From: Stylophora pistillata
Taxonomy: Eukaryota
Reading direction: 5' to 3'
Assembly: GCF_002571385.2 (NCBI RefSeq)
Contig: NW_019218048.1
Location: 51,680 to 115,679 of the forward strand
DNA length: 64,000 nt
The notes below the pieces were generated by a model that ran no database searches, was not told the origin of the DNA, and was given only the letters and a program-made list of their open reading frames with translations. Every line of letters begins with the position of its first letter. Within the stretch, counting starts at the first letter, position 1. Position numbers and translations under genes: made by a program. Below are positions 1-64,000 of the stretch, piece after piece.

Positions 1-70
1 GTGCTCTCCAAACTTCCCGCGTGCTCCATAACTCGATAGTGCACGCTAAAGCATGAACCAATTGTTAAAT
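1..70. repeat. Partial hairpin-type interspersed repeat, cut by the window edge
   Basis: Near-identical to the arm at 2126-2192 and reverse-complementary to 2002-2069. Confidence 0.8.
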
Positions 71-339
71 AAAGTGTAATGGGCTAAAATATATATTAAT
101 TACTTACATCTAAGTTATGCTTAAAACTAAGCCTATTAATAAAATAATTTTTAAAACGCTCAGTATTGCAAAGTGGATATATTGGCTTAACTTGCCTAGG
201 CCTACGGGTAGCAGAGTTACTCCTGGGAAGGGAGTGGTGGAATGGATGATATTCCCACGAGCTTAATTTTTTTTAAGATACCTAGATCAGACTTATCTAA
301 GCAATTTATAACAGAAACCGGAGAAGACGTTTATCTACG

Positions 340-1997
340 TTTGTAACAACGATCCAGGAAGCATTTTGTGGTAGTAAGCTCTATATACCACGGCCAAATT
401 GATAACATCATAAACAATAATTTGCCTTCCAAGCGGTATTTAAATAAACTTTCAAGTTTATATGATTTAGATATGCTCTGTTTAAACATACCAATTGGTA
501 TAAACCCCAGATCTGATTTGTTTTATAACAAAATTAAGAGCCACTATTACTAGCCACATAGCTTTAACCTCTTAAAAGATAAGCTGCTGCGCAACAAAGG
601 CAGTTTTTTTCTGCTTCGTAATAACGTAACGAGTTTAAGACGAAACCTTGAAAACCTGCAGGTGCATGTGTTACATGATTTTAATTATAGTTTTACTGTA
701 ATTGGAGTTTCTGAAACTTAAATAAGTACAGCTGCCTCTGTAAACTTTAACAGCTTTTTTCCTGGCTATAAATTTGAATACGTTCCAACACCTTTAGCTT
801 CTGGAGATGTTGGTATGTACATCAAAGACAACTTGAATTGTAAGATTATTGAAAAAACTTCCAACGAGGCTTTCCAAGCCTTATGGATCGAATTTCATCT
901 TTTGGGGCAGCCAAACATCATTTGTGGTGTGGTGTATGAACCACATAACTCCGCACAACAATTCTTGGACTATTTTGATGAAACACTGGAAAAGTTACGG
1001 CTTTAAATAAACCCACCTTTATCATAGGTGACTTCAATATAAACCTCCTTGCGGTTGAAACATGTAATTATGCATATAATGAAAATCTTTATAGATTGCA
1101 GTATGGTTTCCGAGATAAATATTCCACCCAACATGCAATACTTGATATCGTTCTAGACAAAGGAATATGGAAAATAAACTATTTTCATGTGGTATTTTTA
1201 TCGACTTAAAGAAATCTTTCGATGCAGTTGACCATTCAATCCTGCTCAACAAATTAAACCACTATGGAGTCAGAGGCATCGTAAATGAATTGGTTTTCAT
1301 CAAACTTATCTGAACGCACTCAAACAACTGAGATGAACTCGTTTATTTCTGATAAGGAAAACGTCCCTTGTGGTGTTCCACAAGGATCTGTGCTCTTCTT
1401 TTTCTGTTAGTTATTAACGATATTCCAAACTCCTCACAGAAGTTAATTTTTTTTTTAAGTTTGGGGACGATACAAACATGCTTTATGCTGAGAGACATCC
1501 TAAGTCCCTCGAGGAGATCGTGAACAATAAGCTGAAAAATGTATGTCAATGGCTGCAGGCAAACAAGCTCACACTTAACATTAAAAATAAAACTTTGCTA
1601 TCTTTCGACCTCCACAGTGATTATTCAATTATGAGATTAACTCAAAGTTGTAGATAACAGCACCAATATATCGTCAGGTCTAGAATGTAAGGAATGTATT
1701 AAATACTTAGGTGTTCTGATTGACAAACATCTCTCCAGGAAATACCACGTAGACTACGTTGCCGTGAAGATTAATAAGATTGTTGGAGTAATAGCTCGTC
1801 TAGACACCTCTTTCCTTTCTCTACTTTGAAAAGTATACATCAGTCCCTCATGCTTCCCTGCTTTACATATGGTTTCATTGCTTGAAGCAAGGCCGCAATA
1901 GCCCATCATAAACTACGTACTGTTACTTCAGAAACGTGCATTACGTATGATGTATTTTCTTTAAATCCAAGAACTCATGCTATTCGGTTCTTTATAA
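340..1997 (+). mobile_element. Degenerate CR1/L2-group LINE ORF2 fragment (APE endonuclease + RT), internally deleted
   Basis: Motifs VIGVSET, PTPLASGDVGMYI, CGVVY, IIGDFNINLL, DLKKSFDAVDH, GVPQGS, INDIP, GDDTN and KYLGVLID, broken by stops and frameshifts. Confidence 0.88.
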
Positions 1998-2000
1998 NTA

Positions 2001-2575
2001 ATTAACAATTGGTTCATGCTTTAGCGTGCACTATCGAGTTATGGAGCACGCGGGAAGTTTGGAGAGCACGAAAGAAGCGTAAGAGTTGCCCGAGGCAATA
2101 GCCGAAGGCAACTCTAGCTTCTTGAGTGCTCTCCAAACTTTCCACGTGCTCCATAACTCGATAGTGCACAGCTGAAAGCATGAACCAATTGTCTTAGAAC
2201 ATAGCCGGTGGAATTGTGCATCAAATCCGACGCGAAAAACGGAGAACATTATCAATTGAAGCGAGTCGTGACGTCGCTTATGCCGAGTCTCCTTTTCCGT
2301 TGTTTTTCTCTTTTTTTGCCTCATTTACGAGCTCTAGCCCAAGGGAAAAGGTCGAAAATTTGTCTTCGTTTTAGTACTAGTAGGCCGAGTCTCTGTTTGT
2401 ATACATTATTGTCGCGAAGTATATTATTTTTCCCCGAGCTAACAATGGCCACTCGCGCGAAAAAAAATTTCTGGCGAAGAGATTTGCTCACGCTATATCA
2501 GCGTACACTATCGGGATTTTGAGCACGCTTACGTCTACTGAATTTTATTGCGCGGCTCTGCTAGCTATGTTCTAA
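2001..2575. mobile_element. Hairpin-plus-tail non-autonomous element
   Basis: About 190-bp imperfect palindrome (2004-2192), followed by a segment bounded by the inverted repeats TTAGAACATAGC (2194-2205) and GCTATGTTCTAA (2564-2575). Confidence 0.7.
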
Positions 2576-3048
2576 TTTTTTGTTGTTGTTTGTATCGAAT
2601 GTTGCTGCCTTCACCTTATGCTGGTATCCGATAAATTAACATTCCAACAAAATCACTGCGAGGGTCGGCAATAGTTAGAACTTTCAAGTAATAGCTATTT
2701 CGATGGCCCTCGTTAACTTTCAACACAATACAACGAGACTTACCTTTGATCAATGTGTTACAAATAGAACGTAATGACTTTTCTTTGATTAATACGATAG
2801 TATTTGGTTCCCATATTGTTACAGGCGTTATCTTAAGAACAGAAATCAACAAAAACGGCAAGCTATTAACCTTGGAACATTTTTTTTTTCAGGAGACAAA
2901 TTACACAAACCGATACAGGAAGCTTCCCCAAATTCTTTTCTGTTTGATAACGTAGACTGACCGCCGAAAATTGAAGTATTCAACGCGCTGCCAAATGCTC
3001 AAAGAATTCTAGAGCGAATGCGATTATGGTAGACCACTCGATCTACCC

Positions 3049-3322
3049 TAGAGGCGGATCCAGGAATTTTTAAATGGGGGAGGGGGTCCAAACTTTGGTT
3101 CAAAAAGGACTGTTGGACTCTTTGAGGCAAATTACATCTCCCCCACACCCCCTCCCACCAGTCGCGGTTGCAAGTTATAATTCCTTTGCCGCTTATCGTT
3201 TATTTGGATTCATTAAAAAAATCAGCCAGTTAAAATGATATACGATCCTGTCTCCAAGTTGTAAGCGTCAGGTTTGATAGGGGGTCCGTACCCCCCGGAC
3301 CCTCCCCCTGGATGCGCCACTG
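3049..3322. mobile_element. MITE with CAGTGGCGGATCCAGG-type termini
   Basis: TAGAGGCGGATCCAGG...CCTGGATGCGCCACTG, flanked by TACCC at 3044-3048 and 3323-3327. Absent from the paralogous A2 site near 27210. Confidence 0.75.
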
Positions 3323-3439
3323 TACCCAGCATGATATGCATGTGAGGAATCCTCAAGTAACGTTTTATATTTCAAAATGCTAACGACCTGTTGTGTTTCA
3401 AAATATCACTATCGGAAATGTAGACTCCTTTCTCATTTC

Positions 3440-3770
3440 TGGAACGAAATATGGCGATGAATCATTCCTGACTCAACAATAAATCGCTGGAACGATATTT
3501 TACTGAAGCGATATATCCTGACGATATACCGCACGCTCTACGATAATCTCTGTATCGATATATCACCGCAACGATATATCGTTGGCATAGTTTATCGTCG
3601 GAACGAGGCATCGCGAGAAAGTCCCGATATCTCGTCGATTTATCGTTGTAAGGTGTCAAAATAATTAACGATATATCGCCAATATATCGGCGATATATCG
3701 GAAGAACGAAGCGTGATAAACCGCGATAATCGTTTACATTACTGTTGCACAGTACAGTATGAGTAAGTTG
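3440..3770. repeat. CGATAT(A)TCG-rich insertion, probable MITE
   Basis: Many copies of CGATAT/ATATCG with weak terminal inverted similarity. Absent from the paralogous A2 site near 27345. Confidence 0.55.
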
Positions 3771-3922
3771 TTTAACCAAATAAGTCATTTACTAAGCACA
3801 AGGGAAAGGTGGCGTTTTAAAAGGATATAGTTTCATTATTGCTGCACAGACCGACTAGTTTTCTCCCTGGAATCGATTACTTCCTTTGTATATAATATAT
3901 GACTTTTTTGAAGGGTTTTCAG

Positions 3923-5426
3923 TCGACCATCAATACTCCTCTTCGGGCTTTTGCCAAGATCACATTGGAATCCCTTGCATACTGGAATATACCAAGAATG
4001 GCTGGATTCAGATTTGCGAATTTATCAATTACACTTGTAATCTTAACTGCTCCGTCAACAACTGTTCCTCAAACTGCTACCCCGTCAAAGTCTGCGCAAA
4101 AAGTTGTAGTAAGGCTTACAGACCATTGGTAGCTGATTGTCCTGACACGATATACAACGAGAGTCATCAGGGTTGGTCGAGGTGCAATACAACAAAATGC
4201 AATCTGACAAGTGGCGAACAAACATTTGGAACAGAACATACTTGCCGCTATGAGGGTGATCAGTGTAATCTAAACTGCAGGGGGATAAACTGCAAACAAA
4301 CTTGCAAAGAAAGAATCACCGGTGAGTACTATAACAAAGCAAATAAGCAAGCAGCACACTCAACTAACGTTAAATATTGATGTGAAGAGCCCTGGTGTAT
4401 GAAGTTTGTCTATTGGTGGCGTGTTTAAGTGTCTCCGCAGTAGTTTTTGGACTTAACCAGACTACCTATGGTAAATATGTGCATTATATTCTCAAGAAAA
4501 GCTCGTGCAAGGCAAATAAAAATACGTAATGACAAAGCACCTTTCAAAAATATTAACTTTTGTCTTAGTGTTTGGATGGCATCAGAAATACTAAGTCAAT
4601 GGACTTGTTATTCGATCATTCAACCATTTATTTATTGAGTCAAGTAAGCAATCGACATATATTTGTCCTCCATTTGCGAAGTAGCGGATTATCTATAAAA
4701 TTAATGGAAAAATATCCAAAAATTTAAGAAAAAGAAAAAAATTCATATAGTTATCAATTGAGAATGACATTCGTTTGATAAGAGAATGTTGGTATAAGTA
4801 TAACTACTTGATTGGGGCACAAGTCAAACTTTTTCCTTTTTTTTCCTCTGAAAACTTTGCAGTATTAGCAGTAACATCGTCACCATCTCTCTTACCTGCG
4901 ACGGCAAGGTCATCAATGATAAGCTTGCAACCTTCCTCATCGCCTTTGATGTCACTGGCACTATCGCTCTCGACGTGGCCATTGCCATCGCCATCATCGA
5001 TATCACCATCTTCGTCTCCGTCGCCTTCGAATGCAATTCAAAAGCTGGTGTGTTTTGTAATTGATTACTCTTTTTGTACTTTTCCATACTTTAGGATCTT
5101 AGTGGTCCATACAAATAACTGTCATTTTCGTTATCTTAGGCAAATGACTATGTCTCCAAACTTGGCGGACTTGATAGCAGCAGAAACACTTCTTTGCGGG
5201 TATCTGATTCTATTAAAGACTGCTATGTATCATCATTAATAATAAATACAGTAGGACGTGCTTTTACATGTAGGTGTCTATTTAACAATTCTTTCACGAG
5301 CGCGCGTTGGATATGAGATAATAGATAGCCAATGAGGCGCGTAGCGCCGAGTTGACTATAATCAAATATTAGATTATGGTATATTGGCACATATACCATA
5401 ATGGCTAAGTCAATAAAAAGTCTTGT

Positions 5427-5461
<35 letters not shown>

Positions 5462-8400
5462 CATATATACGATGAGCTGGATTATATACACACTTTGATT
5501 GGTTAAAACTTATAATGTATCGGAGACAAGACGCATAGCTGATGTCCCATTAATAACATGTTGCTTTTTATCAAATTAAACAAGTAGCTTTCATGATGCT
5601 GTGCATCTATCTAGGGATGGACGACATAACACGTAAAATGCAGTGAGGACATCAATACTCATTTTTTTCTTATTGTTATTTTTTTGTCCCATGTGGTCTA
5701 CATGTACTATTACTGGGCAGAACTACAATAGGGTGTGGATCTATTTATCTATTTATCATAAAACAAATTTATAGTACTTGCACCCAGACGAGTGTCATGA
5801 ATTAATACACTGAATATTATATCAATACGTTTACATGGTTGCAGGAGGCTGTTAACGTGTTTGAAAACTTCCTCGTCCGTTTTGAAAACATGACTAAACC
5901 TACTGAGGGTCTTTCCACCATCATCGAGGTTAAAACCGGAAGGGAATCCATCTTTAATGTAGCTATCGCTTTCGAGGAATTTGCTCTGGATTATAGCAAG
6001 CAACACCTGAAGGGAACAATGCTATCAGAAGAGATCGTTAGCGGTAAAATGGGTGAGAAATTGTGATTATCTTTTTTCAGATAATCACTGTCTGAGTGAT
6101 TGACCCTTTATTGCCTAAATACGATAATAAGTTATTTCCCTGCGTTATTTTCGAATGTTAATTTCATCTTTCCTATTTTTTATCAAGATAAGGAAAGTAA
6201 ATAAAAGATATTTTCCTAAACATCGAAACGGATAATTGCAAATGGTGCGAGAAGCCTTAGTCATTACAGCACGTGTAAAACCTCCCTTTATGACCAAAAC
6301 ATATCGTAAATCCACCGACAAATGATTTTTTGTTCAAACGTGCTATTTTATATTTTATTAAACGTGTTGCTCTTTTTCTGACAGTGTTGAGAATTCAAAA
6401 GGCTTACCGCCGAAATGCAAGTGATTTATGCCTCGAGGAACACGAATGGAAAACAAGCATCGACATTTCCTCTTCAAATTTTGCAGACAATGGTTTGTAT
6501 CAAGTTCGTCTTAATTGTCCTCTCGAAAAATGTTTACAGTTTTGATATAATTCCTTGCGGAAGACTACTCACTGGTTTAAACCGTCTACTTGCCACAAAT
6601 ACCCGCATTCTTTTGAAATTCATGGTCAATTCTTGACCGGATCAGAATCTTCTTTTTTTCTTTAGGTTCAGTGGTTATTGGGTGTTTTTACAAGAATCTC
6701 CATGAACTACTGCCGAACAATCGACCCAACAGGAATAGTCCAGGCAACACAAGGTGACAAATTTGTCTTCCCTAAATTTCCTTTTCATAATGTCGCTAAC
6801 ATCATGCACATAGACAAGTTCATGTTCAAGCCGCCTGGCTCTGTTTCTTCAAACGAAAGATAAAGGTGTCCACTTGAAAAATCTTCATCCGGTGGCCAGC
6901 GAAGTACGTTTTGTCAGCTCTAGTTCCCTGGATGGCATTGACTGGCTTCGTTATCTTTTCGAATAAGGCCATCTCAACGTCGCAAGATATTAGCTAAAAT
7001 GCAGAAATAGTTTAGAAAGGTCACTATTTAAACAGTAGAGTGTTTCTGTCGAGGAACTAGGGCTCATAGTTTCGAAACATAAACACTCTATTGACGTTAT
7101 TGTCCACGACTAAATTTTCTTCCGCGCGCCAGTTGAAAAGCAGTCCAAACCCACTAAATGCAGATCAATCAAATATTTATTCGTGCGTACAGCCTGTCAT
7201 AAAGGTCAATAATTTGCAACCGTACATTGGCTAAATAATATCAGTACCTGTCAGAATTGAAAAGTCCCTGTTTTTTCCGATCTGTCTAACTTCGCGGCCG
7301 TGAAACCATTCAAAACTTTTTACGGATGACTACTATCCGTCGGGGTATTTTCCGCGGACGGGCATTATGGGCTGATAGTGTCTCTCTGACACTATCGCAT
7401 CACGTAATAAATTTAAACCAATAAAAATCGGACAAAAATTTAGTGGTGAACTATAAAAGTACATATTCCTTAAACCACCATATTTGCATTTCATTCTGGT
7501 TCACATTCGGTATCATTTTGTACATAGATATGTGGGCACCAGAATGATGATGGCAGCCATGGATCCTAAACCCGAAAAACTGCTGGAAAATGTAATCTTA
7601 AAGTTCAGAAACTTGGAGGTAAAAGCAACACTAGTTAAAATACGTTATTTCCATATATTTCAACTCGATCAATAATTCTACTTACAGATCAAAAAAAGGC
7701 TGACGATGTGCATGTTTTGGAGCGGCTTCAGCAAACTGAGGTAACACTTACAATATACTAGGTAAATAGTTCAGACAAATATTTTTAGTCAAAAACTTTG
7801 TCCGGGATCAGAAATGCTTGAAAGAAATATATTATATTTGTCCGTTAGGGAAAGTCCCATAAAGCAGGTGTCGCAAAAGGGACAAAAAAATTAACTGACA
7901 AAATCACTCTTTGACTGATGGTACACGGCAAGTTTCCGACGAAGTTGTCAAATGTCATTGGAAGTCCTTCTGTTTTTTCCTATGAAGCAAATTTAAATCT
8001 GGAATTGCCTTAGTTGTAGTTGCTGATTGTCTGATTTGACGCCGCTGTCTCTTTTTTCTTTTTCTTTTTTTTTCACTCGAAGAAAGGTCACGTTTAGCAA
8101 GAATTTCATCCTTTTTGATTTCTTAACCACATATGAGGATGCAATTTTGTCTATTAAGAATCTTTCACAAAACAAAGTATTTTCCCAACCCAACGTTTTG
8201 TGCTCAGAGCTAAAAATCACGGAACTGAAAATGCCGTGACCCCTCAAACCAAAAACAGTCGAGAATGTGATTGAGGGTATGAATATAAGAGGCTGAGGAT
8301 GTCATTTACCCTTTCGGCGCAACGGCTGTCTATTTCCTAACTTATCTTGGCTGCTGAGGTACTTTCTATTTCACAGCCCCGACGGATTTTCAGACAAAGG

Positions 8401-11400
8401 ATGCTATGTAGTTACGTCGGAAAGTAACTCTGAAGAAACAGTTTGCAGCTGCAATCATTTGACTCATTTTGCTGTCTTATTTGACTACAATGATAGCACG
8501 GAGGTAATTAATTAATTTTGTACCAATTTCTAGCACTGGTAATAAATTTGTGTGGCTAACTCGTCTCTCTATATTTTCGTTTCATACCATGCTACGCAGC
8601 TTTCCGAGCAGGACGAAACTGTGTTGGAGATTATTACCTGTGTAGGATTAAGCCTTTCTATTATCGGAATATTTTTAACAATAGCCTTGTACTCTTCCTT
8701 TACGTAAGTACAGTGAGTTATGATAAATAACTGATAATGTGCTCTTTTGTCAGTCTTCCAAAATGTTAGATAAAACGACACACTAGCTCAGTTCTCCCTG
8801 CAAAAAAATAATTAAAAACCTCTTAGTTGTGCCTTGGTATAAAACTAATTTAATTTACCCTTAATCAGTACAAATTGTTTTATAACATAACCAAAGTACT
8901 ATAAAGTGCGAGCTCTGATTGGTCAATTCAGCATCCACCACTTGCCCATGGGTTTACGTGGCTGAAGTGAGCAAATGCAAAGACAAGTTTTCCTCGTGCG
9001 CTCGTTTTTTCAGGTCACGTAAGGTTTGTTAAATAAAAGAAAACTCTTTTGCTACAAGTTATTCATGTTATGGTATATACAAATGGTGAACGCCACAGCG
9101 TACACTATTGAGTTATGGATGCACTTGGAGGTTTGCTAAGCACTCAAGAAGCCAGAGTCGCTCTCAACTATCACCTCGCGCGACTCTTACGCTTCTTTCG
9201 AGCTTGGCAACCTTCCGCGTGCATCCATAGCTCACTAGTGTACGCTGGTGTGTTTACTATTCGTTAAATAGAGGTCTTTCATCATCGGTGACTGTCCTAA
9301 TTAATCAGCTTACAGTCGATTGTAATTACTATAAAATAAAATTAGGAATAATGGCAACTATAAGTGATCTAAAATGTTTCTTTTTGATGCACTGAAACTA
9401 TGGTTATTTAGCTCGAATAACCCACTAATTTTCTTCGAGCTTCGTTTTCAACCATTGTTTACTTAATCTCTACCAACTTGGCTTTTTTGTTGTCTTTTGA
9501 TTCTAAGGTTCTTATTAATTTGGTTTTATTTTAGATTAGATATTTTTCCATTTGCCATTTGGTCAATTTCTATGGCCTTACAGACTTCCATCATTTTGTT
9601 TTGTTTTTAAATTAACAAATGGTAAACACCACAGCGTACACTATTGAGTTATGGATGCACTTGGGAGGTTTGCTAAGCACTCAAGAAGCTAGAGTCGCTC
9701 TCGGCTATCGCCTCGAGCGACTCTTACGCTTCTTTCGTGCTTAGCAACCTCCCGCGTGCATCCATAACTCAATAGTGTACGCTGTGGTGTTTACCATTTG
9801 TTTTATAACATAACATTGATACATTGTAGCTAAAGAGTTCCCTTTTATTTAACAAATCTTTTACGCGACCAGAAAAAACAAGCGCGCGCGGAAAAATAGT
9901 CTTTGCTCACGTCAGCAGCGTACACCCATGGGCAAATGGGGGACGCTAAATTGACCAATCAGAGCGCGCGCTTTATTTTGGTTATGTTATAATTTTATTT
10001 TGTTTGTTTTTTTATTATCATTATTAGTTTTTGTTGCTTTTATTCTTTTCATTTTCACCAGAGACGTCCCTAAACCTCTATCTCAAACTCGAATAAGCCT
10101 TTGTCTTTCACTCGGAGCTGGACAGGCAACGTTTCTCGCCGGAATAAACGCCACAGAAAACACGGTGAGAGGTTTCTTCATCCTTTCATTCGACTTACTG
10201 CCTTTTCTGTGTTTTATGAAGGATAATGAAAAACATACGTGAACTTTCTTTTTGCAGGCTGCCTGTGTTGCGGTAGCAGCTCTGATGCAGTATTTCCTGA
10301 TGGCCGCATTTTGCTGGATGCTGGTCGAGGGAATTTATCTCTACCTGTTTGTTGTGAAAGTTTACAACATCAACACCAAGATGCACATTTATCACGTTAT
10401 CGCATGGGGTATTCTTATTACTCTTTTTTATTTCATGTATTGGTACCAGTAAGATGCTTTCTGATCGCCATATTTGGTGTTAATTTATGAATAGGTCTCC
10501 CTATGAACATGGTGGCCATTTCCCTTGGGATTGCTGGTGGGAAAGAAGGAATACAAAGCTATATCAGTGACCAACAGTAAGGAATGCGTTAACAGCTTTA
10601 TTCTTCCCCTTCCCCTTCTTCTCTATTATCTATTCATTCATTTCATTTCATTTTGTGCGTGTGTGTTTTTGTTGTTGTTGTTGTTGTTGTTTTGCTTGGT
10701 TTCGTTCATATCCTGTTAAGGGTATCCTATATGCTGAACATGTTTCTTTCTCCGTTGTCTTTCGCCTTTTAGTTGCTGGCTATCCTCAAATAACAATCTG
10801 ATCTGGATTTTCGTTGCCTTTGTGGCGTTCATTGAAGTTGTGAGTTTATGATTATTTTTTGCAATTGTGATTAGTGTACCCGGACAAGTTACTGCCAAAG
10901 CTTTTTTTTTTTTTTTTCTTCAACCGTAACCATACGAATTAAACATTTGTTAATGGGATGGCCCGACACAGTTTTTACCATTTTTCATTTCTTACAATCG
11001 CCGCGGCGAAATCCTGTCGAGGTAATGTCTTCATCAAGTCTCCAAACAGTAGCTCCAAACATAGGGAAAACAAAAACATCTCACTCTATCCTTCCTTGTC
11101 AATGTCATTTCAATTTTTTTACCTGAACACGCCCAGGATATGTTGCATGGAAAAATAACATATTGAACAACATTGAAATTAAAGAGAGGATGGGGAAAGA
11201 AAAAAAAATGGAGACTAAGACCGTAAGGCTACCATTAGCGTGGTTGTAATTTCAGGTTTGATCATTTTATCTGCGACTTCTTTAGCCCAATGGATCCAGG
11301 GGCGTAACCAACGTCCTCAGTTCGGGAGTTCTATACCCCATGAACTAATCAGACAGTACTGTTTCGGCCTTCTGGGCCTCATCAGTGCAGTGCTAATGCT

Positions 11401-12842
11401 AGGATGGGGGAGAACCGAGACGGTCACCCCAAACGACCCAACCTTTGTGGTATCGTCTAAGCCATGCCAGAGTGCTCAAACTAGAGTAAACTAGCGAGCA
11501 TGCGCAACTGCAACGGCAATGACTCATCCTAGATAGAGTGCTCAATTTGGACATGAAAGCAAAGCTTTGTATGCCAAAGAGCTATATCTAACTGCAGTAT
11601 ATATATTTTTTTTTTTTTCCGTTTGCGACCCTCGTTACCAATAATGAATAACGTGTTTTGAAAGACATGATTCTCTCTTGCCTTGGCAATTCGACTTACT
11701 CATTTTGCAACTCAAATTATTTTTATTGTGCTTTTCATAGCTCAACATCTTGATACTCGTGCGAGTCATAAAAGAGATGACCAATTTGGTACAGCCAACA
11801 GCAGAAGACAACCATTTTCAGCAAATACGGTAGGATTCACAACATAAATTTAAACAAAGTGACCGAAGCATGTTAATATATCATATTCTACGGCGATATT
11901 AACCTGCCCATATTAACCTACGGCGATATTAACCCGGCGATATTAACCTACGGCTTTATTAACCTGGCTTCCTCACTTCAGTTTGACATTACGATACCTA
12001 AAAATAACACTGCGAAAAAAATATTAATCAACTCTCATACTTGTATTTTTAATTGTTGTTTCTCTCAGACTTGGTATCAAAGCATCCGTTGTGATGATTC
12101 CTTTACTGGGTGTCACTTGGCTATTTGGGTTTCTTTCGCCTGTGCATAAAGCTTTTGCATACATTTTCACAATACTCAACTCTACTCAGGTGAGTGTTCG
12201 ATGGAAACTTTCAAAACCAATCAAGATTGTTTTATTTTCTCAGTTCTAGCCAGAGTGAGACACCTTTACCATAATAAATTAAGAGTGAATTTAAAAAAAA
12301 AAATCTTACCTCTTAACTTTTCTCTTACAAAGCAGTATTTCTTCCCTATTATTTATCTTTTCATATTCATGGCAGCCTCATTAGATATTTGACGTAACGT
12401 TATTTTACGCCATGTGTATGGATATACCCTAACCACGTACCCTCCGCTGCTTATAACCTGGATGGAATATTGTAATATAATAATGATATTGAAATCATGT
12501 TTCCGTCATAGGGTTTCCTGATTTTCGTTCTTCACGGCTTGCGAAATACTCAGGTAAGAAAAAAACAACAGCAACAACTCGAGATTAAAAGTAGTGTAGA
12601 TCACAGCGCGGTGTTTTAAGGATTAATAACTATTTGAATGCCACGAAACATATTGTATGTTGATTATTTATCTGCAGATAAGAGAGCGACTCAAAAGAAA
12701 GATCAACGTCGTTTTTACGTCTTTAAATGAGGACAACTCTACAAGGAAGAGCCTACATGTCAATTCAAGTGAAATTGGCGATGTACGGGCAGTTGAATTG
12801 CAGTCTCGCAGTAATCTTGAGCCGAAGTTGCGCTGTAATTAG
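3923..12842 (+). CDS. Adhesion GPCR copy A1 (Cys-rich domain, Ser/Pro stalk, GAIN/GPS, 7TM); 5' signal exons not seen in window
   Basis: Phase-compatible exons: 3923-4321, 4863-5047, 5140-5199, 5845-6052, 6385-6492, 6666-6753, 7528-7618, 7688-7740, 8377-8503 (GPS CSCNHL/THFAVL), 8600-8703 (TM1), 10062-10164, 10258-10408 (FCWMLVEG), 10495-10576, 10773-10839 (CWLS), 11741-11829, 12069-12189 (PLLGVTW...NSTQ), 12512-12553 (GFLIF), 12678-12842 (TAG). No in-frame stops found. Confidence 0.92.
5281..5460. repeat. Deleted hairpin-plus-tail family element; relative at about 49300-49530
   Basis: CACGAGCGCGCGTTGGATATGAGAT...GCATTATCCAATGATCCAGTTTTTAAT, with reverse-complement similarity to 49300-49530. 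Absent from the A2 intron. Confidence 0.55.
8880..9269. mobile_element. Tail-plus-hairpin element, older copy; deleted counterpart in A2 at about 31860-32048
   Basis: Starts TTATAACATAAC, hairpin at 9080-9265, reverse-complementary to 9612-9992. Confidence 0.7.
9612..9992. mobile_element. Hairpin-plus-tail element, younger A1-specific copy
   Basis: Near-perfect palindrome at 9614-9802 plus a tail bounded by TTATAACATAAC / GTTATGTTATAA. Absent from the A2 intron. Confidence 0.75.
11352..11596 (-). ncRNA. Retrozyme-like monomer with a type I hammerhead ribozyme
   Basis: Minus strand reads ACTGCA-CTGATGA-GGCC-CAGAA-GGCC-GAAAC-AGTACT-GTC (11391 to 11352). The helix I partner TGCAGT is at the opposite end (11596-11591). 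Absent from the A2 intron. Confidence 0.85.
11887..11967. repeat. Minisatellite (ATATTAACCTACGGCG-like units), also present in A2 at about 34130-34222
   Basis: Five to six tandem TATTAACC-containing units in both paralogous introns. Confidence 0.75.
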
Positions 12843-14090
12843 GTAACTGGACTCGACCATCAGGCAATGCTCATTGATCGTTCATTACGATCTTTTGGTT
12901 AAAAGCAAAAAACTGGATGCCTCGGATCTGAGTTTTAATCTGTAGGTAAAGTGGGGTTGCTTATATGATTGTATATTTCCTGAACGTTTGTTTAGTAGCA
13001 GGCTGAGTTGTCCACACAAAGGCTCTAGTCGTCGTAGCTAACTAATCTAGAAGTTATCGTTCCTGGTTCTTTTTACATTAGCATAGCTGCTCTGCTAATA
13101 ACTGACCTTCGAAGAAGACTGGAATCTACGTTAGACGTGCCGGGAATTTATGTAATGAAGTTAGCACTCATTCTTCTTTAATTAGCACTGTGTTTAATTA
13201 TAACATGCATTTAATTGCCTCTTTCAATCCATGTGCGTTGAGTTTTAGAACTCATTGCAGGATGGTTTAATATCTCATATGTGACCTATTAGGTACTGAG
13301 TGGATAAACAACTTTTTTAAAGTAGTATCTTGTTAATGTAATAGAAGCAACCTCATCTAACATTTAAATTTGTTGCTTATAAATGGATAGAAGGATAAAT
13401 AGATGGTTGAATGCAGAGTTAATGGAGAAATTAGTAGATTAAAAACAAAAATAAATTTATGATAAATTAAAAGCCAGCAGATTGGATATTTTGTGTATCA
13501 GTTACATTTATTTGGCTCATTTGTCTTCTTTGCTTCCCCGTGTTACGTAAAACCATCTTACAAGCATAAATGAATTGGAGAGTTTGGATTTGAATTAGAA
13601 AAATGCTAACCAAAAAATGGCGAGAAACTCATAGAAAATAGTAATTTGGAAAGAATTTGCTTACGCTAGATAATTTAAAGGAACAACGCATAGCAATGAA
13701 AATGCGGGATAATTACATGAGCCCGTTTTCCAAATATCATTACAAAGGGGACATTCGCATTGAAATAGAGTTCCATCAACACGAGTCGGGCAAGTTGTAA
13801 ATCTTACGTCTTCGAACCCGCTTCTTCAAAAAGGGTAGAAGAGAGTTCAAACAGTTGGACTCAAAAGTTATGGTCTCCATAACGCTAATGCAGTGTGAAG
13901 GGAGGGGTGAGGAGTTGTTTTGTAAGCTGGGAGCTAAATTAATGGCCGACAACCACCCTTGAATTTCTGTCCAGTTGCAGATCAACCCTATTAAACTCAT
14001 GAATCTATTAAACTCGGATAAAAAAAAAACCCTATTAAAAAAACCCTATCAAAAAAACCCTATTAAACTCAGATCAACCCTATTAAACTC

Positions 14091-15950
14091 ACTCAATTGT
14101 TTTTAATTCGGGGACAACTTTTTCAAACAAACCAATGCTGTAGCCATGGGCACCAAAATGGGACCTAGCTATGCCAATTTCTTTTGTAGGTTTTGTCGAG
14201 CACCAATTTTTCAGCCAATACAACGACTCCAAACCTGAACTCTACGGTTGCTACATCGACGACTGTATCGGCGCCACCTCCTATACCAGAGAGGAGCTGA
14301 CTCAATTCATAACCGCAGTCAATTCTTTTCACCCGGCTCTGAAATATACCTGGGAAACTTCTGACAATTCTTTATCCTTTTTAGACATCAAAGTTTCAAT
14401 TGAAGGCAACGGTTTATGCACTAGTGTGTATTACAAACCTACAGACTCGCATAATTACTTGTTCTATTCGTCTTCGCATCCATCNNNNNNNNNNNNNNNN
14501 NNNNNNNNNNNNNNNNNNNNNNNNNNNNNNNNNNNNNNNNNNNNNNNNNNNNNNNNNNNNNNNNNNNNNNNNNNNNNNNNNNNNNNNNNNNNNNNNNNNN
14601 NNNNNNNNNNNNNNNNNNNNNNNNNNNNNNNNNNNNNNNNNNNNNNNNNNNNNNNNNNNNNNNNNNNNNNNNNNNNNNNNNNNNNNNNNNNNNNNNNNNN
14701 NNNNNNNNNNNNNNNNNNNNNNNNNNNNNNNNNNNNNNNNNNNNNNNNNNNNNNNNNNNNNNNNNNNNNNNNNNNNNNNNNNNNNNNNNNNNNNNNNNNN
14801 NNNNNNNNNNNNNNNNNNNNNNNNNNNNNNNNNNNNNNNNNNNNNNNNNNNNNNNNNNNNNNNNNNNNNNNNNNNNNNNNNNNNNNNNNNNNNNNNNNNN
14901 NNNNNNNNNNNNNNNNNNNNNNNNNNNNNNNNNNNNNNNNNNNNNNNNNNNNNNNNNNNNNNNNNNNNNNNNNNNCACGTTAAGAATTCCATTCCTTTTC
15001 TCACTTTCTAAGACTTCGTCGTTTATGTAGTGATGACTCTGACTTCCACCACAAATCAGAGTCAATGTGCCAGTTTTTCGATAACGTGGCTACCCTGATT
15101 CTATTGTTGAAGCGGGTTATCACCGCGCTCAACTTATTGATCGACATTCAGCACTACAAACGTCACGTTTCACCCTCACAACCACTCAGTTAAATCCATC
15201 ATTCTTAAAAACTTTAAATTACTTCAAAACGATCCAGAGACAAGCACTATCTTTTCGCAGCCTCTGCTTATTTTATTCAAACGCGACAAAAACAGCCAAT
15301 TTTTCGGTCAGAAACTCTTTTCAGACTAATAACCAATCCGGCACTTTTAAATGCACTCGTGCACGATGCAAAACGTGTCCTTTCATTCATAACACTGAGA
15401 AAATATCGGGACCCAAATGATCCATTAAGATCACTGATCATTTCACGTGCACCTCCGCTAATGTAATCTATTGCATAACTTAAACTTATTGCAAAAGATT
15501 TACATCGGCGAAACAGGCAAAAGACTAGGTGACCGATTCCGAGAACACCTTCGCAACGTGGAGGGGAATGACAAGTACACATCGGAACCAGTCGCTAGAA
15601 ATTTTAATTTATCCAATCATTCTAAGCAACATATGGCAATCTGCGATCTTACCTTACACTTAGGTAGCATGGAAAGCCGCAAAACCCTTGAACAAAGGCT
15701 CATCTTTCAAAGCGGCAGTTTAAATCTCACAGGTATCAAAGAATATTTTCATTAAATTCATTTATTGGTGTTTTTCTCGTTGCCATGTTCCCACCAATCA
15801 CGTAGCTCCATTTTCTACCTTTAAAAGCACAGACAACCCACAATTCCTCTATTCGCTCCGACGAAGGGCTAACGATCGAAACGTCAGCTTTTATCATCGT
15901 AACGGTGGCCAATTTACCATTTCAACTTTGTTGATATATTCAAATTATAT
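14091..15950 (+). mobile_element. 5'-truncated, degenerate Penelope-like retroelement (Neptune-like): RT, Cys linker, GIY-YIG, 3' hammerhead-like motif
   Basis: AMGTKMGPSYAN, YIDDC, FLDI, SSHP..HVKNSIP, KCTRARCKTC and IYIGETGKRLGDRFREH. CCGACGAAGGGCTAACGATCGAAACGTC at 15858-15885. Absent from paralogous spacers near 36295 and 53155. Confidence 0.93.
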
Positions 15951-16119
15951 CTTATTAAACTCAGATTAAACTCACGATCTGACTTGGAGCTTATCGTGGT
16001 AGAATAGTAAGTATGCATATTAATTAACACCTGAACAAAAGATTAATGACAGAAGAGATAAGAATCATCAGCTAAAACGCGCTGCATGTCATCTGCGAGA
16101 TGACTGCAAAGTAACAATT

Positions 16120-16270
16120 TCCAAGAGCGTAGGACAACGAAAAAATTTCGAGTCCCCATGAGGAATCGATTCCACATGGAGACTCAGAATTCGAAACCAG
16201 ACGAGAAATATCTTTCTCAAAATTTTTACCGCTTTCAAAACTTACCATCTTTCTTCTAATTACTAACAAT
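16120..16270. repeat. Old interspersed repeat remnant shared by three paralogous spacers (also about 36460-36620 and 53330-53490)
   Basis: GGACAA.GAAAAATT.TGAGTCCCC...GGGGACTCAGAATT palindromic core in all three spacers. Confidence 0.6.
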
Positions 16271-16468
16271 TTCCATTCGCGCACACGAACAGGTGGGATA
16301 CTCGTATTAGCTACAGGTGGATGAATATGGACATAAATTGGTTTGACCCAACTATCTTCAAGTGGAACTCATAACTCCATTCTCAATAAGTAGTTTATTC
16401 TTTGATGGCATCTTTGTAAAATTTGAACTTTACCCAAATATTTTTTTTATACCACGAATATGGTTCTT

Positions 16469-17350
16469 ACTTGGAATCAAACAGTTCGAGGTGATAATTC
16501 CCTTTCTAGCTGTCATGTGGCTATTCAGCCTCTTGTCACCATCACATGAACCTCGCCCCTACATTTTCTTCATACTAAACTCTACTCAGATAAGCGTCCT
16601 AGACGAACCCGCGATAATGAATTAATGCAGATCTGTTAGTGACTTTCTACTCAAAGTAAGATACCTTTACAATGGTCACGTGCCATTTTTTACATATATT
16701 TCAAAAAACAAAAAGAGGTAAATATCTCCTTCTTGATTTACAATATCTGTATTTTTTTCTTCACTCCTATTTTTCTAGTCGTAATAATTACAATATTATC
16801 TGAAAAATTGGGCAAGTTATTTAAATATCCGTGCATTCTGGATAGTCGAGACAAGCCAATGCTTCCTTTCACGGGCATAGTACAGTATCTTTAAAAAAAA
16901 AAAAAAAAAAAAAAAAGAGCGAAGTTGAATACTTCAAGCGGTAAAAGAACCTGAACTGATTTCCAAAAGCATATGATTCCTTTCACGGGCATAGTACAGA
17001 AAAAAAAAAAAAAAGGACGTTAATATCCTGTTTCTACTACAGGTGTCCTAATTTTCCCTTTACACCGTCAGGTGGCAAAACGAATAAACTGCGAATATAC
17101 ATAATGTAGATCATGAGAATTTTACGCATGAATTAAAACTTATGAATGCTAACGAACTTATATTGTGCTGGTTGTCTATCTGCAGGTTAAAGCTGAGTAT
17201 CTGCGACTCAAAAGAAATATGAACACTGTCTTCTGTCTTTGAACATGGAGAACTCCCACAAAGTAAAACTCACCGGACAATCGAGGAGATGTCACCGAAG
17301 TATGGGCAGTTTGTTAACAGTATTGCCGTGAATCAGTTTTAATCGAAATA
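16469..17350 (+). pseudogene. Relic 3' end (TM6-TM7 and tail exons) of a further, more diverged adhesion GPCR paralogue
   Basis: 16469-16589 reads LGIKQFEVIIPFLAVMWLFSLLSPSHEPRPYIFFILNSTQ, with no acceptor AG and the donor changed to AT. A TM7 exon remnant lies near 17043-17071. A last-exon remnant starts at 17186 (CTCAAAAGAAATATGAAC...GTATGGGCAGTT) and contains stops. Confidence 0.85.
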
Positions 17351-17727
17351 GAACTCACTTTTGAAACTGGACTGAAAACTTATAAAGCTTCAACTTCATA
17401 AAAGTCTGTTTGTTTCTTGAATTTATCATTTCAGTGAAAAAAAAAATGTTTCACATCTGCTACAAGTTACGTTCAGTTTCTTAGTTCGTCTATTAAAAAA
17501 AAAAAATTAAAAGCAGGTAATACACGTACGTCATGAATATTCTACCGAGTATTATGATCTACTTTTAACTCCAGCTTATACTAAAGAGTTTGAAACACAT
17601 TGAGAAATTTCCGTTCACGCTTTGTCCCTAAAAATAATGTGACGTAATCTGACAACAGCTACTAATAACTACCTGTGTTTATATTGGGCTTCACGAAATG
17701 GATGGCGGGTGAGCTGAGTCCAGAAAA

Positions 17728-20700
17728 ATGTTTAAAACCCTTCTAGAGAGTTGTGCATTGGGTAAGTACTACCTTTTTTATTTCTGTTGGGTATGAGGTA
17801 GCAATAAGACCCACAGAATTGACCTACTATTTGTGGGCAATTTATATCTATGATTAAACTTCCTGTGACACTCACGAAAATGAAACCAAATAAAAGAAGT
17901 TTGGGAATTTTTTCTTGTAGTTAGGGTCACAATGTTTTTAAGTTTACATACGATACCAACTTAATCAAAAAAAAAATTGGTAGTTATTCTGCTGTGTAAC
18001 AGCTAAACCACACTTAAGATAAACGAACACAACAGCCTAAGTGCTATCTTTCTGAGCTTTGTGACGAGATGTCGAAAGGGAAACACGTACACCATTGCTT
18101 CTTGTTGATGCATCAGATGGCTGCTTGAAATATTTGGCAATCTTTGTCAAGCGACGGAAGTTGAGCATTTTAGAAGCAGTTGTATCAGTTCCATACTCAA
18201 TTAGTAGAGAAAGACCTTTCGTACCCTAGCCGCTTCTTGCCAGCTTTGAAATTGAACAGAACACAGTCGAGGCCTTTATATTTGTTAGTTTAACAGGCAC
18301 GATGTTACAAAAAATTAACATTCGACGCGGCGTTTGGAAAAAAAATTGATATATTACGACGATTTAAATTGATAACTCAGCGAACTAGAAACTGATTATG
18401 TGACAAAAACAAAAAAGCAGTAACTTTTTTATGGAAACTCTAGGTGAATAGGCGATATACCAGCATACAATTACTTAAAAACATCTGGAAAAAATGAATA
18501 ACACAGAACAAGAAATTAAAATATTCCAGAAAATCTCGCACAATCATTAGCAACAAACAAAACACCTTATTAATGAGACAACCATCGTTTAGAGTCGGAT
18601 ATTGATTGAGCTGGTTTTAGTGATTGAAGCTTTCTTTAGCTAATATATAAAAAAAAAACTGCCTGTTATTGAAAGATTTTTTTTTCTTTTTTTAATATAA
18701 GCGATTTTTGTGCGGTTTACCACTTCCTGATTTAAGAAAGCAAAACATTACTTATCATCTATTGCCCAAGCCTTCGTTTTAACTGGTCGCTTAATCTAAA
18801 AAGAACAGATTTATGACTCGAGTCATGTCGAGTACACAGCTTCCGATCGGGAATTACAACGTGTATTGCACCGTATTTGTATGAAAAGAAATTTAGATAT
18901 AGAGTTTAAAATACCTCAGAAAAACATAGCACATGTGCTATGAATAGTCAGCCAACGACAACCAAGGCAACTGAAACAACTTGCAATTCATTGTCGTTAA
19001 AATACAGTTCCATGTCGTGATGTTCTTGTTTCTACTGAACAAAACGATGCTCTACACATGATGCAAATAGTAATTGGTTTCACTGGCTGGTTTATTAAGA
19101 TAATTTCGGTGACGCAAACGATCAAAGTTTATGATATGCATAAATTACGTGGTACAAGAGCTTGCGAAATAGTTCGAAAGATTTTCTGCGCATGCTCAGC
19201 CTCCGAGAGAAACTTGCATCAATCTCATGACAACAGTTGACAGCAACATATCCATAGCTTGTATTAATGAATTTGGATGGTAGGTGAAATCAAAGCCAGA
19301 GAAATGTTCAACACGCTTTTTATTAGCTGCATATTGAGTAAGTACTAGCTTTATTATATCCCTTAGATGTGAACTATGTAGAAAAGTGGTTTCACAAATC
19401 CATAAAATTAACTTTAGAACAAAAAACAGGCTATTTCCAATAAATAAGTTGTAAGACACTTTTGCGTTTATTAATTTAATACGATCCAGACTAAAATAAC
19501 TTGGAAACACTCAGTCGAATGACAAAATCAAGCATGCAAGTGGTCGTCCTGATTCGTGGTTGTTTGGTTTTGACGTTTTGCACAGCAGCATTATTTTTAG
19601 CAGTGATATAAACCATAACATGATCGCAAAAATGGCCTCTCAGAATTATTCAGAATGATCGATGTTTTTTAATCAACATGCCGAATTTAAGTACTTGAGG
19701 TGACTGAAATTTGCATTAGGTTTGACAGATGTTTGAGCCAAGTCTAAGCGATAATTGCTAGTGATGGAAATTTTACCCATTGTTTTCAATTCTTATGATA
19801 GTTTCTAGGCTTCTCGAAACCTGAACCACTAGTGTGATTTATCTTTGGTTTGATAACTAAAGCTCAGCGCCAATTAATTAGTATTTATTGCATTATAATA
19901 ATAATAATGACTATTAGCTATCTGCCGGAAGGGCAAACCAGGCTTGAAAAACTTGTCGCTTCCTTGTAGGAAAGGTAAGGAAACTTGATCTTCTGATCGC
20001 ATCAAAGTCAATTTCGAGCTTAATACATAGACTTGTTAATTCTTATATCGTAAAACACAATTTTTGGTATTTTTTTTTCCTTTACATTATTCAAAAATGC
20101 CCGTGGGACCAATTGTTAAGTATGAAAATACGACCGCTACTCATGACAGTGTCGGTAGCCGTTCGAAACCAAAGGGAGAATTCATTTTTTTTATAAGATT
20201 GCATTTATAGCCAATGGTTTGTGGTTCTTTTAAACAATATTGGAATTTTACTGCGTTAGCATAGCCACATCTGAAGAAACATAAGACGTAAGCAAGGGTT
20301 ACTTTGCACAATTTTCGAGAATTCTCCAAACCTCATGAGAATCTCTTTTCGTGTTGCACAGAGAGGAGATGTGAAAATTATTCAGCATCACAAACGTTGC
20401 TGGTAAATTCAGTTTCTGTTCGAGAGCCCGCTGATAGCAGGCTAGCGAGCTGGGAAGTCTGAGAGTTTCCAGTTTTCTTTATTTCACATGTGCAGATTCC
20501 GAACGCCTTGATGATTTTCAGCCAGGTGGTAGGCATGTTGAACGAAAATATTTGCTTTTTTTCGTTAAACATAGAGTGACGTCCGTTGAGTCGCACATTT
20601 ATGAATATTAGATATTTCATGAAAAGGACCTATAAAATTCGCAACGAACTAGGGTTAATGAATGATGGAATTTTTCACAAGAACAGGACGATGAGATACA

Positions 20701-23700
20701 AATACGACAATCAGACATAGCTTAAGAGCGACTTTTTTTCAAGGCCGCGTGAGAAGTGGCACATCGATCGAAAAATGACAATCCTCATATTTCAGTCAGA
20801 GATGCCTCATGGTGAACGTAAAAACGTGGTAAAGTATTATTTTTTTCCAGATTTGCTTCTTTATCCTAGATAACTCACGAAAACTGAAACGAGCTCATGA
20901 AAAGCGCAAAAAAAGGCAAGCTCGTATCAATTCCACAAATTTTAGGAGAGATTGAGGCATGGGGCCATTTCAATTAATTTTGAGCTCACGGAGGGCTTAT
21001 AAAAATCACCAATATTTTAAGATCCAAATATCCCATTTCGTAGCAAATTTTCAATTATTATTTCCCCACACGGTATAACTCAGAATCGGCTGAGGTTAAG
21101 CTTGTGAAAAGAGGAAATGATGCTGTTTTCGAGGAGATAAAAATTAGTTTAGGGCTGTTCATTTCCGTGCGGAAAAACCAAGATGAACTTTGTGAAAATC
21201 GTAACATCGTCTTTACGTCACGATCTAATTAGGCACCCCGTGGTTAAATCCGAAACTCCAAGCACATTTTAGAAGTTAGCGCCGTGTTCGATTACGAAAT
21301 CACCATTTTTAATCGAAGATCATTAGACTCAGTCGTGAGTTAAAGAAGACGCTGTAGTACGGTCTTGCTCGATGATTATCACTGAAACAGATGACATCGT
21401 TTGACGGAGGGACACTGAAAGTATTATGCTAAGAGAAAAAATGATGCGTCGATCAATTCAAAGCTTCAACATCGCCTCTACTCGGGAATTTTAACTTTTG
21501 AAGATTGGTTCCTGCCTCCTGGACCAAAATCATATTCAAATGTCCTGCTGCCCAGGTGCTAGATCTTAGTGGTTCTCGATGGGGTTATCTGTCAGCGGTA
21601 AAAAGGCAAAAATTAGCCTTTAGGCATAAAAGCTGCCAATTTTAACCGTGAATCCTTAGAAAAATGTAGCCGCAAAAGATAGCACTAGCAGTTATAAAAT
21701 GGCCAAGAAACGTAACCATTAGCCGTGACAGCCATTTTTCCATTGAGACCCTCATTTCAATGTCACATCTTTTGTAAAAGGCACGACCAGCAAACGATTT
21801 GACTATTCAAGCTCCACAACCTACACCTGGTAGACCCTCTATATTCTGATGGATTTTTCTAGACAAGGTTTATATTCAAAGCTATATATTCAAGGTAGAG
21901 ATAATAAAGGCGAAAAGGTGTAGGGTAACTGAAGATCTCTCAATTTTAACGGTAGATGGCTGGTCTTAGTGGTAGTTGCTTTGATAGCTCCCAATGTGTG
22001 CTTGATAATTTTTTAAGGTAGAGTATTAATTTTTAAGAGTTCTGAGCTTTTTACAATTGAACTATTAAACTAGTTGGAAATATTGCATTTGTTTAATCTT
22101 CTGCAATGGTTGTGGTTGGAAAAGCGTCGTCATGGCGCCCTAGACATCCTACAGGTGTGTAAATGGGTGGAGGCGAATTCAAAATGGGGAGTAACCATGT
22201 GATGGACTAGCATCCCATCCAGGGAGAAGGGAGAGTAGAAATATTTCGTCACCTAGGCTGTATAGGCTACTGGCCTGGCGCAGACTTTTTTTAAATTCTA
22301 ATTCGTGTATCTCCATGAACAGTGCCAGTAAGTGGTGTTTTTTTGGGGGACCCTCAGAGAAAAAACTCGAATTAAGTTATTTAAATAATTTGTGCATCCA
22401 CCCATTAATTTTTAATCATCGATATTCTTATTGATTTATTAATTTACTTTTATCTTTTGAAAATTTATTATTTTTCTCTCAGTCCGGGAATTCCGGGAAC
22501 TCCAGGTATTCCAAGTATTCAGGTTCCGGTTCCGAATTCCGGCATTCCATATTTTCCAATCTACCAAAGGTAAACCACCAGTGTTCCACTGGAAAGACTT
22601 CTAAATTTCGGTTCAAATTCCACCCCCACTTAGGTAAGGCTCAAAGGACGACAGTCAAAAGCCTGTTGGTTACCCGGGATGTTAAAGCTGCGATTGATCG
22701 GTGTATAATGTCACTGACACCAATTCAACATTTTTTGAATGTCAACATCTAATAAAAGGAATGTCAATTAGTAAGCTAAGTAAAACTAATTCGATTGAGT
22801 TAACAACCACAGCTATAAAAATAAAACAAACTTGTGATTATGTGTGACTCTTTCTCCACACTGAATTTCTAGCAGAAAAACGCAAACACATGGTAAAACG
22901 TTACAAGCACATGTATTTTCAAACAAAAAATCTCTGTGAGAAAATAAACTATCGATGCAAATACCTCGAGCTTGAAGGTTATAACAGCTTACCATTAGCT
23001 AGGACATTCTTGAAGTAAATCCGGGCGTTCTGATTAGTTCTTACATGGTCTGGATTTTGCCATGCGGACCATTTTCGCGGAAGCCGGGTCGTAAGCCATA
23101 TATTTTTGTTTGCGAAAGCCGAAAAATTAAAATTAAAGAAATTTTCCCGGACGCCATGATGAAATACTTAGTAACATCGCTTGCTTGAGCTGTATTGGGA
23201 AATATTGGCTCTCGCGGTCATTTTTGCTCGGACCTCGCCGCGCTCATTCCGTATTACCACGATTTTGGTCCAATAATCCTCAGTGCGGCCCTCACGCTTG
23301 GTTAATAGGAAGCTATTTTTTTTCGGCAACTGCTCATTTTTCTTCCTTTACACAGCCTATGTAACTAGACACATTAGGTCTCTGTAAGCAAACCACAAAT
23401 TTAAAGAAAATCCGGAACAACGTGCCGCGCCATTTTTGCAGTTTGACTAGACCGGCGCTTGGCAACATTTTTGAAATCTTCCTCGAAATGATAACTTTTA
23501 AGAACAAAAACCTGAAAAAGAGTAAGCTAGAAAATCGTTCTCAAAAATGCCACACTAATTCTAAGATGAGACCTGCGTGTTTTTCCTTTAGCATGGCTGC
23601 ATGACTTTTCTGGAATGCATGGTATCTTTGTGACCCTCTCCTTCATCCAACGCTCAAAAAACAGTGATGCCCGAAACAGATGGTCGAGGCTGATTGCTGG

Positions 23701-24243
23701 AGGGTGCGTTAAGAATTGGCGCTCGATCTAAAATTAAATCTATCTCGGCCTCAACACCGGTATTGCTGACAGTCTTTAGGTGTTCAGAAACGACTTTACG
23801 GCACGAAATTAGTTGAAATACTTTTAGCTGAGGTATCAAAAGAATACCTTTTCCGGCTCGACTTAGTTGTTTTGATTTGCGAACAGTTTCCAGCCCAACC
23901 TATTTCCCTGAGTTTTGTAAATAAAACTCTGAATTTGGGAAGAACTTTCTTAACTCAGCTAAGATTCTATGTTTGTAGTAGTGATTTATTTATTTATTTA
24001 TTTATCTTCGCCAACCGGCAGGGACACCGCAACAGCTTGTGCCAATTACTGCGGGCCCAATAAACCCACCTTTTCCACCCCAGGGGAGGACATCCATCAC
24101 ACAGTAATTCCGTGCGTGGGAAATTAACGTCTCCTACCCCAACCCTGTAGGAGACGGGACCTCCATTTATTCGTCTCTATCCGAGAAGACTAGAATATCT
24201 AACCATTTCTTGATGTTATAGAAAGGCAGCAAACTCTTCTCAA

Positions 24244-24276
<33 letters not shown>

Positions 24277-27200
24277 GGCTCAAACTAGTCGCCACTTCTC
24301 TACTAGGATAAAGGAGCACACGGAAAGCGATAAAAACTCGCATATTTTTAAGAAATTTCAACACATCTCCTTCTTGTAAGAGAAAATACTCCCTGTCTTG
24401 CTTTAATATTGTGGATTCTGCTAGCAACTCAACTGATTTCAAACTCAAAGAAGCTTTTTATATAAATGAGATCTAACCTGAACTTAACAAACAATTACAG
24501 CATTATAACACTTTTCTAGCGTTTTAGTTCGCACCTTTGATGTTTGGTATCACGTTGTAATTAGTACCCGCTTTTGTATTACATCATACTGTGAATATTT
24601 TATTCATCTACTTGTCTATTATATAATTACTTACGTTCAGGTACTCGTTGACTGAAGATGGCATAAGCATGCCGAAACATGTCTCTCTCAAAAAAGTTGT
24701 CTATTTCTTAAAATGCTTGCGTGTCACACACCAACACACAGATTGCTTCCCGTCTTCAACGTCTTCCGTAAAGAACATTTGACCTGCCGTTATAAATGAC
24801 TGAATTGTCCTCTTTCAAGTCCACAATGAAGCTCAAGTTTACCCTGGAACTTTCTTCAAACTTATAGGTGTTCGAATACGCAAAGAGAAACAGACGCCCT
24901 CTTGTCTTCTTGTAATCAAAATCGCCATGGGAAGTGGATGAGAATCGTGACGTAAGGACGATGTTGCGATTTTCACAAAGTTCAGCTTGGATTTTCCGTG
25001 CGGAAATGAAAAGCCCTAAACTAGATTTTATCTCCTCGAAACAACACCATTTCCACTTATCACGAGCTTAACCTGAACCGATTCTGAGTTAGACCGCATG
25101 GAAAAAATGATAATTGAAAATTTGCTACATGTGATATTTGGATTTTGAAATATTGATGATTTTTTAGAAACGCTCCATGAGCTCAAAATTAAATGAAATG
25201 GTCCCGTTTTAGACTAAAGCAATACCTCAATCCCTCCAAGACAAATTTGTCCAATTGTACGAGCTTGCTTTCCTTTGCGCTTTTCCTGGGCAAAGTTCAT
25301 TGCCTTTACTCGGGGCGCTGATTGCCGCCATTTTAGGCTGCCGACGCTCGTTTCAGCTTTCGTGAATTTTCTAGGATAAAGAAGCAAGTCCGGGAAAAAG
25401 AGACCTTACCACGTTGCTATGTTCACTACAAGGTATCTCTGGGCAAAATATTGAGGTTTTCAATTTTTTTGATCGTGTGCCACATTTTTCTATTTTCACT
25501 CGGTAAATTCAAGCATTCGCTCTTAAATAGGGAACACATGCATGCCATATGAAAACGAAACTTAACCGGAATCTTTCTCTTATTTAAGACCAATATGATG
25601 TCGTAAAATGCAACTTAACAAAATTCACAAAACAGAAACGAAATTTGGATATTTCAGAAAAAATCTTTGCCACAATCTCAAGAAAAGTTTGCTTATAACT
25701 GAGGGTCAATACTCAACCCGAAAATTGTGAGTGCCACTTTTCAACTGTACATTCGACTTTTCTAACGGTGTAGTAAATAGCTTTAAATAGTGGTGGGCAT
25801 GTTTTCCAGAGTGAAGATAAGCCGAAAATCTCAAAAAAGTTTCAAAATGACACATTTGGGCAAANNNNNNNNNNNNNNNNNNNNNNNNNNNNNNNNNNNN
25901 NNNNNNNNNNNNNNNNNNNNNNNNNNNNNNNNNNNNNNNNNNNNNNNNNNNNNNNNNNNNNNNNNNNNNNNNNNNNNNNNNNNNNNNNNNNNNNNNNNNN
26001 NNNNNNNNNNNNNNNNNNNNNNNNNNNNNNNNNNNNNNNNNNNNNNNNNNNNNNNNNNNNNNNNNNNNNNNNNNNNNNNNNNNNNNNNNNNNNNNNNNNN
26101 NNNNNNNNNNNNNNNNNNNNNNNNNNNNNNNNNNNNNNNNNNNNNNNNNNNNNNNNNNNNNNNNNNNNNNNNNNNNNNNNNNNNNNNNNNNNNNNNNNNN
26201 NNNNNNNNNNNNNNNNNNNNNNNNNNNNNNNNNNNNNNNNNNNNNNNNNNNNNNNNNNNNNNNNNNNNNNNNNNNNNNNNNNNNNNNNNNNNNNNNNNNN
26301 NNNNNNNNNNNNNNNNNNNNNNNNNNNNNNNNNNNNNNNNNNNNNNNNNNNNNNNNNNNNNNNNNNNNNNNNNNNNNNNNNNNNNNNNNNNNNNNNNNNN
26401 NNNNNNNNNNNNNNNNNNNNNNNNNNNNNNNNNNNNNNNNNNNNNNNNNNNNNNNNNNNNNNNNNNNNNNNNNNNNNNNNNNNNNNNNNNNNNNNNNNNN
26501 NNNNNNNNNNNNNNNNNNNNNNNNNNNNNNNNNNNNNNNNNNNNNNNNNNNNNNNNNNNNNNNNNNNNNNNNNNNNNNNNNNNNNNNNNNNNNNNNNNNN
26601 NNNNNNNNNNNNNNNNNNNNNNNNNNNNNNNNNNNNNNNNNNNNNNNNNNNNNNNNNNNNNNNNNNNNNNNNNNNNNNNNNNNNNNNNNNNNNNNNNNNN
26701 NNNNNNNNNNNNNNNNNNNNNNNNNCAATGAACCATGCTTACGATGAAAAACACTTCTAAAGCTTTGATGAATTACGCGAAATGTTTCAGTTATACGACA
26801 CCAATATGGCAGCGTAGCAACCGTTGCTAAGGTAAAGGTCACGTGGGTGAAAACCAAGAATAGAAATTTCAAGTAATAACTATTTTCATGCCCCAAGTTA
26901 ACTCTCAAAGCTGACTGCAAAGACTCTTAACTTTGAGCATGAGGATACGATAGTTTCGGGTCCCGTATATATTGTTACAGGCGTTGTCTTAAAAATAAAA
27001 GCAACAACAATAACAAGCAATTAACCTCGGAAAACTAATAGACATTTTTCTTTCTCGAAAAAAAAAATCGAATACCGATACTGGAAACCTTCCCCAAATT
27101 CTTCTCTATCTGATCACGTTAACTGACTGCTAAAAATTGAAATATTCAATGCGATGCCAAATGTTTATAGAACTGTGCAGTGATTGCGATCATGGCAGAC

Positions 27201-30200
27201 CGTCAGTCTACTGAGCATGATGAGCATGTTGAGCATGTGAGAGAGGCTATTAGAGATCCTGCTCCTATAGAGTGTTATATTTCGCAATACCAAAGAACTG
27301 TTGTATTCCGAAATATCACTAAAGGAAGTTAAGAATCCTTCCTCCTTTTTTTAAACAAATAACTCGTTTACATGCACGGCAGAGGCGTTGGGTGGCTAAA
27401 AATGATACGGTCTCACTATTGCTAGACAGGCCGACTAGTTTTCCTCCTAGAATCAAGTACTTCCTTTGTATATCATTTGTAACATTTGTGTCACGTTTTC
27501 AGTCTACGATCAAGAGCCCTCTGCCAGCTATTGCCGAGGCCACATTGGAATTCCTTGCATTCTAGAGTATAGCAAGAATGGCTGGTTTCAGATTTGCGAA
27601 TTTACCCATCACACTTGTAATCTTAACTGCTCCGTCAACAACTGTTCCTCAAACTGCTACCCCGTCAGATTCTGCGCAAAAAGCTGGAGTAAGGCTTACA
27701 GACCAATGGTAGATCATTGCGCTGACACGATATACGACGAACGTCATCATGGTTGGTCGAGCTGTAATGCAACAAAATGCAATCTGACAAGCGCCCAACA
27801 AACATTTGGCACAAACCATACTTGCCATTATGAGGGTGATCAGTGTAGTCTAACATGTAGTGGGATAAATTGCACACAAACTTGCAAGGAAAAAAGCATC
27901 GGTGAGTATTAGAACAGAGCCAATTGTTGCAAGTTGCAACACACTCAGCTAACGTCAACTATTTATGTGAAGAGCCATGGATTGCAATTTGTCTACTGGT
28001 GACACGGTTCAAACTGTTTTCGCACTAACTTTTGAACTTAACGGACTAACCATTGGTAAATCGTACTATGTTCTTAAGGAAATCTCGTGCAAGGCAAGGG
28101 GAAATACATAATGTCAAAGTGCCTTTTGAGAATTTTTTTTCTCAGTGTTCGAATGATCACTTTCATGTAGGTGTGTCTGGCATCAGAAATACTAAGTCAA
28201 TTGGAATTAATATTTGTTTAGTCACTCAATCATTCATCCATTGAATCAAGATAGCAATCAACAAGTATTTTCCCTCCATATGCGAGGTAGAAGATTATTA
28301 ATAAAATTGATGCCAAAATATTCAAACATGTCAAAATAGAGAAATTTAAATACTGAAATATCGATTGAAAATGACAGTTTCTTAAGAGAAGAATATTCGT
28401 ATAAGAATAAATACTTAATTCACTCCCAAGCCAACCTCTTGCTTTCGTTTTCTTTTCTCAGAAAACGTTGCAGTACCAGTAGTAAGATCGTCACCTTCAC
28501 TGTCACCTGCATCTGTGACGGCAAGGCCATCCAAGATAAGGTCACAGCCGTTGACATCGCCTTTGACGTGGCTGGCACTGTCCCTCTCGAGGTCTTCATT
28601 GCCATCGCCATCATCGATACCACCACCCTCCTCTTCGTCGCCTTCCAATGCAATTCAGAAGCTGGTGTGTTTTCTAATTGATTACTCTCCTTGTACTTCT
28701 CCATACCTCAGGATCTTAGTGGTCCATACAAGTAACTGTCATTTTCGTTATCTTAGGCAAATGACTATGTCTTCAAACTTGAGGGACTTGATAGCAGCAG
28801 AAACACTTCTTTGCAGGTATCTGATTGCATTAATAACTTGGTTTCATCGTACATGATGCATCCACTGTGACCTACTTTTACATATTGGTGTATTGTCTAT
28901 ACAATTATGCGCTAAGCTGAATTATATACACACTTTGATTGGTTTTAACTTATGATCCATAGGAGGAAAGACGCATAGATGATGTCCCATTTACAATATG
29001 TTGCTTTTTATCATATAAAACAAGTAGCTTCTATGTTGCTGTGACGACTTAAGACGTAAAATGCAGTGACCACATCAATACCCATTTTTTATTTTTATTG
29101 CAATTTACGTCCTCTGTGCTACTACTAACACAATCCCGACAGTGGGTAACGTGTTTATCTATTTATCATAAAACACATCCATAGTACTTAGACCCAAGCA
29201 AGTGTCACGAGTTAATACACTAAGTATCATATCAATACGTTTACGTGGTTACAGGAGGCTGTTAACGTGTTTGAAAGCTTCGTCGTCCGTTTTGAAAACA
29301 TGACAAAACCTCTTGAAGGTCTTTTCACCAGAATGGAGGTTCAGACAGGAAGAGAATCCCTCTTTAAGGTGGCCATCGCTTTCGAGGAATTTGCTCTAAA
29401 TTATAGCAAGCAACATCTGAAAGGACTAACGCTTTCTGAAGAAATCGTTAGCCATAAAATGGGTGAGAGTTTGTGATTATCTTTGTTTTCAGTCAATCAC
29501 TGTCTGAGTTAACGTTAATGACCTTTTATTTTCTAAATAAGGTAACAACTTATGCTCCTGCGTTATTTTCAAACGTTAATTTGATTGTTCGCATTTTTTA
29601 TCATGATTAGAAAAGTAAATAAAAGATATTCTCGCAAATATGAAAACAGATAATTGCAAATGGTGTAAGAAGTCTTAGTCATTATAGCACCCGTAGAACC
29701 TCTCTTTATGTAAATCCACCAAGAAACGCTTCTTTGTGCAAACGTATTATTTCATAATTCACTATACGAGTTGCTCTTTATCCGACAGTGGTGAGAATTC
29801 AAAAGGCTTACCGCCACAATGCAAGTCATTTATACCTCAAGGAACACGAATGGAAATTAAGCATCAACATTTCCTCTTCAAATTTTGAAGATAATGGTTT
29901 GTATCAAGTTGTTCTTAATTCTGAAATATGAAATGCAACTTTTGTCCTCTTGGAAAATGTTAACAGTTTTGATGTAACTCCTCGGGAAAGACTGCTCACT
30001 GGTTTACACCGTCTATTTGCTTCAAATACCCGCAGTACTTTCAAATTCATGGTCATTTCTTGACCGGAAGAGAATCTTCTTTCTTTTTTTTTTTTTAAGG
30101 ATCAGTGGTTGTTGGGTGTTTTTACAAAAATCTCCATGAAATACTGCCGAACAATCGACCCCACAAGGATAGTACAGGCAACACAAGGTGACAAATTTGT

Positions 30201-33200
30201 CTTCCCTAAATTACTTTTTTATAATGTCGCTAACATCATGCACATAGACAAGTTTCATGTTCAAACCGCCTGGCCCTGTTTCTTCAAATGATAGATAAAG
30301 GTGTTCACTTGAAAAATCTTTATCCAGTGGCCTGCGAAATACGTTTTGTGAACTCTTGTTACCTGGATGGCGTTGACTGTCATCATTGTCTTTTCGAATA
30401 AGACCAATGCCACTTCGCAAGATATTAGCTAAAATGCATATATATTTTACAAAGGTCACTACTAGTAGATATCCCTTAATGCACCATGTTTACATTACAT
30501 TATGGTTAACTTTCATTATCATTTTGTACATAGATATGTGGGCACCAGAATAACGATGGCAGCCATGGATCCTACACCCGAAAAATTGTTGGAAAATGTA
30601 TTCTTAAAGTTCAGAAACGTGGAGGTAAAAGCAAGATTAGTTAAAATACGTTCTCTCCACAAAACTAAACGCGGTAATTAATTCCATTTACAGATCGAAA
30701 AAGGGCTGAGGAAGTGCATGTTTTGGAGCGGCTTCGGCACACTGAGGTAACACTGGCGACATACTAAGTAAATAAGTTTTTAGTGAAACACTTAGTCCAG
30801 GATCAGAAATTTCTGAAAGAAAGATATTATATTTGTCAGTTAGTGAAAATCTGCTAAAGCAGGTGTCGCCAAAGAGACAAAAAAAAAATTAACTGACAAA
30901 ATCACTCTGACTTTGATGGTACACTGCAAGTCTCGGATAAAGTTGTCAAACGTCATTCGAAGTCCTTCTGTTTCTTCTCATGAAGGAAGTTCATTTCTTG
31001 AATTGTTTTATTTGTAGTTGCTGCATTGTCTGACTTTGTGACTTTGACGTTGCTCTCTCCTTTTTTTCACTCTAAGAAAAGTCATGTTAAGCAAAAATTT
31101 CATCGTTAATCATATACGAGGTTGCAATTTTGTCTATCGACAATCTTTCACAAAACAAAGTATTCATCCCAACCCAACATTTTGCGCCTCAGAGCTAAAA
31201 ATTAACTGAAATGCCGTGATCCATCAAACCAAAAACAGTAAATGACGTGGTCGAGGCTTTGAATACAAAAGGCTGAGGATTTAATTCACCCTTGTGGTGC
31301 CCCGGCTGTCTATTTCCTAAATTATACTGCCTGCTGAGGTACTTTCTATCTCACAGCCCCGACGGATTTTCAGACAAAGGATGCTATGTAGTTACGTCGG
31401 AAAGCAACTCTGAAGAAACAGTTTGCAGCTGCAATCATTTCACTCATTTTGCTGTCTTATTTGACCACAGTGATAGCACAGAGGTAATTAATTCATTTTG
31501 TAACTATTTCCAGCACTGGTAATAAATTCATTTAGCTAATTTGTTTCTCTCTATTTTCGTTTCATACAATGTGACGCAGCTTTCCGAGCAGGACGAGACT
31601 GTGTTGGAGATTATTACCTGTGTAGGATTAAGCCTTTCTATTATCGGAATAATTTTAACAATAGCCTTGTACTCTTCCCTTAAGTAAGTACAGTGGATTC
31701 TCATAAATATTTGATAATGTGCACTTTTGTCAGTCTTCGATAATGTTAGATGAAAGGACATACTAGCTCTGTTTTCCCTGCAAAAACTAATTAAAAACCT
31801 CTTAGTTGTGCCTTGGTATAAAACTAATTCAATTTGCACTCAATCATGTACAAATTGTTTTATAACATAATCAACGTAAACCACGAGCTCTGATTGATCA
31901 ATTCAGCGTCCACCATTTGCCCATGGGTGTACGCTGCTGACGTGGGCAAATGCAAAGGCAAGTTTTTGGACGCACTTTCGTCCTTGGCAACCTTCCGCGT
32001 ACATCTATAACTCAATAGTGTACGCTGTTGTGTTTACCATTTGTTAAGTAGAGATCTTACAACATCGGTGACTGTCCTGACTAATCAGATTACAGTTGAT
32101 TGCAATTACTGAAACATAAATTTAGGAATAGTCGCAACTATAAGTTATCCAAAATTTTTCTTTTTGATGCCCTGACACTAGGGTTATTTAACTCCAATAA
32201 CCCACCGCTTGAGTTCAAGCTTTGTGTTCATCCGTTGTTTACTTAATCTTTACCAACTTGCCTTTTTTCTTGTCTTTTGATTCCAAGGTTCTTATTAATT
32301 TTGTTTATCTTATTTTAGAATTTTTTTTCATTTGCCATTTGGTCGACTTCGGCCTTATTGATATGCATTATTTTGTTTTGCTTTGATTTTTGATTTTGTT
32401 TTTGTTTCTTATAAGTTTTTGTTGCTTTTATCCTATTTATTTTAACCAGAGACATCCCTCAACCTCTATATCAAATTCGAATAAGCCTTTGTTTGTCACT
32501 CGGAGCTGGACAAGGAACGTTTCTCGCCGGAATAAACGCCACAGAAAACACGGTGAGAGGCTTATCCATCCTTTCATTTGACTAATCGCCTTTTCTGTGT
32601 TTTAGAAAGGATAATGAATAACATACGAGAACTTTCTTTTTTGCAGGCCGCCTGTGTTGCGGTAGCAGCTCTGATACAGTATTTTCTGATGGCCGCCTTT
32701 TGCTGGATGCTGGTTGAGGGAATTTATCTCTACCTGTTTATTGTGAAAGTTTACAACATCAACACCAAGATGCACATGTATCACGTCATCGCATGGGGTA
32801 TTTTTATTACTCTTTTTTATTTTATGTATTGGTAGCTGTAAGATGCTTTCTGATTGCCATATTTGGTGTTCATTTATGAATAGGTCTCCCTATGAATATG
32901 GTGGCCATTTCCCTTGGCATTGCTGGTGGGAAAGAAGGAATACAAAGCTATATCAGTGACAAATAGTAAGGAATGCGTTGACAACTTCATTCTTCCCGTG
33001 CCCTTCCTCTCTATCTTCTGTTCATTCTTTTCATTTTGAGTGTTTGTATTTTGTTGTTGTTGTTGTTGTTGTTGTTTTGCTTGATTTCGTTCATATCCTA
33101 TTATGGGTATCCTATAGGCTGAAAATGTGTGTCTCTCTCTTGTCTTTCTCCTTTTAGTTGCTGGCTACCCTCGACTAGCAATCTGATCTGGATTTTCGTT

Positions 33201-35108
33201 GCCTTTGTGGTGTTCATTGAAGTTGTGAGTTTATTATTCTTTGTAATTTTGATTGGTGTACCCGAACAAGTTACTGCCAATTTTTTTTCCTTAAGCCGTA
33301 ACCATACGAATTAAACATTTCTTAATGGGATGACCCGACACAGTTTTTACCATTTTTCATTTCCTGTTCAATCGCAAGAAACTTTGGTGGTTGCTTCAGT
33401 ATACGGAAAACTTGTTAAATTTACCATTTTTCATTTCCTGTTCAATCGCAAGAAACTCTGGAGGTTCCTTTAGTGTGCGGGAAACTTGTTAAATTTTAAC
33501 TTAGCAATCGCCGCGGCTAAATCCTATCGAGACTTCATCAAGTCTCCAAACATTAGCTCCAAACATGGGAAAAAAAATCTTACTCCATCCTTCCTTGTCA
33601 GTTTCACTTAAATTTTTTTTTTCTGAACACACCCATAAAAATAACATATTGAACAACAACCCAAGAGAGGACGGGGACAGAAAAAGTTGGAGACTAACAC
33701 TGTAAGGCTACCATTAGCGTACCTGTAACTGCACGTTTGACCGTTTTATCTGCGACTTCTAGATCTTTATTCCAATGGAGGTAGTGGATCAAGGCGCGTA
33801 AACCACGTCCTCCGTTCGGGAGTTCTATTTCCCATCAATGTATCATTGATATATTTTTTTTCCGTCTCGCGACCTTCGTACCAATAACGAATAAAGTGTT
33901 TTGAAAGACATGATGCTCTCTTGCCTTGGAAATTCAACTTACTCATTTTTCAACTCAAACGATTTTTGTAATTTTCCTAGCTCAACATCTTGATACTCGT
34001 GCGAGTCATAAAAGAGATGACCAATTTGGTACAGCCAACAGCGGAAGACAACCATTTTCAGCAAATGCGGTAGGATTCACAACATAAAATTAAATAGAAT
34101 GACGGAAACAAGTTTATGTATCATATTCCATGGCGTTATTAACCTGGCCATATTAACCTACGGCGATATTAACCTAGCGATATTAACCTGGCGATCTTAA
34201 CCTACGGCGTTATTAACCTGGCTTCCTCAATTCAGTTTTGCATTACGATACCTAAGAATAACACTGCGAAAAAATTATTAATCAACTCTTATACTTGTAT
34301 TTTTAATTGTTGTTACTCTCAGACTTGGTATCAAAGCATCCGTTGTGATGATTCCTTTACTGGGTGTCACTTGGCTATTTGGTTTTCTTTCGCCTGTACA
34401 CAAAGCTTTTGCATACATTTTCACAATACTCAACTCTACTCAGGTGAGTGTCGGATTGAAACTTTCAAAACCAATCTAGATTGTTTAATTTTCTCACTTG
34501 TTCCCAGAGTGAGACACCTTTACCATAATAAATTAAAAGTGAATTTGAGAAAAACGGTTACATTTTAACTATTCACTTAAAATGTAGTTTTTCTTCCCTA
34601 TTATCTTTCTTTTGTTATTAATGGCAGCCTAATTAGATATTTGATAAAAGTTATTTTACGCCATGCGTAAGGAGATACCTTAGTCAACGTACCCTCCGCC
34701 GCCTATAACCTGGATAGAATATTGTAAAAATCCTGATCTTGATATCATGTTTCTGCCACAGGGTTTCTTGATTTTCTTTCTTCACTGTTTGCGAAATACT
34801 CAGGTAAGAAAAACAACAACAACAACAACAACAACAACAAAAACTCGAGATTAAAAACAATGCAGATCACAGCGCATTTTTTTAGGCATAAATAACTATT
34901 TGAATGCCAAGAAACATATTGGATGTTGCTTGTCTATCTGCAGATAAGAGAGCATCTCAAAAGAAAGATGAATGCCGTTTTTAAGTCTTCAAATGAGGAC
35001 AACTCCACAAGGAAGAGCCCACAGGTCAATTCAAGTGAGGTTGGCGATGTACGGGCGGTTGAATTGCAGTCTCGCAGTAATTTTGAACCGAAGTTGCATT
35101 GTAATTAG
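17728..35108 (+). CDS. Adhesion GPCR copy A2 (close paralogue of A1)
   Basis: Exons: 17728-17761 (MFKTLLESCAL, homologous to B-copy exon 1) and 19918-19974 (these two are less certain), then 27503-27901, 28462-28664, 28757-28816, 29255-29462, 29789-29896, 30100-30187, 30534-30624, 30694-30746, 31357-31483 (GPS CNHF/THFAVL), 31580-31683, 32450-32552, 32647-32797, 32884-32965, 33158-33224, 33981-34069, 34323-34443, 34762-34803, 34944-35108. Introns align with A1. Confidence 0.9.
21443..22707. mobile_element. Nested TIR element, itself containing a MITE (about 21570-21753) and a SINE fragment
   Basis: ATGCGTCGATCAATTCAAAGCTTCAACATC pairs with GATGTTAAAGCTGCGATTGATCGGTGTAT as a diverged inverted repeat. 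Confidence 0.55.
22155..22292 (+). mobile_element. SINE 3' fragment (CORE-SINE-like)
   Basis: GGTGTGTAAATGGGT...GATGGACTAGCATCCCATCCAGGG...GTAGAAATA...GCAGACTTT. Recognised from memory of cnidarian SINEs. Confidence 0.55.
22985..23315. repeat. Diverged tail-plus-hairpin element
   Basis: CGTTCTGATTAG tail followed by an imperfect hairpin at about 23165-23310 (GGGAAATATTGGC...GTCCAATAATCCTCAG). Confidence 0.5.
23984..24292 (-). mobile_element. tRNA-derived SINE (Nin-domain-like) with truncated head and (AAAT)n tail
   Basis: Minus strand: B-box-like GTTTGAGCCCCGACCGGACCAACACTCAGGGTCTTAAAATAA...CTAGTCTTCTCGGATA...GTCCCGTCTC. Tandem ATTT at 23984-24005. Confidence 0.7.
24300..24715 (+). mobile_element. 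Penelope 3' fragment (GIY-YIG C-terminus plus hammerhead)
   Basis: RIKEHTESDKNSHIFK...CFNIVDSA...LKEAFYI...PELNKQL. CTGAAGA-TGGCATAAGCATGCC-GAAACATGTC at 24652-24683. Confidence 0.8.
33347..33497. repeat. Tandem duplication of about 75 bp in an A2 intron
   Basis: TTTACCATTTTTCATTTCCTGTTCAATCGCAAGAAACT...AAACTTGTTAAAT occurs twice. Confidence 0.8.
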
Positions 35109-37022
35109 GTAACTTGACTCGACCATCAGGCAATACTCATTGATTGTTCATTACGATCGTTTGGTTTAAACCGAAAAATCGGTTGTAATGGAGATGAGTT
35201 TCATTCTGTAGATAAAGAAAGGTTACCCTCTTCGTTATGGTTTTAGCATCAACTAGTTCCAAGTGTTACTTTTTTTCAAAACTATAAACACATTTCCGAA
35301 ATGATTACATATTTCTCGAAAGTTTCTTTAGTAGCAGACTGAATTTTCCACACAAAGGCTCAAATCATCGTAGCTAACTAATCTAGAAAATATCGTTCAT
35401 GGTTCTGTTTACAATAGCTTAGCTGCTCTGCTAATAACTGACCTTCGAAGAAGACTGCAATCTTCTTTAGATGTGCCAGGAATTCATGTAATGAAGTTAT
35501 TACTCATTTCTCTTCAATTAGCATTGTATTTAATCACAACATGAATTTAATTGTCTCATTCAATTCATGCACGGTGAACTTATTGCACGATGGTTTCATA
35601 TTTCATATGTGACCTATTACGTATTGAGTGGATAAACTACTTTTTTTAAGTAGTATCTTGCTAATGTAATAGTAGCAGCCTCATTTAACATATGAATTTC
35701 TTGCTTATAAATGAATAGAATGATGAATAGATGGATGAATGCAGAATTAATGGAGAAATTAGTAGATTAAAAACAAAAATAAATTTCAGGTAAAATAAAA
35801 ACCAGCACATTGGATATCTTGTTTATCAGTCACATTCACTTGGCTCATTTACCATCTTACAATCATAAATTAATCAAAGAGTTTGGATTTAAATTAGAGA
35901 AATGCTAACCAAAAGATGTCGTGAAATTCATAGAAAATAGAGATTTGGAAAGAAATTGCTTACACTAGATAATTTAAAGGAACAACGCATAGCGATGTAA
36001 TGGCGGGATAATTACTCGAGCCCGTTTTCCAAATATCATCACAAAGGGAGCATTAGCATTGAAATGGAGTTCCATCAAATGAGAATACGAGTCGGGGAAA
36101 TTATTAATTTTGCGTCCTCGAACCCATTTCTTCTAAAAAGGTAGAAGAGATTTCAAAGAGTTGTACTCAAAAGTGATGGTCTTTATGACGCTAATGCAGT
36201 GTGGGGGAAGGGGGAAGTCGTTTTGTAAGCTGGGAGCTAAACTATTGGCCGTTAATCGCCGTTGGTTTTCTTCCCAGTGGAAGATCGACCCTATTACACT
36301 CAAATTTAGCTCACGATCTGACTCAGAGCTTGTTATGGTAGAATTGTAATTATGTATGCTATTTGATACATGAGTGAAAAGTTCATGACATACGAGATAA
36401 GAATCATCAGCTAAAACAAGCTACGTGTTATCCGCGAATGAAAGCAAAGTAATAATTTCCACGAACGCAAAACAAAGAAAAAATTCTGAGTCTCCAGAAG
36501 GAACCGATGCCATGTGAGGACTCAGAATTCTTTTCTTGTCCTACACTCGAGAAAAGACGAAAAATATCTTTCTCCATTTCTTTGTCAAGCTGAAAACTTA
36601 CAATTCTTCTCTTTACCAATAATTTCCATTAAAGCACACGAACAGGTGGGATAGTCATATTAGCTGCTGATGGATAATACTGACATTAATTGGTTTGAGC
36701 CAGCTATCGTTCAACGGAGCTCATCACTCCTTTCTTGATAAATCATTGTTTTTTTATACATCTTTGCAAAATTTGAACTTCACAAAAATAATTTTATGCC
36801 GCGAATTTCCGGTTTTTATGAAGAAAAACATTATCCCACACCTACGGCAAGTAACTTTTTTAGTCATTGGTCCGTCTATCAAAAAAGAAAAAAAAGTGAC
36901 ACACGTCATGAACTATCGACCGATTATTATCATTTGCATTTAACTCTAGCTCCTACAAAATATTTTAAAATTCTTCTTGAAGTAATTACCGTTCCCGCGT
37001 ACTTCCAACTAATTTTAACTGG

Positions 37023-40000
37023 ATGATGAATTTAACTACATACAGCAAAATGTACAAAACCCTGGTTATATTAAGCGTGTTAGGTAAGTATTTCTGTTTT
37101 TCTGCAATAGCAATACCACCCAAGGACTTCGCTGTATCCATTTTCAAAAAATTCAGATCAACTTCATAACTTCCTCCGACACTTCCTTTCCCTTAAACAT
37201 CCCTTCTATTAAACATTCCGCGGACAAAGGTTTTCAAGCTCTTCAGATTCACAATCTAGTCTACCAGATTATCTTTAAGATTTTTAGGATTAGTTTCGTA
37301 GCGTGTTTTCACTTTCCATGCACTACAAATGAATGAAATAAACGATTAGGAAGAATGCCAGGTTTATGGGGTAGAATCTTCATAAATATCTTTTGGCGTT
37401 GTGGCAGTCTGCAAAAAACCTTTAAGCAGCTTTATTTCGGATAACAGCAAAAATTCATTCTGTTGCTATCGTATTTTATGCACAAAATGGCTCATGTAAT
37501 CGGTCGATGTTTTATCTTTTTGTTTTGTTTTCTTTTCTTTTCTTTTTTCTCCAAGCAACCGAACTTAACATCTAAGGTAAACTACGTTCGAATAAGTTTA
37601 AAGAGATGCAACGTCTAACATTAGCCTAAACGGGGGTTGGAAAAAACAGGTGACAGAGGTTTCACTCACCCCTCTGACTATCACTAATTTCAGCCACTCA
37701 GTCCGATAATTGATTGTCGCGGCAGAAGCTGATTGTTTAACGGTTACGTTCATTCATCCAAATTTAAGAGAAAAAACTACATACAAATTCTCCAATTTCA
37801 ATTTAAGTATATAAACTCAGCATATAACAAAAGACCACAGCTATAGGCTCTGACAATGAATATAAAATATGGTAAGGTAATATCTTTTGTCTGACACCGA
37901 ATTTAATTCATTGAAATGGGCTGTCGATGAAGGGGCCCCTTCTGTCGTTTGGAATGAATTACAAATTCAAAATAGTCTGAAAACTCATTTTGCAAATGTG
38001 TATACAATTAAATGAAACCGCTATGGAATCGCAGCTAAAAAGGCTAAACAAAGGATTAAATCAAAATGCCCAAAATGTAATGCCTAGACTTCAATCCCGT
38101 TCAGTAAACGTGTATATTTAGGCCTACCTTTCATTACCCAGTTGAAAAGGCATAAATCCCAATTTATCGATATCGGGTTCGCACTTACCATCTGCTAACC
38201 ATTTAGCTCCCACCAATGACAGGGACAAACTTTCTCCTCGCAATATCATTACAATGTCAGGAAGACAAGCGATGAGAATAAAGAAAAACATCAAGCAGGG
38301 GATTATTACTGCATCCAATACCAAATTATTAAATAACTAGCATCATAAGAATTGTTAGAAAGTAAGGGGAACTATAAATTATATTTTGAGAGTGAAAGAG
38401 TTAAACACCACCCCTTTTAGTTAAGGTAGGCCAAAGATAACTCTCGATTTTCATGGTGTATTTTCGACTCAAGCGTCTATAGGAAGTTCGCAACTTGCTC
38501 AGGCGATTCACAACGAAGCCACCTGCTACGCAGACGAGTTATTACGACCTTGCATGAGAAATCTCCTCTTTAATCCACAAAATATTCCCCAGGGAAGTTC
38601 GAGTAAACCTTCAATAGCATTTAGTTTTGTCTTATTTTGGTATAAAACTTAACAGCGATATTTCGCTGTGGACACTGAATTGACCAATCAGAGCACGTCT
38701 TAACTTTGGCTATAATTATGCATATCTCGATTTTTTTCTAAATTTTCCTTACTTCATTGCAGTACATTTCTGTAAATTCCGTTAGATAACCATAAGTGAC
38801 ACGCTTCTTCAGTCACTTTATTTAGTACATTTCACGCGTCAACGAAATACTCTGAAGAACTGTTTCCCCTCACAACCGAAACTTGTTAGCCAAAGCTGTG
38901 ACCCTGACAAAATGAATTATATTATATATATTTCGGTCAAAAAGATAAACTGAATTCATTTTCTTACATTCCTATTTCAGCTATCCAGACGTTACCTATC
39001 CAGTCCAATCAGCCGCCGGTATAGAAGGTGAGGCTGTGAAATTCCACGTAAATTATTGTGGCAACTAAATTCAGCTGTGATCTGTGTGATGTGGATTCTG
39101 GTGATTATACTCGTTGACACCTTTTCGAACGCACTCTTAAACACAAGCACCAAAAGAGGAACAAAGATCTACATGAGCAATTGATCAACCTTAAGAAATG
39201 CTCTTTATCTGAGAAAAGAAACTTTAACTGAACACTCAGTCCGACTCAAAGCAAAACTCTTTGTTCTTAATAAACGATCTCTAAAATCCACATAATTTTT
39301 TTTAATCACATGCAACGAGACTTTCACACGAATTTACATTTTATAAAGAACTCATAGGAATCTAACTATTAGTATTTCAAAATGATGACCGAGTCATCGA
39401 TACGTCATCCTAAATTATTATTGCTGATGTTTATCCTCAATCAAAATTTGTAAACCTATATGAAATAGGATAATTCTGGTACATGCACCAGTCGTTGAAT
39501 GAGAATTTATTGATTTGGAATTGTATTGAGTTGCATCAATCATTAAATAGCAAAGTATTGACATAAATTGCAAGGCACGAACAGCTAACAAGACAAATTC
39601 CTAGTCTAAACCAAACAACAGCCACTATTTAAAGTTCCTGCGATGAAAACCGTATTTAAATATGACTCAAGACTGGAAACTGAGCCCATTTTAATCAGGA
39701 AACTTACTTTCATTGGATGTTTTTATTTGTTACCTAGAGATTGGTATCGCGTGAAATAAAATAAAACTGATTAATTCATGCTTTGAAGAGTTCGTTTTCC
39801 GATGCAGATTTTAAAATATATTTACATGATGTCCAATGCTCATTCCTTTTTCTTTTTTTTTTTTTCTTTTTTTTTTATAGTCACCCCTATTTGTTTTGAA
39901 AGTTCTTGCTACAAAATTGATAATTCACGTAAAACATGGAACGACAGCAGAAGCATTTGCCTGGAGCAGGGCGGTGACCTTGCTTCATTTGAAACCGATG

Positions 40001-43000
40001 ATGAATGGGATTTTATCCATGGTGAGATTCAAAAGAGCAGTAAATCTAATTTCTTCTGGCATATTGGTCTGGTAAGAATAAGTGGAAACTGGACTTGGGT
40101 GAGTGGAAGACCACTGACTATTTGCAGAATGCTAAATTGCAACCTGAGTTCAAGTGGTAGAGATGAGGCTATGATAGGCACGAAGGGGGGCAACAGCCAT
40201 GTTACAAATGAACACCAGGGACAACCACATGCAAGTTCTCCGGAAGAACCACACATTTGTGAGAAAGGTATCGCTACAATACAGCTGTATCGTACACTGT
40301 AATGAAAAAAGGTGCGCATTGATAGTCTCATCGCGCCAAGAATGACACAATTATGAGCAAGTGTCTAGCTGTGTGTGTAAGCAATAGTCTCCTTTATTTC
40401 CCAAAAGTGTAGGCAAATCATTTTGCTCAACTGTAGGTCCCAGAGATACATTAATCACTTTTCAATTCTTTAAATCACAAAATTAGAACTAATTCGGGCT
40501 CAGAATGAAATATAAAAGTAGGTTAGCATCTTGAAACTTTTCCTCAGCTTTTTTTTGTATACGCTATCTAGGTTTAGAGAAATAAATTTGGCGGTTGTTG
40601 GGATGACATCGTCATATTTTTTATAGATATCGCCAAAAACGGGAATCATCGTTTAACGCAATGTGTGGTTGAGCATTAGTACTCTTCGTCTATTTGCTGG
40701 TCATCCAGACCACTTCGTGTCTCTTTTATATCATTAATAGCTTATTATTAGCCTTTTCTAGGCGTTCATTTAGTCAAAGGGACTGCAACGGCGCGTTAGT
40801 GGAGGTGGAGCGAAACAAAAAAAAGGGAGCTCAGAAACAAATCATGTTATTTTTCACTTTACCATAAATTAACGACATTTGCTATTACGCTCCTATTATT
40901 AACCCTCTGGAACAAGCTATTTCCGTATTTTCCCACTTCTGCAGTGTAAATTTGTGACATTTTTTGTATGATGTAGTTTTGATCAATAATTTTCTCATAA
41001 TAATTTATCATAATGAGGGCCCTCGCCATCGCCATCGCCATCGCCATCGCCATCGCCATCGCCATGGCCGTCGTCGTCGCCCTCGCCCTCGCCACTGTCA
41101 TTGACGTTGCCGTTGCCATCGCCCTCGCCCTCTCCCTCATCAATATCAACGTCATCGTCGTCGTCATCGTCGTCAAGGGCATTTCAGCAGCTGGTATGTG
41201 TTCCAAATAGTCGTTTACTGTCTGTGCACGTTGCTTTCAGGATTGTCACGCTTTATGAAACTACCAAACGCATTACTTTTTTTTTATTTTAATTTTAGGC
41301 AGATGTGTATGTTTCTAAATTTGGCCGAATCGATATCCCTAGAAGGAGTTCTATGCAGGTATCTGATTTTTCTATTCTAAACACATTAGCATATGATGCA
41401 TTTTTCCAAATGGTGATATATACGTGATCCTTTCGCCTAAACTGCCATTATAGCAGTATGAAATAAGCATGATAAGGCTTCTTTATTCCGTCTTCCTAAA
41501 CGGGTCTTTAACCAAAAAATATCCTTGGCACCATATGGACCTGCATGCTACACTTTTATCCTCTTGTTTGAAACGAGTTGTATCTAAGAGCTGGTCAAGT
41601 ACCAAGTGAGGGAACATTTTATGCAATTTCAGGAGGCATTAACTATGTTTGAAGACTTCACTATCAAAATCCAGAACGTCACAAAAACTAGTGAAAGCAA
41701 CCGCGGCATAAAAGAGGTCAAAGCAGCGAAAGAATCCATCTTTAAAGTGGCAGCAGCAGTTGAGAAATTTGCCCTTGATTATGGAAAGCAACACCTGAGT
41801 GAAATGAAGCCCTCAGAAAGGATAATTTATCCCAAGATGGGTGAGGTTACAGCCTTGGATTTCTTCGAATCAATTTTTCTTTTACTTACTGACTGGTTGA
41901 CAGATCTAGACGACTAAATAACCTAATTGCCTGGATCAGGCTTAGCTTATTGACATTATTATTGGACCTCATCAATACATCCGTTTTTACTTAAATCTTT
42001 TGATTACACTCGTGTATCAGCTGTGTTTATAGAAGAAAATTAAAGGCACAGTTTGAAAGGATTTAATCAGATGAAAATGGAAATTCACGGGGCTCTATTT
42101 AGGGCGATTTGAATCCTTAACTAAAGTTAAAACTCTTCAAATGGACTTTTCATTAAACTTTTGTGAAATAAGAGATTGCTCAGCAGCACCTAACGAACTC
42201 AAGGTATGAAAACTTGTCTAAATATCCAACAACATGCCTTCTTTCATGCGCAGCAATGGGTCAAAAATGGCATTTTATCCGCGCTGCGTATGAGACCAGC
42301 TTTACAAACCTTACTAGTAAAAAGTCCTTAATGGCCTCAATATTTTTTTGAGAAAGCGCACCGGAGAAGAAAACGGGTTTTTACAAATCTAGTCTGTATA
42401 GTACCTTTCCCTTATTAATCAATTTAAAAAAAATTCACACAAAAAAACAAATTGAAAAAGGTTGTAGTCGTTGAAAGATCGTGTTTATAAGGCCTGTATA
42501 TTGCTTACAAAGTATGTGCATCCAACAAGACAATAACCCATTTTATGTCCACCGCGCAACGCTTGCAATTGTTATCAAAGGTTTTTTTTTTTTTTTGCCG
42601 GACAGTTTTGGGAATTCAAAGAGGCTACAACCAGAATACGAGTGACTTCCTCTTCGAGGAACAACGATGGCAAGTGAGGATCGATATTGCCTCTTCAAAT
42701 TTTGAGGAAAATGGTTCGTACGAGCTAGTATATAAACCATTACAATTTTTAAGCCCTTTGGTTTCGCCGACCGAAGTCACTGTATCGATAAAATACTTAA
42801 AAAAATGCACTTTGCTAGTTTACCCCGTCTATTCTCTTTAATAATCCTTATGAAAATTTGAGTTATGCATGTTTTTTTTTTTCGGTTGATTGCTTTTTTG
42901 TTGTTGTTTCTTTTGGGTTTTTAAAGGATCATTGGTAGTTGCAATTGTGTACGAGGATCTACATCAAATACTTCTGACGGATCAATCTATCAGAAGTAAT

Positions 43001-46000
43001 GCAGACAACACAAGGTGATGTTATTTTCTTATTGTTCTATGTCGTTTACCTGCGAAATGCAGGACTTGGAAACACGTAGGTTCTAAGTTCAACCAGCCTG
43101 AACTTAAAACTTTTCAAAACCCAACAAGGGTTGGAAGTCTATGGTCATTACAGCTTCATGAAAATTTCGCTATAATCTACTAAAAGTATGCGATGTTACT
43201 TTCTCAGTTCTGGTTTATTTTCAAAATTAATTTTGTTTACAGGCATATCAACTCCAGGATAATGGCCGTAGCTATGGACCCAATGCCAGACAAATTGAGA
43301 GAAAATGTCAGATTAAAATTTGAAAACTTAAAGGTAACATTAACATCACTTTCTATGCGTTCTGTTGATTTATACTTACAAGATAAATTATATTTTCAGT
43401 TCTCGACAGCAGAGAAACACTGTATGTTTTGGAGTGGCTTCAGCGAAAGGTAAAAAAGAAATGCAATGCGTTACTGACCTTGCAATGGTATCTATTCTTT
43501 CTTGAATCAAATTATGGAGTAGTATGAATAAATGAAATATTTGCTAGCAAATAGGATTTCTATGTTTCTTATAACTTCCTCATTTGTTGTAGTTCTTAAG
43601 TTGCTATGAAAGCATAGACACTCCACCATTCACATGGCAACCGTCACTAGGCCCAAACCGAGCATGCGCTCTCGGCCTTGGCCATCTCAGATCACGAGAA
43701 CACTCTTGTGGGTCCAGTTGTCCCAAAACTTTCTTANAGAGAGTTTCAATTTTTTCCCCTCCCAGCCCGGCCCGGTTATACATGTGTTTGGCGTTTGTTT
43801 TGCCCTTACCTTTCCTGGGCTAAATTCAAGCAATTTCATTTTTTAATGTTGTTACTGGATTGAACTTATGTTACTTATTAAACTGGCTTTGGGTTTCTAC
43901 CCATAGTCCTTTACGTTCAACCTTGGCTTGCTTATTGACCCGTGGCCCAGCAAACAGAGCTCAGGCAAAGCAGCATGACCAGCACTTATTTTCAAGCGGG
44001 TAGTTATAAGATGAGCATAAATGTTTTAAGTAAGATGGTTTGAACGGGTTACGTTACCACTTACCTCTCCCCCAAACAATATCGAATTCTGTGCGCTTTG
44101 TTTACTTAATTTTTCCAGTTCAGACGGCTTTTCAGAGGAAGGATGTCAGGTAGTTACAACAAAAAGCAACTCTAAAGAAACAATTTGCCGCTGCAATCAT
44201 TTGACTCATTTTGCTGTTTTAATGGACTACGACGGTGGTACAAAGGTATTCGAGTAAATTTTTCCCTGCTATATAGTTTCATTGGCTCAATAAATAAAAC
44301 TCAATTTACTCTTTTAAAATTCTCCTGACACAGCTCACCGAGGAGGACGAAACGATTCAGGAAATCATCACTTACATAGGGTTATGCATTTCCATCATTG
44401 GGATACTTTTAACATTAATACTTTATTCTTGCCTCACGTAAGTATTGTACCTAAATGGTAATGAAATAGATCCTTAACTTCCCTTAAATATAATGCAGTG
44501 AAATTAGATCGACAATCTCCACGCAATTAGAAAAATGCCTGTCGGATAATTTACAAAATTCAACTATATTTCATGCTCCATCAAAAGGGGTTAAACAGTT
44601 CATGATCTCAAGATTTATGGATTTTGTCCGTGTTAGTCTTTTTCTTCGCAATATTTTCCTTTTTTGTACTTTCTGAAGCTACCTATTGATTTTTGTTTTG
44701 CTTTCCTTTCCTGTCAAGATTTAGTTGAGAAATTTTGCTTTATCTTGCCATTTAAGTTGGTAGTGCGTTGATGTTCTTTTTGCATTCAGTGTGTATTTCT
44801 TATTGTTGTTTTTGTCTTTTCTAATTCACTCTTTCTTTACTTTTCTCTCTCTAGAGACTTTCGTCAACCTCTTTCTCAAATTCGATTGAGTGTTTCAATG
44901 TCCCTCGGAGCTGGGCAGATCACCTTTCTCGCCGGAATAGATGCCACAGAAAGCAAAGTTAGTGGCCTCTCTTTCTATCCATTGAATTAGTTAACTGTTT
45001 GCACCGTTGATATCTTGTCCAAAGAATCAGGATAAAAACTGGACAAAAATCTTTCTTTCCACAGGCTGTCTGTGTAGTAGTGGCTGCTCTTATGCAGTAT
45101 TTCCTTATGGCTGCATTCTGTTGGATGTTGGTCGAAGGAATTTACCTCTACATGTTTGTGGTGAAAGTTCACAACATCAACACCAAGATGTGCATGTATC
45201 ACGTCATCTCATGGGGTAAGTTCGAATTATTTTACATCATGCGCTGGTTGCTATAACCATGCATTTAGATCTCCATCTGACTTCCTACTATCTTTATGGG
45301 CAGGTTTTCCCATGATCATGGTGGCCATTTCACTTTGCATCGCTGCTGGGAAAGAAGGAATACAAAGTTATACCAGTGATAAATAGTAATTATTATTCTT
45401 CTGCATTATTCTTCCCCTTCTCCTTCTCTCTCTTCTTTTAATACATGACATTTTTTTCTTTCCCTTTTTTCCTTTGGCTTTTATATATCCTGATATGAGT
45501 AGTATGTTGCGCCTGACTGGCAACTTCGTTGTGTAGGTGTACGAGGGGTTATTAGGGTAAAGGGTTAAAATTAGCGTTGGTGTACGAGGGGGTTATTAGG
45601 GTTAGGGTTAAAATTCATATAGCTGTACGAGGGGTTTTTAAGGTTTTAGGGTTGTAGGAGGGGTTAGCGTTAAATTTCGCTTAGGTTCGTGAGTAGGGTT
45701 TTCAAAATTTAACGGTACAAAGATAACGAAAGAATCCAAGATTGCGGCGAGATTAATTTGCAACATCTGTTTTTTGCATATGGTTTATTTGTTCAATCTG
45801 CACGATATTTGAGTTGTAATTAGGTAACATAAGCTAGAAAAGCTGTCATCATGTCTTTGTATAATTGATGGAAAGTAGTTTGTTCTCCCACGTTGGAATC
45901 ATAGGTTTCAATTTCATCAATGTATTTAGTCACTTGTCTGCGTATTTCACAAAGATCTTGCGTGATAGCTTTTTCTTTTACAATGGCAAATAATTCTTCT

Positions 46001-49000
46001 AGGACGGCTCCGGTCCACTGGGGATTCTGTCCAATATCTTCGTCCAAACAGTTGTTTTTTCAGATGACATGGTGTATGAAGTGTTTGTAGAATGTAAGAT
46101 GAAGCTATACATAAATATGTTTGAACGTAAATGTCACTCGAGTATTGATTGACAAGCTATCATCATGTCTCCGTACAATTGATGGAAAGTAGATTGTTAT
46201 CCGACGTTGGAATCATAGGTTTAGGGCAACTTCCGCGCGGTCTGGGTCTGAGTGATTCGACCGAGTGGGTTCTAATTAAATATTCATACGGCGTAGGTGC
46301 GTGAGGGGGGTTTTAGGGTGTATTCATGCGGCGTAGGTGAACGAGGGGATTAGGGTTGTTGGGGATTAGGGTTGTTGGGGCTAGGGTTGTTTGGGAGGTT
46401 AGGGTTAGATTTCACGTTGGTTCGTGTGTAGGGTTTTTTCGCATCTTATTTTAAAAAATAACGGTTTTCTGAAAACAATGGGAACAAAATCCATTCATCC
46501 ATAAATCCATCCATCCCAAAAGTCCATCCACGTATGGATTAGGGCGACACCAGAGCTATTTCATTGACTCCCTGTCTGTCCAAAGTCCTTGACCAGGATT
46601 TATTCAACGCTTTTAATCTGTGTTTCCTTCCTACATCTCTCATACATTTCCTTCTAATTTTCAAGTGTGGATACTCTATTGTCCTAGAACCGGTATGGGT
46701 AGTTGCGTGATACCGTGTATCATTCATAATAAACACCCATATTTCGTCTATCCACTTTGGTTTCTAGAGTGCACTTATTATTTTTAAATTGTCCTGCTAA
46801 AACGCTTCTCTCTATTTCTTCTTCTTTTAGTACACACCATTCGCATTGACCGCAGTCACAGTACAAATCGTAAAAGTCAGACATTATAATACTGACCAAG
46901 AGTTCATAGCGACAAGGTCTACCCGAACACTTTGACAGCTTTTCAATCCCTTTGTCTTACGATCGACGATCGTAGATCTCTTACATTTTTTAAACGTAAA
47001 AGTAATACGTCCTAAATAACCTGTACCACATGCGTGTCAAAACCTTTTGGGACTCTTATAAATACAACTTCTGGTTACAGCCTTAGTCGGTTAGATTAGT
47101 ATGTCTAACCCACGATACCCAAACGCGTAATATAGGGACCATTCTCTTTTCCCTGTGTTGTGTGACAATAAACATTACATATGCGAAAACAGTGTGTTAG
47201 AGTTAACCCCTCCGCCATCTTGGATTCTTTTGATCCCATTGTTTTGAGGAAACCGTTATTTTTTAAAATAAGATGCGAAAAAACCCTACACACGAACCAA
47301 CGTGAAATCTAATCCTAACCTCCCCAACAACCCTAANCCCCAACAACCCTAATCCCCTCGTTCACCTACGGCGCATGAATTAACCTTAAAATCCCCCTCG
47401 CGCACCTACGCCGTATGAATATTTAATTAGAACCCACTTGGTCGAGTCACTCAGACCCAGACCGCGCGGAAGTCTCCCGAAACCTATGATTCCAACGTGG
47501 GAGAACAATCCACTTTCCATCAATTGTACAGAGACGTGATGACAGCTTGTCAATCAATACTCGAGTGACATTTACTTTCAAACACATTTATGTATAGCTT
47601 CATCTTACATTCTACAAACACTTCATACACCATGTCATCTGAAAAACAACTGTTTGGACGAAGATATTGAACAGAATCCCCAGTGGGCCGAAGCCGTCCT
47701 AGACGAATTATTTGCCATTGTAAAAGAAAAAGCTATCACGCAAGATCTCCGTGAAATACGCAGACAAGTGACTAAACACATTGATGAAATTGAAACCTAT
47801 GATTCCAACGTGGGAGAACAAACTACTTTCCATCAATTATACAAAGACATGATGACACCTTTTCTAGCTTATGTTACCTATTTATAACTCAAATATCGTG
47901 CAGAGTGAACAAATAAACCATATGCATAAAACAGATCCTGCAAATTAATCTCGCCGTCATCTTGGATTCTTTCGATATCTTTTTACCGTTAAATTTTGAA
48001 AACCCTACTCACGAACCTACGCGAAATTTAACGCTAACCCCTCCTACAACCCTAAAACCTTAAAAACCCCTCGTATAGCTACATGAATTTTAACCCTAAC
48101 CCTAATAACCCCCTCGTACACCAACGCTAATTTTAACCCTAACCCTAATAACCCCACGTACACCTACACGGTATGAATAAAGTAACCTCGACCGAGACAC
48201 TCGGACCCAGGCCTCTACGAAGTTGCCAGTCAGGCGCAACATACTACTGATATGGGTATCGTTTCATTCGCTGCAACTTGTTTTTCTTTCTTGTCTTTCA
48301 TTTCTCCGTGTTTAGCTGTTGGCTATCCTCAAGTAAGAACCTTATCTGGATATTCGTCGCCTTTGTGACGTTCATTGAAGTAGTGAGTTTATGATTAGCC
48401 TACGCGATTGTAGCTGGTATACTCATACTCGTTATTACCAGATACTTCTTTCTCTTTCACGAACATTAAAAGATGAATTCCATATTTCTGAAAGTGATGA
48501 TCCTTTCACGGTATTCGCCATCTTCCCTATCCTACATGTACTTACCCACAAGACACTTTGGGTTTTGCTACAGAATGCAGGGAAGCTAATCTCACTTGAA
48601 CTTAATAAGGGCTCGTTATTGCGGAGAAGTCCTGATAAGACAATCTGCTCAAAGCCTAAGATGGATTAATCAAATCTGCAAACGTTTGCTGCCTAATTAA
48701 AGAGAAGAACCTTCTCCCCCTTCTTTCTCAGTTTGATTTAATTTTTTTGTTTTGGTTTTACTTTGACATGGAACAAACTCTTTCCGCGCCAGAGTAGCAC
48801 ATGAAACAGCACTAAAAGAGAGGAGGGAGCAGGAAGAGTTGGAGAGATTAGATAGATAGCAAAACACTATATTAACTAATTCAATAAAGAATTGGTTAGT
48901 TTTGGTTCGCAGGTCGGGAGTTGTGTTTCTGGTACAGGATTCAGTTTGTTTTCTCCTTGCACTACGCTTGTTATCAAGCGAATAACGTGATTGGCTATTC

Positions 49001-50346
49001 GACTACCATATCTAGATACTCGTATATTTTTAATGCACTTTTATTTTAGCTGAACATCTTGATACTCGTGCGAGTCATAAAGGAGATGACCACAATGGTG
49101 CAGCCAACAGGGGGGGACAACCATGTACAGCAAATACGGTAAGATTCACTTTACTAAATGTAAACAGAATAATATAAGATCTTGTAAGGCTACTTTCGCC
49201 TAGCGTCCTCATTCCTTAATCAGTGAAGCATTTAGATATCTGATGATAACAAATCATTTTGAAAGGAACAACAACCGATTTATAAACTCCTATAACCCCT
49301 TTAATTAAAAGCTGGATCACTGGATTATGCAAGTCATGAGTTTTCGTTGGCGTAGCCATCATGGGTTATGAGCCACTATACCATGCTCTACAAATATGGT
49401 AAGTGTACCATGCTCTAGAAATATGGCAAGTGTTTTTCGTTCTTACAACAAAAAAAAAATAGAGATAATTAGAGCCTCGTTCGCTATCTATTTATCTCAT
49501 ATCCGACAAGCGCAAGTGGAATAATTGCTTATCATTATCTTTTTTTTAGACTTGGTATCAAGGCCTGCCTGGTAATGACTCCCCTACTGGGTGTCACTTG
49601 GCTGTTTGGTCTGCTTTCGCCTGTAGACAAGGTTTTCGTATACATCTTCACAATACTCAATTCTACTCAGGTGGGTGTTCAGTGGTAACTCTCAGATATC
49701 AATCATTCTCGATTATTTCATTTACATTTTTAGCAAACGAGGGACACTTTTACAATGGCTAGATGATAATTCTTTAGAAATTTTAAAACAAAAAGCTGAT
49801 AACAGTTCTAGAAGGGAGAGCTTTCTTCTTTCATTTATAAGATCTGCGTTTTTCCTTCCTTATTACATGTTTATTTCTAATCATATTCCGGCCAATCTAA
49901 ATAGATATTTAGATAATTAAGTTACCTCATTGCTTGTGCGTGAACAAACCTCGAGCAACCCTCTATCACTTCCTACCAGGATAAGGTACTGCAAAATAAA
50001 AGAAAAAAAGATTATCTATGTCTTTGCTACAGGGTCTCTTGATTTTCGTCCTACACTGCATGCGAAATTCTCAGGTAAGAAAAAACATTAAACTGAGTAT
50101 GATCAAACTGAAGATTAGAAAGTTTCATTGTGCGAACAAATAAGCGAATGCTAAGAAGTATATTTGTTATTGCTCGTCTATCTGCAGATCAGAGAGCGAT
50201 TCAAAAGAAGGATGAACATGGTTTTTCCATCTTGTACAAAACAAAACTCCATAAAGAAGAGCTCAAAGATCAAACCAAATGAGGTCGGCGATGTATGGGC
50301 AGTTGAGCTGCAAGCTTGCGGTGAATGTGAATGGAAATTGCACTGA
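37023..50346 (+). CDS. Adhesion GPCR copy B3 (signal peptide, C-type lectin domain, Ser/Pro stalk, GAIN/GPS, 7TM); exon 2 carries an apparent 5-nt insertion
   Basis: Exons: 37023/37050-37083 (MYKTLVILSVL), about 38981-39027, 39881-40267 (CTLD), 41018-41193 (weak GAG acceptor), 41299-41358, 41633-41840, 42606-42713, 42927-43014, 43243-43333, 43400-43449, 44119-44245 (CRCNHL/THFAVLM), 44334-44437, 44855-44957, 45065-45215, 45304-45385, 48316-48382, 49050-49138, 49550-49670, 50033-50074, 50188-50346. Confidence 0.88.
45498..48248. mobile_element. Non-autonomous Polinton/Maverick-like element (2751 bp, about 1-kb TIRs)
   Basis: Termini AGTAGTATG...CATACTACT with a 6-bp TSD GATATG (45492-45497 and 48249-48254). 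45498 to about 46493 is reverse-complementary to about 47221-48248. The empty site is visible in the A1 and A2 introns (ATATCCTGTTAAGGGTATC / ATATCCTATTATGGGTATC). Confidence 0.82.
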
Positions 50347-53300
50347 ACCAGTAAAGCTGGCCCCAACCGTCCGGAAACAAAAGTCCCTTTTTAAGTACGA
50401 TCGTATTTCAGTTACATCTGTTAAGTCGTTCTGCTCTTCAGTGTTCTGGCACTCAACCAGTTGTAAATTTCAACTTCTTGTTAATGATTTTCAATTATTT
50501 CTGTAGCCGATCGTGTATTAGAAAGAAAGGCATTTTCACCTGCATGATAGTCCGCGAAAAAGGTGGATATGGCGTATTTTGTAATAAATTAACCTAGAAA
50601 CTATCCTTAGTCCTTAAACTTAGAAAAGATCTAGTGGTTCAATATGTTCTCGAGTGGCTCTCGAAGAAGTATAAACTCTAGCTTCCTTAGACAAGACGAG
50701 ATTTTTTTATTAGGAAATCGCAACTCATCTTTCTTTAAATAGCGCTCTAACAAGCACTTTTAACTGTATTTGCCTAATGACTTTTGCGCGCTAAGTGTTT
50801 GCGCTTACTGCATGATGACTTTATATTTGTCGTTTTACATAATTGTCGAGTTGAGAAAGTACTCGTTCGCCCCTCTCATTATTGTTATTATAATACTTTT
50901 AGAAGTGGCAAATAATTAAGGCTGACATTTATTTACTGGGTCCAATTCATCAAGAGTGTTTTGATTTGCACGAGTGGTTCACAACACAACACTAATAGAA
51001 GGAAAAATTCCAGTTCAATTGCTGAAAATGAAGCAGAATATCCTTTTTGCCGTGTTTCCATGGCTTGTGCTATAGGAGAATGCCTACCCACTCTAGAATT
51101 TCGCATAAATCTCAATTTTGCATAGCAGATTTCTGCAAAAACAGAGCTAGCAATGAAAGAACAATTTCTAAAATGGCAAATACAGTGAAATTAGGAATGA
51201 GCAATGTCCGTAAACAAATGCGAAGTTCTGGATGGAAGACCACCTTGCTCTTTTATATCCCTTGTCCTTTCCCTCTCCATCATTCGTTCGTCCCTTCCTC
51301 CGCCCCCCATAAATTTGAATAGTCCGCCCCTTGAGGGAAGTGTGCCTTACTAACTTTCGATTCAGTCTCCGATTTCTAGGCTTAATCATCAAAATGAAAC
51401 CTCATAGATTTTTCAAGGCAAGTGAGGGGGCAAGATACAAAGCTCAACTAGTAGTTTGTTGCTTAAAAATCCTGCATAGTCAAAGATTTGCAGGATGAGT
51501 CCTTGTGGACAGAGAGATGTTCCCTTGTAACGACTGATAAAGTCTTACCTGCGGAAAATTTTCATATTCATGATTGTTATATAGACTTTAGAAAGCTAAA
51601 TTCTACGAAGATCAAAGCCATCAACTCCGGTAGTATTTGTGAACTATTTACTTTGATTTTTTAACTTCCTGTGACACTCAGGAAAATGAAACCGGATAAA
51701 GAAATTTGGGGATTTTTTTCTCGAAGTTAGGCTCACAATGTTTTTAAGTTTACATACAATGCCAAATGATTAAAAAAATCGTAACAACTGCTTAATGGCT
51801 AAACCACATTTAGGATAAATAACACGATAGCTTAGGTGCTATCTTTTCAAGCTGTAGTGAAAAGATATCAAAAGGGAAACACTTATATTGTTGCTTCTCT
51901 TTGATACGTCAGATGGCCGCGGCTCCAAACGTTCGACATTCTTTGCCAAGCAATGGAAGTCAAGCATTTTAAAAGCGTTTGTGGAAACTCCATGCTCAAG
52001 AAGTAGAAAAGACCTTTGTACCCTAGCCGCATCCTGCGAGCTTCGAAACTGAACATAACACAATCGAAGCTTCTATATTTGTTGATTTAGCAGGTATTAG
52101 GTTAGAAAGATGCAAAAACTAAACATTCGACCCAGCGTTAGGAAAAAGTGGATATATTACGCCGGCTTCAATTAAAATAATAATACAAGGAACGAGAAAC
52201 TGATTACACGACAAAAGTAGAAATAACAAAAACTTTTTCAAGTAAGCCAAAAGTGAATAAGCGAAAGACTAGCATATAATTACGTAAAGACACCTGGAAT
52301 AATTCAATAACACAAAACAAGAAATGAGAATACTTTAGAAAATCTGGCACAATTTTAAACAAAAAACGAAATACCTTATTGCGATTTAATTGCCTCTTTC
52401 AATCCATGCACGCTGAATTTTAGAACTTATTGCATGATGGTTTCATATTTCACATTTGACCTATTTCTTATTGAGTTGATAAACTACTTTTTTAAAGTAG
52501 TGTCTTGTTAATGTAATTGTAGCATTGTCATCTAACATTGAAATTTGTTGCTTATAAATGAATAGAAGGATGAATGCTGAATTAATGGCCAAATTAGTAG
52601 ATCAAAAACAAAAATAAATTCAAGGTAAATAAAAGCCAACAGATTGGATATTTTGTATATCAGTTAAATTCATTTGGCTCATTTTGTCTTCTTTGCATCC
52701 CCCTGTTACGTAATACCATCTTACAGTCATAGATTAATCGAAGAGTTTGGATTTAAATTAGAGAAATGCTGACGAAAAAAGGGCGCGAAATTCATAGAAA
52801 ATAGCAATTTGGAAAGAAATTGCTCACGCTAGATATTTTAAGGAAACAATGCATAGTGACTAAAATGCAGGATAAGTCAACCCGTTTTCCAAATACAATT
52901 ACTAAGGGGACATAGCATTGAAATGGAGTTCCCTAAGATAAGAAAACGAGTCGGGGAATTGTAAATCTGACGGCTTCGAACCCGTTTCTTCTGAAAAGGT
53001 AGAAAATAGTTCAAACAGCTGGACTTAAAAGTGATGGTCTTCATGGCGCTAACGCCGTGTGGGGGAAGGGGGAAGGCGCTTTGTAAGCTGGGAGCTAAAC
53101 TATTGGCCGTTAGTCGCCGTTGATTTTCTGCCCAGTTGAGAGTCGACCCTATTAAACTCGAATTTAGCTCACGATCTGACTCAGAGCCTGTCATGGTAGA
53201 ATTTTAATTACGTATGTTAGTTACTGCATGAGCAAAAATTTAATGACATACGAGACATGTACAAGAATAATCAGCTAAAAAGAAAAGGAACATGTCATCT

Positions 53301-53948
53301 GCGAAATGACAGCAAAGTAATAATTTCCACGAGGGTAGGACAAAGAGAAAATTCTGTCCCTGTAAGGAATGGATTTCACATGGGGACTCAGAATTCTTAG
53401 TGTCACACGCTCGAGACAAGATGGAAAATATCTTTCTCCATTTCTTTACCGACCTCAGAACTTACTATCTTTCCTCTATTTACTAACAATTTCCATTCAC
53501 GCTAACGAACAGGTGGGATACTCATATTAGCTGCCCGTGGATAATACTGACATAAATTGGTTTTAACAATCGTTAAACGGAGCTCATCACTCCATTCTTG
53601 ATAAATAATTGTTTTTTTGATAGCATCTTTGTAAAATTTGAACTTTACAAATGTATACTCTTGTCGCGAATTTCCGGTTCTTCTAAAGAACAAAGATGCT
53701 CCACACCTGCTTCAAGTAACTTTTTTCCTTATTGGTCCGTCAATTGAAAGGAGAGACAGAAAACTTTGACTCACGTCACGAACTATCAATCGAGTATTAT
53801 AATTTGCATTTAAGTCTTCCTCCTACAAAAGAGTTTGAAATACTTGAAGAAACTGCCGTTCTTGCGTACTCCCAAATACAACAAATTTTAGTGAACCGAC
53901 AGCTGATCGCAGCAACTCATACGTAACTTGGGTTTCGTTAATTGGACG

Positions 53949-56900
53949 ATGAATGGAATTATATACTGCACAATGTTCAGAACCCTGTTTATACTAAGCG
54001 CGCAAGGTAAGTATTTCCTGTTTGCCAGGTTAGTATTTCTGTTTTTTTCTTAAGTAGCAATAACACCCAAGAACTTGGCTACATCAATTTCCGAAAAAAT
54101 TAAATCGATTGTAGAACTAGCCGAGATACTAAGAAGGCAAATCCAACCGTAAAAGAAATAATATCAGGTGATGTTTATTTGACATCCTGATGACAGAACG
54201 ATCCAAGCCCTACAGATACATACCCTACTGAGTCCTCCAGATTACCTTCAATAAACAGTTCTTTTAAGACTAGTTTTCTAGGGTCTTTTTTATTATTATT
54301 TTTTGCTTTCCATGCGATACAAAATAATGAAAAACATGCTGTAGAATATTATTTGCGTCGTAGCAGTCTGCCTAACAGCTTTAAGTGGCTTTATCTAGGA
54401 TCACAGCACAAAATCGTTTCATTTCTCTCCTAGTTTTCATTCGCTTCGCTCACTCGGGAGAGATACAGAACTCGAAGATAAAATTCGTATCCCCGCGCTG
54501 CCATGTAATACCCTACATTTCTGACTCCAGTTCAAATTGATAATTTAGTGGATTTTTTTCTCTCTTTCCGCATGCTAATTGACCGTTTCCAGCCAAGTAG
54601 TCCGATGGTTGATGATTAGCAGAAGCTGATTAATTAAAGTCAACCTTCATATTTCATAAGAAGTTTATTTGATATAACTTTTTCAATAAAAACGAGCGAT
54701 GAAAGGGAACGACGTTTCGACCTCTTCGAGGTCATTTTCAAGATCTGGTGATGAACAGAGATTAGCATATTAAAGAAATATAATAGTTTAAAAAACGGAT
54801 GAAGATGTAACAAGCATTGAGAATGTGATAGAAATTATATAATTACAACAATTCAAAACAATATCTAGACCCCAGCCAGAGGTTCTAAAATATAAACTAT
54901 AGGGATATATTTTTTTGACGCCAAATTTAAAGTATTAAAACTTGGATATCATTGAAATGTACCCTCCTACCGTATGGAGTGGATTATGATCAATTCAAAT
55001 GTGTCAATGTGTAGGAAAAATTAAATGAAAATGTTTTGGCTAAATTTCTCACTTCCGTTTAGTAGAATAGTCTGTAAATTTATGCTACTTACAACATTCT
55101 CCTTGTAAATATAGAAAAGCTGCAGATAACTTTGGCTTTGTCTTTTAGTGACAAATAATACACAAGCTGGTGAACGATAACATGGAGTTTATTATATCCG
55201 TGGAGAGTTGAGATACTAAATTTGTTTGCTTACATCTCTACTTAGCTATCCAGACTTCGATGATGCAATCTGAGGGAGGAGGTAAGGGTGCTAAACTCCT
55301 AACTAAGCTGTTTCTTTGGCATATAATTATGTTTCGATAAAAGTATATCTTAACAAAAACTGAACTGACTCTTATTCATAAAATAGTCGTTGAATGAAGA
55401 TTGAGTAGGTTGGAAATGCATTTGATGGCAACAATATATTGAACACCCAGGCCTTGACATAAATTGCTATGCCCGAGCAACCAAGGAAACAAACCCCTAG
55501 CTCAAACCCCTTAACCGCTACAATTTAAAAGTGCTGCAATGAAAAAAGGTCTGAAATTTATAGACTGGATACCGAGCTTATTTTTATCAAGGTAACTGTC
55601 TATAACAGAGATAAGAGACACGATTTTACTTTAAATGTATTTATATCCAACCTAGAGATTGGCATCGTGTGAAATAACGTGGAGCTGACTAACTTCACAT
55701 TCGCAAGAGTTCGCTTTCCGGTGCAGAATTTGAGAATTATTTACAAAAAAATTCAAAGTTCATTCTCTTTTCTTTTGTTTCTATAGATACCAATAGTACT
55801 TGTTTTAAAAATTCCTGCTACAATTTTAATGCGTCATACGAAACATGGAACGAAAGCAGAAGAATTTGCCAGGGGCAGGGAGGTGACCTAGTTTCCATTG
55901 AAACCGAAGAAGAGTGGAATTTTATCAATGACACGATTCGACATGATCGAGGAGAATGGTGGCACATCGGTCTGGTAAGAGAAAACAGGAGTTGGACCTG
56001 GGTGAGTGGAAAACCACTGAATATTTGTAAATTGGATGATAATCAGCTAATAATGAGGAAGGGAACTAAGGCCGCGATACTCAAAAAGAAGCATCTGGAC
56101 CGTTTTCCATATGGAATGCTCAGAAGGAACTTTGATTTCGCGAGTTTGCCATATATTTGTGAACTTCCCAACGGTAACAAAACATCACAGCTGTACGGTA
56201 TACTGTAGGGCACGTTGAGAGTGTCATCACGCCACGTAGAAGATAGTTATGAACCAGCTACAACGTTAGCTGTGAGTTCCGTACGCCTTCTCAGCCCCTA
56301 GCATATATCAATCACTTTTTTCAGAAGTGATTCATATACGCCTTTTTTGCTTTTTTATGTGACTTAAAAGGGTTAAAACTCTTTAAGTCACAGAAAAAAA
56401 AAACAGAAAAGAGTAAGCATAAAAGTTCTTTAGCATCGAGGCACCTTTCTTCATCGTGATATGACTTACGGTTGCTCGTACCAGTTTCCTCGCGCGGGGA
56501 ATAGATCACTCTTGCGTCACGCGCGAGAGAAACGTGCGAAAGAAGCGCGAGATTAAAAGACGAAAATTTCAAACAAAGATGGCGGCGCGAGGATTTTTTT
56601 CTACTTATGTGAGAAGTTTACCTAAGAGCTTGTATTTGATGTGTCGAGCGGCCACTATGAATGCAGGAGATAGAAACTAAGATAAAGAAGACGATTTTCG
56701 GAGAGGTAAAGGTTGCTAGCTTCACTTCACATTTAAAAGAAAGATTCAATTGATATGCAATCTTGCGACGGCGAAAAAAGAAGAACTCAAGTGAAGGATA
56801 ATCTACCTGAAGTGGAAGATGACTTTGAAACTTAAAGGAAAATAATATGATATAGCCAGAAGTCGTGTGTAGGATTTTTAAGATGAGCCCGGGAGGCTGT

Positions 56901-59900
56901 CTTGGACAGCTGTTTAATGATTTTCTTAGTAGCACAGGCGGCCCAAGCTCTCTTTGAGAAGCACACAAGGAACACAATTTGCATATTTATAAGGATTTGT
57001 ATGGGATTTTCTACAAGATATCCACAGAGATAGTTAAAAGTGAAAATATTAAATAAAAATAGCTTACCTTGTTGCATACGTGTGTTGTTTGCTCCTGGTG
57101 TCGTTATTTTACCGATTTCACTTGATTGAAGCGGTTCTGTTTAATCCTGGTTTTCTATCTTGAAGAAAATCCCATACAAATCCTTATAAATATGCAAATA
57201 GCGCTCCTTGTGTGGTTCTCAAAGAGAGCTTTGGCCGCCTGTGTTAGTAGTAAACGTCTGTAAACATCAGATCGTAGGCACGCGCGCGAGCACGAACAAT
57301 TGTCAGCGGTAGCTATAACCGATCATGAGCAAATGTCGATCTTATAGAATCCAGATTGTTAAATGCGCGAGAACGCGCGTGGATATTGCTAAACTAACGT
57401 AAGCTATTGCATGAAAACAAGTCCGGTTACCCCTTCTTTTTATTGTTCCAATATGATAATAACATCGAAAGGAATCATCAGAAAAAAAAATTATATGAAA
57501 GGAAATTTGCGATGTCTGAAAATTGCCTTTTTTCTATATTCTCTGAAACTCCGCTCCGTATAATCTTTTAAAAATCTTTGTGCATTTTCCTTTTCAAGTG
57601 CCAAAAACAATCACTGAAAAAATCATGGGGTCACCGGGTTAGTTTTTGAATTATTTAAGTCACGAGCTAAAAAATGCGTCTGAATAAGCCTATGAAAGCG
57701 TTGCCATGGAAACTGCTAGTGACGAAAGACACCTATATTTGGATGACCAATGATTGTATAATTCAACCCGTAAAAGTGTTCAACTGGTCTTGGTCAGTCT
57801 TTCTGTTGTATTCTTTCAAAGTTACAAACCATCAAAAAGATGAGAACCGGTACGATCCACCTTAAAAGAAACTAGTTTGATGAGTGTTGAGGTGGCATCG
57901 CTGTCCTTTTTTCTTCAATATTGTATAACTTAAAAGAAACTAGTTTGGTGAGTGTTGAGGAGTCATCGATGTCCTTTTTTTTTCACGGCAGCGAACCCAC
58001 GGGAATTATTTTTTTAACATGATGTTTAGTTGAGTCGCTGTTACAACTAATCCTACTTCTGATCAGTTAGACCACCTCCAGTCTAATTTCATATCATTTG
58101 TAATTTCAGCCTGTACCAAACGCTGAGTCAGTAAACGGGTAAACGAAGCGGATCTAAGGGATTTAAGTGAGGCTCGTTGAAATAAAGGCAGGAAAAAAAA
58201 GCAGAGAAAGCAAAAAGGACAAAAGAAGAAGGTTGAAGCCTGGGCCGGGTTGCATAACGAAAGCGTGCGATACGCAAGATGGCTTAATTTCCTTTCCTTT
58301 TTTCGCTACGCCGTTACTTTCGTGAGGTTTAGTATTGCTCTTCGTTAAATTAATTAAACACCATGAACAGACTATGGATTTGTTTTTTTCTCTTTGGCAA
58401 CTGTTTCAGTGAAAAACTCTTCCCAGGAAAACTACACGGCCTACGTTGGAATACCTTGCGCACTGAAATTTGGCAAAATGAGTTGGGTACAGAATTACAA
58501 TTCTACTAATTACATTTGCAATCTTAACTGTACAATAACAGAATGTTTGAACGGGTCAAATGATGATCCCGTACCAGTAAGTTGCAGGAAAAGATGTTCT
58601 ATGACATACAGACCATTGGTAGATCAATGCACCGAAATGATGTCCAAAGAAGGTTCTTATCTTCAAACATGCAACGTTACAAATTTTAACCTCAGAGGCG
58701 GCAAAGACACTTGCCAGTGTGTGGGAGATCAATGTAGTCGCAATTGCAGCAAGATACGGTGCACACAAATCTGCAAAGAAAGAAAAACTGGTGAGTGGGC
58801 TAATGCCTAATCGTCAGTACATAAAAGCCATAGGTTACAGGCTTTTATCTTTCATCGTTATGCAAACTATAGGTATGGTTAAAAAATTTATTTACAAGTT
58901 CGTTGTAAATTTGCAATGTGTCTCATATGGTCTTCAGGTTTTGGCAGATAGCGCTAATGACCGCTGTTTGAGAAAAATGCAATTAGGAAGACCATTTTGT
59001 TTTCTACTCTTTACGTGTTCGGGAAATGAAACATGAGTCGGGACAATTATTTACTCTAATTTTAAGTTGATCGATAAAAGAATAAATCTATAGCCTAGAA
59101 AATAAAGAAATTAAGGGAAATTAGCGCATTGGCTGGGATATTTTGATTTGACTTTGCGCCTAATTAGTTTTCTTGTTTTTAATATTGTTATCATAATTTT
59201 TTTCGAAGCTATTAAGATCGAAAAAGGCAGTTTTCTAGTTCATTATATCAATCTAACTCGTACGCGACAAAGTATCATGGCAAACAACTCTTCTTTTCTT
59301 ATTATTCGCGAGTGGTCTTTTAATGTGCAAAGCAAAAGGCGGTGCGTTATAACCGTTTGAATAAGCGGCTACGACAAAACGTCCTACATGTTTGCCACAA
59401 GGCAAGAGGGACGTATCGCTTATTCAAAGGGTTGTACGTAATAGAGGCTAGACGTGTTTTGCTTTCAATTTTGCGTTCATTTTTGCTTGCTAAAATCGCC
59501 ATGCTGCCTGAGTTGAACTAAGAACTTTAAACCACGCAATAATAGCCCTTTTATGAGGACGACTCGGAAAATCATTTCCAAAATTGAAATTTCTGAATGC
59601 TTGCACAAGGATTCTCCTTCTGGGAGCCTCCTTTATCAATTCATTATATCCTCTAACAATCGCTAAATAAAATGACTTGATTGATATCGTATGGTGAGTT
59701 TAAACCATGAGTAAACCACATGAAAGTAAGTCAACGAAAGCAGTTTGAAAGATAATGAGTTACGGACATCAAATTATAGATGGTGTCATCTATATACTAT
59801 ACCCTTAGTCTAGACTATCCTAATCTTAATCTACAGAAGCATCTTCACCTTCAACTCATGGAATACCACTTGCAACATCACCCTCGCCCTGGCCCTCACC

Positions 59901-62882
59901 CTCGCCCCCGCGCTTGCCCTCCCCTTCACCTTCACCATCACCATCACAGCTGCTGTCACCTTCGCTGTCATCAATAACAACATCATCGCCATCGCCATCG
60001 CCATCGCCATCGCTCTCGCTCTCCCTATCGCATGCACCCCCGCCATCGCCCTCGCCCTCGCCCTCGCCCTCTCCCTCGCCGTTGATATCGCTGTCGCTAC
60101 CGCCGTCGCCCTCTTCCTTGCTCTCGCCCTCGCCCTCGCCCTCCCCCTTGCCCTTGCTCTCGCTCTCGCTCTCGCTCTCGCTCTCGCCCTCGCCATCGCC
60201 ATCGCCATCGCCTTCGCCATCGCCATCGCCATCGCCAACGCCATCGCCATCGCCGTCGCCATCTCCAACGCCTTCGTTATCGTCATCGCCATCACTCTCA
60301 CCATCATCAACATCCACATCTTCATCATCGTTAACGGCAGTTAAGCAGCTGGTATGTACAATATGCAGTCATTTACTTTTTCTCTGCAGGTTACCTTTTA
60401 TGGTATTTTGTGCGTCATAATTTTAACAAACACTTTTTTATAATTGTAGGCAGCTGAGTATGTTTCTGCACTTGGCAGAATTAATATCATGAGAAGACAA
60501 TCTCTGCAGGTATCTATATATTTTAATTTAAAGGCATTCACGCATGATACGCGATTTGAAAAGGTAATGAATAAATATGTGATTCTCTGACACAACCCAC
60601 AGCTTTAAGCAGCTTGACACGAGTTGTGTATTTGAGCGTGGCAAAAAACATAGTATTGGTGCATTTTATGTAATTTCAGGAGGCAGTAAAGATGTTGGAA
60701 GACTTCACTATCAAAATCCAGAACGTCATAAGAACTATTGCAGGCAAGCCCAACGTAGAAGAAGTGAAAGGAGCAATAGTATCCACGCTTAAAGTAGCAG
60801 CAGCCGTTGAGAAATTTGCCCTTGATTACGGAAAGCAACACCTGAATGACATGAAGCTAATGAGGATCATTTATACCAAAATGGGTGAGGCTACAGCCTT
60901 GTTCTCGGATTTCTTAAAATCCATTTCTGTTACTTACTGACTGGTTGACAGGCGACTGAATAGTCTGATTGCCTAGATTAGGCTTAAGTAATAGACGTTA
61001 TTGTTGGACCTCATCGTTGTAATCGTTTTTGTTCTAATCTTTTCATGCCTTATCTTTATTAAGGATTTCAATCCTTAATAAAGTTAAAACTCTCCAATTG
61101 GTCTTTTTATGAGAATTTTGTGAAATAATAGATTGCTTAGCAGCACTTAACGAACTCCAGTTATCAAAATGTGTCTAGATTTCTAACAAAATGATTTCTT
61201 TTATGCGCAGCACTGGCTCAAAATTGGTATTTTGCTTAGGATGCGCATAACAGCAACAATTCTAACCTTCCAATACTGTCAGAGAAAACGCACCGGTGAA
61301 GGAAACGCGCTTTTACAATTTTAGTCTATGTAGTGCTGTTCACTTGTTAATCAATCTAAAAAAATTTTGGAAAAAATAAATTTTTGAAAAAGGTTGTATC
61401 CTTAGAAAGGTTGAGTCATTAGAAGGCCTGTACATTACATACAATGCATGTGCATCCAACAAGAAACGAAACGTATGCAATTGTCATTAAATAATTTTTT
61501 TTGCTCGACAGTTTTGGGAATTCAAAAAGTCTACTGCCAGAATGCGAGTGACTTCCTTTTCGAGGAAGAACGATGGCAAACGAGAATCGATATTGCCTCT
61601 TCAAATTCTGAGGAAAAGGGTTTGTACGAACTAGCATGTTAACAATTGCAAGTTTTAAATTACCTTGGTTCCGCCAACTGAAGTGGCCGTAGCGATAAAA
61701 CTCATAAAACAAATGCACTATGCTAATTTACACTGTCTATTTTCTTTGATCATCCGCCTTCCTTATGTCACATACCTCAGAACCTGATGAAAATTTGAAT
61801 TTTGTGTATTTGTTTTGGTTGACTGATTTTTCGTTGTTGTTTCTTTGGGGGTTTTAAAGGATCATTTGTGGTAGCGATTGTGAACGAGGATCTACATGAC
61901 TTACTTGTGATGTATCAATCTATCAGAAGTAAAGCAGACAACACAAGGTGATGTTATTTTCGTGTTCTTCTATGTCGTTTACCTGAGAAACACATAACAC
62001 GGAACGGCGTAAGATCTAAGTTCAACCAACCTGAACTTAAAAACTTTCCAAAAGCCCAGGAAGGGTTGGAAGTATTTGGTCATTTCAGCTTCATGAAAAA
62101 TTTGCTTGAATCTAACAGAAGTAGACGATGTTTCCGGCTTCATTAGTTCTGGTTCATTTTACAATAAAATTTTGTTTATAGGTTTATCAACTCCAAGATA
62201 ATAGCAGTAGCCATGGACCCCAAACCAGACAAATTGCGAGAAAATGTCATCTTAAAGTTCGAAAACCTAAAGGTAACATTATTATCAGTTTCTATGCGTT
62301 GTATTGATTTATACTTACATGATAAATCATATTATCAGGTGTTGACAGCAGAGAAGCACTGTATGTATTGGAGTGGCCTCAGCGAAAGGTGAAAAAAAAA
62401 TGCAATACGTTATTGACCTTGCAATGGTAATTATTCTTTTTTTAATCAAATCATGGAGAATTATTAATAAATTTTTGCAGTCAAGTGGTTTGAGCGGGTG
62501 AAAACTTGCCTCTCCCCCAAACAATATTGAATTCTTTGCCCTTTGTTGACTATTTTTTTCCAGGTCAGACGGCTTTTCAGAGGAAGGATGCCAAGTAGTT
62601 ACATCAAAAAGTAACTCCGAAGAAATAGTTTGTAGCTGCAATCATTTGACTCATTTTGCTGTCTTAATGGACTACGACGGTAGCACAAAGGTATTCGAGT
62701 AAATTTTTCCCTATTCAATAATTTCATTGGCTCAATTAATAAATCTAAATTTTCTATTTTGTTTTTTTCTTGACACAGCTCACAGAGGAGGACGAAACGA
62801 TTTTGAAAATCATCACTTACATAGGATTATGCATTTCTATAATTGGGATACTTTTAACATCAATACTTTATTCTTGCTTCAC
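53949..62882 (+). CDS. Adhesion GPCR copy B4, partial (signal, CTLD, Cys-rich domain, long Ser/Pro stalk, GAIN/GPS, TM1); remaining exons not in window
   Basis: Exons: 53949/53973-54006, 55246-55281, 55787-56173 (CTLD), 58410-58790 (Cys-rich), 59837-60351 (Ser/Pro), 60450-60509, 60680-60884, 61512-61619, 61860-61947, 62182-62272, 62339-62388, 62564-62690 (CSCNHL/THFAVLM), 62779-62882 (TM1). All phases are compatible. Confidence 0.9.
54650..54915 (-). mobile_element. Probable Penelope terminal fragment with a hammerhead-like motif
   Basis: Minus strand CTTGAAAATGACCTCGAAGAGGTCGAAACGTC (54742-54711). The segment is absent from the B3 intron. Confidence 0.5.
56470..57861. mobile_element. Kolobok-like non-autonomous element with a nested MITE (about 56925-57253)
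   Basis: TTAC|GGTTGCTCGTACCAGTT...AACCGGTACGATCCACC|TTAA, with an internal inverted repeat pair of about 95 bp. Absent from the B3 intron. Confidence 0.7.
59880..60330 (+). repeat. Coding hexamer microsatellite (TCGCCA/TCGCCC/TCGCTC)n encoding the Ser-Pro stalk; shorter version at 41020-41175
   Basis: Directly visible tandem hexamers inside the stalk exon. Confidence 0.9.
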
Positions 62883-63149
62883 GTAAGTAATGTAACTAAA
62901 TATTGATGAAATAGATCCTTAACTCCCCTTAAATATGATGTAGAAAAATTAGATCGACAATCTCCACACAACTAAGAAAATGCATGTCGGATAATTTAAA
63001 AATTTCAGCTACATTCATCCTCCATCAAAAGAGATTAAACAGCTCATGATCTCGTGTTTTATGTATTTTGTTGGTTTCAGTCTTTTTCCTCGCAATATTT
63101 TCATTTTTTGTACTTTCTGAAGCTACGTATTGATTTTTGTTTTGCTTTG

Positions 63150-64000
63150 CTAACAAGTAAAAAAACGTACACCTTTAATGTTCTTAGTGGAAATCTAGTT
63201 ACTAAGATTTCTGATTATTTCCAACTGTTTCTGATCATTGAAGACCTTAAAGTTAATTGTGCCTCCCTAGATTATTACAAACATGATTACTCTCATTTCA
63301 GTTAGGAAATGCTTGTTGATGAAGTATCTCACCTTGATTTCTCATCTATTTACAATAGTAATTTAAACACTAATCGCAAGTTTGATCTTTTGTATGACCA
63401 AATCGACTCTGTTTGCAAGAAGAATAAACCTTATAAGAGGCTTTCCAAGAAGCAGGTTAAAATATCGTGCAAACCTTGGATCACATAATAGCGAAATTCT
63501 TGCTAAAATTAATTATAGAGACTAACTTTATTCCAAATTACTTATAAGTAAACAACTAGATCCTAATATTAATTGTGTCTAAAAAAAAATTTAGAAATAG
63601 GGTTGTTAAAGATCTGAAAGATAGTACATCCAAATATTTTAATCAATATTTTTCTTTAAATATGTCTAACATGCAGAAGTTGTGGTCTGGTAGCAGGTCA
63701 ATTATCAATGTTGAAAAATGTAAAAACAGTTATATAACTTCCATTTTAAATAACAATAAGCTTGTTGGTAACCCTAATGCGGACATTACTAACATCTTTA
63801 ACATTTTTTTTTTTGCTAACATTGGTAAGACTACGGAGAAGGGAATCCCTCGGGGAAGTGATAGCCCCTTATTCTGCCTTAGGAGTAACTACTCAGGAAC
63901 AATTTTTTTTCCCCTGTCACTTCAAATGAAATTTGGACTTTTATTGGTAAGATAGATGCTAGCAAGACTTCTAGCCCATACAATGTACCTGTTACTATTT
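63150..64000 (+). mobile_element. Degenerate CR1/L2-group LINE ORF2 fragment (end of APE and linker) inserted in a B4 intron
   Basis: ISDYFQLF, KPWIT, QKLWSG, FNIFF..IG and KTSSPYNVP. Homology to the B3 intron stops at about 63148. Confidence 0.8.

Follow-up and report, generated by a model that had tools for sequence, protein, structure and literature searches.

A likely non-autonomous Polinton-type derivative with a composite terminal repeat in a receptor gene intron of Stylophora pistillata

A 2751-bp intronic element of a 7tm_2 secretin/adhesion-type receptor gene was analysed within a 64,000-nucleotide stretch of Stylophora pistillata DNA (the window). It is genuinely inserted DNA that has Polinton-type ends but lacks the core genes. 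On balance, we favour the reading that it is probably a non-autonomous derivative, with a composite end of about 1 kb that probably arose a single time before being copied across to the opposite end. The insertion and its surroundings are as follows.

45386..48315, + strand: host intron of the receptor gene, 173 nt once the insertion is subtracted (196 and 192 nt in the paralogs)
45492..45497, + strand: left target-site duplication GATATG, a single 6-mer at the equivalent spot of the paralogous introns
45498..48248, no strand assigned: whole element, 2751 bp, with (AGT)2//(ACT)2 ends
48249..48254, + strand: right target-site duplication GATATG

The element begins with AGTAGT at 45498 and ends with ACTACT at 48248, its 32 outermost nucleotides form a perfect inverted repeat, and GATATG stands on either side. 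These termini and the perfect 6-bp duplication had been described in an initial annotation of this DNA, and both were borne out. The computed probability that GATATG stands at any one position by chance is about 1 in 3200. Both paralogous introns in the window (2 of 2) are empty sites that carry this 6-mer once at the position of the element, which is therefore a true insertion. An empty-site joint (45501->48261) was also present in diverged contigs of 2 of the 4 public runs (X4, X7). These contigs were considered as insertion polymorphism, but since they differ from the window by about 10% they were taken as paralogs. Similarly, RNA reads over host exons (X21) carried many differences and were rejected as host-gene signal, their source being the paralogs. 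The clean duplication implies that the two ends were integrated together, and to this extent the earlier claim of integration as a unit holds; a length of 2.75 kb at entry does not follow from it.

Mavericks are reported to have (AGT)2//(ACT)2 ends, 6-bp target-site duplications and, in vertebrates, terminal inverted repeats (TIRs) of 46-1447 bp (PMC8097293). An alternative end motif of Polintons/Mavericks is (AG)3//(CT)3, and Polinton TIRs in general measure 100-1500 bp. The earlier assignment of the ends to the Polinton type agreed with the published motif, duplication and TIR length (PMC8097293). The element shares with autonomous Polintons/Mavericks (PMC8097293, PMC11131425) the 6-bp duplication, the end motif, the long TIRs (992 and 1021 bp) and small accessory genes near the ends. 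However, it is 2751 bp long instead of 13-25 kb, has no pPolB, integrase, ATPase, protease or capsid gene, and buries a second terminal module in each TIR. We did not file it as an autonomous member. When all six frames were read through, with X at stops, Pfam returned zero families at E<=0.1, in agreement with the polymerase, integrase and capsid genes having been noted as absent; the longest stop-free frame spans 114 aa. Searches of viral, prokaryotic and JGI collections with terminal and module motifs revealed no autonomous element with these ends. The motif matches (viral_contigs 0, 1, 5 and 0; metagenome_contigs 3; genome_contigs 1 and 6), 17 loci, were rejected as relatives because the match stops at 18-24 bases, as expected by chance. 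With neither a sequence link to Polinton genes nor an autonomous partner found, it is the ends that place the element with the Polintons.

Each arm carries, from the end inward, an outer terminal module, a broken orphan gene of about 95 aa, a partial repeat of this gene and an inner module.

45498..46489, + strand: left arm, 992 bp, without 46 nt after 45529 as compared to the right arm
47228..48248, - strand: right arm, 1021 bp, without 15 nt within the inner 16-bp repeats
45498..45803, + strand: left outer terminal module, with 43-bp TTAGGG-rich repeats at 45534-45653
47898..48248, - strand: right outer terminal module, with 43-bp repeats at 48048-48170
46223..46489, + strand: left inner (embedded) terminal module, outermost ~21 nt absent, cut off at 46489
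47155..47478, - strand: right inner terminal module, extending into the core and complete up to and including the AAGATGGCGG motif (47213)
47632..47899, + strand: small helical orphan gene, outward-pointing, broken (frame break near the 5' end, early stop at 47885, AATAAA at 47912)
45799..46070, - strand: left-arm counterpart of the small gene, in mirror orientation and broken by an early stop near 45820
47479..47551, + strand: partial repeat of the 3' part of the small gene (90%), abutting the right inner module at 47478/47479
46151..46222, - strand: left-arm mirror of the partial gene repeat, with the fusion point at 46222/46223

The AAGATGGCGG motif is one which we take to be YY1-like. The two arms, whose length of about 1 kb had been correctly recognised, differ by 47 substitutions in 974 aligned columns (4.8%) and four gaps (46, 15, 1 and 1 nt). 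The divergence is evenly spread (outer module 16/338, gene region 16/385, inner module 15/251) and is far below the 20% by which inner and outer modules differ. The two modules are identical in 225 of 281 ungapped columns (80%), with an alignment score of 187, whereas 200 shuffles scored no higher than 42. The two-module structure proposed initially is thus real, except that the quoted GGGTC.GAGTG...ATTCATAC part is missing from the left outer module owing to the 46-nt gap after 45529.

The fusion point between gene repeat and inner module is the same in both arms (46222/46223 on the left, 47478/47479 on the right), so the fusion was likely a single event that was then copied to the opposite end. 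Judged from the sequence, the shared fusion point and the even arm divergence fit copying of one end to the other. No contig bridging 46222 or 47478 was seen among the rows listed for the public runs.

What had been described as a coding fragment between the modules is coding sequence indeed, comprising a whole, though broken, small gene and a 73-nt repeat of the 3' portion of that gene. Homologue searches with the small gene returned 7 and 13 relatives, none of them named. In two of the relatives (P0004, P0017) the gene continues straight into one terminal module. Pfam gave nothing over the cut-off for the small gene; DUF4441 appeared in 5 of 16 members but under the cut-off, and was rejected as its family. 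The predicted structure of a natural relative (P0015) has four helices (pLDDT 65, pTM 0.42), and Foldseek found no match to it in BFVD or PDB at E<=0.001. In the viral contig collection none of the 5 and none of the 77 candidates was confirmed, and the ESM Atlas gave no usable lead. One of 49 genome-contig candidates, a Bacteroidales contig (L006), was rejected as weak (33 residues, 45% match). The codon comparison of the 73-nt repeat, with 1 synonymous and 5 non-synonymous codons, was uninformative.

Between the arms lies the core.

46490..47227, no strand assigned: core, 738 nt, in pieces 46511-46592, 46641-46965 and 46984-47227
46720-46884 (CxCxxCxxC) and 46539-46763, - strand: broken short core ORFs

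Its size agrees with the unique core of about 730 bp reported earlier. Uniqueness applies within the window only, and since the right inner module reaches to about 47155 the core is not entirely unique inside the element. The core ORFs had no homologues and no match in PHROG, an Rfam scan of the element gave zero matches, and the core folded as single-stranded DNA was unremarkable (z -1.3). In public runs the core is the most deeply covered part of the element, and core sequence is transcribed in relatives, as seen in RNA runs. Contigs from DNA and RNA runs have loose ends at 46511, 46592, 46641, 46965 and 46984, which mark sequence missing from the core. Relatives carry extra sequence at several positions in the core, and the core is thus a patchwork of deletions.

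The element belongs to a multi-copy family. Depth exceeded that of the flank in every bin of the element, the core reaching 71 (X1) and 28 times (X4) the median of the right flank, ratios that represent summed contig depth and not copy number. Many related copies have single-module ends. Joints that fit such relatives (47242->48001, 47408->48187 and 47913->47202) were among the 15 of 50 joints listed. These joints and the empty-site joint were drawn from short contigs (85% likeness, 24-39 nt on the shorter side), where repeat artefacts are possible. The left arm/core junction was crossed by one contig (X4 record 13, 46438-46649, 2 differences) with a depth of 60, flank contigs of the matching haplotype having 76 and 82; this is about single-copy, in X4 only and among the 24 of 1879 pieces listed.

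These observations can be arranged into a sequence of events. The ends of relatives consist of one terminal module adjoining either the small helical gene or core sequence. In one such subfamily the gene-bearing end may have become joined to a terminal module from a sister subfamily; that module would have shed its outermost ~21 nt and become the inner module. The fused end could then have been copied to the other end, most simply via TIR pairing (racket/panhandle), or else by gene conversion. At some stage several deletions removed the interior. The element inserted into the receptor intron with a 6-bp duplication, presumably by means of a Polinton-type integrase. Later decay is evident in the 4.8% arm difference, the broken genes and the 46 nt gone from the left end. 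Movement as a short unit would require a polymerase and an integrase supplied in trans, which is hypothetical.

A possible, though less probable, course is that a longer, even full-length, Polinton with two-module TIRs integrated and lost its interior in place, leaving a short form that has not moved since. This overlaps with the preferred reading, the sole difference being when the interior was lost. The multiple separate deletion points in the core agree with it, as do the diagnostic junction, with its depth close to single-copy, and the arm divergence, taken as age; vertebrate Mavericks are mostly degraded (PMC8097293). The host intron is short, and its length is presumably selected against. 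Decay in place is, however, harder to reconcile with the absence of polymerase, integrase and capsid remnants in all six frames between two intact ends, and the contigs, which are short, revealed no longer allele at the site. It appears unlikely that the 2.75-kb unit is a true satellite, produced by copy-back of a replicating Polinton end and amplified in trans in the manner of a defective-interfering genome. The two arms account for 73% of its length, the gene-bearing end occurs twice, and the right inner module flows into the core whereas the left one stops abruptly at 46489, as after a template switch. Every part of the element is multi-copy, and three relatives (P0001, P0008, P0010) share with the window the way in which the frames are arranged at the N-terminus of the small gene, which suggests that an altered lineage is propagating. 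Against amplification stand the depth of the junction contig and the contigs over the core, which mostly diverge at deletion points; no second insertion site of the 2.75-kb unit was seen among the rows listed for the public runs. TIRs of 1 kb are usual in Polintons, so TIR length by itself is no sign of copy-back. Of the origin-duplicated copy-back derivative proposed initially, the duplication of the terminal modules stands, while copy-back is not favoured over deletion of a parent with composite TIRs.

It is improbable that the element is a foldback or other cut-and-paste DDE derivative outside the Polintons, with coincidental AG...CT ends and 6-bp duplication. Foldback elements and DDE MITEs do have long or modular TIRs flanking a small non-coding core, and here the long TIRs contain tandem sub-repeats and no Polinton gene. 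Yet the exact (AGT)2//(ACT)2 ends with a 6-bp duplication are the Maverick signature, whereas foldback families have target-site duplications of other lengths. No transposase remnant was present in any of the six frames, and small transcribed orphan genes lie beside the TIR as in accessory regions of Mavericks. We give very little credence to an assembly artefact, in which the mirror arms or the inner module would be mis-joined repeat copies. The assembly has runs of N, with one N at 47337, and no listed contig covers the whole element. However, the perfect duplication equals the single target of the paralogs, the arms differ at 47 positions, and three boundaries are bridged by independent contigs: the right end by X1 record 7 (0 differences), the left end by X7 record 18 and the left arm/core junction by X4 record 13.

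The likely non-autonomous derivative described here has partial parallels. Polinton-1N1_DR, compared by name only, is presumably non-autonomous by the naming convention. Both it (PMC9341505) and the Polinton_CE_TIR remnants of C. elegans, with a TIR of 744 bp (bioRxiv 10.1101/2024.01.15.575659), resemble the element in having Polinton ends without core genes and long TIRs; in our element the TIR probably fuses the ends of two subfamilies, with a gene inside. The open literature that was searched yielded no report of a non-autonomous Maverick or miniature Polinton, and no relevant report linking Polintons to defective interfering genomes was found in the literature searched. Adenovirus mutants with embedded ITRs exist; the literature searched gave no report on them. 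Like these and the copy-back defective viral genomes, the element has an end region present twice, in inverted orientation, and an internal former origin; unlike copy-back genomes, with their helper-dependent replication, amplification and interference, it is integrated and decaying, and is known as sequence only.

The embedded former end inside a Polinton-type TIR is an unusual feature of this likely non-autonomous derivative. That Polintons replicate via an intermediate with paired TIRs is a model drawn from sequence analysis, not a measured process, and it predicts traces such as a fusion junction copied into both TIRs. We would give a low probability to a natural defective-genome lineage of coral Polintons, in which panhandle end-to-end copying between two subfamilies would have generated a short two-origin unit, replicated and integrated in trans; if true, it would provide sequence evidence for the racket model and for satellites competing with their helpers. 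As a lone decayed copy, the element would be an ordinary remnant with a single curious trait. Polintoviruses were present in all 30 of the stony coral genomes surveyed (PMC11131425). The polintovirus survey in corals required core genes and a length of 10-50 kb, so such elements would be missed, and Polinton-derived DNA in corals may be undercounted. Of the public runs listed in our searches, those with small shares (X10-X20) were used for their labels only; among all 24, 9 carried a coral metagenome label.

The element occupies positions 45498-48248 of the window (2751 bp), starts with AGTAGT, ends with ACTACT and is directly flanked on either side by GATATG, confirming the termini and the perfect 6-bp duplication (TSD) reported in the initial annotation. 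It sits within a host-gene intron (45386-48315), and the upstream exon of that gene matched 7tm_2 (E 3.5e-13). At the corresponding place the two paralogous introns of the window, of 196 and 192 nt, show identical flanking bases with just one 6-mer enclosed; the element is therefore a true insertion. Among the public sequencing runs compared (9 of the 24 listed carry the label coral metagenome, making a coral the probable host), contigs spanned the right end of the filled site in run X1 (0 differences), which may be the source sample, and its left end in run X7. Contigs of 2 of 4 runs joined flank to flank (45501->48261), and since they diverged from the window by about 10%, they probably derive from paralogs. 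No second copy of the element was found within the window. The parts of the element are as follows:

45498-46489: left arm
46490-47227: core
47228-48248: right arm
Each arm, from the end to the inside: outer module; small gene, reading outward; spacer; 73-nt gene repeat; inner module

Aligned over 974 positions, the arms differed by 47 substitutions; of the four gaps between them, the longest is 46 nt gone from the left end after 45529. The outer module (about 350 bp) contains 43-bp TTAGGG-rich repeats. The inner module, which is without the outermost ~21 nt, was identical to the outer one at 225 of 281 ungapped columns, and the alignment score of 187 (best of 200 shuffles, 42) bore out the earlier proposal of two diverged terminal-module copies per arm. 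The inner module adjoins the 73-nt repeat of the 3' part of the small gene (90% alike), and the two are fused at the identical base in both arms. Divergence between the arms was uniform (outer module 16/338, gene region 16/385, inner module 15/251). Thus, the arms were alike once the fusion had occurred, which suggests that the composite end would have formed once and then been copied to the other arm. What is real and unusual in the element is this embedded, likely former end, copied to both arms. TTAGGG/CCCTAA hexamers numbered 17 in the 2751 bp of the element and 12 in the remaining 59,895 bp of the window; those of the element lay nearly all within the terminal modules, as telomere-like repeats at the ends.

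The family of the element is clearly repeated. Summed contig depth over the core, which is no copy number, was 71x (X1) and 28x (run X4) the right-flank median, and no bin of the element had depth under that of the flank. In two relatives of the small gene, P0004 (inner-like) and P0017 (intermediate), the gene passes straight into one terminal module. Among the best 15 of 50 joints, 47242->48001, 47408->48187 and 47913->47202 (short sides of 24-37 nt) placed core or gene beside one module only, and the inner-type module carried on into an outer terminal segment. Because relatives and joints show such single-module ends, the inner module is likely the former terminus of a sister subfamily. Other copies hold sequence that this core is without, since contigs diverged from the window within it at 46511, 46592, 46641, 46965 and 46984 (best 24 of 537 loose ends). 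A small indel at 46806, within a CxCxxCxxC ORF, separates most related copies from the window, whose copy is likely frame-broken there.

The initial annotation had read the element as a copy-back satellite, in which case the 2.75-kb unit would have been multiplied as a family; we consider this unlikely. The right inner module extends into the core to about 47155 and the left one breaks off abruptly at 46489, as expected from a template switch, but a deletion would equally give this asymmetry. The left arm/core junction contig (X4 record 13, 2 differences; the sole one among the best 24 of 1879 pieces) had a depth of 60, where contigs over the flanks, of the haplotype seen in the window, had 76 and 82; this fits one copy rather than an amplified family. 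Arm length is no indication of copy-back, because comparable terminal inverted repeats (TIRs) are described for intact vertebrate Mavericks (up to 1447 bp; PMC8097293) and C. elegans (744 bp; bioRxiv 10.1101/2024.01.15.575659). The clean TSD had been taken to show integration as a unit; it does show that both ends integrated together, but says nothing on how long the element then was. A longer copy that decayed in place, a reading that overlaps the composite-end model, is possible though rather doubtful. We favour, as reasonably probable, a non-autonomous Polinton derivative whose composite end formed once and was then copied across.

The element is very probably Polinton-derived, an assignment to which its end motif, TSD and TIR would point. 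It behaves as a non-autonomous derivative and not as an autonomous member: no Pfam family was found in six frames (stops read through as X), in agreement with the absence of polymerase, integrase and capsid genes noted initially, and no Rfam family matched. Motifs and proteins of the element gave only chance matches in viral, prokaryotic and JGI collections, and no autonomous partner emerged from these. The "N" in the name of the zebrafish element Polinton-1N1_DR stands for non-autonomous. That element is named in PMC9341505; according to PMC3014272 non-autonomous copies are apparently absent from the anole, and in PMC5499653 the term is applied just to Tlr1. Other reports describe the matching end motif and 6-bp TSD of Mavericks (PMC8097293), how large autonomous elements are and which core genes they carry (PMC6431247; bioRxiv 10.1101/2023.08.22.554363), a racket-like single-stranded intermediate as a proposed mechanism (PMC4196379) and polintoviruses in 30 of 30 stony coral genomes under a 10-50 kb filter (PMC11131425). 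Our search, mostly of literature outside subscription, found no published account of Polinton copy-back or embedded ends.

The small gene, broken in both window copies, belongs to a family of proteins of ~95 aa (53-90% identical). Relatives comprised 7 matches among 1.84 billion representatives and 13 of 1059 candidates in a second search, with no named protein among them. A natural relative was predicted, with modest confidence, to form four helices, and the predicted fold had no structural match in BFVD or PDB (Foldseek, E<=0.001). In stranded RNA (run X21, ~2% sampled), 46663-47266 of the core was transcribed from the minus strand by relatives; the reads were assigned to other copies because most were <95% alike to the window. 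First mates over this region were + 34 vs - 2.4, host exons being opposite (1.2 vs 14.7). Transcription began near the inner edge of the module, and reads over 46512-46662 leaned toward the opposite strand.

Positions 2800-64000 of the window are an expanded lectin/adhesion-receptor locus, a tandem array of at least 3 paralogous units (~3.8-14, 27-37 and 39-56 kb), with another, the fourth, beginning at ~55 kb. The units are 65-88% alike and contain exons of C-type lectin and 7tm_2 type. A reverse-transcriptase-like frame with a YIDD motif (14144-14484), which we take to be Penelope-like, runs into an assembly gap and had no Pfam match at E<=0.01. Inverted repeats at 20756-21224 and 24944-25483 (~80% alike, ~4 kb apart) may represent a second old TIR element. 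Three related ~190-bp palindromic MITE-like repeats occur at 2005-2192, 9079-9265 and 9614-9802, and hexamer arrays, (GCCATC)n / (CATCGC)n, at the paralogous positions 41019-41094 and 59984-60293.
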